In this document: positions 1 to 64,000 of the stretch, one piece after another | Layout: each line of letters begins with the position of its first letter | Position numbering within the stretch: position 1 is the first letter of the stretch | NCBI RefSeq assembly: GCF_044324875.1 | Contig: NZ_CP172185.1 | From: Escherichia coli | GTDB lineage: Bacteria > Pseudomonadota > Gammaproteobacteria > Enterobacterales > Enterobacteriaceae | Length of the DNA stretch: 64,000 nt | Strand: one strand, 5' to 3' | Made by a program: the position numbers and the translations under genes | Notes under the pieces: model-generated | Told to the model about the DNA's origin: nothing | The model's database searches: none | Seen by the model: the letters and a program-made list of their open reading frames with translations, nothing else

Positions 1-111
1 ATTGGGACCCCCTTTTGATTTCTTGTTTGACACTTGCAGTTGCCAGACCGCAAGGTGTTTTAACAAATCAAAAGGGGTTTTAATAACTGGCTCAAAGCTG
101 AAAGCTTTCCG

Positions 112-140
112 GAACCCCCAGCCTAGCTGGGGGTTTTCTG
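112..140 (+). terminator. Rho-independent terminator-like hairpin, probably 3' end of the upstream gene
   Basis: GC stem CCCCCAGC/GCTGGGGG followed by a T-run; position approximate. Confidence 0.4.
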
Positions 141-566
141 TGCACAATAAGTCCGGACTGCGGTAAATACCCATCCGGACTTATTGCCTGCTCAAACCAA
201 CGTTAATAGCCATCCTAAAATAGACGAAGCGCCAGCCAATTCCCGCAGCGCATCTAGTGTCATCAGGATTATAAATACCCAAATAAACGGATTCATTTTG
301 CTGTGTGTCATTTATTACTGATGCGCAGTTATTCTACCGCTTTGTAAGTAGTAAAATAGTTAACCCGATCAAGACTACTATTATTGGTAGCTAAATTTCC
401 CTTAAGTCACAATACGTTATTATCAACGCTGTAATTTATTCAGCGTTTGTACATATCGTTACACGCTGAAACCAACCACTCACGGAAGTCTGCCATTCCC
501 AGGGATATAGTTATTTCAACGGCCCCGCAGTGGGGTTAAATGAAAAAACAAATTGAGGGTATGACA

Positions 567-875
567 ATGAAAAAAGTATTAGCTCTGGTTGTTGCCGCTG
601 CTATGGGTCTGTCTTCTGCTGCCTTTGCTGCAGAGACTGCGACCACACCTGCTCCGACTGCGACGACCACCAAAGCAGCGCCGGCGAAAACCACACATCA
701 TAAAAAACAGCATAAAGCAGCACCTGCCCAGAAAGCGCAGGCGGCTAAAAAGCATCATAAAAATGCCAAAGCTGAACAGAAAGCTCCTGAACAAAAAGCG
801 CAGGCAGCGAAGAAACACGCCAAGAAACACAGCCATCAGCAACCGGCAAAACCTGCTGCACAACCCGCAGCGTAA
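567..875 (+). CDS. asr: acid shock protein Asr
   Basis: ORF 540-875; signal peptide then Ala/Lys/His-rich low-complexity protein matching remembered Asr; start moved to MKKVLAL. Confidence 0.9.
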
Positions 876-967
876 GTTATCAATAGTAATGCTGGCGCGC
901 CCCCTCGCGCCTGAAAATTACGGTGCTAAGCGGATAACGTTTAGCACCGCCTTTAGCGGAGGGTAGT

Positions 968-1051
968 ATGGTGGGCCGTTATCGCTTTGAGTTCATTCTT
1001 ATCATCCTTATTTTATGCGCACTGATTGCCGCCCGTTTTTATCTTTCCTGA
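968..1051 (+). CDS. ydgU: small hydrophobic protein YdgU-like (27 codons)
   Basis: Hand-translated short ORF M(V)GRYRFEFILIILILCALIAARFYLS between asr and ydgD; below ORF-track size cutoff. Confidence 0.5.
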   Translation: MVGRYRFEFILIILILCALIAARFYLS

Positions 1052-1150
1052 TCGTAGTTATCTGATTTTACTCCCACTTTCATCCCGTCCCGTCTATAGT
1101 ATTTATGAGGGTTTGCTTTTAATAATCATAATTACCCACCAGAGTGTGAT

Positions 1151-1972
1151 ATGCGTACAACCATTGCTGTAGTGTTGGGTGCAATTAGTTTGACGTCTGC
1201 TTTTGTGTTTGCAGATAAACCAGACGTTGCCAAATCGGCAAACGATGAGGTCAGCACCCTGTTTTTTGGTCATGATGATCGTGTGCCAGTGAATGACACG
1301 ACCCAATCACCGTGGGATGCGGTTGGCCAACTGGAAACGGCCAGCGGCAATTTATGTACGGCGACGCTGATTGCACCCAATCTGGCATTAACGGCAGGAC
1401 ACTGTTTATTGACGCCGCCAAAGGGTAAAGCCGATAAAGCGGTGGCGCTGCGTTTTGTGTCAAATAAAGGTCTTTGGCGCTATGAGATCCACGACATAGA
1501 AGGCCGCGTTGACCCGACACTGGGAAAGCGGTTAAAAGCAGATGGGGATGGTTGGATTGTTCCTCCCGCAGCTGCGCCGTGGGACTTCGGTTTGATTGTG
1601 CTACGTAATCCCCCTTCTGGCATTACACCATTGCCGTTATTTGAGGGAGATAAAGCCGCGCTTACCGCCGCATTAAAAGCGGCAGGTCGTAAAGTGACTC
1701 AGGCGGGATACCCTGAAGATCATCTCGATACGTTGTACAGTCATCAAAACTGTGAAGTGACTGGCTGGGCGCAAACGTCGGTGATGTCGCATCAGTGCGA
1801 TACCTTGCCGGGTGACAGCGGTTCGCCTCTGATGTTGCATACCGATGACGGCTGGCAATTAATTGGGGTGCAAAGTTCGGCTCCTGCCGCGAAAGATCGC
1901 TGGCGCGCCGATAACCGGGCCATTTCTGTTACCGGTTTTCGCGACAGGCTGGATCAACTGTCGCAAAAATAA
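1151..1972 (+). CDS. ydgD: trypsin-like serine peptidase YdgD
   Basis: 273 aa; signal peptide; TAGHC and GDSGSP catalytic motifs. Confidence 0.85.
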
Positions 1973-2010
1973 TGTTCAAACGCTGCCCGACAGCGCGGGC
2001 AGCGTGTTCA

Positions 2011-2340
2011 TCAGGCAAGTTTCACCATGATCATTCCAGCCAACAGCAAGACCAGGCCAATCCAGCCTTTACGATTTAACCGTTGACCAAACAAGATCCA
2101 ACCTGCGGCTAACGTGGCGGCAATACCAAACCCGCCCCACAATGCATAAGCGACAGACAAGTCGATCCCTTTAACGGCCTGAGAAAGCGCACTAAAGGCA
2201 GCCAGCACCGCCGCCAGAGAGAGCACGCCAAATATTTTGCGACGAAAGCCGTCAGAAAATTTCAAAAAAACGTTAGCAACGATTTCCAGCACGATTGCCA
2301 ATGCCAGCCAGGCGGCGTGAACCCATTCAAACTGCGCCAT
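2011..2340 (-). CDS. mdtI: spermidine export protein MdtI (SMR family)
   Basis: 109 aa four-helix SMR-type membrane protein; overlaps mdtJ. Confidence 0.9.
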
Positions 2341-2692
2341 GGTTCACCTCCAGTTCAGGTTTACGCGCTTTACGGGTACCTGATTTGATCAACACAATCC
2401 CGGCCACCAGGGTGGTTAACCCGGCAATTTTCATCAGCGATAAACTTTCGTCGAATAACAAAACGCTAAACAAGGTAATAAATAAAATACCGATACCTTC
2501 CCACAGCGCATAAGCCACGCCTAAGGCGATCTTTTTAACGGCGAAAGAGAGAAATATATACGACAGAGAAATCATCACCAGCATTAAAATAAAGCCGCCA
2601 TTTCCCTCACTGACGCTCGCCCATTTCATGGACAGCGTACCGGTAATTTCTGTAGCAATAGCCAGACCTAATAAAATCCAATAAATATACAT
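2327..2692 (-). CDS. mdtJ: spermidine export protein MdtJ (SMR family)
   Basis: 121 aa SMR-type membrane protein paired with mdtI. Confidence 0.9.
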
Positions 2693-3103
2693 TGTCCTTC
2701 TCCTGCAAGAGAATTATTTTAATTTTCGCTTAATTCAGCGAAACCAAAGTAAAGTGGTCAAGCTCCGCGCATGGCGCAAGCTTAGGCAGAAGTAAGGACT
2801 AAAGCGCGTTGCGCCAGTGTTGCTCACCTACGAGCAAGATAGTGGATGAGGTACGAAGATGGGTAAATGTAGAAAATAACGCCCTGAACAAATTGTCCAT
2901 AATATTACAATTATCCGCAGTGTTGCTTCTCGTCATCGCGGATGATAATTGTCCTCGGTAGTTGAACACGCCTGATTTGTATCATAGCTTAAGAATTAAC
3001 TCAAAATATTTTCACTTCTTTACCTGAGCGGTTTGATTTTCGTTATGATGACGGAGCGAAAAAGACATTATTATTAGCAAAGGAAGAAAAAACGGGGACA
3101 AGC

Positions 3104-3268
3104 ATGGCAAAGCCGATCATCACGCTCAATGGCCTAAAAATCGTCATTATGTTGGGAATGCTGGTCATTATTCTCTGCGGTATCCGTTTTGCCGCCGAGA
3201 TCATCGTGCCGTTTATTCTCGCATTATTTATTGCTGTTATATATAACTTATTTCACTTAACACATTGA
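3104..3268 (+). pseudogene. tqsA: tqsA 5' fragment (first ~45 codons of the AI-2 exporter), truncated by island insertion
   Basis: Translates [46 protein letters not shown] then runs into island sequence and stops after 9 more codons. Confidence 0.8.
3232..3240. repeat. attL core, left copy of the 9-bp direct repeat TGCTGTTAT
   Basis: Identical 9-mer at 18813-18821; tqsA reading frame continues across the two copies. Confidence 0.7.
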
Positions 3269-3310
3269 TTTAATTAAATAATTTACACTACAAAAAGTGC
3301 CAAAAATCGC

Positions 3311-3375
3311 AAATTAACTACACCATTAACTACACCGTTCGGCGCACTGTATGAAACAACGTGGAACAAATAGGC
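3311..3375. promoter_or_regulatory. attL-proximal arm repeats: 2x AACTACACC (11-bp period) and 2x GAAACAA/GGAACAA (10-bp period)
   Basis: Direct repeats read from sequence; related repeats near attR; approximate coordinates. Confidence 0.5.
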
Positions 3376-3554
3376 ACAAGAAATATAAAGGCGGGTAATT
3401 TTTAGGGGGCGTTAATGTCGATATGGGGATCCACATATCGAGATTGATACCTGGCTTTTTTTCCGGTTAACCTTTAATCAGGCTGGTGGGCTTTACCTGT
3501 TCTGTAGGAGTGGTCATTATGACCATTCAGCCAATGACCTTAATCAGAATTTTT

Positions 3555-3582
3555 CGCTAAAAAATGACGTTGGCCACGTCAT
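3555..3582 (-). terminator. Rho-independent terminator at the end of the island leftward operon
   Basis: On minus strand: stem ATGACGT/ACGTCAT with 5-nt loop followed by UUUUUU; downstream of last island gene. Confidence 0.55.
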
Positions 3583-3652
3583 CCGGAAAGCACAAAATCA
3601 CGTCGATTTTTAATGGATGGTTAAACCGTCTTTATCTCGATGTCCGTACGTA

Positions 3653-3943
3653 TTACGTACGCAGTCGTTCCGGCTTCTTCCAGTGGTACGTATTTTTCGC
3701 GCTCTCCCTCCGTTGTTGAGAACGGCGACGGTATGCCAGCAACTCAAGGACTCTTGTTCGTATGTTGCGCATATCCACGCCGTTAAGCTCAATACCATCA
3801 CGGCGCATCACCTCCGCAACAACACGCACATAATTTTCGGCGGTCACGCTGTCCGGCTGCGTGGCCTGTTCGTCATGCTGCTGGCTGATTCCGGTAACGC
3901 GGCGGATTAATCCCAGTAGTTCGGCTTCGCTCATTCTCGTCAT
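3653..3943 (-). CDS. hypothetical protein, last gene of packaging operon
   Basis: 96 aa ORF; start overlaps terL stop by 4 bp (translational coupling); no recognisable motif. Confidence 0.55.
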   Translation of the reverse strand: MTRMSEAELLGLIRRVTGISQQHDEQATQPDSVTAENYVRVVAEVMRRDGIELNGVDMRNIRTRVLELLAYRRRSQQRRESAKNTYHWKKPERLRT

Positions 3944-5601
3944 ACCCCATCAAACGCCGCAAGCCGCTCTTTGTGGCTGTCGCTCATATCGAATGCAAAT
4001 TCCTCATGCTCTGCCTGGAATGTGCCAAACGCCATCAGCGCCGCAACGCTCGGGTCTATCTTGTTGGATGATTTTTTCTTGTTCGGCTTGATATTGGCGT
4101 TCGCGTCACTCTGCATCACAACATTACTCATTGACCAGGCCAGCACCGGATCACCACGATGCACAATCACCTTCCGGTTAACAAAAACTTCGAACGATTT
4201 CGCCGCCGGACTGAAACGAAGGTATGTTTGCGGGAACGGCTCCACCTCAAATCCCGCCCCCTGTAGCTGTGTTCTCAGGTGAGTGGCGTTCCATGTATCG
4301 AAGCCCACCAGCCTGATACTGAAATTCTCTGCATCCGCCATGATGTCATCACGGATACGGTCATAATCAATGCAGTCACCCGGTGTTGTGCGTATCCAGC
4401 CAGCCTTTACCCACTGGCGATAGATGGCGCGGTTTTTATTGGCGGGGTTCTGTAGCTGAAATTCCGGCAGATAGTGACGGGAAACCAGCATAATTTTTTT
4501 ACCGACCGGGAAGGCATAGCACACGCTGGAAATATCGCTGGTTGATGATAAGTCCAGCCCCGCGTAGCACTCCTGCCCGTATAAATCCGCCTCCGCGAAC
4601 GTTCCGGCGCACTCCGCCCATGCACCGTTACCCATCCACGGCGTAGCCCCCTGACACCAGATATTGAATCGCTTGGTGAGCATTTCCACCCACTGCGACG
4701 GAATACCCCGCGCTTTCTGGATGGTTGAGGCCAGTTTTTCACGATCGACGGAAACATCGATATTGGGATTCGCCTTTATCCACATCGCCGGATCGTCAAC
4801 CTCGCTTTCATCATCCAGCTCGTAAATCAGCACGAACATGGATTCGTTCACCTCTTCACCATCCAGTATCTGGCAGCAATAGTCATAGTGTTGTTTACAG
4901 GCTGAAACAACGTTGCTCCCCGATGTGGTGATGGCAAATAACAGCCCCTCCGGACGCGCCCCCATTCCCAGCTCAAGCGCGGAATAAACCCCGTTGTCAG
5001 GGTGCAGGTGATATTCATCCACAATGGCAAGACTCGGGTTTGTACCTTCAATGGTTGCCGCTTTTGCTGCCAGTGGCTTTAACAGGCTGTTGGTTTTCGC
5101 GTGTATCACCTTGTGTGCCTGAATATTTACCCGCTTTCGTAACGGTCGGGATAAAAGGCACATCTGACGCGCATCATCAAACACGATCCGCGCCTGATCA
5201 CGACTCACGGCGGCGGTGTAAATATCCTGCTGCCCGTTTTCCATAACCAGAAACCAGTTAGCCAGGATAGCGGCGACCGTGGATTTGGCATTTTTTCGCG
5301 GTACTTCAATGAATGCGCTGGTGTATTTGCGCCGTCCGGTGGCCTTAACCTTAAAGCCCAGGATGCACGCAAAGGCGAACTGCTGCCACGGCTCCAGCTC
5401 AATGGGGCTACCGCGCATTGCGCCTTTTACGTGCGGACACACCCTGGAAAAGGCAATAAACCGCTCCACGACCTCCGGATCGAACGTGTAAAGGGGGTTT
5501 TCAAGGTCAGAAAAATACCGTTTAACAGCCTGTTTCAGTCGTTTACAGGCCGTAATTTTGCCGTTTTTTACGCCTTCTGCGTACTCATGCCAGGCGGTCA
5601 A
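3940..5601 (-). CDS. terL: terminase large subunit
   Basis: 553 aa; ATPase N-terminal region and nuclease C-terminal region typical of phage TerL; adjacent to TerS and HNH. Confidence 0.85.
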   Translation of the reverse strand: MTAWHEYAEGVKNGKITACKRLKQAVKRYFSDLENPLYTFDPEVVERFIAFSRVCPHVKGAMRGSPIELEPWQQFAFACILGFKVKATGRRKYTSAFIEVPRKNAKSTVAAILANWFLVMENGQQDIYTAAVSRDQARIVFDDARQMCLLSRPLRKRVNIQAHKVIHAKTNSLLKPLAAKAATIEGTNPSLAIVDEYHLHPDNGVYSALELGMGARPEGLLFAITTSGSNVVSACKQHYDYCCQILDGEEVNESMFVLIYELDDESEVDDPAMWIKANPNIDVSVDREKLASTIQKARGIPSQWVEMLTKRFNIWCQGATPWMGNGAWAECAGTFAEADLYGQECYAGLDLSSTSDISSVCYAFPVGKKIMLVSRHYLPEFQLQNPANKNRAIYRQWVKAGWIRTTPGDCIDYDRIRDDIMADAENFSIRLVGFDTWNATHLRTQLQGAGFEVEPFPQTYLRFSPAAKSFEVFVNRKVIVHRGDPVLAWSMSNVVMQSDANANIKPNKKKSSNKIDPSVAALMAFGTFQAEHEEFAFDMSDSHKERLAAFDGV

Positions 5602-5941
5602 GCTCGTCCTCTTCCTCTGTTTCCGGTGGATTTCTGCGGCGGCTTACCGGGTCAAAACCCAGCAAAGAAGCCATTTTGATCATTATTCTTTCCGCGTCAG
5701 CCTTTGCGCTCAGGGCGGGGTTTCTGCTCTCGCTGCCCTGACTGTTAACAATGCTGAACCCGCGCGTGGCAAGGTCTTCGACGGCTTTGCGGTATATGGA
5801 GTAGTTAACGCAATACAGCTCCAGATTGCTCCAGTCGGCGGGAGTAAGGTCTTCCCGTCCGGAAAGCTGGCGCGATTTTTCCTTCCACTGCCTGACCGCG
5901 ATTTCATCCAGGTAAGCGGGGGCTTTTGGTGGTCTTGCCAT
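5585..5941 (-). CDS. terS: terminase small subunit (P27-family-like)
   Basis: ORF 5585-5986; likely start MARPPKAPAYL; small basic DNA-binding protein immediately upstream of terL with overlapping stop/start. Confidence 0.7.
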   Translation of the reverse strand: MARPPKAPAYLDEIAVRQWKEKSRQLSGREDLTPADWSNLELYCVNYSIYRKAVEDLATRGFSIVNSQGSESRNPALSAKADAERIMIKMASLLGFDPVSRRRNPPETEEEDELDRLA

Positions 5942-6064
5942 GTTCTTTTTTCGCCCAATTATTTTCAAAAAAATTCCCGTGCACAAAAATTTGAGCAGGC
6001 GGTCGGTTCTGGGCGGGGTCGGGTTCGTCCTGAAAACTCCCCCCCACCCCGTCCGGCTGCCTCA

Positions 6065-6247
6065 TCAGCGATTGCGGAAACATTCCATAACCTCGCGGTC
6101 ACGGTCGTTTAATCGCGTCGCTGTGATGCGTTCTGCGCGTCCTGATGCTTTATCTTTATGCCCTGTTTCCTGTGCCTTCCATGCGTCACGCTGCCTTATC
6201 AGTCCACGAATAAGGCTGTTTTGTTCCCGTTCATTCATCAGCGTCAT
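6065..6247 (-). CDS. small hypothetical protein between HNH and terS
   Basis: Internal start MTLMNE of ORF 6065-6481, fills the gap between HNH and terS; no similarity recognised. Confidence 0.3.
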   Translation of the reverse strand: MTLMNEREQNSLIRGLIRQRDAWKAQETGHKDKASGRAERITATRLNDRDREVMECFRNR

Positions 6248-6671
6248 ACATCCAGTTATTGCGGTTGGCTGCCCGTTCTTCCTCCTCACGGAATCCGCCA
6301 ACTGCACGCTTGTTTTTTGTGGCCGGATCAAGCCATTTCGTTTTCTGGTTATGACACGCCTGACACAATGGCTGATGATTCCACTCAGGCCAGAAGAGAA
6401 CATCATTACCGCCATCGATGGGGATAATGTGATCCACCACCACGGCGGGCGTGTATATTCCTTTTTCCAGGCAATGCGCACATAACGGGTTTTTACTCAG
6501 GTACATAGCGCGGTATTTCTCCCACTGCCTCGTATACCCTCGCTCCCTGCTGCTGCCTCTCCGGCTGTCCTGCTGCTGGCGTGCGCTGCGTCTGTGCTCC
6601 TCACACTTGCCGGACTTCACGCGCCTGTTGCAGCCTGGTTGTGTGCATCGTCTCAATGGTTGCCACGGCAT
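6231..6671 (-). CDS. HNH endonuclease (packaging-associated)
   Basis: 146 aa; Cys-rich with HNH-type His/Asn motif (DHIIPIDGGND...NHQPLCQACHNQK); directly upstream of terS as in HNH-dependent cos packaging systems. Confidence 0.8.
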   Translation of the reverse strand: MPWQPLRRCTQPGCNRRVKSGKCEEHRRSARQQQDSRRGSSRERGYTRQWEKYRAMYLSKNPLCAHCLEKGIYTPAVVVDHIIPIDGGNDVLFWPEWNHQPLCQACHNQKTKWLDPATKNKRAVGGFREEEERAANRNNWMYDADE

Positions 6672-6967
6672 CAGTACACCCCCACATCACGATAAACCGA
6701 CCAGAGCGCGGAAATCGTCAGGGGAATTTCTTTTGTATCGGTATCGCCAAGCGTTGTCCGGTACTCGTACAGTTGCGAGATGTACATCAGGCAACCAATT
6801 TTTATTGCAGGGGTAAATTCCAGGCCGTCATCAAAACGCCTGCCAATATGCTTCTGGCATACCTCCAGCGCCGCGCTTATGTATGCCTGAATCAGTGTGT
6901 CTTCTGTGTTACCATCTATGCGGCAGTGAAGTTTGGCCTCTTCCAGGGTTATTTTTTCTGCTGTCAT
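6671..6967 (-). CDS. head-tail connector protein (gp6-like)
   Basis: 98 aa; size, position and sequence pattern of phage gp6-like connector proteins. Confidence 0.6.
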   Translation of the reverse strand: MTAEKITLEEAKLHCRIDGNTEDTLIQAYISAALEVCQKHIGRRFDDGLEFTPAIKIGCLMYISQLYEYRTTLGDTDTKEIPLTISALWSVYRDVGVY

Positions 6968-7302
6968 TTTTCTGTACCCACCTTTGCCAGAATTTCCAGC
7001 CGGGTTCTTTTCGCATCAGGTAAGGGGATCCCGATGATATTAAGCGTGCTCCCGGCAAAAGCGCCGGTAAGCACTTTCAGGCGACTGGCGGCGGATATGT
7101 CGCCACGATAGCGAACCCATACCCGAATCGTTGCAGGTGCGGTTTCTGCGCCTGCGGTCAGTAATTCCCGTCCGCTGATCCCCTTGACCTCTGCCCAGAT
7201 GGTTTCCCCTTCCGTCCATATCTGCTGGATCGCACCTGACGGCAGGCGCTGTGTGGTAAATGTCATAATCGTCACCCGGTCCCGCATCTTTCCGGCTATC
7301 AT
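6964..7302 (-). CDS. head closure / head-tail adaptor protein
   Basis: 112 aa; position next to portal and connector; overlapping stop/start with neighbours. Confidence 0.55.
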   Translation of the reverse strand: MIAGKMRDRVTIMTFTTQRLPSGAIQQIWTEGETIWAEVKGISGRELLTAGAETAPATIRVWVRYRGDISAASRLKVLTGAFAGSTLNIIGIPLPDAKRTRLEILAKVGTEK

Positions 7303-8516
7303 TCGTCACCGCCCTTACTGTTCTTGCTGATTGTCACTTCCTGCTTCCATGCCTGGCTGAACTCGTCGCCACCTTCACGCGGCGGCATTCCCTCACGCTC
7401 ACGGGCTTCGTTCGGATTGATGATCCCGTTCTTAATCCCTTTCTCATACGTGGCGTAACGTTCGGTAGGGGTGGCGCGTAATAAATCGGCTGAATCAAAC
7501 TCAACCAGATAACGGGTACCAGGTACGGGAGAAGCCACCAGCAAAGCAGCCTTGATTTGCTGTTCGAAGTTCGCCAGCCACGGGCGCATTGTCATGGTCA
7601 GAAACGCGCGGCTTGCCTCACTGAAATTGCTGTAGGTGCTGTTGCTGTATTCCTGCAAAAAAATCGGCGAGACGTTGAACATTCGGGCGATGTCTTCAAT
7701 GGTAAAGCGACGGGAGGCCAGCCATTCAGCATCCTGATTACTCATGCCCAGCTGCTGATAGCTCATACCCCCTTCAAGGATGGGCGTTTTTCCGGCGTTT
7801 CTGGCCCCTTTGTAGCGTTCCAGTGCGGCTAATGCCTGTTTGCCCTTCACGCCGTCCAGCCATTCGCCTGACGTGATAACCCCTGCCGCCATCATGCCAT
7901 CACGCATCACGCTCGCGCCGTGGCGTTGTTGGGCCAGCCCAAGCCCCAGCGATTCGCGGCAGATGGTTACAGGTGAGCGCCCCATAAAGCCGTCATCCGT
8001 GGAGTAACGAAGGTGGAGAACCTCCCACGGTAAATAGTTGCGGGTGTTTCCGGTGTAGGCGTCAGTGATGCAGTAGCGCCAGTTATGCTCACCTGTCTGC
8101 TCCACGTTCACCGACTGCGGCGGGTAAGGATGTAAAGCCACCGGAAAACCATCACGCCCCCACTGAATAACCGCATAAGCATTACCGTTTAACAGGCAGT
8201 GGCGGATCATCATTCGCTTAAACTGGTAGGGGGTTTGCCATGCGTTCGGGCGCTCGTTGAGGATGTGATCGACCGGATGAGAATCAAGCCACTCGCGGGC
8301 CTCCTTCCCCTTCTCATTGCGTACCAGGTACAGGTAACACGGCATGGTAGCCACCGCCTCAGAGATGACCGTCACGGCGTTCATGACGGCGGGCAGTGAT
8401 TCCGCTGTCCCCGATGATACGTACTCACCCGCCCCCGTGTTCGATGTGCCCGCCAGCGCCATAAATTCATCAAGCGTCATGCTGCGCTGCTCTTTTTTTC
8501 TTCTGAAAAGCCACAT
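7299..8516 (-). CDS. portal protein (HK97 family)
   Basis: 405 aa; portal-like sequence; immediately followed by prohead protease. Confidence 0.8.
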   Translation of the reverse strand: MWLFRRKKEQRSMTLDEFMALAGTSNTGAGEYVSSGTAESLPAVMNAVTVISEAVATMPCYLYLVRNEKGKEAREWLDSHPVDHILNERPNAWQTPYQFKRMMIRHCLLNGNAYAVIQWGRDGFPVALHPYPPQSVNVEQTGEHNWRYCITDAYTGNTRNYLPWEVLHLRYSTDDGFMGRSPVTICRESLGLGLAQQRHGASVMRDGMMAAGVITSGEWLDGVKGKQALAALERYKGARNAGKTPILEGGMSYQQLGMSNQDAEWLASRRFTIEDIARMFNVSPIFLQEYSNSTYSNFSEASRAFLTMTMRPWLANFEQQIKAALLVASPVPGTRYLVEFDSADLLRATPTERYATYEKGIKNGIINPNEAREREGMPPREGGDEFSQAWKQEVTISKNSKGGDE

Positions 8517-8517
8517 A

Positions 8518-9090
8518 TCACACCCCCGCTAAATCCACCCACCAGCGGCGATTATCCGCACGCGGCATTTTTTCGGGGTGCTGCTCATACAGGGAACGGC
8601 GGGCCAGCTCCACGCCAGAATCGGGGTAAGCCGGTACCGATGTAACGGTAATTTCGTACAGTTCCGCCACCAGCACGGTACGAACGCATGGATCTGTTGT
8701 GGTATCCCATACATCCTTACGGGAGCGAAAGCCAAAGCTCATGCCGGATATATCACCGCGTTTAACCAGTTCGATAACGTCGCGCCCTGTACTGGTATCC
8801 GGTGGGGTCAGTTCAAAGCGTAACCCTGTTTCGTCCTCTTCCAGTTTCAGCGTGCCGGAACGGGTGCGCCCCAGTAACATGCTGTGGTCATGCTCATACA
8901 GGCCGCGAACGTCATTACCCGCCGCAAGCCATTCAGTAAACGCCCCCCGCTGGAATTTTTCGTAAAACTCACCCCATAACAGTTCTGAAAGCTTATCCCA
9001 GCGAACAACGTAGCCCGTCAGCGTACCGGCTCCGCTCGTGGTGATTTCCGATGACCGGATTTCCATACTCTTCATAATTTTTTCACCCAT
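8518..9090 (-). CDS. prohead protease (HK97 family, S78-like)
   Basis: 190 aa; typical HK97 prohead protease N-terminal pattern; between capsid and portal genes. Confidence 0.8.
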   Translation of the reverse strand: MGEKIMKSMEIRSSEITTSGAGTLTGYVVRWDKLSELLWGEFYEKFQRGAFTEWLAAGNDVRGLYEHDHSMLLGRTRSGTLKLEEDETGLRFELTPPDTSTGRDVIELVKRGDISGMSFGFRSRKDVWDTTTDPCVRTVLVAELYEITVTSVPAYPDSGVELARRSLYEQHPEKMPRADNRRWWVDLAGV

Positions 9091-9129
9091 AAAACACTAA
9101 AGGGGCTTTTAAGCCCCTTCTGTATGCTG

Positions 9130-16268: not shown

Positions 16269-16316
16269 TCACTATCAGCGCCGTGGTGTGAGGTACTGCG
16301 GCGCATTGTTTTAAAG

Positions 16317-16517
16317 GTGATAATTATGAATAACCAGGAACTACAAAATAAAGCATTATCAATTATCATGCGCCAGCGTGAGAAAACCCGCAGGGAAATA
16401 AATAAGGCATTAACCCGCACTGAAAATCTTAAAGTTCCTGATAAGTTCGCCCTTGATCCTTTTGTCGAGAAATACCCTCGGCGCTTAAAAGCAAACAAAA
16501 ACCGCCCACCTGGCTGA
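16317..16517 (+). CDS. hypothetical small basic protein
   Basis: 66 aa ORF downstream of RHH gene; followed by two terminators. Confidence 0.45.
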   Translation: MIIMNNQELQNKALSIIMRQREKTRREINKALTRTENLKVPDKFALDPFVEKYPRRLKANKNRPPG

Positions 16518-16550
16518 CAATCCACCAGCAAGCCAGGACACTGATCACAT

Positions 16551-16579
16551 TGGCCACCGTGACAGGTGGCCTTTTCTTT
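16551..16579 (+). terminator. Rho-independent terminator
   Basis: GGCCACC..GGTGGCC stem followed by TTTTCTTT. Confidence 0.55.
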
Positions 16580-16675
16580 GCCCGTTATCCGGCAATTGTG
16601 GCGCTTCGTCACCTGGCTGATATAATTCCACTGCTTATATTCATTTTTTGCGCAGTAGGTTAATTGTTCAGAAAG

Positions 16676-16704
16676 GCGGCTCCTTATCGGGGCCGCTTTT
16701 TTTA
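16676..16704 (+). terminator. Rho-independent terminator
   Basis: GGCGGCTCC..GGGGCCGC stem followed by T7. Confidence 0.55.
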
Positions 16705-16844
16705 TGCCTGAAAAACCGCGATTTTGTTGTTTTTCAGTTTCACCAGGCCGAACGAAGCCCCGCCCCTGTTCGGGCGTATATCCAGTCTTCATGGTTAAAT
16801 CTCTGTATTAGTGGATGGGTGGCGGCTGTGTGCCGCCAGTCTTT

Positions 16845-17033
16845 TTAGTGAACTGCCTCGCAGCTTTCCTTCCATGCCAGAACTTCGGATAAAGACCAGC
16901 CAACGGAACGACCGCCCAGCTTACGCCGTGATGGGAATTGTCCGGCCTTTTCCAGGCGGTAGCGGCATGAGCGGCTAAGTCCTGTTAGCTTTTCGCATTC
17001 TTTTTCACGTATAAACCGATCAGTACTTAACAC
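16845..17033 (-). CDS. alpA: AlpA-family phage regulatory protein (transcriptional activator / excision factor-like)
   Basis: 62 aa; helix-turn-helix pattern matching remembered AlpA proteins of P4-like islands; adjacent to integrase. Confidence 0.85.
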   Translation of the reverse strand: MLSTDRFIREKECEKLTGLSRSCRYRLEKAGQFPSRRKLGGRSVGWSLSEVLAWKESCEAVH

Positions 17034-17193
17034 TATTGCCCCCTTTCGTTTCTTAAAGAGTTATTTCGTGTTCTATTGCGTTGGTATGTGTCTGATTGTG
17101 TCAGGGTGATTCAGAGTTGGCAAATGTTGGTGGCGGGTATTTTACAGAAACGGGGTAATTTTAATAAAAAACATTTTAATTCAGTATTATGCA

Positions 17194-17226
17194 AAGGCAT
17201 AAAATCTCGTTTTATGCCTTTTTTCT
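17194..17226 (+). terminator. Orphan hairpin plus T-run between int and alpA
   Basis: AAGGCATAAAA..TTTTATGCCTT stem followed by TTTTTT on + strand; no + strand gene upstream. Confidence 0.35.
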
Positions 17227-17315
17227 CACTATTTAAAGCGTTATTCGCTAATGTATAAAAAACCAGTTGAGCATTAAAAATCAGCAACTTATAAGTCTGT
17301 ATACTTTTTCGCCTC

Positions 17316-17360
17316 TTGTTCGTGGTTGTTCCACGTTGTTTCACATTGTTCGCCGTTGTA
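17316..17360. repeat. Four tandem 10-bp GAACAA-type repeats (minus-strand orientation) between int and alpA
   Basis: Reverse complement reads GCGAACAATG TGAAACAACG TGGAACAACC ACGAACAAG. Confidence 0.6.
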
Positions 17361-17407
17361 TCTGTGTGCTTATCCAGTATGCGCATACTGAAAAAACACG
17401 AAAAAAA

Positions 17408-18637
17408 TTATTTTCTTCTGGCTACTGGTAGCGTGGTTACGTTTTCATGTGCTCCCGCCAGTATCTCCAACCGCTCCACCCACATATCCAGCGCATTGCG
17501 TTTCGCATCCAGATAACGGGAATGATTATAAACTCGCTGCATTCCTGGCATCTGGTGGCCTGTAAGCTGCTCCACGACATGCGGATCAACGCCTAAATCG
17601 TTCAGCATGGTTGTAAAGGTGCGCCGGATGTCATGCAGTGACCAGTGAGGGTGTTTAAGCCTCCTGTGCGCTAATCTTCCATACTGCGATACGCTGGCCT
17701 CCTGTTTCACTTCCCCCAGCAATAAGCCCGTGTGCCTGTTCTGCTCCACCAGCTGCGTGACGAACGGCAGTATCGCTTCCGGTATGGGCCGGAATATGGC
17801 TACCTTCGTTTTGCTGTGCTCCTTCGGAACGGTCCATAGCATTTCGGTAAAATCCCACTCCCCGATCTCCGATAGCCTCAGTTCTACTGTCCTGGCTCCG
17901 AAGACAATCAGGAGGCGGATTAGTGCGACGTAGTAAGGGGAAAATATTTTTTTATCCAGCGCCTGCAATAACTCGCCCAGTTCTTTGGTGCTTAAGACAC
18001 GTTCGCTTATATCCGGTTTTTTCCCAACGTCCGCCACGTTCAGATCGTCCAGAACGTTGCTGATTGCATAGCGCCGCCTACGGCAAAACTTAAGCGCCTG
18101 TTTGCACGCCTGTAGCACGAATCCGGCAGTAACAGGCGTTCGCTTTGCCACCTGGTCAAAACAGGCCAGCCAGTGCCGTAGCTCGCATTTATCCAGCGGC
18201 ATAGCACCAATGTGCTGTATTACGTGATTATTAACTCGCCTTTTCAGGGCGATATAATCCACGCGGTTTTCCTTTACGTAAGACTCAAGCCAGTAGGTGA
18301 GCGCATCGCCAACCGTTACCGGCTTTAACGCTTCCTGTACGGCGTAATTCATCTCATGGCGTGGATTTTTCCCCTCCGCCAGCCATGCGCGACACTGGGC
18401 GGCTTTTTCCCTGGCTGCTTTCAGGCTCAGATCAGGATAATTTCCCAGCTTAATACGTTCCGGTCGTGTCTCTCTTCCCGTTCCTGCCCTGTAAGTGAAA
18501 TACCAGGTTAATATCCCTGATGTTAAATATTTCACGCTCAGATTTCCGCCATCGCTATAAAACGTGTTTTTCTCCGCTGGCTTACCATGAAGTTTCCTTA
18601 GCAAGGTATCGCTCAGTTTGTTCATTGCTCTGCTCAC
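17408..18637 (-). CDS. int: tyrosine integrase, P4 type
   Basis: 409 aa; N-terminal arm-binding domain pattern and C-terminal catalytic region (HDIRRT...Y); terminal position next to attR. Confidence 0.9.
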   Translation of the reverse strand: MSRAMNKLSDTLLRKLHGKPAEKNTFYSDGGNLSVKYLTSGILTWYFTYRAGTGRETRPERIKLGNYPDLSLKAAREKAAQCRAWLAEGKNPRHEMNYAVQEALKPVTVGDALTYWLESYVKENRVDYIALKRRVNNHVIQHIGAMPLDKCELRHWLACFDQVAKRTPVTAGFVLQACKQALKFCRRRRYAISNVLDDLNVADVGKKPDISERVLSTKELGELLQALDKKIFSPYYVALIRLLIVFGARTVELRLSEIGEWDFTEMLWTVPKEHSKTKVAIFRPIPEAILPFVTQLVEQNRHTGLLLGEVKQEASVSQYGRLAHRRLKHPHWSLHDIRRTFTTMLNDLGVDPHVVEQLTGHQMPGMQRVYNHSRYLDAKRNALDMWVERLEILAGAHENVTTLPVARRK

Positions 18638-18661
18638 GCTTTACCCCTTGTTTACGAAAAA

Positions 18662-18790
18662 GTGACTACACCAGTGACTACACCGATCGTTGCACAAAGG
18701 GCTACAACGTGAAACAAGCTGGAACAAGAAAAATCACAAATTTGTTTATAATCAAAAACATAATGAACAAACTGAAACATTATGAAACGG
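18662..18790. promoter_or_regulatory. attR-proximal arm repeats and int promoter region: 2x GTGACTACACC, then GAAACAA/GGAACAA and TGAACAAAC/TGAAAC repeats
   Basis: Direct repeats read from sequence immediately upstream of int and inside attR arm. Confidence 0.5.
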
Positions 18791-18812
18791 CAAAAAACAC
18801 TAATTGATAAAA

Positions 18813-18821
18813 TGCTGTTAT
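18813..18821. repeat. attR core, right copy of TGCTGTTAT
   Basis: Identical to 3232-3240; tqsA sequence resumes. Confidence 0.7.
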
Positions 18822-19719
18822 TCTTAACCCGCTGGTGCAACACATGGTCCGCTGGCGTGTGCCGCGTGTACTGGCAGTGTCGATTTTGATGACCATCATC
18901 GTGATGGCGATGGTGTTGCTATTAGCTTATCTGGGTTCCGCGCTCAACGAGTTGACGCGGACGTTACCGCAATATCGCAACTCTATTATGACGCCGCTGC
19001 AAGCGATTGAACCGTTGTTGCAACGCGTAGGGATTGATGTCTCAGTTGACCAACTGGCGCATTACATTGATCCGAACGCGGCGATGACGTTGCTCACCAA
19101 CTTATTGACGCAGTTATCTAATGCCATGTCATCAATATTTTTATTGCTGCTGACGGTGCTGTTTATGCTGCTCGAAGTGCCACAATTGCCCGGAAAATTT
19201 CAGCAAATGATGGCGCGTCCGGTTGAAGGGATGGCGGCGATTCAGCGTGCGATTGACAGTGTTTCTCATTATCTGGTGCTGAAAACAGCCATCAGCATCA
19301 TCACCGGCCTGGTCGCCTGGGCGATGCTCGCCGCACTCGATGTTCGCTTCGCTTTTGTCTGGGGATTGCTGGCCTTTGCGCTTAATTACATCCCGAATAT
19401 TGGTTCAGTTCTCGCGGCAATCCCCCCTATCGCTCAGGTATTGGTGTTTAATGGCTTCTACGAAGCGTTGCTGGTGCTGGCGGGATATCTGCTGATTAAT
19501 CTGGTCTTCGGCAATATTCTGGAGCCACGCATCATGGGGCGTGGGCTGGGGCTTTCCACGTTGGTGGTATTTCTGTCGTTGATTTTTTGGGGATGGTTGT
19601 TAGGACCGGTGGGTATGCTGCTTTCCGTGCCGTTGACAATTATTGTCAAAATTGCGCTTGAACAAACAGCGGGAGGTCAAAGCATCGCCGTTCTGTTAAG
19701 CGATCTCAATAAAGAGTGA
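18813..19719 (+). pseudogene. tqsA: tqsA 3' portion (AI-2 exporter lacking its first ~45 codons)
   Basis: Sequence continues [13 protein letters not shown]...; in-frame stops (TGA TAA) immediately upstream in island DNA; ORF track 18835-19719. Confidence 0.8.
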
Positions 19720-19742
19720 CGGCCTCCGCAGAGGCCGTCAGG
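19717..19742. terminator. Bidirectional terminator between tqsA and pntB
   Basis: GACGGCCTC..GAGGCCGTC hairpin between convergent genes. Confidence 0.5.
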
Positions 19743-19743
19743 G

Positions 19744-21135
<1,392 letters not shown>

Positions 21136-21142
21136 TTACCCC

Positions 21143-22738
<1,596 letters not shown>

Positions 22739-23198
22739 TCATGTACGAGCTAAATGTTACTCCGTTAAAATAAATTAGTAACAAACGCCCTATAACGTAC
22801 TGAAAATTATGCCTGTGATCTAGCGCCAAAAATCAGTATTTCGGCGTGAACTCGCAAAATATTAACGATTCAGCCGTGATAGTGGGATAAACACCTTAGA
22901 ACGCCGGATAAAGACTGATAATTGTCTTCGACGGTCGGGTAAAACGTGATATCGCCCCGGCACGAATCACTACTTAACATTAAATTAACTTATACAATTC
23001 AGTTGTTTCAGTAGTATTGATGCTGATACGGCTGTTTTTTAAGCATAGACGGTCATTTGAGCAGGATTAAAATTGGCTTAAGGAATGTGATATGAAAAAT
23101 GACGCAGACAGTTACACCGTTTAAATGCAATAATCAGCCACGTTTCTCGTTAATAACAATACCAGTACCTGGTTTGCGCAAGGCGAAGGATTATTTTT

Positions 23199-24143
23199 AT
23201 GAAGCTTAAGAACACCCTCCTGGCGTCGGCACTGCTTTCTGCTACGGCATTCTCCGTTAACGCAGCAACAGAACTGACACCGGAGCAAGCGGCAGCGGTT
23301 AAACCTTTTGACCGTGTAGTGGTTACCGGTCGTTTTAATGCTATTGGCGAAGCGGTGAAAGCCGTTTCTCGTCGCGCAGATAAAGAAGGTGCCGCCTCTT
23401 TTTATGTTGTCGACACTTCTGATTTTGGTAACAGCGGTAACTGGCGTGTGGTCGCTGACCTCTATAAAGCCGATGCTGAAAAAGCAGAAGAAACAAGTAA
23501 TCGCGTAATTAACGGTGTTGTCGAACTGCCGAAAGATCAGGCTGTTCTGATTGAACCGTTTGACACGGTCACCGTCCAGGGCTTTTATCGTAGCCAGCCA
23601 GAAGTCAATGATGCCATCACCAAAGCGGCAAAAGCGAAAGGTGCCTACTCTTTCTACATCGTTCGTCAAATCGATGCCAACCAGGGCGGCAACCAGCGTA
23701 TTACTGCATTCATCTATAAAAAAGATGCTAAGAAACGTATCGTCCAGAGCCCGGATGTGATCCCGGCAGATTCCGAAGCAGGACGTGCAGCTCTGGCTGC
23801 CGGTGGCGAAGCCGCGAAGAAAGTTGAGATCCCGGGTGTTGCGACTACCGCATCACCAAGTTCTGAAGTCGGTCGCTTCTTTGAAACCCAGTCATCAAAA
23901 GGCGGGCGTTACACCGTCACGCTCCCGGATGGCACTAAAGTCGAAGAACTGAACAAAGCGACCGCAGCGATGATGGTCCCGTTCGACAGCATCAAATTCT
24001 CTGGCAACTACGGCAACATGACCGAAGTCTCCTATCAGGTTGCGAAACGTGCCGCGAAGAAAGGTGCTAAGTATTACCACATCACCCGCCAGTGGCAGGA
24101 ACGTGGTAATAACCTGACCGTCAGCGCAGATCTGTATAAATAA
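23199..24143 (+). CDS. ydgH: DUF1471 family periplasmic protein YdgH
   Basis: 314 aa; signal peptide; three internal repeats. Confidence 0.85.
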   Translation: MKLKNTLLASALLSATAFSVNAATELTPEQAAAVKPFDRVVVTGRFNAIGEAVKAVSRRADKEGAASFYVVDTSDFGNSGNWRVVADLYKADAEKAEETSNRVINGVVELPKDQAVLIEPFDTVTVQGFYRSQPEVNDAITKAAKAKGAYSFYIVRQIDANQGGNQRITAFIYKKDAKKRIVQSPDVIPADSEAGRAALAAGGEAAKKVEIPGVATTASPSSEVGRFFETQSSKGGRYTVTLPDGTKVEELNKATAAMMVPFDSIKFSGNYGNMTEVSYQVAKRAAKKGAKYYHITRQWQERGNNLTVSADLYK

Positions 24144-24328
24144 CTATTCAGTTACTCCTATAAGGCGGCTTGATGCCGCCTTTCGCATTTTTAGTCACAA
24201 ATTTCCCCGCGACCATTGCATGCAGACACATCTCTTCGTAAAATCCCGCGCTTCAGTGGCAAACTCCATTTTTATGCGTTTTGCCCTAATATTTATTCTT
24301 CTTATCACGTTTTAATCACTGGATATCG

Positions 24329-25711
24329 ATGGAAAAGAAACTGGGACTGAGCGCACTCACCGCGCTGGTATTAAGCTCAATGCTGGGCGCGGGTGTTTTC
24401 AGTCTGCCGCAAAATATGGCGGCAGTTGCCAGCCCGGCAGCACTGCTCATCGGCTGGGGTATTACTGGCGCAGGCATTTTATTGCTGGCCTTTGCCATGC
24501 TGATCCTCACGCGCATTCGTCCCGAACTTGACGGCGGTATCTTTACCTATGCCCGCGAAGGGTTTGGCGAGCTAATCGGCTTTTGTTCCGCATGGGGATA
24601 CTGGCTGTGCGCGGTCATCGCCAACGTCTCCTATCTGGTGATCGTTTTTTCCGCGTTAAGCTTTTTTACGGACACGCCGGAATTGCGCCTGTTTGGCGAT
24701 GGTAATACCTGGCAATCGATCGTCGGTGCATCGGCTTTATTGTGGATTGTTCACTTTTTGATCCTGCGCGGGGTGCAAACCGCTGCCAGCATTAACCTGG
24801 TGGCGACACTGGCAAAATTGTTGCCGCTGGGTCTGTTTGTTGTGCTGGCGATGATGATGTTCAAACTGGATACCTTCAAGCTCGACTTCACCGGACTTGC
24901 ACTTGGCGTACCCGTTTGGGAACAGGTGAAAAACACCATGCTGATCACCCTGTGGGTTTTCATTGGTGTGGAAGGTGCCGTGGTTGTTTCTGCGCGTGCG
25001 CGTAATAAACGTGATGTTGGCAAAGCGACACTGCTGGCGGTTCTCTCCGCTCTGGGCGTTTACTTGCTGGTAACGCTGCTTTCGCTGGGCGTGGTGGCAC
25101 GTCCTGAACTGGCTGAAATTCGTAACCCGTCAATGGCCGGTCTGATGGTGGAAATGATGGGACCATGGGGCGAAATCATCATCGCTGCCGGTTTGATCGT
25201 TTCCGTTTGCGGCGCGTACTTAAGCTGGACCATCATGGCGGCAGAAGTTCCGTTCCTGGCAGCCACTCATAAAGCATTCCCGCGCATTTTTGCGCGCCAG
25301 AACGCACAAGCTGCGCCATCCGCTTCACTGTGGCTGACCAATATCTGCGTGCAAATTTGTCTGGTACTCATCTGGCTGACCGGTTCCGATTACAACACAT
25401 TGCTGACCATCGCCTCAGAGATGATTCTGGTGCCCTATTTCCTGGTCGGCGCGTTCTTGCTGAAAATCGCAACCCGTCCACTGCATAAAGCGGTAGGTAT
25501 CGGTGCCTGCATTTATGGCTTATGGTTATTGTACGCCTCTGGTCCAATGCACTTGCTGTTATCCGTTGTTCTGTATGCGCCGGGGCTGCTGGTTTTCCTG
25601 TATGCGCGTAAAACGCATACACATGATAATGTACTGAACCGTCAGGAAATGGTGCTGATTGGCATGCTGTTAATTGCCTCAGTTCCGGCGACCTGGATGC
25701 TGGTGGGATAA
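24329..25711 (+). CDS. ydgI: putative arginine:ornithine antiporter (APC family) YdgI
   Basis: 460 aa polytopic membrane transporter. Confidence 0.85.
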   Translation: MEKKLGLSALTALVLSSMLGAGVFSLPQNMAAVASPAALLIGWGITGAGILLLAFAMLILTRIRPELDGGIFTYAREGFGELIGFCSAWGYWLCAVIANVSYLVIVFSALSFFTDTPELRLFGDGNTWQSIVGASALLWIVHFLILRGVQTAASINLVATLAKLLPLGLFVVLAMMMFKLDTFKLDFTGLALGVPVWEQVKNTMLITLWVFIGVEGAVVVSARARNKRDVGKATLLAVLSALGVYLLVTLLSLGVVARPELAEIRNPSMAGLMVEMMGPWGEIIIAAGLIVSVCGAYLSWTIMAAEVPFLAATHKAFPRIFARQNAQAAPSASLWLTNICVQICLVLIWLTGSDYNTLLTIASEMILVPYFLVGAFLLKIATRPLHKAVGIGACIYGLWLLYASGPMHLLLSVVLYAPGLLVFLYARKTHTHDNVLNRQEMVLIGMLLIASVPATWMLVG

Positions 25712-25747
25712 CGTTCATCCCATCGTTGGATAGCAAAGGAGATAACG

Positions 25748-26470
25748 ATGGGTAAAACCCAGCCCTTGCCAATATTAATTACTGGCGGAGGTCGTCGCAT
25801 CGGCCTCGCACTCGCCTGGCATTTCATTAATCAAAAGCAACCGGTGATTGTCAGCTATCGGACGCACTATCCAGCCATTGATGGACTAATTAAGGCAGGT
25901 GCGCAGTGTATTCAGGCTGATTTTTCGACCAACGACGGTGTGATGGCGTTTGCCGATGAAGTACTAAAAAGTACCCATGGTCTGCGTGCTATTTTGCATA
26001 ACGCCAGCGCGTGGATGGCGGAAAAACCGGGTGCGCCACTGTCCGACGTACTGGCTTGCATGATGCAGATCCACGTTAATACCCCATACCTGCTCAACCA
26101 TGCGCTAGAAAGATTACTGCGTGGGCACGGACACGCCTCCAGCGATATCATTCACTTTACCGATTATGTGGTGGAGCGCGGTAGCGACAAACATATTGCC
26201 TATGCTGCAAGCAAAGCGGCACTGGATAATATGACTCGCTCGTTTGCCCGCAAGCTGGCACCGGAAGTGAAAGTGAATTCTATTGCGCCATCGCTGATCC
26301 TGTTTAATGAACATGATGATGCCGAATATCGACAACAGGCGCTGAATAAATCACTGATGAAAACCGCGCCTGGCGAGAAAGAAGTGATCGACCTGGTCGA
26401 TTACTTACTTACCAGCTGCTTTGTCACCGGACGCAGTTTCCCTCTTGATGGCGGTCGTCATCTGCGTTAA
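25748..26470 (+). CDS. folM: dihydromonapterin reductase (SDR family)
   Basis: 240 aa SDR with TGGGRRIG nucleotide-binding motif. Confidence 0.85.
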   Translation: MGKTQPLPILITGGGRRIGLALAWHFINQKQPVIVSYRTHYPAIDGLIKAGAQCIQADFSTNDGVMAFADEVLKSTHGLRAILHNASAWMAEKPGAPLSDVLACMMQIHVNTPYLLNHALERLLRGHGHASSDIIHFTDYVVERGSDKHIAYAASKAALDNMTRSFARKLAPEVKVNSIAPSLILFNEHDDAEYRQQALNKSLMKTAPGEKEVIDLVDYLLTSCFVTGRSFPLDGGRHLR

Positions 26471-26802
26471 TGCAGCTTTATCCAGCATATAATCAACACC
26501 CATGCGCTTATCCCCCAACACGCAACAGAACCAACAAAAGCGGCGGGCAAGCGCATCATTCCGGTGAAATACCACAGCGACGCCAGGTAAACAAAATAGG
26601 GAATAATCGACCACATGCTAAAAATGATGGTTGCGCGTAAGGCTTCAATGCCGCGTTCGCTGGCAACAATATAATGCGCGATGAGCGCAAAGGTCGGGAA
26701 AAGTGGGATCAGCCCGGCGATATAATAATTTTTCGTTTTTGCTAAAACACCAATCAACAGCACTACCAGCGCACCGAGCGCGGCTTTGATTACCAGCCCC
26801 AT
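26467..26802 (-). CDS. ydgC: GlpM-family inner membrane protein YdgC
   Basis: 111 aa hydrophobic protein. Confidence 0.8.
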   Translation of the reverse strand: MGLVIKAALGALVVLLIGVLAKTKNYYIAGLIPLFPTFALIAHYIVASERGIEALRATIIFSMWSIIPYFVYLASLWYFTGMMRLPAAFVGSVACWGISAWVLIICWIKLH

Positions 26803-26930
26803 CTTTTTACCTTAACACTTCCATAACAAGTCATCAGTAGAATACCTGATGAAAACTTGTTTAGAAACGATTGATAGTAAGTAAAAACAGCGCGGTGTAT
26901 TGTGACGTTTTTATATCTACCGTGAATAAT

Positions 26931-27650
26931 ATGAACACTATCGTATTTGTGGAAGATGATGCGGAAGTCGGTTCACTGATTGCCGCGTACCTGGCAAAAC
27001 ATGATATGCAGGTTACCGTAGAGCCGCGCGGCGACCAGGCCGAAGAAACTATTCTGCGAGAAAATCCGGATTTGGTGTTACTCGACATCATGCTACCAGG
27101 CAAGGACGGCATGACCATTTGTCGTGATTTACGCGCAAAGTGGTCCGGACCAATTGTTCTTCTAACCTCTCTCGATAGCGATATGAACCACATCCTGGCA
27201 CTGGAAATGGGAGCCTGCGACTATATTCTCAAAACGACGCCCCCTGCTGTTTTGTTAGCGCGTTTACGTTTGCATTTGCGTCAGAATGAGCAAGCCACAC
27301 TGAGCAAAGGTCTTCAGGAAACGTCTCTGACTCCCTACAAAGCCCTGCATTTCGGCACGTTGACCATCGATCCTATCAACCGCGTAGTCACCCTGGCTAA
27401 CACTGAAATCTCGCTCTCGACAGCTGATTTCGAATTATTGTGGGAATTAGCTACCCATGCCGGGCAAATCATGGACCGCGATGCATTGCTGAAAAATTTA
27501 CGTGGCGTCAGTTATGACGGACTGGATCGTAGCGTGGACGTGGCTATTTCGCGGTTAAGAAAAAAACTGCTCGATAACGCCGCAGAACCTTATCGCATTA
27601 AAACTGTGCGTAACAAAGGCTATCTTTTTGCGCCTCATGCATGGGAATAA
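26931..27650 (+). CDS. rstA: two-component response regulator RstA (OmpR family)
   Basis: ORF 26871-27650; start set at MNTIVFVEDD; receiver plus winged-helix domains. Confidence 0.9.
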   Translation: MNTIVFVEDDAEVGSLIAAYLAKHDMQVTVEPRGDQAEETILRENPDLVLLDIMLPGKDGMTICRDLRAKWSGPIVLLTSLDSDMNHILALEMGACDYILKTTPPAVLLARLRLHLRQNEQATLSKGLQETSLTPYKALHFGTLTIDPINRVVTLANTEISLSTADFELLWELATHAGQIMDRDALLKNLRGVSYDGLDRSVDVAISRLRKKLLDNAAEPYRIKTVRNKGYLFAPHAWE

Positions 27651-27653
27651 GCG

Positions 27654-31361
<3,708 letters not shown>

Positions 31362-31473
31362 GGCCTGCTCCTCACCTGATTAATTTTTTCTTTCTGTTTT
31401 GCTTTCGTTAAGCAACTTTTAGCTCACTCATTATTTACTATTTGATAACAAATGTTTGGTCTTTCGTGCCATG

Positions 31474-31499
31474 TAAAAAAACCGCCCCGAAGGGCGGCT
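31474..31499 (-). terminator. Rho-independent terminator downstream of fumA
   Basis: Minus strand GCCGCCCUUCGGGGCGG hairpin followed by U7. Confidence 0.6.
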
Positions 31500-31503
31500 C
31501 TGT

Positions 31504-64000: not shown

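Follow-up and report, generated by a model that had tools for sequence, protein, structure and literature searches.

An island in tqsA of Escherichia coli is very probably an intact cf-PICI of the EcCIEDL933 lineage

Identity and insertion site

A 15,581-bp block inside the tqsA gene of Escherichia coli is very probably an intact cf-PICI (capsid-forming phage-inducible chromosomal island) of the EcCIEDL933 lineage that was integrated there by its own integrase. The element belongs to an already described family and is close to EcCIEDL933, the prototype cf-PICI of E. coli O157:H7 EDL933 (Alqurainy et al., 10.1101/2022.09.08.507074; He et al., 10.1101/2025.02.11.637232), so that the high novelty implied by a first-pass annotation was not upheld. 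The island occupies positions 3242-18822 of the 64-kb window (the whole stretch of DNA that was analyzed) and is a discrete insertion with a 9-bp direct repeat at its ends. Alignment with the uninterrupted site of strain K-12 runs through tqsA to window position 3240 and picks up again at 18813. The attL core (TGCTGTTAT, 3233-3241) lies inside tqsA, which is unbroken relative to K-12 as far as the repeat, and the attR core (TGCTGTTAT, 18814-18822) was located at the right end from the same alignment. The left neighbors are mdtI-mdtJ and the 5' fragment of tqsA (3104-3241, plus strand), and the right neighbors are the 3' fragment, continuing on the plus strand to 19719, and pntB-pntA. The first-pass annotation had placed the block at 3241-18812, exact to within the 9-bp repeat, and comparison with the empty K-12 site confirmed its view that a discrete insert breaks the order mdtJ-tqsA-pntB.

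Insertion in codon 46 of tqsA is ascribed to the island's tyrosine integrase of P4 type (17408-18637, minus strand; Pfam Arm-DNA-bind_3 and Phage_integrase), which shares 96.6% identity with the integrase of another tqsA-site island. Since the other 45 kb of the window are collinear with K-12 (~98% identity), no prophage adjoins the island in the window, and no helper phage is present in these 64 kb. Of 5,426 complete E. coli genomes, 246 carry a similar island at this junction in tqsA, and related islands with the same ends also occupy other att sites. The presence of relatives at this junction and elsewhere points to repeated mobilization and not to decay in place.

Head and packaging module

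Profile searches confirmed a full HK97-type head and packaging set (capsid, protease, portal, Hc1, Ad1, HNH, TerS, and TerL), as the first-pass annotation had proposed, and a homology check set beforehand as a refutation test found the structural proteins to be genuine capsid, portal, and terminase proteins. All genes of this module lie on the minus strand. The major capsid protein (9130-10287; phrog_10, E 3.6e-87) has an HK97 fold and an N-terminal propeptide, carries the SxGxxAD cleavage motif as STGVPAD at residue 93, and is 97.9% identical to that of EcCIEDL933 (8 substitutions), whose T=4 capsid has the same SxGxxAD maturation motif. Next to it are encoded an HK97-family prohead protease (8518-9090; phrog_80, E 1.9e-67; 97.4% identity to EcCIEDL933) and the portal protein (7299-8516; phrog_12, E 1.7e-118; 95%). 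The packaging genes comprise the HNH endonuclease, a packaging cofactor (6231-6671; phrog_144, E 4e-43; 88%), the P27-family terminase small subunit TerS (5585-5941; phrog_83, E 3e-38; 88%), and the large subunit TerL (3940-5601; phrog_9, E 3.5e-180; 93.1%), followed by orf96, a conserved hypothetical gene (3653-3943; phrog_1561; 78%). Between HNH and terS lies the small orf61 (6065-6250; phrog_3173; 93%), which judging from gene order is probably the counterpart of EcCIEDL933 gene 1792, mutation of which severely reduced transfer. The 123-bp intergenic region upstream of terS (5942-6064, minus strand) is rich in G/C tracts and represents a candidate cos site; its identity is 84.6% to EcCIEDL933 and 99% to LH50-c.

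The biggest drop in identity to EcCIEDL933 within the packaging module falls on two divergent neck genes that represent a swapped allele, namely the gp6-like connector Ad1, a head-tail adaptor (6671-6967; phrog_40), and the gp7-like head closure protein Hc1 (6964-7302; phrog_25). Ad1 is 68% identical to that of EcCIEDL933 and 100% to that of LH50-c, and Hc1 (54% to EcCIEDL933) is nearer to the Hc1 proteins of phages, with 57% identity to HK106 and 69% to Klebsiella phage ST101-KPC2phi6.3. Because Ad1 and Hc1 determine tail choice in cf-PICIs and the allele differs from that of the prototype, we predict a tail partner other than the prototype's, of the HK97 gp10/gp11-neck type.

No island ORF matched tail, baseplate, holin, or endolysin families in profile searches, stretches without ORF cover do not exceed 411 bp, and a single weak hydrophobic segment was found in only one small protein. 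These results confirmed the reported absence of contiguous tail or lysis genes from the block. The tight gene packing noted earlier was likewise borne out, with overlaps of 1-20 nt at most gene junctions.

Comparison with the EcCIEDL933 copy found in strain EDL933, between roxA and phoQ, supported the first-pass reading of a functional, capsid-forming, cf-PICI-like satellite rather than a decayed prophage. The two elements are alike in size (15,581 bp versus 15.4-15.5 kb) and share the order int-alpA-icd-...-rep-ori-ssb-perC-capsid-protease-portal-Hc1-Ad1-HNH-small orf-terS-terL-orf, with 88-98% full-length protein identity for capsid, protease, portal, HNH, TerS, TerL, SSB (98%), AlpA, and integrase (91%), and tail and lysis genes are absent from both. 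They differ in att site (roxA/phoQ versus tqsA), in the small early ORFs, in the accessory genes orf157 and orf101 that the island has in addition, and in the replicase, which is a 468-aa AAA_25 protein of RepA type in the island and a 710-aa DUF927 protein in EcCIEDL933. The closest relative in a complete genome is the LH50-c cf-PICI of E. coli (NZ_CP100500.1, roxA/phoQ site). From portal to orf83, including Ad1, Hc1, orf157, PerC, and SSB, this relative is 99-100% identical to the island, and its RepA is 99.4% identical. However, its att site is other than tqsA, its integrase is just 89.7% identical, it is devoid of the C4/icd1 cassette, and its divergent-strand genes are HicB-like where the island has YlcI/YnfO and orf66. 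Classical Gram-negative PICIs of the EcCICFT073 type (e.g., L008, L016, and L017) have the left half int-alpA-icd-DUF4222-rep-ssb-perC in common with the island. The gene set of such PICIs is limited to capsid remodelling plus a TerS or Rpp gene, and they take capsids, portal, and TerL from the helper, whereas the island has the full head and packaging set.

Replication, regulation, and accessory genes

The P4-type integrase, AlpA, and two Icd-like proteins listed in the first-pass annotation were all recovered by profile searches, and what it had described as a RecA-like replication ATPase with adjacent iterons and SSB proved to be an AAA_25 RepA-type ATPase with nine iterons and an SSB. The AlpA-family regulator/excisionase (16845-17033, minus strand; phrog_2790, E 1.3e-17) is 93.5% identical to AlpA of EcCIEDL933. 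Icd-like protein 1 (15247-15420, minus strand; NF033153, 50.6 bits) has 57 aa from an ATG at 15420, preceded by a Shine-Dalgarno AGGAG at 15433-15429, and Icd-like protein 2 (15707-15913, minus strand; NF033153, 64.9 bits; 85% identity) is the orthologue of the sole Icd in EcCIEDL933. The early operon continues with a DUF4222 protein, orf77, orf73, and orf79 (14276-15257, minus strand; profile searches), and a YlcI/YnfO-family protein (NF041551) and orf66 are encoded divergently (16089-16517, plus strand).

The RepA-type replicative helicase/initiator (12873-14279, minus strand; Pfam AAA_25, E 1e-41; phrog_2850) has no primase domain. Directly after its gene, a predicted replication origin (12672-12856) holds nine GTGGGGA iterons, of which eight share one orientation and the ninth is inverted; these are 9 of the 14 copies in the 64-kb window, confined to 185 bp, against 6.1 +/- 2.7 expected in the whole window. 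We assume that the module is competent for replication, as the RepA type is conserved in other islands (L001, L002, and L018). Further along the minus strand are the conserved hypothetical proteins orf101 and orf83 (12118-12671; phrog_27268 and phrog_1231), SSB (11698-12108; phrog_44, E 4e-41), a PerC-family transcriptional activator (11406-11687; phrog_994 and phrog_10396), which bears this RefSeq name in L001 and L002, and the hypothetical protein orf82 (11112-11360; phrog_1957).

The conserved accessory gene orf157 (10603-11076, plus strand) runs counter to its neighbors within AT-rich DNA. Its 157-aa product has no match in Pfam, PHROG, NCBIfam, or PADLOC, and the family occurs in Enterobacterales and holds the same position in cf-PICIs L002, L014, and L018. 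The suggestion that ORFs lacking a recognizable function are defence cargo found no support, as PADLOC gave no credible match to a known defence gene on the island and the prototype EcCIEDL933 does not interfere with its helper.

C4 antisense RNA cassette

Relative to EcCIEDL933, the island carries an extra 420-bp cassette of a C4/P4-CI-type antisense (immunity) RNA and a second icd. The RNA (15472-15559, minus strand) is a clear member of the Rfam C4 family (RF01695, 72.3 bits versus a gathering score of 45), and its 10-nt loop is complementary to 15439-15430, the icd1 ribosome-binding site. Complementary 7-mers are duplicated upstream and downstream of the RNA, and the upstream target copy (15585-15676, minus strand; a1b1 or seqA-like, isrK-like) contains a stem and a U7 terminator-like hairpin and scores 44 bits with RF03163 (gathering score 46.7) and 35 bits with RF01394. 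As in P1, target boxes thus flank C4 on both sides, the downstream one over the icd ribosome-binding site; unlike in P1/P7 immI (c4-icd-ant), the genes after icd are satellite replication genes and not an antirepressor. P1/P7 immI and P4 CI RNA immunity are the nearest known counterparts of the cassette. The position of the cassette would allow it to cover the ribosome-binding site of the gene that opens the replication operon, and C4 RNA may block icd1 translation and, by polarity, silence the replication genes downstream. If so, by analogy with P1 and P4, it would add a layer of RNA immunity absent from the prototype. The a1b1-C4-icd cassette is also found in classical PICIs at 87-97% identity (144 of 5,426 genomes), and C4 and isrK matches related to P4 CI and seqA have been described in Gram-negative PICIs (PMC10111431).

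Proposed life cycle and alternative explanations

Experiments on EcCIEDL933 have demonstrated that it forms capsids and depends on AlpA and on tails, with exclusive self-packaging; mutation of each packaging gene showed that all are required for transfer, and phage tails are the only structural contribution needed (10.1101/2022.09.08.507074). By orthology with this tested prototype, we infer that a helper phage would turn on alpA, and that AlpA would cause the island to excise and the leftward operon to be expressed. The circle would be replicated from the iteron origin by the RepA-type helicase with SSB, while small procapsids, probably of T=4 type, would assemble from the capsid protein, protease, and portal that the island itself encodes. 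The HNH-TerS-TerL machine would then cut and package one island genome per head, Ad1 and Hc1 would close the head and offer a docking surface for a siphovirus tail from the helper or another phage, and cell lysis would be supplied by the phage.

It is improbable that the island is an intact-looking cf-PICI that can no longer be mobilized, a fossil fixed in tqsA after loss of a cis site or regulatory link. The cos site is a candidate only, a promoter scan stayed at chance level (4 sites versus 2.9 +/- 1.8 by chance), and a mosaic origin might have brought mismatched parts together, as the integrase is nearest to those of tqsA-site islands, the packaging module to that of a roxA/phoQ-site island, and the C4 cassette is common to classical PICIs. 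However, the 20-plus conserved genes are all full length with zero frameshifts, both att cores and the iterons are intact, and a packaging module 99-100% identical to that of LH50-c at another att site argues for recent movement. It is very unlikely that the island is what remains of a decayed prophage after deletion of the tail and lysis modules. The head genes are indeed HK97-like and phage-derived, but the ends match an integrase-specific att duplication and not a deletion scar, islands with this 15-kb architecture are found at several att sites and in different genera, and the regulatory and replication half is of PICI type (AlpA, Icd, DUF4222, and PerC), not lambdoid. Moreover, as published for the cf-PICI family, there were no close relatives among 50,697 phage records, none of which shares more than 13% of the island. 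Finally, despite the P4-type integrase, AlpA, Icd-like proteins, and C4/CI-type immunity RNA, there is hardly any chance that the island makes no capsids itself and instead redirects capsid assembly of a helper, as a P4-like satellite or P4/PICI hybrid would, since Sid, Psu, Delta, and P4 alpha primase families were unmatched in profile searches, and the island encodes the capsid protein, protease, portal, and TerL that P4 lacks, with a capsid protein almost identical to the shell-forming protein of EcCIEDL933.

Insertion of the island in tqsA

Alignment of the window with two K-12 sequences yielded approximately 98% identity over positions 146-3240 and 18813-64000, with no alignment between them, and the island was the sole large insertion of the window relative to K-12. 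The tqsA gene is unbroken in K-12, whereas in the window the junction alignment places its split at a 9-bp repeat (TGCTGTTAT) present at 3233-3241 and 18814-18822. The element therefore measures 15,581 bp (3242-18822, with one repeat counted). These boundaries agree with the limits of 3241-18812 proposed in the first-pass annotation, and its claim of a discrete insertion also stands, since tqsA is contiguous in the K-12 sequences without the island. The G+C content of the island (50.4%) is the same as that of the flanks, so the island is invisible from composition alone. No tRNA gene is involved at the insertion, and the flanking genes on both sides are host genes collinear with K-12.

The insertion cuts tqsA after codon 46 (3104-3241 and 18823-19719, plus strand), parting the first 46 codons from the rest, and no replacement N-terminus is supplied by the island. 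Both halves are annotated as pseudogenes in RefSeq in related strains. A published list of genes with integrity under the control of integrative elements includes tqsA (PMC7192596). Six attB sites of cf-PICIs have been published, and our literature search found no paper naming both tqsA and PICI. The same attR junction occurred in 246 of the 5,426 complete genomes of E. coli; a tqsA gene without function is thus a common, satellite-linked state. Because the island inactivates this AI-2 exporter, its carriage may alter AI-2 export, and excision would restore tqsA, tying the satellite state to quorum-signal export.

Elsewhere in the window, the overlap between the two K-12 alignment blocks in rsxC (53168-53591) measures 424 nt in the window and 328 nt in K-12, with additional matches at 96-nt offsets, so that the window seems to carry one more 96-bp tandem unit than K-12. 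At 36144-36172, around 150 bp of K-12 sequence (L010, 16500-16653, ydgA-uidC) is absent, which is a small intergenic indel.

Gene content and classification

Read along the minus strand in the direction of transcription, the island starts with the integrase, AlpA, Icd-like 2, a non-coding cassette, and Icd-like 1, followed by four small ORFs (one of them encoding a DUF4222 protein), a RepA-type ATPase, the iteron origin, two small ORFs, SSB, PerC, and orf82. Next to these lies orf157 on the opposite strand, and the minus strand continues with the capsid, prohead protease, portal, head closure protein (Hc1), head-tail adaptor (Ad1), HNH, a 61-aa ORF, TerS, TerL, and a 96-aa ORF. Every gene named in the first-pass annotation was confirmed by searches against PHROG, NCBIfam, and Pfam. 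The integrase has a P4-type architecture (Arm-DNA-bind_3 and Phage_integrase in Pfam), AlpA matches phrog_2790, and the replicase is a 468-aa AAA_25 RepA-type ATPase/helicase. Adjoining the rep gene are nine GTGGGGA iterons within 185 bp (14 copies in the whole window versus 6.1 ± 2.7 expected). Capsid, protease, portal, adaptor, connector, HNH, TerS, and TerL all match their own PHROG families (8/8, E values from 1e-29 to 1e-180).

Most junctions between genes overlap by 1-20 nt, and the stretches without an assigned ORF reach at most 411 bp. Among the 28 ORFs that tile the island, none matched a tail, baseplate, holin, or endolysin family of PHROG, which, together with flanks made up of host genes, bears out the initial statement that the element has no tail or lysis genes. 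No multi-TM small protein is encoded in the island; a lone, weakly hydrophobic segment occurs in just one of the small early proteins. A further candidate gene, orf91 (17111-17386), was rejected, as it lacks annotation in the related islands of RefSeq and matched no family. A promoter scan of the regulatory region retrieved 4 sites versus 2.9 ± 1.8 expected, no excess over chance, and for cos there was no more than a candidate intergenic region.

The cf-PICIs were described in 2022-2023, and the structure of their capsid has been solved. The island is a typical member of this well-described and abundant family. Criteria were taken from Alqurainy et al. 2022 and from the cfPICI model of SatelliteFinder (PMC10085698), and all of those that can be addressed by sequence were found in the island, in agreement with its original description as a capsid-forming, cf-PICI-like satellite. 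Specifically, the integrase and AlpA are homologous to classical-PICI types, and the replication module was recognized by the AAA_25 helicase, the nine iterons, and SSB rather than by SatelliteFinder's own profiles. The Proteobacterial order, with morphogenesis genes followed by hnh-terS-terL, is present as it is in EcCIEDL933, the prototype from E. coli O157:H7 EDL933 (L007). The packaging proteins are 54-98% identical to those of EcCIEDL933 over their full length (the criterion being 50-90% or more similar), and the size of 15,581 bp compares with the approximately 15 kb expected for a small T=4 capsid, the size being read directly and the geometry predicted. The components forbidden by the cfPICI model (tail, holin/lysis) are absent in and beside the island. 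From orthology, we infer AlpA-mediated induction by a helper, small capsids of its own, exclusive self-packaging, and tail dependence.

Other classes of mobile elements were considered and rejected. A classical PICI of the EcCICFT073 type is contradicted by the portal, Ad1, Hc1, and TerL, all of which are present in the island and forbidden in the SatelliteFinder PICI model. A complete or defective temperate prophage is at odds with the lack of tail, lysis, and phage regulatory modules and of deletion scars, as well as with ends formed by att repeats. The overlap with a P4-like satellite is limited to the integrase, AlpA, Icd, and the C4-type RNA; Sid/Psu/Delta and the alpha primase were unmatched in the island, which has a capsid set of its own. 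Across 50,697 phage records, the maximum coverage of the island was 13%, in line with the published separation of cf-PICIs from phages.

The earlier suggestion that ORFs without recognizable function might be defence cargo was not borne out, since PADLOC on ten ORFs gave only a ZorE match on orf66 (14.5 bits, E 0.004), which we regard as noise.

Comparison with EcCIEDL933 and the head-tail joining genes

EcCIEDL933, on which the family was defined, combines PICI int, alpA, and rep with a complete capsid/packaging module; its transfer requires every packaging gene, and the capsid genes of the helper are dispensable whereas its tail genes are essential (10.1101/2022.09.08.507074). In the EDL933 chromosome it was found between roxA and phoQ, and its size is 15.4-15.5 kb, slightly below that of the island. 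Protein identities between the two elements were highest for the capsid (97.9%), SSB (97.8%), protease (97.4%), and portal (95.0%), followed by AlpA (93.5%), the 61-aa ORF (93.3%), TerL (93.1%), integrase (91.2%), HNH (88.4%), and TerS (88.0%), all of them collinear and aligned at or near full length. The SxGxxAD maturation motif is retained at residue 93 of the capsid protein, which differs at only eight positions from that of EcCIEDL933, the T=4, 47.5-nm shell of which was solved by cryo-EM. The replicases differ in kind, with a RepA-type helicase without a primase domain in the island and a DUF927 protein in EcCIEDL933. The RepA-type replicase is also found in other cf-PICIs, namely two related RefSeq islands (L001 and L002) and the cf-PICI of E. 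coli 06-00048 (L018).

The DNA identity to EcCIEDL933 was 71% for Ad1 and 58% for Hc1, compared with 86-97% for the remaining packaging module, and at the protein level it was 68% and 54%, respectively. Hc1 of the island is 69% identical to that of the Klebsiella phage ST101-KPC2phi6.3 (temperate, tailed, and complete), 63% to that of Escherichia phage Fraca, and 57% to that of HK106, the known helper of EcCIEDL933. Gene swaps have demonstrated that a pair of this type decides which tails a cf-PICI capsid can join, and near-identical cf-PICIs with different adaptor/connector pairs exist (He et al., 10.1101/2025.02.11.637232). Given the divergence of Ad1 and Hc1 and the choice of tail set by such pairs, the island is predicted to have a tail range other than that of EcCIEDL933. 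Its partners are likely tails with an HK97 gp10/DUF3168-type neck, as in ST101-KPC2phi6.3, and the swapped pair may retarget the capsids to other tails, possibly of another genus. Tail specificity could be mapped with such a packaging module, which is near-isogenic to that of EcCIEDL933 (capsid 98%, portal 95%) and has a different Ad1/Hc1 pair.

A C4 antisense RNA cassette

A 420-bp segment at 15282-15702 is absent from EcCIEDL933, from JNE151685, and from the E. coli strain LH50-c (NZ_CP100500.1). It contains a C4 antisense RNA at 15472-15559 on the minus strand, matching the Rfam model RF01695 over its full length (1-87) with 72.3 bits versus a gathering threshold of 45. Upstream of it, the a1b1 target model matches with 44 bits, slightly below the threshold of 46.7, and there is an isrK-like element ending in a hairpin and then U7. 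The C4 RNA and its target boxes (15472-15676, minus strand) had no entry in the first-pass annotation.

The C4 loop UCCUGUAGUG can pair without mismatch with 15439-15430 (pair UCCUGUAGUG / CACUACAGGA), a site that spans the AGGAG Shine-Dalgarno sequence 8 nt ahead of the ATG of icd1, the gene of Icd-like 1. A second loop (CUGUCAA) pairs with 15470-15464 and 15641-15635, and CUGUAGU of C4 pairs with 15627-15621. In the duplex-energy control, the observed value was reached by 0/500 shuffles for the downstream site and by 18/500 for the upstream site, which supports the downstream site only. The layout is the same as that of immI of P1/P7, where target boxes flank c4 and the downstream box lies on the icd ribosome-binding site, and the cassette also resembles the CI/seqA immunity of P4. 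Most likely, the C4 RNA would repress translation of icd1 until induction of the island and, via coupling and polarity, the downstream replication genes would be repressed too until then. C4 may thus gate icd1 and the replication operon, in which case induction would need relief of RNA immunity besides AlpA. A cf-PICI with an antisense-RNA immunity cassette could show how such satellites stay silent.

The cassette was detected at 87-97% identity in 144 genomes, the inspected examples being mostly classical PICIs, and matches to C4 and isrK in Gram-negative PICIs had already been noted (PMC10111431). Nor is it unique to this cf-PICI, as it is also present in that of E. coli 06-00048. RefSeq places the C4 region inside a 154-aa "Icd-like protein" CDS in two classical PICIs (L008, 13991-14455; L016, 12991-13455) and in the 06-00048 element (L018, 13356-13823). 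Since the Rfam C4 match falls within this CDS in each of them, the long ORF is probably an over-call, with the real icd located after the RNA.

The conserved orf157

No family could be assigned to orf157 (10603-11076, plus strand). Related proteins of around 157 aa are found in Escherichia, Enterobacter, Serratia, Raoultella, Rouxiella, and Edwardsiella at 52-97% identity. Its position was constant in the four cf-PICI contexts examined (4/4), always separating the capsid gene from the replication half and encoded on the opposite strand, and the cf-PICIs of E. coli and Edwardsiella piscicida carry it at matching positions. The structure model is confident, its fold recurs in proteins that carry fused antitoxin-type DNA-binding domains, and one of the matches bears the name SocA-like Panacea protein. 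orf157 could be a satellite-borne counter-defence or helper-manipulating factor. Conserved in position from E. coli to Edwardsiella, it is a candidate for a function particular to the satellite.

The Ad1/Hc1 allele, the C4 cassette, and orf157 are modest points, each of them with precedent. That C4 control, tail retargeting by Ad1/Hc1, an orf157 counter-defence or helper factor, and a link through tqsA restoration all apply jointly is a tentative reading that we consider rather doubtful; as part of it, the island may differ from EcCIEDL933 in its control and in the tails that it can use. As an element the island adds little, and its value is that of a natural comparison case for open cf-PICI questions.

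Distribution and mosaic origin

The reported share of Enterobacteriaceae genomes with a cf-PICI is 13% (PMC10085698). In tqsA, islands of similar architecture occur at approximately 90% identity in many strains, STEC and others, and the exact mosaic described here was found in no complete genome. The closest complete genome was that of LH50-c, with 99-100% identity over the stretch between portal and rep; its cf-PICI differs in occupying the roxA/phoQ site, in its integrase (89.7% identical to that of the island), and in lacking two island segments. The island integrase is closest (96.6%) to those of the tqsA-site islands. As its modules have different nearest relatives, the island is a recombinant of circulating cf-PICI/PICI modules.

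Two short records deposited as phages, LR881103.1 (vB_KppS-Ant, 16.5 kb) and OR544139.1 (Pasteurella phage Pmp8, 15.3 kb), have the adaptor in common with the island, and vB_KppS-Ant also the terminase genes; both are likely cf-PICIs derived from induced particles. The cf-PICI of E. coli 06-00048 (NZ_CP015229.1, 1158496-1184319) lies inside the terL of a lambdoid prophage, with the split halves on both sides, in a helper-embedded layout that resembles the HE-PICIs of PMC10111431. It shares RepA and the C4 cassette with the island and has a homologue of orf157, and a separate head closure gene is not annotated in it.

Follow-up and report, generated by a model that had tools for sequence, protein, structure and literature searches.

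The 64,000-nucleotide stretch of Escherichia coli DNA analyzed here (contig NZ_CP172185.1; hereafter the window) carries a 15,572 bp insert within tqsA, the gene for the autoinducer-2 (AI-2) exporter. With a probability of roughly 85%, this is a capsid-forming PICI (phage-inducible chromosomal island; cf-PICI) whose own tyrosine integrase put it into a dedicated site at codons 43–46, an event that split the gene and most likely left the cell tqsA null, as the tolerated side effect of an integrase that had changed target. Recombination between attP and attB would have taken place within the nine bases common to both, and this core now flanks the island. Because attP holds no tqsA-like sequence, the gene is split into two pieces: a 54-codon stub with helix H1, half of H2 and eight foreign residues, and a promoterless, start-less 3′ part behind two stops. 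While the island is resident, the cell would most likely be tqsA null, and precise excision through the same nine bases would rebuild the gene. The insertion is real but ordinary, the site and the breakage of the gene being already known, and current understanding is unchanged.

The start codon of tqsA lies at 3104–3106, and the coding sequence is interrupted past 3240 and picked up again at 18813/18814 (Table 1). The open frame of the 5′ fragment comprises residues 1–46, followed by eight island-coded residues (YNLFHLTH) and a stop at 3266–3268. The 9-bp repeat found at both island edges covers codons 43–46 (nt 129–137); elsewhere in the window it has only two further copies, at 25554 (+) and 56264 (−), and the chance of nine identical bases at a given junction pair is about 4e-6. 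On the left side, the core and the first island bases form a 12-bp palindrome, GTTATATATAAC (3236–3247). Excision in silico through the 9-bp core rebuilt an intact tqsA: with the insert and one repeat copy removed, 3104–3240 joined to 18822–19719 gave 1,035 nt (344 codons), whose product was identical to PDB 7NB6 at 343 of 344 residues, L108I being the sole change. Compared with an intact gene of the K-12 type, in which the 9-mer occurred exactly once, the rebuilt gene had 12 nucleotide differences, and when the left junction was searched by megablast against 5,426 complete E. coli genomes, the alignment to empty-site genomes ended exactly at 3240. This alignment to intact tqsA, which had been proposed for locating the crossover, and the reconstruction of the gene bear out the original prediction that an integrase-bearing satellite lies inside tqsA and not in a tRNA gene, that the gene is split at about codon 45, from 3240 to 18813, and that nine bases are duplicated at the two junctions. 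A chance repeat or an assembly artefact was ruled out by identical junctions in hundreds of genomes.

Table 1. Features of the tqsA locus and its island, with positions in the window.
Feature	Position	Strand	Basis or remark
tqsA 5′ fragment	3104..3240	+	codons 1–45 and two bases of codon 46; RefSeq pseudogene 'missing C-terminus' in carriers
attL core TGCTGTTAT	3232..3240	+	same core in five full carrier loci
Predicted capsid-forming PICI island, 15,572 bp	3241..18812	.	sequence between cores and ORF matches
Presumed arm-type integrase sites, left arm, two tandem copies of TTAACTACACC	3314..3336	+	conserved in phoQ-roxA type attP; binding presumed
Large terminase subunit	3940..5601	-	phrog_9, E=3.5e-180
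Small terminase subunit	5585..5986	-	phrog_83, E=6.6e-39
HNH endonuclease, packaging module	6231..6671	-	phrog_144, E=4.2e-43
Head-tail adaptor	6671..6967	-	phrog_40, E=1.5e-33
Head closure / connector protein	6964..7302	-	phrog_25, E=1.5e-29
Portal protein	7299..8516	-	phrog_12, E=1.7e-118
HK97-type prohead protease	8518..9090	-	phrog_80, E=1.9e-67
Major capsid protein	9130..10332	-	phrog_10, E=8.8e-88
PerC-family transcriptional activator	11406..11807	-	phrog_994 and phrog_10396; RefSeq annotation of relatives
Single-stranded DNA-binding protein	11698..12108	-	phrog_44, E=4.1e-41
Replication protein, RepA-family helicase type	12873..14279	-	phrog_2850, E=1.7e-185; RefSeq annotation of relatives
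AlpA-like regulator / excisionase	16845..17033	-	phrog_2790, E=1.3e-17
Tyrosine integrase, 409 aa, GTG start, P4-family layout	17408..18637	-	Arm-DNA-bind_3 and Phage_integrase
Presumed arm-type integrase sites, right arm, two tandem copies of GTGACTACACC	18662..18684	+	binding presumed
Two consecutive stops TGA TAA, tqsA frame	18805..18810	+	directly upstream of 3′ fragment
attR core TGCTGTTAT	18813..18821	+	same core in five full carrier loci
tqsA 3′ fragment	18814..19719	+	codons 44–344 and stop 19717–19719; RefSeq pseudogene 'missing N-terminus' in carriers

As had also been predicted, the island supplies no substitute N-terminus: in-frame stops (TGA 18805–18807, TAA 18808–18810) immediately precede the 3′ portion, and no tqsA-like replacement fragment was found in attP. 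A 60-aa RefSeq 'hypothetical protein' between int and the 3′ portion (about 18625–18807) was considered as a replacement N-terminus and rejected, as TGA TAA separates it from tqsA. This ORF is in the tqsA frame, is not hydrophobic, and runs in antisense across the start of int and the arm sites. No second tqsA copy was found within the window, and the 3′ part of the gene was essentially single-copy in E. coli (5,427 places in 5,422 genomes). By likeness to these other genomes, the rest of this genome probably also lacks the second intact copy that had been named as evidence against the prediction.

Judging from its gene content, the insert is a complete cf-PICI. As a member of this class, it would respond to a helper phage and be packaged into capsids of its own making, to which helper tails are attached. 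Its length between cores falls within the size criterion of about 10–18 kb (bioRxiv 10.1101/2025.02.11.637232), and all 11 core parts of the class, i.e., integrase, AlpA regulator, primase/replicase, capsid, protease, portal, head-tail adaptor, head-tail connector, HNH, TerS and TerL (PMC10085698), were matched in PHROGs with E-values of 1e-17 to 1e-185. The scan comprised 20 island ORFs, and among these 20 there were no matches to tail or holin/lysis families and no assignment to Sid, Psu or Delta; the remaining ORFs were short and lay in the int-proximal regulatory region, with no space for a tail module. A P4-like satellite was ruled out, since genes for capsid, protease, portal and terminases are all present on the island. 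The P4-type label given earlier thus suits the integrase, which has the P4-family domain layout, but not the island itself. From the annotation of relatives, the starts of the small terminase (357 bp in relatives) and of the major capsid protein (1,158 bp) are probably internal to the ORFs listed in Table 1, and the PerC-family match begins at residue 41 of its ORF. A 157-aa accessory ORF on the plus strand had no match in PADLOC or PHROGs.

The integrase combined PF13356 (residues 8–95, E=3.7e-17) with PF00589 (residues 214–375, E=6.6e-16), and its relatives at about 55% identity included ones named CP4-57. The usual habit of the P4 family, which is not a strict criterion, is to enter a tRNA or tmRNA gene at its 3′ end, which attP restores; here, the target was codons 43–46 of tqsA, none of which is restored. 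A core of 9 bp had been thought short for a P4-type integrase, yet it is not anomalous, because in the sister lineage at phoQ-roxA the core measures 10 bp, and short cores are thus typical of this lineage. In the P4 family, long cores serve to restore tRNA 3′ ends, and the tqsA site needs no such rebuilding. The match between attP and attB resumes three bases after the 9 bp with TAAC, so that 13 of 16 positions agree. The tandem repeats in the two arms would function as arm-type sites.

A metagenome contig (L017; CYGL01000683.1, 11,271 bp) was a circular permutation of a tqsA-type island without chromosomal flank and carried the predicted attP junction; therefore, tqsA-type islands probably excise, although this contig could come from tandem islands instead of a free circle, and the repaired attB that would go with it was not seen in that population. 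In metagenomes, a shorter, ambiguous pattern yielded 11 attR junctions and one attP junction, while a longer, too strict attP pattern gave no match; the attP pattern also had no match in IMG/VR viral contigs.

The int-tqsA junction was recurrent among the 5,426 complete E. coli genomes, with attL in 224 and attR in 246 (about 4.5%). Five full tqsA loci had an identical core and integrases 96.8–99.5% identical to that of the window, and their islands ranged from 11.7 to 15.6 kb, with differing replication modules and cargo. The tqsA-dedicated integrases formed a subclade with identities of at least 94–97%, whose members adjoin pntAB, i.e., tqsA. When one representative genome per species was searched with an exact attR pattern (degenerate tqsA codons), there were no matches, a result that is uninformative at that sampling. 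The site is already published (Flockhart 2012, PMC3378721; Bobay 2013, PMC3603311; Mageeney 2020, PMC7192596). As described there, the TIGER islands Eco282.16.tqsA, Eco557.15.tqsA and Eco33.11.tqsA (Mageeney et al. 2020) likewise target tqsA, with the UPF0118 / AI-2E domain broken without restoration. The same target is used by the element that Flockhart et al. (2012) place between ydgD and ydgG in ED1a; the published size classes, about 15–16 kb and about 11 kb, agree with the present ones. Compared by description and not by sequence, these islands showed no difference in kind from the present one, and the passages concerned in Mageeney 2020 and Flockhart 2012 present them without a cf-PICI label, core or sister-site relationship.

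When whole islands were compared, the nearest relatives (96.5% identity, with 93% of the island aligned) were located at phoQ-roxA. Integrases about 90% identical to that of the window use the phoQ stop codon / roxA spacer, and 543 genomes have this site occupied. Integrated at the stop codon of phoQ and breaking no gene, these islands are harmless. Further integrase relatives, at 84% and 76% identity, were found at two further loci. The close relationship of the islands, together with the suggestion of Bobay et al. (PMC3603311) that sparsely occupied sites inside genes are secondary ones, would fit an integrase that targets phoQ-roxA and occasionally lands in tqsA by accident. Such off-target integration has next to no probability, being contradicted by a distinct integrase clade and a distinct attP core. 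The tqsA-site integrases formed a subclade of their own, set apart by 23 fixed differences from the two integrases of phoQ type in the comparison, and while both attP arms were identical in the two types, the roughly 30-bp central cassette differed and here matched tqsA, not phoQ; the tqsA and phoQ attB sequences are unlike each other. In addition, exactly the same junction occurred in 246 genomes, and NZ_AP027256.1 has a tqsA island plus a related island 0.5 Mb away.

TqsA function, and with it AI-2 export, would be lost in carriers. Helix H1 (residues 7–29) is the main cytoplasmic pentamer contact of TqsA and H2 spans residues 31–57 (PMC9475539); the split takes H1 away from the 3′ part and cuts H2. 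Both pieces are annotated as pseudogenes by RefSeq in carriers, one of which has an extra nonsense codon, S298*. The window, like 12 of the 13 carriers sampled, had an otherwise undamaged 3′ fragment, which would follow from a recent insertion but also from selection that still acts on it. The paralogues of TqsA in E. coli are YhhT, YdiK and PerM, and AI-2 is still a 'probable substrate' (PMC9475539).

The 3′ fragment has no start codon of its own, its earliest in-frame candidates being GTG 18835 (V51) and ATG 18844 (M54). It is highly improbable that an N-terminally truncated TqsA, made from V51 or M54 by read-through or from an outward promoter in the right arm, still exports. The frame from 18835 to 19719 is open, the 3′ fragment is intact in most carriers, a perfect, outward-facing −10 hexamer (TATAAT) lies in the right arm at 18747–18752, and a weak GGTG stands 6 nt upstream of ATG 18844, so some truncated product may be made. 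However, the hexamer has no usable −35, the GGTG/ATG pair merely belongs to the native coding sequence, int, which is the closest island gene to the junction, points away from tqsA, and one carrier has the premature stop at codon 298. The product would also be devoid of H1, the main pentamer contact, and of most of H2 (PMC9475539). A consensus scan, crude enough for weak promoters to escape it, found no sigma-70-type promoter at either junction, including 18300–19000, which leads up to and into the 3′ part. By the same kind of crude scan there was no terminator-like site at the left junction; of two such sites close to the right junction, one is a weak stem within tqsA coding sequence and the other is on the opposite strand.

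Mageeney et al. 2020 (PMC7192596) put tqsA forward as a "regulated gene integrity" candidate and propose a regulated switch for the tqsA clade. Under regulated gene integrity, or active lysogeny, the island would hold tqsA off and regulated excision would restore it in survivors, an adaptive and reversible arrangement benefiting host or satellite. Two criteria of this concept describe what is seen here, i.e., a conserved domain broken without restoration, as in the TIGER domain-disruption table, and several independent insertions at a single position by a tight integrase clade (246 genomes; differing islands, same core), as reported in PMC7192596. Excision would moreover be precise, the attP form exists, and the window and nearly all sampled carriers retain an intact 3′ fragment. 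Such a switch is nonetheless unlikely. The further nonsense mutation in one carrier lineage is expected of a dead gene, and sister integrase subclades occupy other loci, the one examined being harmless, so that the tqsA target looks like one outcome of frequent retargeting and not a special adaptation. PICI induction is described as helper-phage driven and occurs in cells that afterwards lyse, and tqsA restored only in lysing cells would benefit no survivor. The gene-splitting target is limited to one integrase subclade while others use other sites; therefore, the broken gene is best seen as the tolerated side effect of integrase retargeting and not as a designed switch, and the insertion itself may be close to neutral.

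It is quite improbable that the satellite profits from the shut-off of the exporter, with intracellular AI-2 and lsr up, emitted signal down, and host biofilm/motility or helper-prophage induction altered, and with excision restoring tqsA as a satellite-run quorum-sensing switch. Deletion of tqsA is reported to give more intracellular AI-2, lsr expression, biofilm and motility (Herzberg 2006, as cited in PMC9475539). If function is indeed lost, carriers, many of which are Shiga-toxin-producing and animal-associated, would be natural tqsA mutants, and carrier status would matter when strains are compared for quorum-sensing phenotypes. Possibly of greater use are the tqsA-type and phoQ-type elements as a clean natural pair for the study of tyrosine integrase retargeting: their attP arms are identical, the roughly 30-bp core cassette is swapped, and 23 amino-acid differences are fixed between the two integrase groups compared.

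Classical cases of regulated gene integrity, among them the Listeria comK prophage, the mlrA prophage and the sigK skin element, resemble this island in that an integrase splits a conserved coding sequence that is left unrepaired and that precise excision would rebuild (PMC7192596). For those elements excision was shown to be physiologically regulated and function-restoring, whereas PICIs are described as helper-phage induced. With P4, the island has in common the Arm-DNA-bind_3 and catalytic domains of the integrase, an AlpA-type regulator, an Icd-like gene and, presumably, helper dependence. P4 integrates at tRNA-Leu via a ∼20 bp core that rebuilds the tRNA, and has no capsid, portal or terminase genes, P2 capsids being remodelled by Sid and Psu. 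This island, in contrast, has a complete HK97-type module for head formation and packaging, and its target is a coding sequence. Its gene order and content are those of EcCIEDL933 (CP-933C / O-island 51 / Sp7) of E. coli O157:H7, the prototype capsid-forming PICI, with int, alpA, Icd-like, DUF4222, rep, SSB, PerC-like, capsid, protease, portal, closure, adaptor, HNH, TerS and TerL in the same order. An O157:H7 element (L002), taken to be EcCIEDL933 from its position and the description in PMC3378721 and not from comparison with the EDL933 sequence, was about 89% identical to the island over 80%, with an integrase also of 409 aa (91% identical) and identical attP arms. EcCIEDL933 differs in lying in the phoQ stop codon / roxA (ycfD) spacer, where no gene is broken, and in its 10-bp core, AAATATGTCC instead of TGCTGTTAT, within the swapped central attP cassette.

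The tqsA gene was found to be split exactly where the original prediction had placed the island, being intact up to position 3240 and continuing from 18813/18814. The predicted 9-bp duplication was present at both junctions as TGCTGTTAT, corresponding to tqsA codons 43–46, with just two further copies in the 64 kb. A 9-bp match between one given pair of junctions would arise by chance with a probability of ~4e-6, and beyond these 9 bp the only likeness between attP and attB was TAAC, three bases further on. Joining 3104–3240 to 18822–19719 gave a 1,035-nt frame of 344 codons, the product of which was identical to TqsA of PDB entry 7NB6 at 343 of 344 residues. Alignment with an intact K-12-type gene, suggested as a check on the crossover, revealed 12 nucleotide differences from the rebuilt gene and exactly one copy of the 9-mer, and genomes with an empty site matched the left-junction query only as far as 3240. 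The in-frame stops noted just upstream of the 3' part were TGA and TAA, the two tqsA-frame codons directly preceding it. A perfect 12-bp palindrome, GTTATATATAAC, was also observed at the attL junction, where the empty attB reads GTTAttctTAAC; it may reflect core-type integrase binding sites.

Features of the tqsA locus and its island (window positions)
Feature	Position	Strand	Remark
tqsA 5' part	3104-3240		ATG start at 3104; normal reading to 3240
attL core	3232-3240		9-bp repeat
attL palindrome	3236-3247		12 bp
157-aa ORF	10603-11076	+	between capsid and PerC-like genes
Long ORF	15247-15831		probably an artefact
Icd-like gene	15250-15408	-	cell-division-inhibitor-like
Extra bases relative to L003	15282-15702		~420 bases
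Long ORF	15707-16792		probably an artefact
Icd-like gene	15710-15904	-	cell-division-inhibitor-like
int-proximal segment	15972-16521	+	apparent variable slot
Tyrosine integrase (int)	17408-18637	-	409 aa; N-terminal Arm-DNA-bind_3 and Phage_integrase catalytic domain
int start codon	18635-18637	-	
60-aa hypothetical protein	~18625-18807	+	probably spurious
TATAAT	18747-18752		
TGA TAA	18805-18810		
attR core	18813-18821		9-bp repeat
tqsA 3' part	18813/18814-19719		coding resumes at 18813/18814
ATG in tqsA 3' part	18844		
Further 9-mer copy	25554	+	
Further 9-mer copy	56264	-	
AlpA-type regulator		-	
RepA-family replication helicase		-	
SSB		-	
PerC-family activator		-	
HK97-type major capsid protein		-	
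Prohead protease		-	
Portal		-	
Head-closure protein		-	
Head-tail adaptor		-	
HNH endonuclease		-	
Terminase, both subunits		-	

The 5' stub codes for residues 1–46 followed by eight foreign residues, while the 3' part is without a start codon, its first in-frame candidates being GTG at V51 and ATG at M54. According to cryo-EM, the pentamer's main cytoplasmic contact is made by H1 (residues 7–29) of its five protomers, and H2 (residues 31–57) is a long, horizontal, membrane-embedded helix (PMC9475539); the insertion would remove H1 and cut H2. This loss, together with the RefSeq annotation of both tqsA pieces as pseudogenes in all carriers examined, supports the predicted inactivation of TqsA. 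No second tqsA copy occurred within the window, and the 3' part was essentially single-copy in E. coli (5,427 places in 5,422 genomes), which argues against an intact copy elsewhere. The int gene adjoins the junction and is transcribed away from tqsA. A consensus scan of 18300–19000, upstream of and into the 3' part, found no promoter; the region holds a single TATAAT, and GGTG lies 6 nt ahead of the ATG at 18844, which may allow trace expression of the 3' part. RefSeq consistently calls a 60-aa hypothetical protein in carriers; this ORF is antisense to the int start and arm repeats, lies in the frame of the tqsA 3' part and closes with TGA TAA at the junction.

In E. coli CUVET21-H2, another carrier, the 3' fragment (34557–35462) had an additional nonsense codon, S298*; it was otherwise intact in the other 12 sampled carriers. 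This codon suggests decay of the tqsA pseudogene in at least one lineage. Deletion of tqsA is described as raising intracellular AI-2, inducing lsr and increasing biofilm and motility, and carriers would be expected to show a similar phenotype; E. coli has three tqsA paralogues, and AI-2 is still a "probable" substrate (PMC9475539). Insertion in tqsA could also serve as a regulated switch. Mageeney et al. (2020) proposed tqsA as a newly recognised candidate for regulated gene integrity, and the same account shows domain disruption without restoration in tqsA islands (PMC7192596). The switch reading was unsupported here and is considered improbable.

The repeats are separated by 15,572 bp, and the identified island genes all lie on the minus strand, with no match to tail or lysis functions among those scanned. 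All 11 components that define phage-inducible chromosomal islands of the capsid-forming type (cf-PICIs) were present and the size fits the defining range (PMC10085698; bioRxiv 10.1101/2025.02.11.637232), so that on gene content the island is a complete cf-PICI. The label "P4-type" therefore holds for the integrase only, and not for the island. Helper phages in the published cf-PICI work were lambdoid, of the HK106 type. The int start codon was GTG in the tqsA-type integrases examined (the window and E. coli Ch1) and ATG in those of the phoQ-roxA type. The 157-aa ORF is the sole plus-strand gene in the structural and replication block, had no PHROG or PADLOC match, and occurs also in the closest whole-island relative, L003 (WP_112047269.1); its role may be that of cargo or an accessory gene. 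Compared with the single Icd-like gene of L003, one of the two window copies was 97% identical and the other 50%, the second copy being held in the extra bases; the long ORFs that overlap these short genes are probably artefactual. The int-proximal segment differs from its counterpart in L003, where a HicB-family antitoxin gene is found.

A survey of 5,426 complete E. coli genomes found the left junction spanned in 224 and the right in 246, an occupancy of about 4.5%. When four fully fetched carrier loci were compared with the window, the 9-bp core was identical at both ends in all five, and the carrier integrases were 96.8–99.5% identical to the window's. The islands nevertheless ranged from 11.7 to 15.6 kb, carried one of two replication modules (RepA helicase or primase), and in the shortest case lacked portal and terminase genes; a single int-attP module therefore bears independent cargoes. 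Searched in a large protein collection, all integrases with 94% or more identity to the window's were labelled E. coli, and one adjoins pntAB, which places it at tqsA. The 11.7-kb island of Ch1 (18302–29958) carries a different cargo on the same module, with genes for a major capsid protein, head-decoration protein and head-tail connector and none for portal or terminase, so two kinds of satellite use the site. E. coli JNE141411 (NZ_AP027256.1) has a tqsA-site junction and a second related cf-PICI ~0.5 Mb away (about 1.257–1.274 Mb and 1.777 Mb), indicating that co-residence is possible.

The closest whole-island relatives lie outside tqsA, between phoQ and roxA; strain LH50-c matches 93% of the island at 96.5% identity, and O157:H7 matches at about 89%. 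The core at this site, AAATATGTCC, overlaps the phoQ stop codon, so no gene is broken there, and the site was occupied in 543 genomes. A 9-bp core had been thought short for a P4-type integrase; a core of 9–10 bp proved normal in this lineage. The phoQ-roxA integrases were 89.5–91% identical to the window's, with 23 fixed differences between five tqsA-type and two phoQ-type sequences (16 in the arm-binding domain, five in the core-binding domain at residues 129, 133, 174, 199 and 200, and two in the catalytic domain). Comparison of attP (window 18640–18821 and 3232–3400; L003 2973–3150 and 18164–18344) revealed essentially identical arms, including tandem ACTACACC repeats taken to be putative arm sites, and a difference only in a ~30-bp central cassette, GCTGTTATATATAACTTATTTCACTTAACAC versus ATGTCCTTTTATCACCGATATTAGTTAATAT. 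The tqsA specificity is a variant derived from the phoQ-roxA element, from which it differs by a swapped core cassette, and the two types form a clean natural pair for studies of integrase retargeting. Further subclades lie beside a LysR regulator with M20 peptidase genes (84% integrase identity) and beside cspD/macB (76%), and the lineage therefore switches target often. Among these four sites, the latter two placed by neighbourhood rather than exact junction, tqsA appears to be the only gene-splitting target.

Metagenome contigs scanned with a pattern fitting both attR and attP yielded 11 junctions of integrated islands and a single attP junction, the latter at 8757–8779 of CYGL01000683.1 (11,271 bp). 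This contig corresponds to a circularly permuted island, ~92% identical to that of Ch1, with the right end joined to the left through a single core copy and no chromosomal flank, and so represents the excised element or a concatemer, or at the least islands in tandem. The attP form therefore occurs in nature, and the single-core junction locates the crossover within the 9 bp.

The split of tqsA is thus confirmed and its interpretation supported, and the finding itself is already known. Flockhart et al. (2012) describe a relative of CP-933C in ED1a between ydgD and ydgG (tqsA), with CP-933C lying between ycfD and phoQ (PMC3378721). In Bobay et al. (2013), tqsA is one of the listed core genes that prophage integration has disrupted (PMC3603311), and Mageeney et al. 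(2020) report precise mapping of Eco282.16.tqsA, Eco557.15.tqsA and Eco33.11.tqsA (PMC7192596). Alqurainy et al. report six attB sites for E. coli cf-PICIs, four of which classical PICIs also use (bioRxiv 10.1101/2022.09.08.507074). Against this background the additions are modest: the completeness of the window's cf-PICI, the frequency of site occupancy, a short core typical of the lineage, the origin of tqsA specificity from the phoQ-roxA element, the natural attP form, and signs of further tqsA decay in one or more carrier lineages.

What the first reader, a model, noticed from the sequence alone, without database searches (positions are those of the whole stretch)
3311..3375. Two families of short direct repeats in both att arms (ACTACACC pairs and 10-bp periodic GAACAA units)
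About 75-135 bp inside attL there are two AACTACACC repeats (11-bp spacing) followed by GAAACAACG TGGAACAAA. Inside attR (18662-18790), just upstream of int, there are two GTGACTACACC repeats, then CAACGTGAAACAAGCTGGAACAAG and a further TGAACAAAC TGAAACATTA TGAAACGG run. In the circular attP these would flank the core on both sides, the arrangement expected for arm-type integrase sites and for binding sites of a recombination directionality factor. Which family binds which protein is not deducible from sequence.
Basis: seen in the sequence. Interest (0 to 1): 0.45.

Follow-up and report, generated by a model that had tools for sequence, protein, structure and literature searches.

The report
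Integrase and AlpA sites in PICI ends
The two repeat families are real and mark the probable docking sites for the integrase and for the small regulator AlpA of a 15.6-kb phage satellite inserted in E. coli tqsA. This kind of recombination-site architecture is well known, so the result is a useful map, not a surprise.

Summary
The window holds a 15.6-kb capsid-forming PICI (EcCIEDL933 family) inserted in tqsA, with a 7-bp crossover TGCTGTT at 3232-3238 and 18813-18819.

Each arm carries one 76-nt composite module in direct orientation. It consists of a 12-bp (not 11-bp) tandem doublet nnnnACTACACC x2, followed by a phased RAACAA array of 4-5 units.

- **Doublets.** They occur only in the att arms. 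They sit at fixed distances from the crossover (about 90 and 142 bp) in five integrase lineages, and their sequence changes with the integrase lineage. They are the positional equivalent of the "doubled motif" reported in 2023 for helper-embedded PICIs. They are most likely Int arm-type sites.
- **RAACAA arrays.** They are not att-specific. The same phased arrays lie upstream of alpA and upstream of the capsid operon, and nowhere else in the 64 kb or in 217 kb of DNA flanking related islands. AlpA is known to activate its own promoter in EcCICFT073, which carries the same array. They are most likely AlpA boxes that serve both excision and transcription, as with Apl, Cox and Vis.

No binding has been shown. 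I rate this a new member of a known kind, of moderate interest.

The parts
3232..3238 (+). attL copy of the 7-bp crossover (overlap) TGCTGTT. The identity block TGCTGTTAT is 3232-3240, and the candidate core-type half-site ATATATAA follows at 3239-3246.
   Evidence: The host tqsA match ends at 3240. The same 9-mer occurs at 18813-18821. The joined attP is seen in L136. The overlap was inferred by analogy with the perfect inverted repeat TGATAAAA-TATGTCC-TTTTATCA in the roxA-type attP.
3258..3270 (-). IHF-consensus match AATCAATGTGTTA between the core and the attL doublet
   Evidence: It is one of only 5 matches to WATCAANNNNTTR in 64 kb. The motif is kept in L002/L003 attL. Function is inferred only.
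3313..3336 (+). attL-arm doublet D_L: ATTAACTACACC x2 (12-bp tandem). Proposed pair of Int arm-type sites.
   Evidence: Its centre is 91.5 bp from the overlap centre, and 88.5-91.5 bp in nine related islands.
3344..3389 (+). attL-arm phased array (GCACTG, GAAACAA, GGAACAA, GGCACAA, ... every 10 bp). Proposed AlpA boxes.
10501..10529 (+). Internal phased array GTGAACAACC TGGAACAACC ACGAACAAAT. It lies between the capsid operon (minus strand) and ORF 10603-11076 (plus strand), and is directly followed by a promoter-like site at 10533-10561.
   Evidence: It is conserved in all seven capsid-forming islands examined, whatever their Int or int-adjacent AlpA class.
16845..17033 (-). alpA (62 aa, AlpA-family winged-helix regulator/excisionase)
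   Evidence: PF05930, E 5e-18. PHROG 2790 'excisionase and transcriptional regulator'. 95% identical to EcCICFT073 AlpA.
17314..17362 (-). Five-unit phased array (TACAAC, CGAACAA, GAAACAA, GGAACAA, CGAACAA; exact 10-bp period). It lies 46 bp after the int stop and about 280 bp upstream of alpA. Proposed AlpA autoregulatory operator.
   Evidence: It has the highest array score in the window (24 of 24). It is present in L001-L003, L126 and EcCICFT073.
17408..18637 (-). int (409 aa tyrosine integrase with an N-terminal arm-binding domain)
   Evidence: PF13356, E 5e-18, and PF00589. The N-domain matches the solved CP4-like integrase N-domain 3jtz.
18661..18684 (+). attR-arm doublet D_R: AGTGACTACACC x2, 24-47 bp upstream of the int start codon. 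Proposed pair of Int arm-type sites.
   Evidence: Its centre is 141.5 bp from the overlap centre, and 141.5-144.5 bp in relatives.
18692..18739 (+). attR array A (GCACAA, CTACAA, GAAACAA, GGAACAA, ATCACAA; 10-bp period), between D_R and the core
   Evidence: L003 lacks exactly one 10-bp unit here.
18764..18800 (+). attR array B (TGAACAA, TGAAACA, TGAAACG, ...), core-proximal and degenerate
   Evidence: The GAAC cores are kept in all eight aligned arms.
18805..18819 (+). Candidate core-type Int half-site TGATAAAA (18805-18812) plus the attR copy of the overlap TGCTGTT (18813-18819)
   Evidence: The tqsA match resumes at 18813. AACACTAAnTGAnAAA is invariant next to the core in islands with five different cores.

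Best explanation
The repeats are the accessory protein-binding sites of the attP of a capsid-forming PICI.

**Doublets (inferred).** The four ACTACACC half-sites, one 12-bp tandem pair per arm, are arm-type sites for the N-terminal arm-binding domains of an Int tetramer. The tetramer's catalytic and core-binding domains act at the 7-bp overlap TGCTGTT. The fixed, asymmetric spacing (about 90 bp on one side, about 142 bp on the other, 233 bp between pairs) sets the folding of the intasome, probably helped by IHF.

**Arrays (inferred).** The RAACAA units spaced exactly one helical turn apart are boxes for AlpA. AlpA would bind head-to-tail and cooperatively, as other winged-helix directionality factors do.
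- In the int-proximal arm, the arrays fill the DNA between the Int pair and the core. AlpA binding there would bend the arm and favour excision.
- The same boxes upstream of alpA would mediate AlpA's known positive autoregulation.
- The boxes upstream of the capsid operon would couple late-gene expression to induction.

**What is shown:**
- the sequences, their statistics, their exclusivity to islands, their conserved geometry, and their co-variation with Int lineage;
- the presence of Int and AlpA domains;
- real joined attP molecules.

**What is taken from the literature:**
- AlpA is needed for induction and excision and activates PalpA in EcCICFT073.
- Directionality factors bind phased direct repeats at att sites and at promoters.

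Which protein binds which repeat, and every mechanistic consequence, is inferred.
For: **1. Non-randomness and exclusivity.**
- ACTACACC is found 5 times against 0.87 expected.
- Phased RAACAA arrays occur at only five island sites in 64 kb, against 0.05-0.14 expected.
- Across 11 E. coli loci there are 33 arrays inside islands (147.5 kb) and none in 217.5 kb of flanking DNA.

**2. Right proteins are present.** Int has PF13356 and AlpA has PF05930. AlpA matches the PHROG family 'excisionase and transcriptional regulator'.

**3. The attP is real.** L136 and L211 carry the attR arm, core and attL arm joined.

**4. Geometry is conserved.** The core-to-D_L distance is 88.5-91.5 bp and the D_R-to-core distance is 141.5-144.5 bp in islands at five chromosomal sites plus a helper-embedded PICI. 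A fis-site PICI gives the same 233-bp doublet-to-doublet distance. The one exception differs by exactly one 10-bp unit.

**5. Doublets follow Int, not AlpA.**
- L127 and L128 have near-identical AlpA but different Int N-domains, and different doublets (ACTACACC versus GACCACAC).
- Further Int lineages have GCAATACA (L131), GACTGCAC (L218) and TTTGGACCA (L216) at the same place.
- Int beta-strand residues F-T-Y-R, F-R-Y-R, F-F-Y-R and F-T-F-R track the doublet sequence.

**6. Arrays behave like operators of a regulator.**
- They occur upstream of alpA and of the late operon as well as in the att arms.
- EcCICFT073, in which AlpA was shown to activate PalpA and to trigger int-dependent excision (PMC6092414), has the same arrays in both arms and a 6-unit array upstream of alpA.

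**7. Split case.** L131, whose int-adjacent AlpA-like protein is only 48% identical, has no threshold-passing array in either att arm (attL has none at all). It keeps the late-operon array and a second AlpA-like gene that is 60% identical.

**8. Footprint.** Across eight diverged attR arms, 29 of 51 motif-core columns are invariant against 33 of 101 other columns (p = 0.004).

**9. Precedent.**
- Apl, Cox, Vis and TorI bind direct repeats one helical turn apart at att sites and at promoters (PMC7498355).
- A doubled 12-bp motif in two co-oriented copies round the core was reported for HE-PICIs and tentatively assigned to Int arm domains or AlpA (PMC10111431).
Against: - No binding data exist for either protein on these sequences.
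- In EcCICFT073, AlpA had no effect on a Pint-lacZ fusion (PMC6092414). Arrays A and B lie in the int upstream region, so an effect might have been expected if AlpA binds there. The extent of the cloned fragment is unknown to me.
- The attL-arm array lies distal to the doublet, not between the doublet and the core. A simple bending role does not explain it.
- AlpA class 1 and class 2 islands use very similar units (TGRAACAA versus CGAACAA), and the late-operon array mixes both. The AlpA-to-array co-variation is therefore weak.
- Many of the compared arms are related by descent, so the conservation statistics are not independent. The motif columns were also defined on the window sequence.
- Elements with an extra gene between int and alpA lack the array upstream of alpA.
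- No convincing sigma-70 promoter for int or alpA was found next to the arrays.
Confidence: 0.62

Rival explanations
1. The assignment is the other way round. The phased RAACAA arrays are the Int arm-type sites, and the ACTACACC pairs are bound by AlpA (or by AlpA dimers).
For: The published note on the equivalent HE-PICI doublet leaves AlpA open as a possible binder. Lambda P'1-P'3 arm sites are also closely spaced direct repeats (my own knowledge of lambda, not checked here).
Against: - The arrays occur outside att, upstream of alpA and of the late operon, where an integrase arm domain has no known role.
- The doublets change when Int changes while AlpA stays the same (L127 versus L128).
- The doublets are kept when AlpA changes from class 1 to class 2 (W versus L004/L127).
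- L131 keeps its doublets, but no threshold-passing array remains in its att arms.
Confidence: 0.1
2. The arrays are recognised by a protein other than AlpA. Candidates are a helper-phage-encoded inducer of alpA, another island protein, or a host nucleoid protein. Alternatively, they act mainly as intrinsically curved DNA. The doublets are still Int sites.
For: - alpA transcription is switched on by an unidentified helper-phage function (PMC6092414), which needs a target upstream of alpA.
- The late-operon array is identical in islands with three different int-adjacent AlpA classes.
- AlpA did not affect Pint.
- A-rich units phased at 10 bp can curve DNA.
Against: - The arrays sit beside the Int doublets in both att arms, which fits a recombination cofactor encoded by the island.
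- AlpA is the only RDF-like protein the island encodes.
- The invariant C inside AACAA and the R before it argue for base-specific reading, not A-tract curvature.
- AlpA autoactivation also needs a site upstream of alpA.
- L131 keeps a class-1-like AlpA paralogue that could read the late array.
Confidence: 0.2
3. The repeats are a non-functional relic. A 76-nt segment was duplicated onto both ends during the island's history and is simply inherited.
For: The two modules are 74% identical over their whole length, spacer included. Most of the compared islands are close relatives.
Against: - The motif cores stay invariant while spacers and flanks diverge.
- The distances to the core are held within 3 bp in lineages whose Int proteins are only 41-75% identical.
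- The one length change is exactly 10 bp.
- The same design with different doublet sequences recurs in distant elements (L216, L218, L131).
- Arrays without doublets occur at two promoter-proximal sites.
Confidence: 0.05

Closest known systems
Doubled motif tgTGTATTGCan x2 in the attP of helper-embedded PICIs (NAR Genom Bioinform 2023, PMC10111431, section 'Attachment sites')
   Same: It is a 12-bp unit doubled in tandem, with two co-oriented copies, one in each attP arm, at fixed and unequal distances from the crossover. It lies next to a P4-like integrase and an AlpA gene. With one ruler, an HE-PICI (L131) gives 88.5 and 144.5 bp, and the window island gives 91.5 and 141.5 bp.
   Different: The sequence differs: GGTGTAGT here against TGTATTGC on the int-sense strand, matching at 5 of 8 core positions. 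That paper states the motif was not found in other PICIs, including fis PICIs. Here a sequence variant sits at the same position in tqsA, roxA, cspD, yifB, rcnR and fis PICIs. The paper does not describe the adjoining phased arrays.
Phage 186 Apl and P2 Cox operators (dual-purpose directionality factor and transcription regulator; PMC7498355)
   Same: They are short direct repeats spaced 10-11 bp apart, in arrays of 5-7. They occur both at attP next to the Int arm sites and at a promoter region far from att. They are read by a small helix-turn-helix protein that is also the excisionase.
   Different: Apl and Cox repress the lytic/lysogenic switch promoters. AlpA of PICIs is an activator of its own promoter (PMC6092414). 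The box sequences are unrelated. Here arrays lie in both arms, and binding has not been shown.
Lambda attP (arm-type sites P1, P2, P'1-P'3; Xis sites X1, X1.5, X2; IHF sites; PMC4880445)
   Same: Both have a heterobivalent integrase with arm sites in both arms that differ from the core sequence. Both have directionality-factor sites as head-to-tail repeats between an arm site and the core in the int-proximal arm. An IHF-consensus site lies in the other arm.
   Different: Here there are four arm half-sites as two tight tandem pairs, not five dispersed sites. The RDF-like arrays are longer (4-5 units) and present in both arms. The integrase belongs to the P4/CP4 group (PF13356 N-domain).
P4 Vis and KplE1 TorI (RDF sites overlapping the int promoter at att; as summarised in PMC7498355)
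   Same: The int gene abuts att, so the arm sites lie in the int upstream region. The small AlpA/Vis-type protein acts in excision and in transcription control.
   Different: In P4 and KplE1 the RDF represses int. For EcCICFT073, AlpA showed no effect on Pint (PMC6092414). The int promoter of this island has not been located.
EcCICFT073 / EcCIEDL933 AlpA circuit (PMC6092414; bioRxiv 10.1101/2022.09.08.507074)
   Same: The island is of the same family. Its gene order is that of the near-identical L001 and of the roxA-site cf-PICI L002. Its AlpA is 95% identical to that of EcCICFT073. EcCICFT073 has the same doublets and arrays.
   Different: Those papers establish the genetics (alpA and int are required; AlpA autoactivates) but define no binding sites. 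The sites proposed here are new annotations.

Membership tests
Arm-type binding sites of a heterobivalent tyrosine integrase | The cognate integrase carries a separate N-terminal arm-DNA-binding domain | tested here: met
   PF13356 Arm-DNA-bind_3, E 5.3e-18, residues 8-95. It matches the solved CP4-like integrase N-domain 3jtz.
Arm-type binding sites of a heterobivalent tyrosine integrase | A repeated sequence unrelated to the core, present in both arms of attP | tested here: met
   ACTACACC x2 at 3313-3336 and 18661-18684. Both flank the core in the joined attP contig L136.
Arm-type binding sites of a heterobivalent tyrosine integrase | Position relative to the crossover is conserved among relatives, and the sequence co-varies with the integrase | tested here: met
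   Distances are 88.5-91.5 and 141.5-144.5 bp in nine islands, with 232-233 bp between pairs in five Int lineages. The doublet sequence differs between Int lineages that share the same AlpA.
Arm-type binding sites of a heterobivalent tyrosine integrase | Bound by the Int N-domain and required for recombination | not testable with these tools
   This needs EMSA or footprinting and att-site mutagenesis.
Binding sites of a winged-helix recombination directionality factor (Xis/Cox/Apl/Vis/TorI type) | The element encodes a small wHTH excisionase-type protein | tested here: met
   AlpA, 62 aa, PF05930, E 5e-18. PHROG 2790 'excisionase and transcriptional regulator'. PDB 8c3t, an AlpA family protein.
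Binding sites of a winged-helix recombination directionality factor (Xis/Cox/Apl/Vis/TorI type) | Two or more direct repeats about one helical turn apart within an att arm | tested here: met
   Exact 10-bp phasing, with 3-5 units in attL and two arrays in attR. Chance expectation is 0.05-0.14 per window.
Binding sites of a winged-helix recombination directionality factor (Xis/Cox/Apl/Vis/TorI type) | For the dual-function subgroup: the same boxes occur at a promoter that the protein regulates | tested here: inconclusive
   The same arrays lie upstream of alpA and of the late operon. AlpA activates PalpA in EcCICFT073, which has the array. The promoters themselves and the dependence on the array are not established.
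Binding sites of a winged-helix recombination directionality factor (Xis/Cox/Apl/Vis/TorI type) | Cooperative binding and bending by the RDF, and stimulation of excision through these sites | not testable with these tools
   This needs biochemistry and excision assays.
HE-PICI doubled attP motif (PMC10111431) | A 12-bp unit doubled in tandem, with two co-oriented copies at fixed unequal distances either side of the crossover | tested here: met
   An HE-PICI measured with the same ruler (L131) gives the same geometry.
HE-PICI doubled attP motif (PMC10111431) | Core sequence TGTATTGC | tested here: not met
   The window has GGTGTAGT on the int-sense strand. The core TGTAGTTA matches TGTATTGC at 5 of 8 positions. 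It is therefore a sequence variant of the same architectural element, not a member by sequence.
Capsid-forming PICI (EcCIEDL933 family), as context | int, alpA and a replication gene plus own capsid, protease, portal, connectors, HNH, TerS and TerL. No tail or lysis genes. About 15 kb, at a site not used by prophages. | tested here: met
   RefSeq annotation of the 95-97% identical island L001 at the same tqsA site. Pfam hits for int, alpA, PerC and the AAA_25 replication protein. Island length is 15,581 bp.

The most novel reading that the evidence does not exclude
The phased RAACAA arrays form the complete operator set of AlpA. One small filament-forming winged-helix protein would then read the same boxes at both att arms, at its own promoter and at the capsid-operon control region. 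In that way it would time excision, self-amplification and late-gene expression of capsid-forming PICIs. The Int arm-site pairs, held 233 bp apart, would be a lineage-specific 'address' whose specificity is set by one or two beta-strand residues (F-T-Y-R, F-R-Y-R, F-F-Y-R). This would give the first defined cis-regulatory map for Gram-negative PICI induction.
Probability: 0.4. Interest if true: 0.5.

Novelty: new member of a known kind. Interest (0 to 1): 0.35.

Why it matters
Gram-negative PICIs, including the capsid-forming family that moves between species, are known to need Int and AlpA. No binding site for either protein was defined in any paper I found. A sequence-level map gives direct targets for footprinting, reporter assays and mutagenesis. 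The map covers four Int half-sites at fixed geometry and AlpA-type boxes at the att arms, at PalpA and at the late operon. It would also explain how one protein can link excision to transcription. The map extends a motif thought to be restricted to helper-embedded PICIs to the wider PICI integrase clade. It also offers a small natural series of paired Int-residue and arm-site changes for studying arm-site specificity. The design is a standard one for integrative elements, so it adds detail, not a new principle.

Tried and rejected
- **Exact-pattern scan of IMG/VR for ACTACACCNNNNACTACACC.** It returned 120 stretches, but only nine carried close relatives of this island's Int or AlpA (a tenth had only a 24%-identity Int match). 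The rest are unrelated occurrences. The bare pattern is therefore not diagnostic outside the island context.
- **Int-alignment scan of IMG/VR.** It kept only relatives at 76% identity or more, and many were cut at the int start. It was useful mainly for the two joined attP contigs.
- **Word-based AlpA homologue search.** It found only 19 proteins. Four were followed to contigs.
- **Using TGRAACAA (AlpA class 1) versus CGAACAA (class 2) as co-variation evidence.** I rejected it as weak, because class 1 arrays contain CGAACAA units and the late-operon array mixes both.
- **Sigma-70 consensus scans.** They gave no convincing int or alpA promoter next to the arrays. Only a promoter-like site abuts the internal array.
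- **Rfam scan of the island.** No RNA family overlaps the repeats, so an RNA-element reading was dropped.
- **Replication iterons.** I considered and rejected this for the arrays. A different repeat family (CCCCACT, 12662-12875) sits by the replication gene.
- **IHF sites.** Only one strict consensus match lies in the arms. The conserved ATCAA in the attR arm does not meet the consensus.

Full report
**What is in the window.**
- The finding lies at the left end of a 15,581-bp island inserted in tqsA. Nearly every complete E. coli genome matches the window up to 3240 and again from 18813, with an intact tqsA in most.
- The 9-mer TGCTGTTAT is present at both junctions.
- The island has int (17408-18637, minus strand; PF13356 arm-binding domain plus PF00589), alpA (16845-17033, minus strand; PF05930), a PerC-like gene and an AAA_25 replication protein.
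- A 95-97% identical island at the same site in strain TW08637 is annotated with major capsid, prohead protease, portal, connectors, HNH, and small and large terminase.
- It is therefore a capsid-forming PICI of the EcCIEDL933 family (bioRxiv 10.1101/2022.09.08.507074).

**Check of the observation.**
- ACTACACC occurs five times in 64 kb against 0.87 expected. Four of these are the two tandem pairs.
- The pairs have a 12-bp period, not 11 bp.
- The repeat finder shows that doublet and GAACAA units form one 76-nt module. It is present in direct orientation in both arms (3311-3386 versus 18659-18734, 74% identity).
- I scored every position of the window, on both strands, for RAACAA hexamers at exact 10-bp spacing. 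Only five places pass, all in the island:
  - attL arm, 3344-3389;
  - an internal site, 10503-10528;
  - the int-alpA spacer, 17306-17371 (minus strand, a perfect 24 of 24 over four units);
  - attR array A, 18692-18737;
  - attR array B, 18765-18800.
- Shuffled sequence gives 0.05-0.14 such places. The GAACAA family is thus real, but not att-specific.

**The attP is real and its core can be defined.**
- Two metagenomic viral contigs carry the attR arm, core and attL arm joined. L136 is the tqsA type and L211 the cspD type. These islands therefore excise at the deduced site.
- In the roxA-site relative, the reconstructed attP reads TGATAAAA-TATGTCC-TTTTATCA. This is a perfect inverted repeat round 7 bp.
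- By analogy, the overlap in the window is TGCTGTT (3232-3238; 18813-18819), with TGATAAAA (18805-18812) as the left core-type half-site.
- The segment AACACTAAnTGAnAAA next to the core is invariant in islands with five different cores.

**Comparative anatomy.** I collected related islands from E. coli genomes at the following sites:
- tqsA, roxA, cspD, yifB and rcnR;
- a helper-embedded island inside a Stx1d prophage terminase gene;
- EcCICFT073 itself;
- more distant elements from metagenome contigs.

All of them have a tandem doublet directly upstream of int. Wherever the far end could be read, it has a second, co-oriented doublet.

Measured with one ruler, the geometry is as follows:
- The overlap-to-D_L distance is 88.5-91.5 bp and the D_R-to-overlap distance is 141.5-144.5 bp in nine islands.
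- The pair-to-pair distance in attP is 232-233 bp in five Int lineages.
- The only deviation (L003) lacks exactly one 10-bp unit of array A.

The doublet sequence differs between Int lineages:

| Doublet core | Islands |
|---|---|
| ACTACACC | window, roxA, cspD, yifB, one fis PICI |
| GACCACAC | rcnR type |
| GCAATACA | helper-embedded type |
| GACTGCAC | another fis PICI |
| TTTGGACCA | a GC-rich distant element |

**Which protein reads which repeat.** Two contrasts are informative.
- L127 and L128 have almost the same AlpA but Int N-domains of different lineages. Their doublets differ while their arrays are alike.
- The window and L004/L127 have the same doublet but AlpA proteins only 58% identical.

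The doublets therefore follow Int. A beta-strand motif of the Int N-domain tracks the doublet sequence:
- F-T-Y-R goes with ACTACACC, even in the otherwise diverged fis-PICI Int.
- F-T-F-R goes with ACTGCAC.
- F-R-Y-R goes with GACCACAC.
- F-F-Y-R goes with CAATACAC.

This is suggestive only, from a handful of lineages.

The arrays behave like the operators of a regulator.
- Besides the att arms, they lie 46 bp after the int stop and about 280 bp upstream of alpA.
- They also lie upstream of the capsid operon. There the last unit abuts a promoter-like TTTACA-17-TAAACT on the plus strand, ahead of an unassigned 157-aa ORF.
- Across 11 E. coli loci, 33 arrays were found, all inside islands. None lay in 217.5 kb of flanking chromosome or prophage DNA.
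- The helper-embedded island L131 has an int-adjacent AlpA-like protein only 48% identical to the window's. It has no threshold-passing array in either att arm (attL has none at all). It keeps the late-operon array and a second AlpA-like gene that is 60% identical.

**Link to experiments in the literature.**
- In EcCICFT073, alpA and int are essential for transfer. AlpA over-expression causes int-dependent excision and replication. AlpA activates its own promoter but not a Pint fusion (PMC6092414).
- EcCICFT073 has the same doublets, the same arm arrays and a six-unit array upstream of alpA.
- AlpA acts genetically as an excisionase in CP4So (PMC5148205).
- Directionality factors such as Apl, Cox, Vis and TorI bind direct repeats one helical turn apart. 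Several of them use the same boxes at att and at promoters (PMC7498355).
- For helper-embedded PICIs, a doubled motif tgTGTATTGCan x2 was reported. It occurs in two co-oriented copies at fixed distances round the core. [quoted passage not shown] The ACTACACC pairs are the positional equivalent in another Int lineage.
- None of the papers I could search defines an AlpA or Int binding site in a PICI.

**Most likely mechanism (inferred).**
- Four Int protomers bind the core through their C-terminal domains and bind the four ACTACACC half-sites through their N-domains.
- The A/T-rich spacers, with one strict IHF consensus at 3258-3270, allow the arms to fold back.
- AlpA polymerises head-to-tail on the RAACAA arrays. 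In the int-proximal arm this bends the 140 bp between the Int pair and the core, which favours the excisive complex.
- Upstream of alpA, AlpA binding gives positive feedback. Upstream of the capsid operon, it ties late expression to induction.

**Points against, or unexplained.**
- There are no binding data.
- AlpA had no effect on Pint in EcCICFT073.
- The attL array lies beyond the doublet, not between the doublet and the core.
- The array units of AlpA classes 1 and 2 are too alike to count as co-variation.
- Islands with an extra gene between int and alpA have palindromes (GTGATATCAC x2) instead of the array upstream of alpA.
- The invariance enrichment in motif cores (29 of 51 against 33 of 101 columns, p = 0.004) rests on related sequences and on motif columns defined from the window.

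**Rivals.**
- Reversed assignment: about 0.1.
- Arrays read by another protein or acting as curved DNA: about 0.2.
- A functionless duplication: about 0.05.

The evidence for and against each is given in the rival entries.

**Verdict.**
The protein assignment can be argued from sequence.
- The design is the classical one for heterobivalent integrases with a dual-purpose directionality factor. I therefore file it as a new member of a known kind.
- Its practical value is as the first site map for the Int/AlpA module of Gram-negative PICIs.

Noticed in passing
window 15472-15559 (-): A C4 antisense RNA (Rfam RF01695, 72.3 bits against a gathering score of 45) lies in the Icd-like zone of the island. 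This is the P1/P7-type immunity RNA. It fits the 'immunity repressor RNAs' mentioned for PICI Bro zones in PMC10111431.
   Followed up: no
window 12662-12875: There are direct repeats rich in CCCCACT (TTTTGCTCCCCACTTTTT x3 at spacings of 83-85 bp, plus a 46-nt pair). They lie immediately next to the AAA_25/RepA-like gene 12873-14279 (-). They are probably replication-origin iterons and are unrelated to the att repeats.
   Followed up: no
window 17408-18660 versus L002 16109-17365; attP cores: The tqsA-type and roxA-type integrases are 92-100% identical, except in their first 50 residues (70%) and the 5' leader. The two attPs are the same outside a block of about 30 bp round the core. What changes the core specificity is not obvious, because the core-binding and catalytic domains barely differ.
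   Followed up: partly
L136 (about 1-300) and L211 (about 1-280): These IMG/VR metagenome contigs carry the joined attP of the tqsA-type and cspD-type islands: attR arm, core and attL arm are contiguous. They represent excised, circular or concatemeric forms sampled in nature.
   Followed up: partly
L003 17351-17495: This roxA-site PICI lacks exactly one 10-bp GAACAA unit of attR array A. Its doublet-to-core distance drops from 141.5 to 131.5 bp, which keeps the helical phase.
   Followed up: yes
L128 16164-16257; L218 2385-2477; L219 2344-2436: Islands with an extra ORF between int and alpA have two palindromes, (A)GTGATATCAC(T), directly upstream of alpA in place of the phased array. This suggests a different control of alpA, perhaps by a repressor.
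   Followed up: no
window 10603-11076 (+): This 157-aa ORF has no Pfam or PHROG match. It is on the opposite strand to almost all island genes and lies behind the internal array and a promoter-like site. Related ORFs sit at the same place in L127 and L128, but the ORF is absent from L001, L002, L126 and L131, where the array remains.
   Followed up: partly
L131 (NZ_CP027447.1 1375205-1409293): This is a capsid-forming PICI inserted inside the large terminase gene of an Stx1d prophage, so it is helper-embedded. It has two AlpA-like genes in tandem after int. Its doublets are GCAATACA x2.
   Followed up: partly
L216 about 7440-7510: A GC-rich, distantly related int-alpA element has TTTGGACCA x2 (11-bp period) followed by GAAACAG x2 (10-bp period) directly upstream of int. 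The doublet-plus-array design therefore extends well beyond E. coli PICIs.
   Followed up: no

What the first reader, a model, noticed from the sequence alone, without database searches (positions are those of the whole stretch)
17194..17226. Orphan plus-strand terminator-like hairpin in the AT-rich int-alpA spacer
A strong A/T-flanked hairpin with a T6 run on the plus strand sits where only minus-strand genes are annotated. It could end an antisense or small RNA that covers the alpA promoter region, or act as a bidirectional terminator for int.
Basis: seen in the sequence. Interest (0 to 1): 0.3.

Follow-up and report, generated by a model that had tools for sequence, protein, structure and literature searches.

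The report
Conserved hairpin between satellite int and alpA
A small, conserved terminator-like hairpin sits between the integrase gene and the master switch gene (alpA) of a phage satellite island in E. coli; it most likely stops stray transcription from reaching the switch, which makes it an ordinary kind of element in an interesting place.

Summary
A perfect 12-bp inverted repeat (17193-17204 / 17210-17221, loop 5 nt) is followed by a T6 run (17219-17224). It lies in the 36%-GC spacer between int (17408-18637, -) and alpA (16845-17033, -).

The island is a capsid-forming PICI satellite inserted in tqsA, related to EcCIEDL933 and EcCICFT073. In that family alpA is the helper-phage-activated master switch.

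The hairpin was present in all 116 related spacers I could anchor. One base pair shows a compensatory change (A-T, through an intermediate, to G-C).

Almost all other stem changes are G.U wobbles on the minus (int/alpA sense) RNA and A.C mismatches on the plus RNA. The RNAalifold consensus energy is -9.7 kcal/mol on minus and -1.8 on plus.

Against that, the T6 run on the plus strand is invariant, and the sense-strand U-tract is poor (UUUG).

Best reading: a leaky bidirectional terminator that insulates the alpA promoter (TTGCCA-17-CACAAT, 17123-17095) from int read-through and from antisense transcription. No conserved plus-strand promoter or Rfam family supports a small RNA. It is a new member of a known kind, of modest interest. 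Existing Term-seq and dRNA-seq data for EHEC Sakai would decide the strand.

The parts
17193..17221 (.). Hairpin: arms AAAGGCATAAAA / TTTTATGCCTTT with loop TCTCG. The core is the 9-bp stem GGCATAAAA / TTTTATGCC, extended by AAA/TTT.
   Evidence: Sequence. Folds of -13.4 (+) and -12.8 (-) kcal/mol. Listed as inverted repeat I6. Rare in the window. Present in all 116 anchored relatives.
17219..17224 (+). T6 run. It is a U-tract for a + strand transcript and an A6 tract 5' of the hairpin on the sense (-) RNA.
   Evidence: Invariant in all 23 distinct variants and all 116 copies. It gives the + orientation a canonical terminator tail.
17186..17195 (-). Sense-strand 3' tail of the hairpin, UUUGCAUAAU. 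This is a poor U-tract: its first three U's (17195-17193) are the last three bases of the 12-bp stem.
   Evidence: UUUG is kept in 18 of 23 variants. In the cq9-type variants it is replaced by CUACUG.
17408..18637 (-). Tyrosine integrase gene (stop codon TAA at 17408-17410). The hairpin lies 184 nt downstream of it on the same strand.
   Evidence: ORF. Pfam PF13356 + PF00589. RefSeq annotation of homologues.
17095..17123 (-). Putative alpA promoter, TTGCCA-17-CACAAT. Its -35 hexamer lies about 70 nt downstream of the hairpin on the sense strand.
   Evidence: It is the only promoter-like site that recurs in all four spacer classes. It is a consensus match only; the transcription start is not mapped.
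16845..17033 (-). alpA (62 aa, GTG start; ribosome-binding site AAGGGGG at about 17039-17045).
   Evidence: Pfam PF05930, E = 5e-18. Homologue of EcCICFT073 alpA, the helper-activated master activator (PMC6092414).

Best explanation
The hairpin is a conserved RNA-level stem-loop that acts as a leaky, bidirectional intrinsic terminator. It insulates two units in the integration zone of a capsid-forming PICI satellite.

On the sense (minus) strand it is the first terminator-like structure after int. It lies about 70 nt upstream of the alpA promoter's -35 hexamer. There it would stop or reduce int read-through, so that alpA fires only from its own promoter. In this family that promoter is helper-phage-responsive and auto-activated.

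On the plus strand the same stem plus the T6 run would stop antisense transcripts that arise in the AT-rich promoter region, or that escape the upstream + strand terminators, before they run into int.

Shown: the structure, its conservation, pairing-preserving substitutions, and its position relative to int, alpA and the one conserved promoter-like site.

Inferred: that it terminates transcription at all, the efficiency in each direction, and the benefit of keeping alpA silent.
For: - Structure is real and non-random.
- Context: the island encodes TerL, HNH, portal, protease, capsid, SSB, helicase, a C4-like RNA, AlpA and Int, between mdtJI and a truncated tqsA. This matches the cf-PICI type of EcCIEDL933 and EcCICFT073.
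- alpA plus the spacer is found in 886 of 5426 complete E. coli genomes. The spacer is never annotated in the genomes inspected.
- All 116 relatives fetched through a flanking conserved box, not through the hairpin, contain it.
- Pair 7 of the 12-bp stem (A17199-T17215; columns 13/28 of A5) is A-U in 12 variants, G-C in 6 and G.U in 5.
- By my count, 7 of 8 uncompensated transition events in the 9-bp core are wobble on the minus RNA only.
- Cells forming a standard pair: 94.2% on minus against 88.8% on plus.
- RNAalifold consensus energy: -9.71 kcal/mol on minus against -1.82 on plus.
- Per-variant MFE is more negative on minus in 21 of 30 variants. Copy-weighted means are -13.3 and -10.1 kcal/mol.
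- The T6 run is invariant, and the + orientation has the better terminator score. This supports a second, antisense direction.
- No other terminator-like site lies between the int stop and the hairpin on the sense strand.
- Unrelated PICI spacers carry sense-strand hairpin + U-run structures between int(-orfX) and alpA: L075 (-15.8 kcal/mol, U7), L227 (-17.7, U7), L220 (-18.4, U5), L225 (-12.5).
- Literature: alpA over-expression alone drives excision and uncontrolled, toxic replication; Pint is separate and is not controlled by AlpA (PMC6092414).
Against: - The sense-strand tail is only UUUG(C/U)AU. It is absent in the cq9-type variants (about 13 of 116 copies). All minus-strand versions score negative on the classical discriminant (formula recalled from memory and used with modern energy parameters).
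- The stem has only 3 G-C pairs.
- 184 nt is a long way from the int stop for a terminator.
- No plus-strand transcript source has been identified.
- The strand asymmetry rests on few independent events: about 7 to 1, one-sided p about 0.035. It loses significance if the left arm is constrained for another reason.
- The left arm is 97% conserved and the right arm about 80% (the right-arm figure is lowered somewhat by a MAFFT gap).
- The hairpin is not the most conserved block of the spacer.
- I could not read any 3'-end or transcript data.
Confidence: 0.45

Rival explanations
1. Plus-strand-only terminator. A short antisense or small RNA starts in the AT-rich stretch upstream, for example from TTTACA (17141-17146)-N18-TAAAAA (17165-17170). 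It would begin near 17177 and end at the T6 run, giving an RNA of about 48 nt.
For: - T6 is invariant in 116 of 116 copies, while the 5' AAA is lost in the cq9-type variants.
- The window's own stem is perfect and the + orientation scores as a terminator (d = +6.5).
- The cq9-type hairpin was called a + strand terminator by the scan.
- TTTACA and (A)TAAAA are conserved at fixed spacing. The stretch 17174-17205 is among the best-conserved parts of the spacer.
Against: - The candidate promoter has an 18-19 nt spacer. Its -10 lacks the final T in most classes. The scan did not report it in any class.
- The only + strand site the scan did report (17161-17190) would start transcription inside the stem and is not conserved.
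- The + strand stem carries A.C mismatches in most copies. The core falls to -4.0 to -5.3 kcal/mol, and the whole hairpin to -3.1 (L018) and -1.4 to -4.3 (L017).
- RNAalifold consensus is only -1.8 kcal/mol with a positive covariation term.
- No Rfam family matches.
- The + strand ORF across it is broken by indels in relatives.
Confidence: 0.2
2. A sense-strand RNA element that is not a terminator. It could be a 3' stem-loop that protects int mRNA from 3'-5' exonucleases or marks an RNase III site, as the sib/tI hairpin does downstream of lambda int. Or it could be a 5' leader hairpin of a second alpA promoter lying in the conserved box (TACATT on the minus strand at 17255-17250, start near 17242).
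For: - The minus-strand fold is the one conserved, yet it lacks a proper U-tract.
- The most conserved block of the spacer (17242-17266) lies just upstream on the sense strand. It holds a TAcAyT hexamer kept in all classes.
- Phased GAACAA repeats and an IHF consensus lie upstream of that block, as expected for an activator-dependent promoter.
- The reporter fragment that responds to the helper phage in another PICI, EcCIMP1 (homology to this spacer not checked), spans -449 to +50 of alpA, longer than this whole 374-bp spacer (PMC11773190).
Against: - The -35 of the putative upstream promoter is not conserved, and the scan never reported it.
- This reading does not explain why the A6/T6 tract is invariant.
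- No processing or stability data exist.
Confidence: 0.2
3. A DNA-level palindromic binding site for a dimeric regulator of the alpA promoter, for example the unknown helper-phage inducer. RNA folding would then be irrelevant.
For: - A perfect 12-bp dyad lies about 70-100 bp upstream of the -35, in the region that responds to helper phage.
- The left arm and the 20 nt before it are highly conserved.
Against: - The two half-sites are not equally conserved: 97% against about 80%.
- Most family members have an imperfect dyad. The imperfections are almost all transitions that keep RNA wobble pairing on one strand.
- One pair changed on both sides, which changes both half-sites together.
- Other half-site matches in the island lie in coding or unrelated sequence.
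- AlpA/Xis-type proteins usually bind direct repeats (general knowledge), and such repeats lie elsewhere in the spacer.
Confidence: 0.08
4. A relic or neutral hairpin that has hitch-hiked with the int-alpA module and has no present function.
For: - The whole right half of the spacer is fairly well conserved (81-92%), so conservation of the hairpin alone is not decisive.
- The family is young and confined to E. coli-like genomes.
Against: - There is a compensatory change and a one-sided wobble pattern.
- The T6 run is invariant among variable neighbours.
- The hairpin persists across at least four spacer classes and three integration sites: tqsA, roxA and allE.
Confidence: 0.05

Closest known systems
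Bidirectional Rho-independent terminators of E. coli (A-tract, stem-loop, U-tract). General knowledge, including full-length RNA profiling studies of convergent genes.
   Same: An A-run, a short-loop perfect stem and a T-run, so each strand reads as hairpin plus U's. The hairpin lies in an intergenic AT-rich stretch.
   Different: The hairpin here lies between two co-directional genes, not convergent ones. The two sides are unequal (A3/U3 against T6). The stem is AU-rich with only 3 G-C pairs. No 3' ends have been mapped.
Lambda tI terminator / sib retroregulator downstream of int. Established knowledge: PI transcripts stop at tI, while N-antiterminated PL transcripts read through and form an RNase III site that destroys int mRNA.
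   Same: A hairpin a couple of hundred nucleotides downstream of an integrase gene, on the sense strand, positioned to set the fate of int transcripts.
   Different: There is no sequence similarity, and the phage collection gave no match. In lambda the site lies across attP and is separated from int in the prophage. Here it stays linked to int and sits upstream of the next regulatory gene. RNase III involvement is untested.
The int-alpA 'integration zone' of Gram-negative PICIs and cf-PICIs: EcCICFT073, EcCIEDL933 (OI-51/CP-933C/Sp7), EcCIMP1.
   Same: Same gene order and orientation. The AlpA family is PF05930. alpA plus the spacer is 78-82% identical to CFT073 and O157. This is the region where the helper phage and AlpA itself switch alpA on (PMC6092414; PMC11773190).
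   Different: In the four PICI papers where I searched the text for 'terminator' (PMC6092414, PMC11773190, PMC10111431, bioRxiv 2022.09.08.507074), none describes a terminator or hairpin in the int-alpA spacer. The element is unannotated.
Leader or upstream terminators before alpA in more distant PICIs
   Same: Sense-strand hairpin plus U-run between int(-orfX) and alpA. This is the same presumed insulating logic.
   Different: The sequences are unrelated. The stems are GC-rich (-16 to -18 kcal/mol) with canonical U5-U7 tracts. In L219-L227 the hairpin abuts the alpA AUG and hides its ribosome-binding site.

Membership tests
Rho-independent (intrinsic) terminator, plus strand | Stable stem-loop (5-14 bp, loop 3-8 nt) directly followed by a run of 5 or more U's | tested here: met
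   In the window: 12-13 bp stem, -13.4 kcal/mol, then T6, with discriminant d = +6.5 (formula recalled from memory). In most relatives the stem carries A.C mismatches and d is negative.
Rho-independent (intrinsic) terminator, plus strand | Lies at the end of a transcription unit on the same strand (a promoter or gene upstream) | tested here: not met
   No + strand gene lies within 670 nt. The upstream + genes have their own terminators at 16278, 16552 and 16820. No conserved + strand promoter-like site was found.
Rho-independent (intrinsic) terminator, minus (sense) strand | Stable stem-loop directly followed by a run of 5 or more U's | tested here: inconclusive
   The stem is conserved, at -12.5 to -16.6 kcal/mol in the common variants. 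The tail is only UUUG(C/U)AU, with 4-6 U in 8 nt, and is absent in the cq9-type variants. The discriminant is negative throughout.
Rho-independent (intrinsic) terminator, minus (sense) strand | Lies downstream of a gene on the same strand | tested here: met
   It is 184 nt after the int stop codon and is the first terminator-like structure there.
Intrinsic terminator, either strand | RNA 3' ends map to the U-tract, and termination is seen in vitro or in a reporter | not testable with these tools
   Sakai Term-seq and dRNA-seq data exist (PMC7547250; bioRxiv 2025.11.27.690950), but no supplementary tables are held.
Structured RNA element under selection | Pairing kept through compensatory or wobble changes across relatives | tested here: met
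   On the minus strand, 1 pair changed on both sides (AU 12, GC 6, GU 5) and 4 pairs vary by wobble only. 94.2% of cells are paired, and only 3 of 500 shuffles reach the observed values. Consensus energy is -9.71 kcal/mol. The evidence is modest because the events are few and the sequences are related.
Known RNA family (Rfam 15) or small-RNA gene | Match to a curated covariance model, or a promoter + body + terminator unit | tested here: not met
   cmscan of 13000-20000 at E up to 1 returned only C4, c4-a1b1, isrK-like and a weak Atu_C8 match (E = 0.77). All four lie elsewhere in the scanned stretch. HnrS/EcOnc10-12 lie in other prophages.
Palindromic operator for a dimeric DNA-binding protein | Both half-sites equally conserved, with further copies at co-regulated promoters | tested here: not met
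   Left arm 97% conserved against about 80% for the right arm. The other near-matches to the half-site are in coding or unrelated sequence.
Target of AlpA-type antitermination (P. aeruginosa AlpA with the tB terminator) | The regulator is homologous to P. aeruginosa AlpA (residues numbered to at least 142; 21Q-like fold), with an ABE between -35 and -10 | tested here: not met
   The AlpA here is a 62-aa PF05930 protein. Its only PDB sequence match is 8c3t. P. aeruginosa AlpA is an eight-helix, 21Q-like protein with residues numbered to at least 142 (PMC9371919). The shared name is a coincidence.
cf-PICI / Gram-negative PICI (context of the hairpin) | int and alpA co-oriented at one end, a primase or helicase replication module, and (for cf-PICI) capsid, portal, protease, HNH and TerL genes | tested here: met
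   Pfam hits. Gene order as in L001, L002 and L009. Family description in bioRxiv 2022.09.08.507074.

The most novel reading that the evidence does not exclude
The hairpin could be the actual control point of satellite induction. In the uninduced state it would stop sense transcripts, either from Pint or from an upstream AlpA-dependent promoter in the conserved box. A helper-phage function (an antiterminator or processivity factor of lambdoid helpers) or AlpA itself would then let RNA polymerase read through it into alpA. That would answer how helper phages switch alpA on. The inducer was reported as still unidentified in 2018 (PMC6092414), and I found no later paper that names it.
Probability: 0.08. 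Interest if true: 0.65.

Novelty: new member of a known kind. Interest (0 to 1): 0.3.

Why it matters
alpA is the master switch of Gram-negative PICI and cf-PICI satellites. Expressing it alone causes excision and runaway, toxic replication, and how helper phages turn it on is not known (PMC6092414).

A conserved terminator-like hairpin lies between the int gene, which has its own AlpA-independent promoter, and the alpA promoter. It is a plausible safeguard that keeps the switch off.

It is also a defined, mutable element for anyone dissecting the int-alpA control region. That region also holds phased GAACAA repeats, an IHF consensus and a highly conserved 25-bp box.

If the hairpin is only an ordinary insulator, the gain is a better annotation of a spacer found, together with alpA, in about 16% of complete E. 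coli genomes.

Tried and rejected
1. AlpA as an antiterminator acting on this hairpin. Rejected: P. aeruginosa AlpA is an unrelated, much larger 21Q-like protein.
2. Searching species-representative genomes. The Int protein search found nothing. The degenerate box pattern gave only chance hits in unrelated taxa. The family was therefore not seen outside E. coli-type genomes.
3. The phage collection had no match to the spacer.
4. A small ORF. The + strand 60-aa ORF (17076-17258) is broken by indels in relatives. The minus-strand AUG inside the stem meets a stop after 4 codons in O157-type spacers. Rejected.
5. Repeated operator half-sites. Three near-matches elsewhere in the island lie in coding or unrelated sequence.
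6. A sigma-54 promoter or an Ogr/delta-type TGT-N12-ACA site at the alpA promoter. Neither was seen by eye.
7. Literature search for transcript data at Sp7/OI-51 (EcOnc, ECs1574-1576, Term-seq). Nothing usable was found. One search was wasted on the ambiguous term 'Sp7'.
8. MAFFT alignments A3 and A4 placed gaps inside the stem. I rebuilt gap-free alignments with the loops trimmed to 4 nt (A5, A6). The absolute RNAalifold energies are therefore approximate.
9. An early script anchored on the wrong T-run. This was corrected.
10. Some coordinates in my early notes were 10 nt off. They are corrected.

Full report
**What is there**

The window holds AAAGGCATAAAA-TCTCG-TTTTATGCCTTT at 17193-17221, followed by three more T's, so the T run is 17219-17224.
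- As RNA it folds to -13.4 kcal/mol on the + strand (z = -6.1) and -12.8 on the - strand (z = -4.65).
- Perfect short-loop inverted repeats of 11 bp or more occur at 5 sites in the window, against 0.1 expected.
- The spacer is 35.6% GC, and 27% around the hairpin, against 50% for the window.
- The hairpin lies between int (17408-18637, minus; PF13356 + PF00589) and a 62-aa alpA (16845-17033, minus; PF05930).

**Context**

The island runs from the mdtJI side to a tqsA gene that has lost its N-terminus.
- It encodes TerL, HNH, portal, prohead protease, major capsid, SSB, a RepA-like helicase, Icd-like proteins and a C4/isrK-like RNA, with alpA and int at one end.
- This is the capsid-forming PICI (cf-PICI) architecture. 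The O157:H7 relative beside roxA is OI-51/CP-933C/Sp7, that is EcCIEDL933. The CFT073 relative is EcCICFT073.
[quoted passage not shown] The phage inducer was unidentified in 2018 (PMC6092414).
- Pint is separate and is not controlled by AlpA. alpA over-expression alone drives excision and uncontrolled, toxic replication (PMC6092414; PMC11773190).
- In the four PICI papers where I searched for 'terminator', none describes one in the int-alpA spacer.

**Distribution**

- The spacer matches 381 of 5426 complete E. coli genomes by megablast. alpA plus the spacer matches 886 by blastn. No feature is annotated in the spacer in any genome inspected.
- I then fetched relatives through a conserved box that lies 18 nt to the right of the T run (window 17242-17266), not through the hairpin itself. 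This gave 54 IMG/VR contigs and 50 metagenome contigs.
- With the E. coli loci this made 120 sequences. Four were chance pattern hits. All the other 116 contain the hairpin.
- Species-representative genomes gave only chance hits.

**Is the structure selected, and on which strand?**

Thirteen arm combinations occur. The window's perfect palindrome is a minority form, with 9 copies. The commonest forms have a + strand right arm of TTTTACGCC (35 copies), TTTCATGCC (34) or TTCCATGCC (18). Each T-to-C change gives an A.C mismatch on + strand RNA and a G.U wobble on - strand RNA.

- At stem pair 7 (A17199-T17215) the series is A-T, then A.C / G.U, then G-C. This is a full compensation, seen in the O169-type and cq9-type variants.
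- Counting events by eye on the two flank-defined lineages, 7 uncompensated transitions in the 9-bp core are compatible with the minus strand only and 1 (a singleton, L054) with the plus strand only. There are also 3-4 transversions.
- Formal counts on gap-free alignments give 94.2% standard pairs on minus against 88.8% on plus. One pair changed on both sides (AU 12, GC 6, GU 5).
- RNAalifold gives -9.71 kcal/mol on minus (9 pairs, covariation term -0.75) against -1.82 on plus (7 pairs, +0.16).
- Per-variant MFE is more negative on minus in 21 of 30 variants. Copy-weighted means are -13.3 and -10.1 kcal/mol.

Caveats:
- The events are few (one-sided p about 0.035) and the sequences are related.
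- The + strand left arm is much more conserved than the right arm: 97% against about 80%. If the left arm is constrained for some other reason, right-arm drift alone would give mostly minus-compatible changes, because that arm is T-rich.
- The compensatory A-to-G change in the otherwise conserved left arm argues that pairing itself matters.

**Evidence pointing the other way**

- The T6 run on the + strand is invariant in all 116 copies, although its neighbours vary.
- The sense-strand tail is only UUUG(C/U)AU, and in the cq9-type variants it is CUACUG.
- I applied the d'Aubenton-Carafa discriminant, recalled from memory and used with modern energy parameters. The + orientation scores +6.5 in the window and +2.1 in the O169 type. 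Every minus-strand version is negative, from -20 to -64. The common + strand variants are also negative, from -10 to -17, because of the A.C mismatches.
- So neither strand is a textbook terminator across the family. The + strand has the tail and the - strand has the stem.

**Surroundings**

- The only promoter-like site that recurs in all four spacer classes is TTGCCA-17-(C/A)ACAAT on the minus strand (window 17123-17095). It sits about 55 nt upstream of the alpA start codon, which has a good ribosome-binding site.
- The hairpin is about 70 nt upstream of that site's -35 hexamer and 184 nt downstream of the int stop.
- There is no other terminator-like structure on the sense strand in between.
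- No + strand promoter-like site is conserved. The one in the window (17161-17190) would start transcription inside the stem.
- The + strand genes to the left (about 16090-16518) have their own terminators at 16278, 16552 and 16820.
- Rfam has nothing at the hairpin.

**Generalisation**

In unrelated PICI integration zones found through AlpA homologues (57-68% identity), sense-strand hairpin + U-run structures again lie between int(-orfX) and alpA:
- L075: directly after int (-15.8 kcal/mol, U7).
- L225: after orfX (-12.5 kcal/mol).
- L219-L227: abutting the alpA AUG, with the ribosome-binding site inside the stem (-17.7 and -18.4 kcal/mol; U7 and U5).

Antisense-oriented candidates were few and weak. 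Stopping sense transcription before alpA therefore looks like a recurrent design.

**Interpretation**

I commit to a leaky bidirectional terminator or insulator, with confidence 0.45.
- The sense RNA hairpin ends or reduces int read-through before the alpA promoter. This explains its position, the minus-strand pairing constraint and the analogues in other PICIs.
- The same stem plus the T6 run blocks antisense transcripts. This explains the invariant T run.
- A strong tail can tolerate a weakened stem and a weak tail needs an intact stem. That would account for the odd division of conservation between the two strands (inference).

Rivals:
- A + strand-only terminator of a roughly 48-nt antisense or small RNA (0.2).
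- A sense-strand stability or processing hairpin like lambda sib/tI, or a leader hairpin of a second alpA promoter in the conserved box (0.2).
- A protein-binding palindrome (0.08).
- No function (0.05).

**Verdict**

'Orphan plus-strand terminator' is only half right. The element is a new, unannotated member of a known kind, in a regulatory spacer that matters for satellite induction. Interest is about 0.3. Published Sakai Term-seq and dRNA-seq tracks would settle the strand question directly.

Noticed in passing
window 17316-17360 (minus-strand reading), and 18704-18742 / 18767-18805 (+ strand): Five TTGTT repeats at an exact 10-bp period (GAACAA on the minus strand) lie between the int stop and the hairpin. 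Similar 10-bp-phased GAAACAA/GGAACAA repeats lie in the opposite orientation upstream of int, near the island end. The two sets flank int as inverted arrays. They are candidate AlpA (activator/excisionase) or Int arm-type binding sites.
   Followed up: partly
window 17242-17266: TATTCGCTAATGTATAAAAAACCAG is the most conserved block of the whole int-alpA spacer, more conserved than the hairpin, and is unexplained. It contains TATAAA on the + strand (17254-17259, with TTTAAA 16 nt upstream at 17232-17237). It contains TACATT on the - strand (17255-17250). It could therefore be a promoter in either direction.
   Followed up: partly
window 17279-17291: AATCAGCAACTTA is a perfect match to the IHF consensus WATCARNNNNTTR. 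It is kept, with different N's, in the CFT073-type and EH01-type spacers. It lies between the phased repeats and the conserved box.
   Followed up: partly
window 17375-17390: A perfect 16-bp palindrome, CAGTATGCGCATACTG, lies about 20 nt after the int stop codon and is flanked by T/A runs. It is present in window-type spacers but not in CFT073-type ones. It has no U-tract on either strand.
   Followed up: no
L219-L227 (e.g. L227 2075-2118, L220 2165-2203): In more distant PICIs (int-orfX-alpA order; AlpA 63-68% identical) a strong GC-rich hairpin (-17.7 and -18.4 kcal/mol) with a U5-U7 run directly abuts the alpA AUG. The GAGG ribosome-binding site lies inside its 3' arm. It looks like a leader terminator or translational lock on alpA.
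   Followed up: partly
window 15472-15676 (minus strand): Rfam C4 antisense RNA (72 bits, above the gathering score), its a1/b1 target motif (44 bits) and an isrK-like match sit downstream of alpA. This suggests a P1/P4-style RNA immunity module inside this cf-PICI.
   Followed up: no
window 16278-16304, 16552-16571, 16820-16838 (+ strand): Three canonical + strand terminators lie in a row after the small + strand genes (YlcI/YnfO-like and a hypothetical). The last is only 7 nt from the alpA stop codon. They would shield alpA from convergent transcription.
   Followed up: no
window ~2700-18835: The cf-PICI is inserted in tqsA, which RefSeq annotates as missing its N-terminus in the closest relative. 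Relatives of the same int-alpA module sit beside roxA (O157, O103, CFT073) or allE (E300010). No direct repeat of 10 bp or more between the two island ends was found in a quick search.
   Followed up: partly
window 18661-18684: An exact tandem duplication, AGTGACTACACC x2, lies just upstream of the int start, next to the phased GAAACAA repeats.
   Followed up: no
window 41821-41851, 46726-46755, 58790-58816, 60405-60430: These are the four other perfect 11-12 bp short-loop inverted repeats in the window, probably terminators of chromosomal genes. I did not examine them.
   Followed up: no
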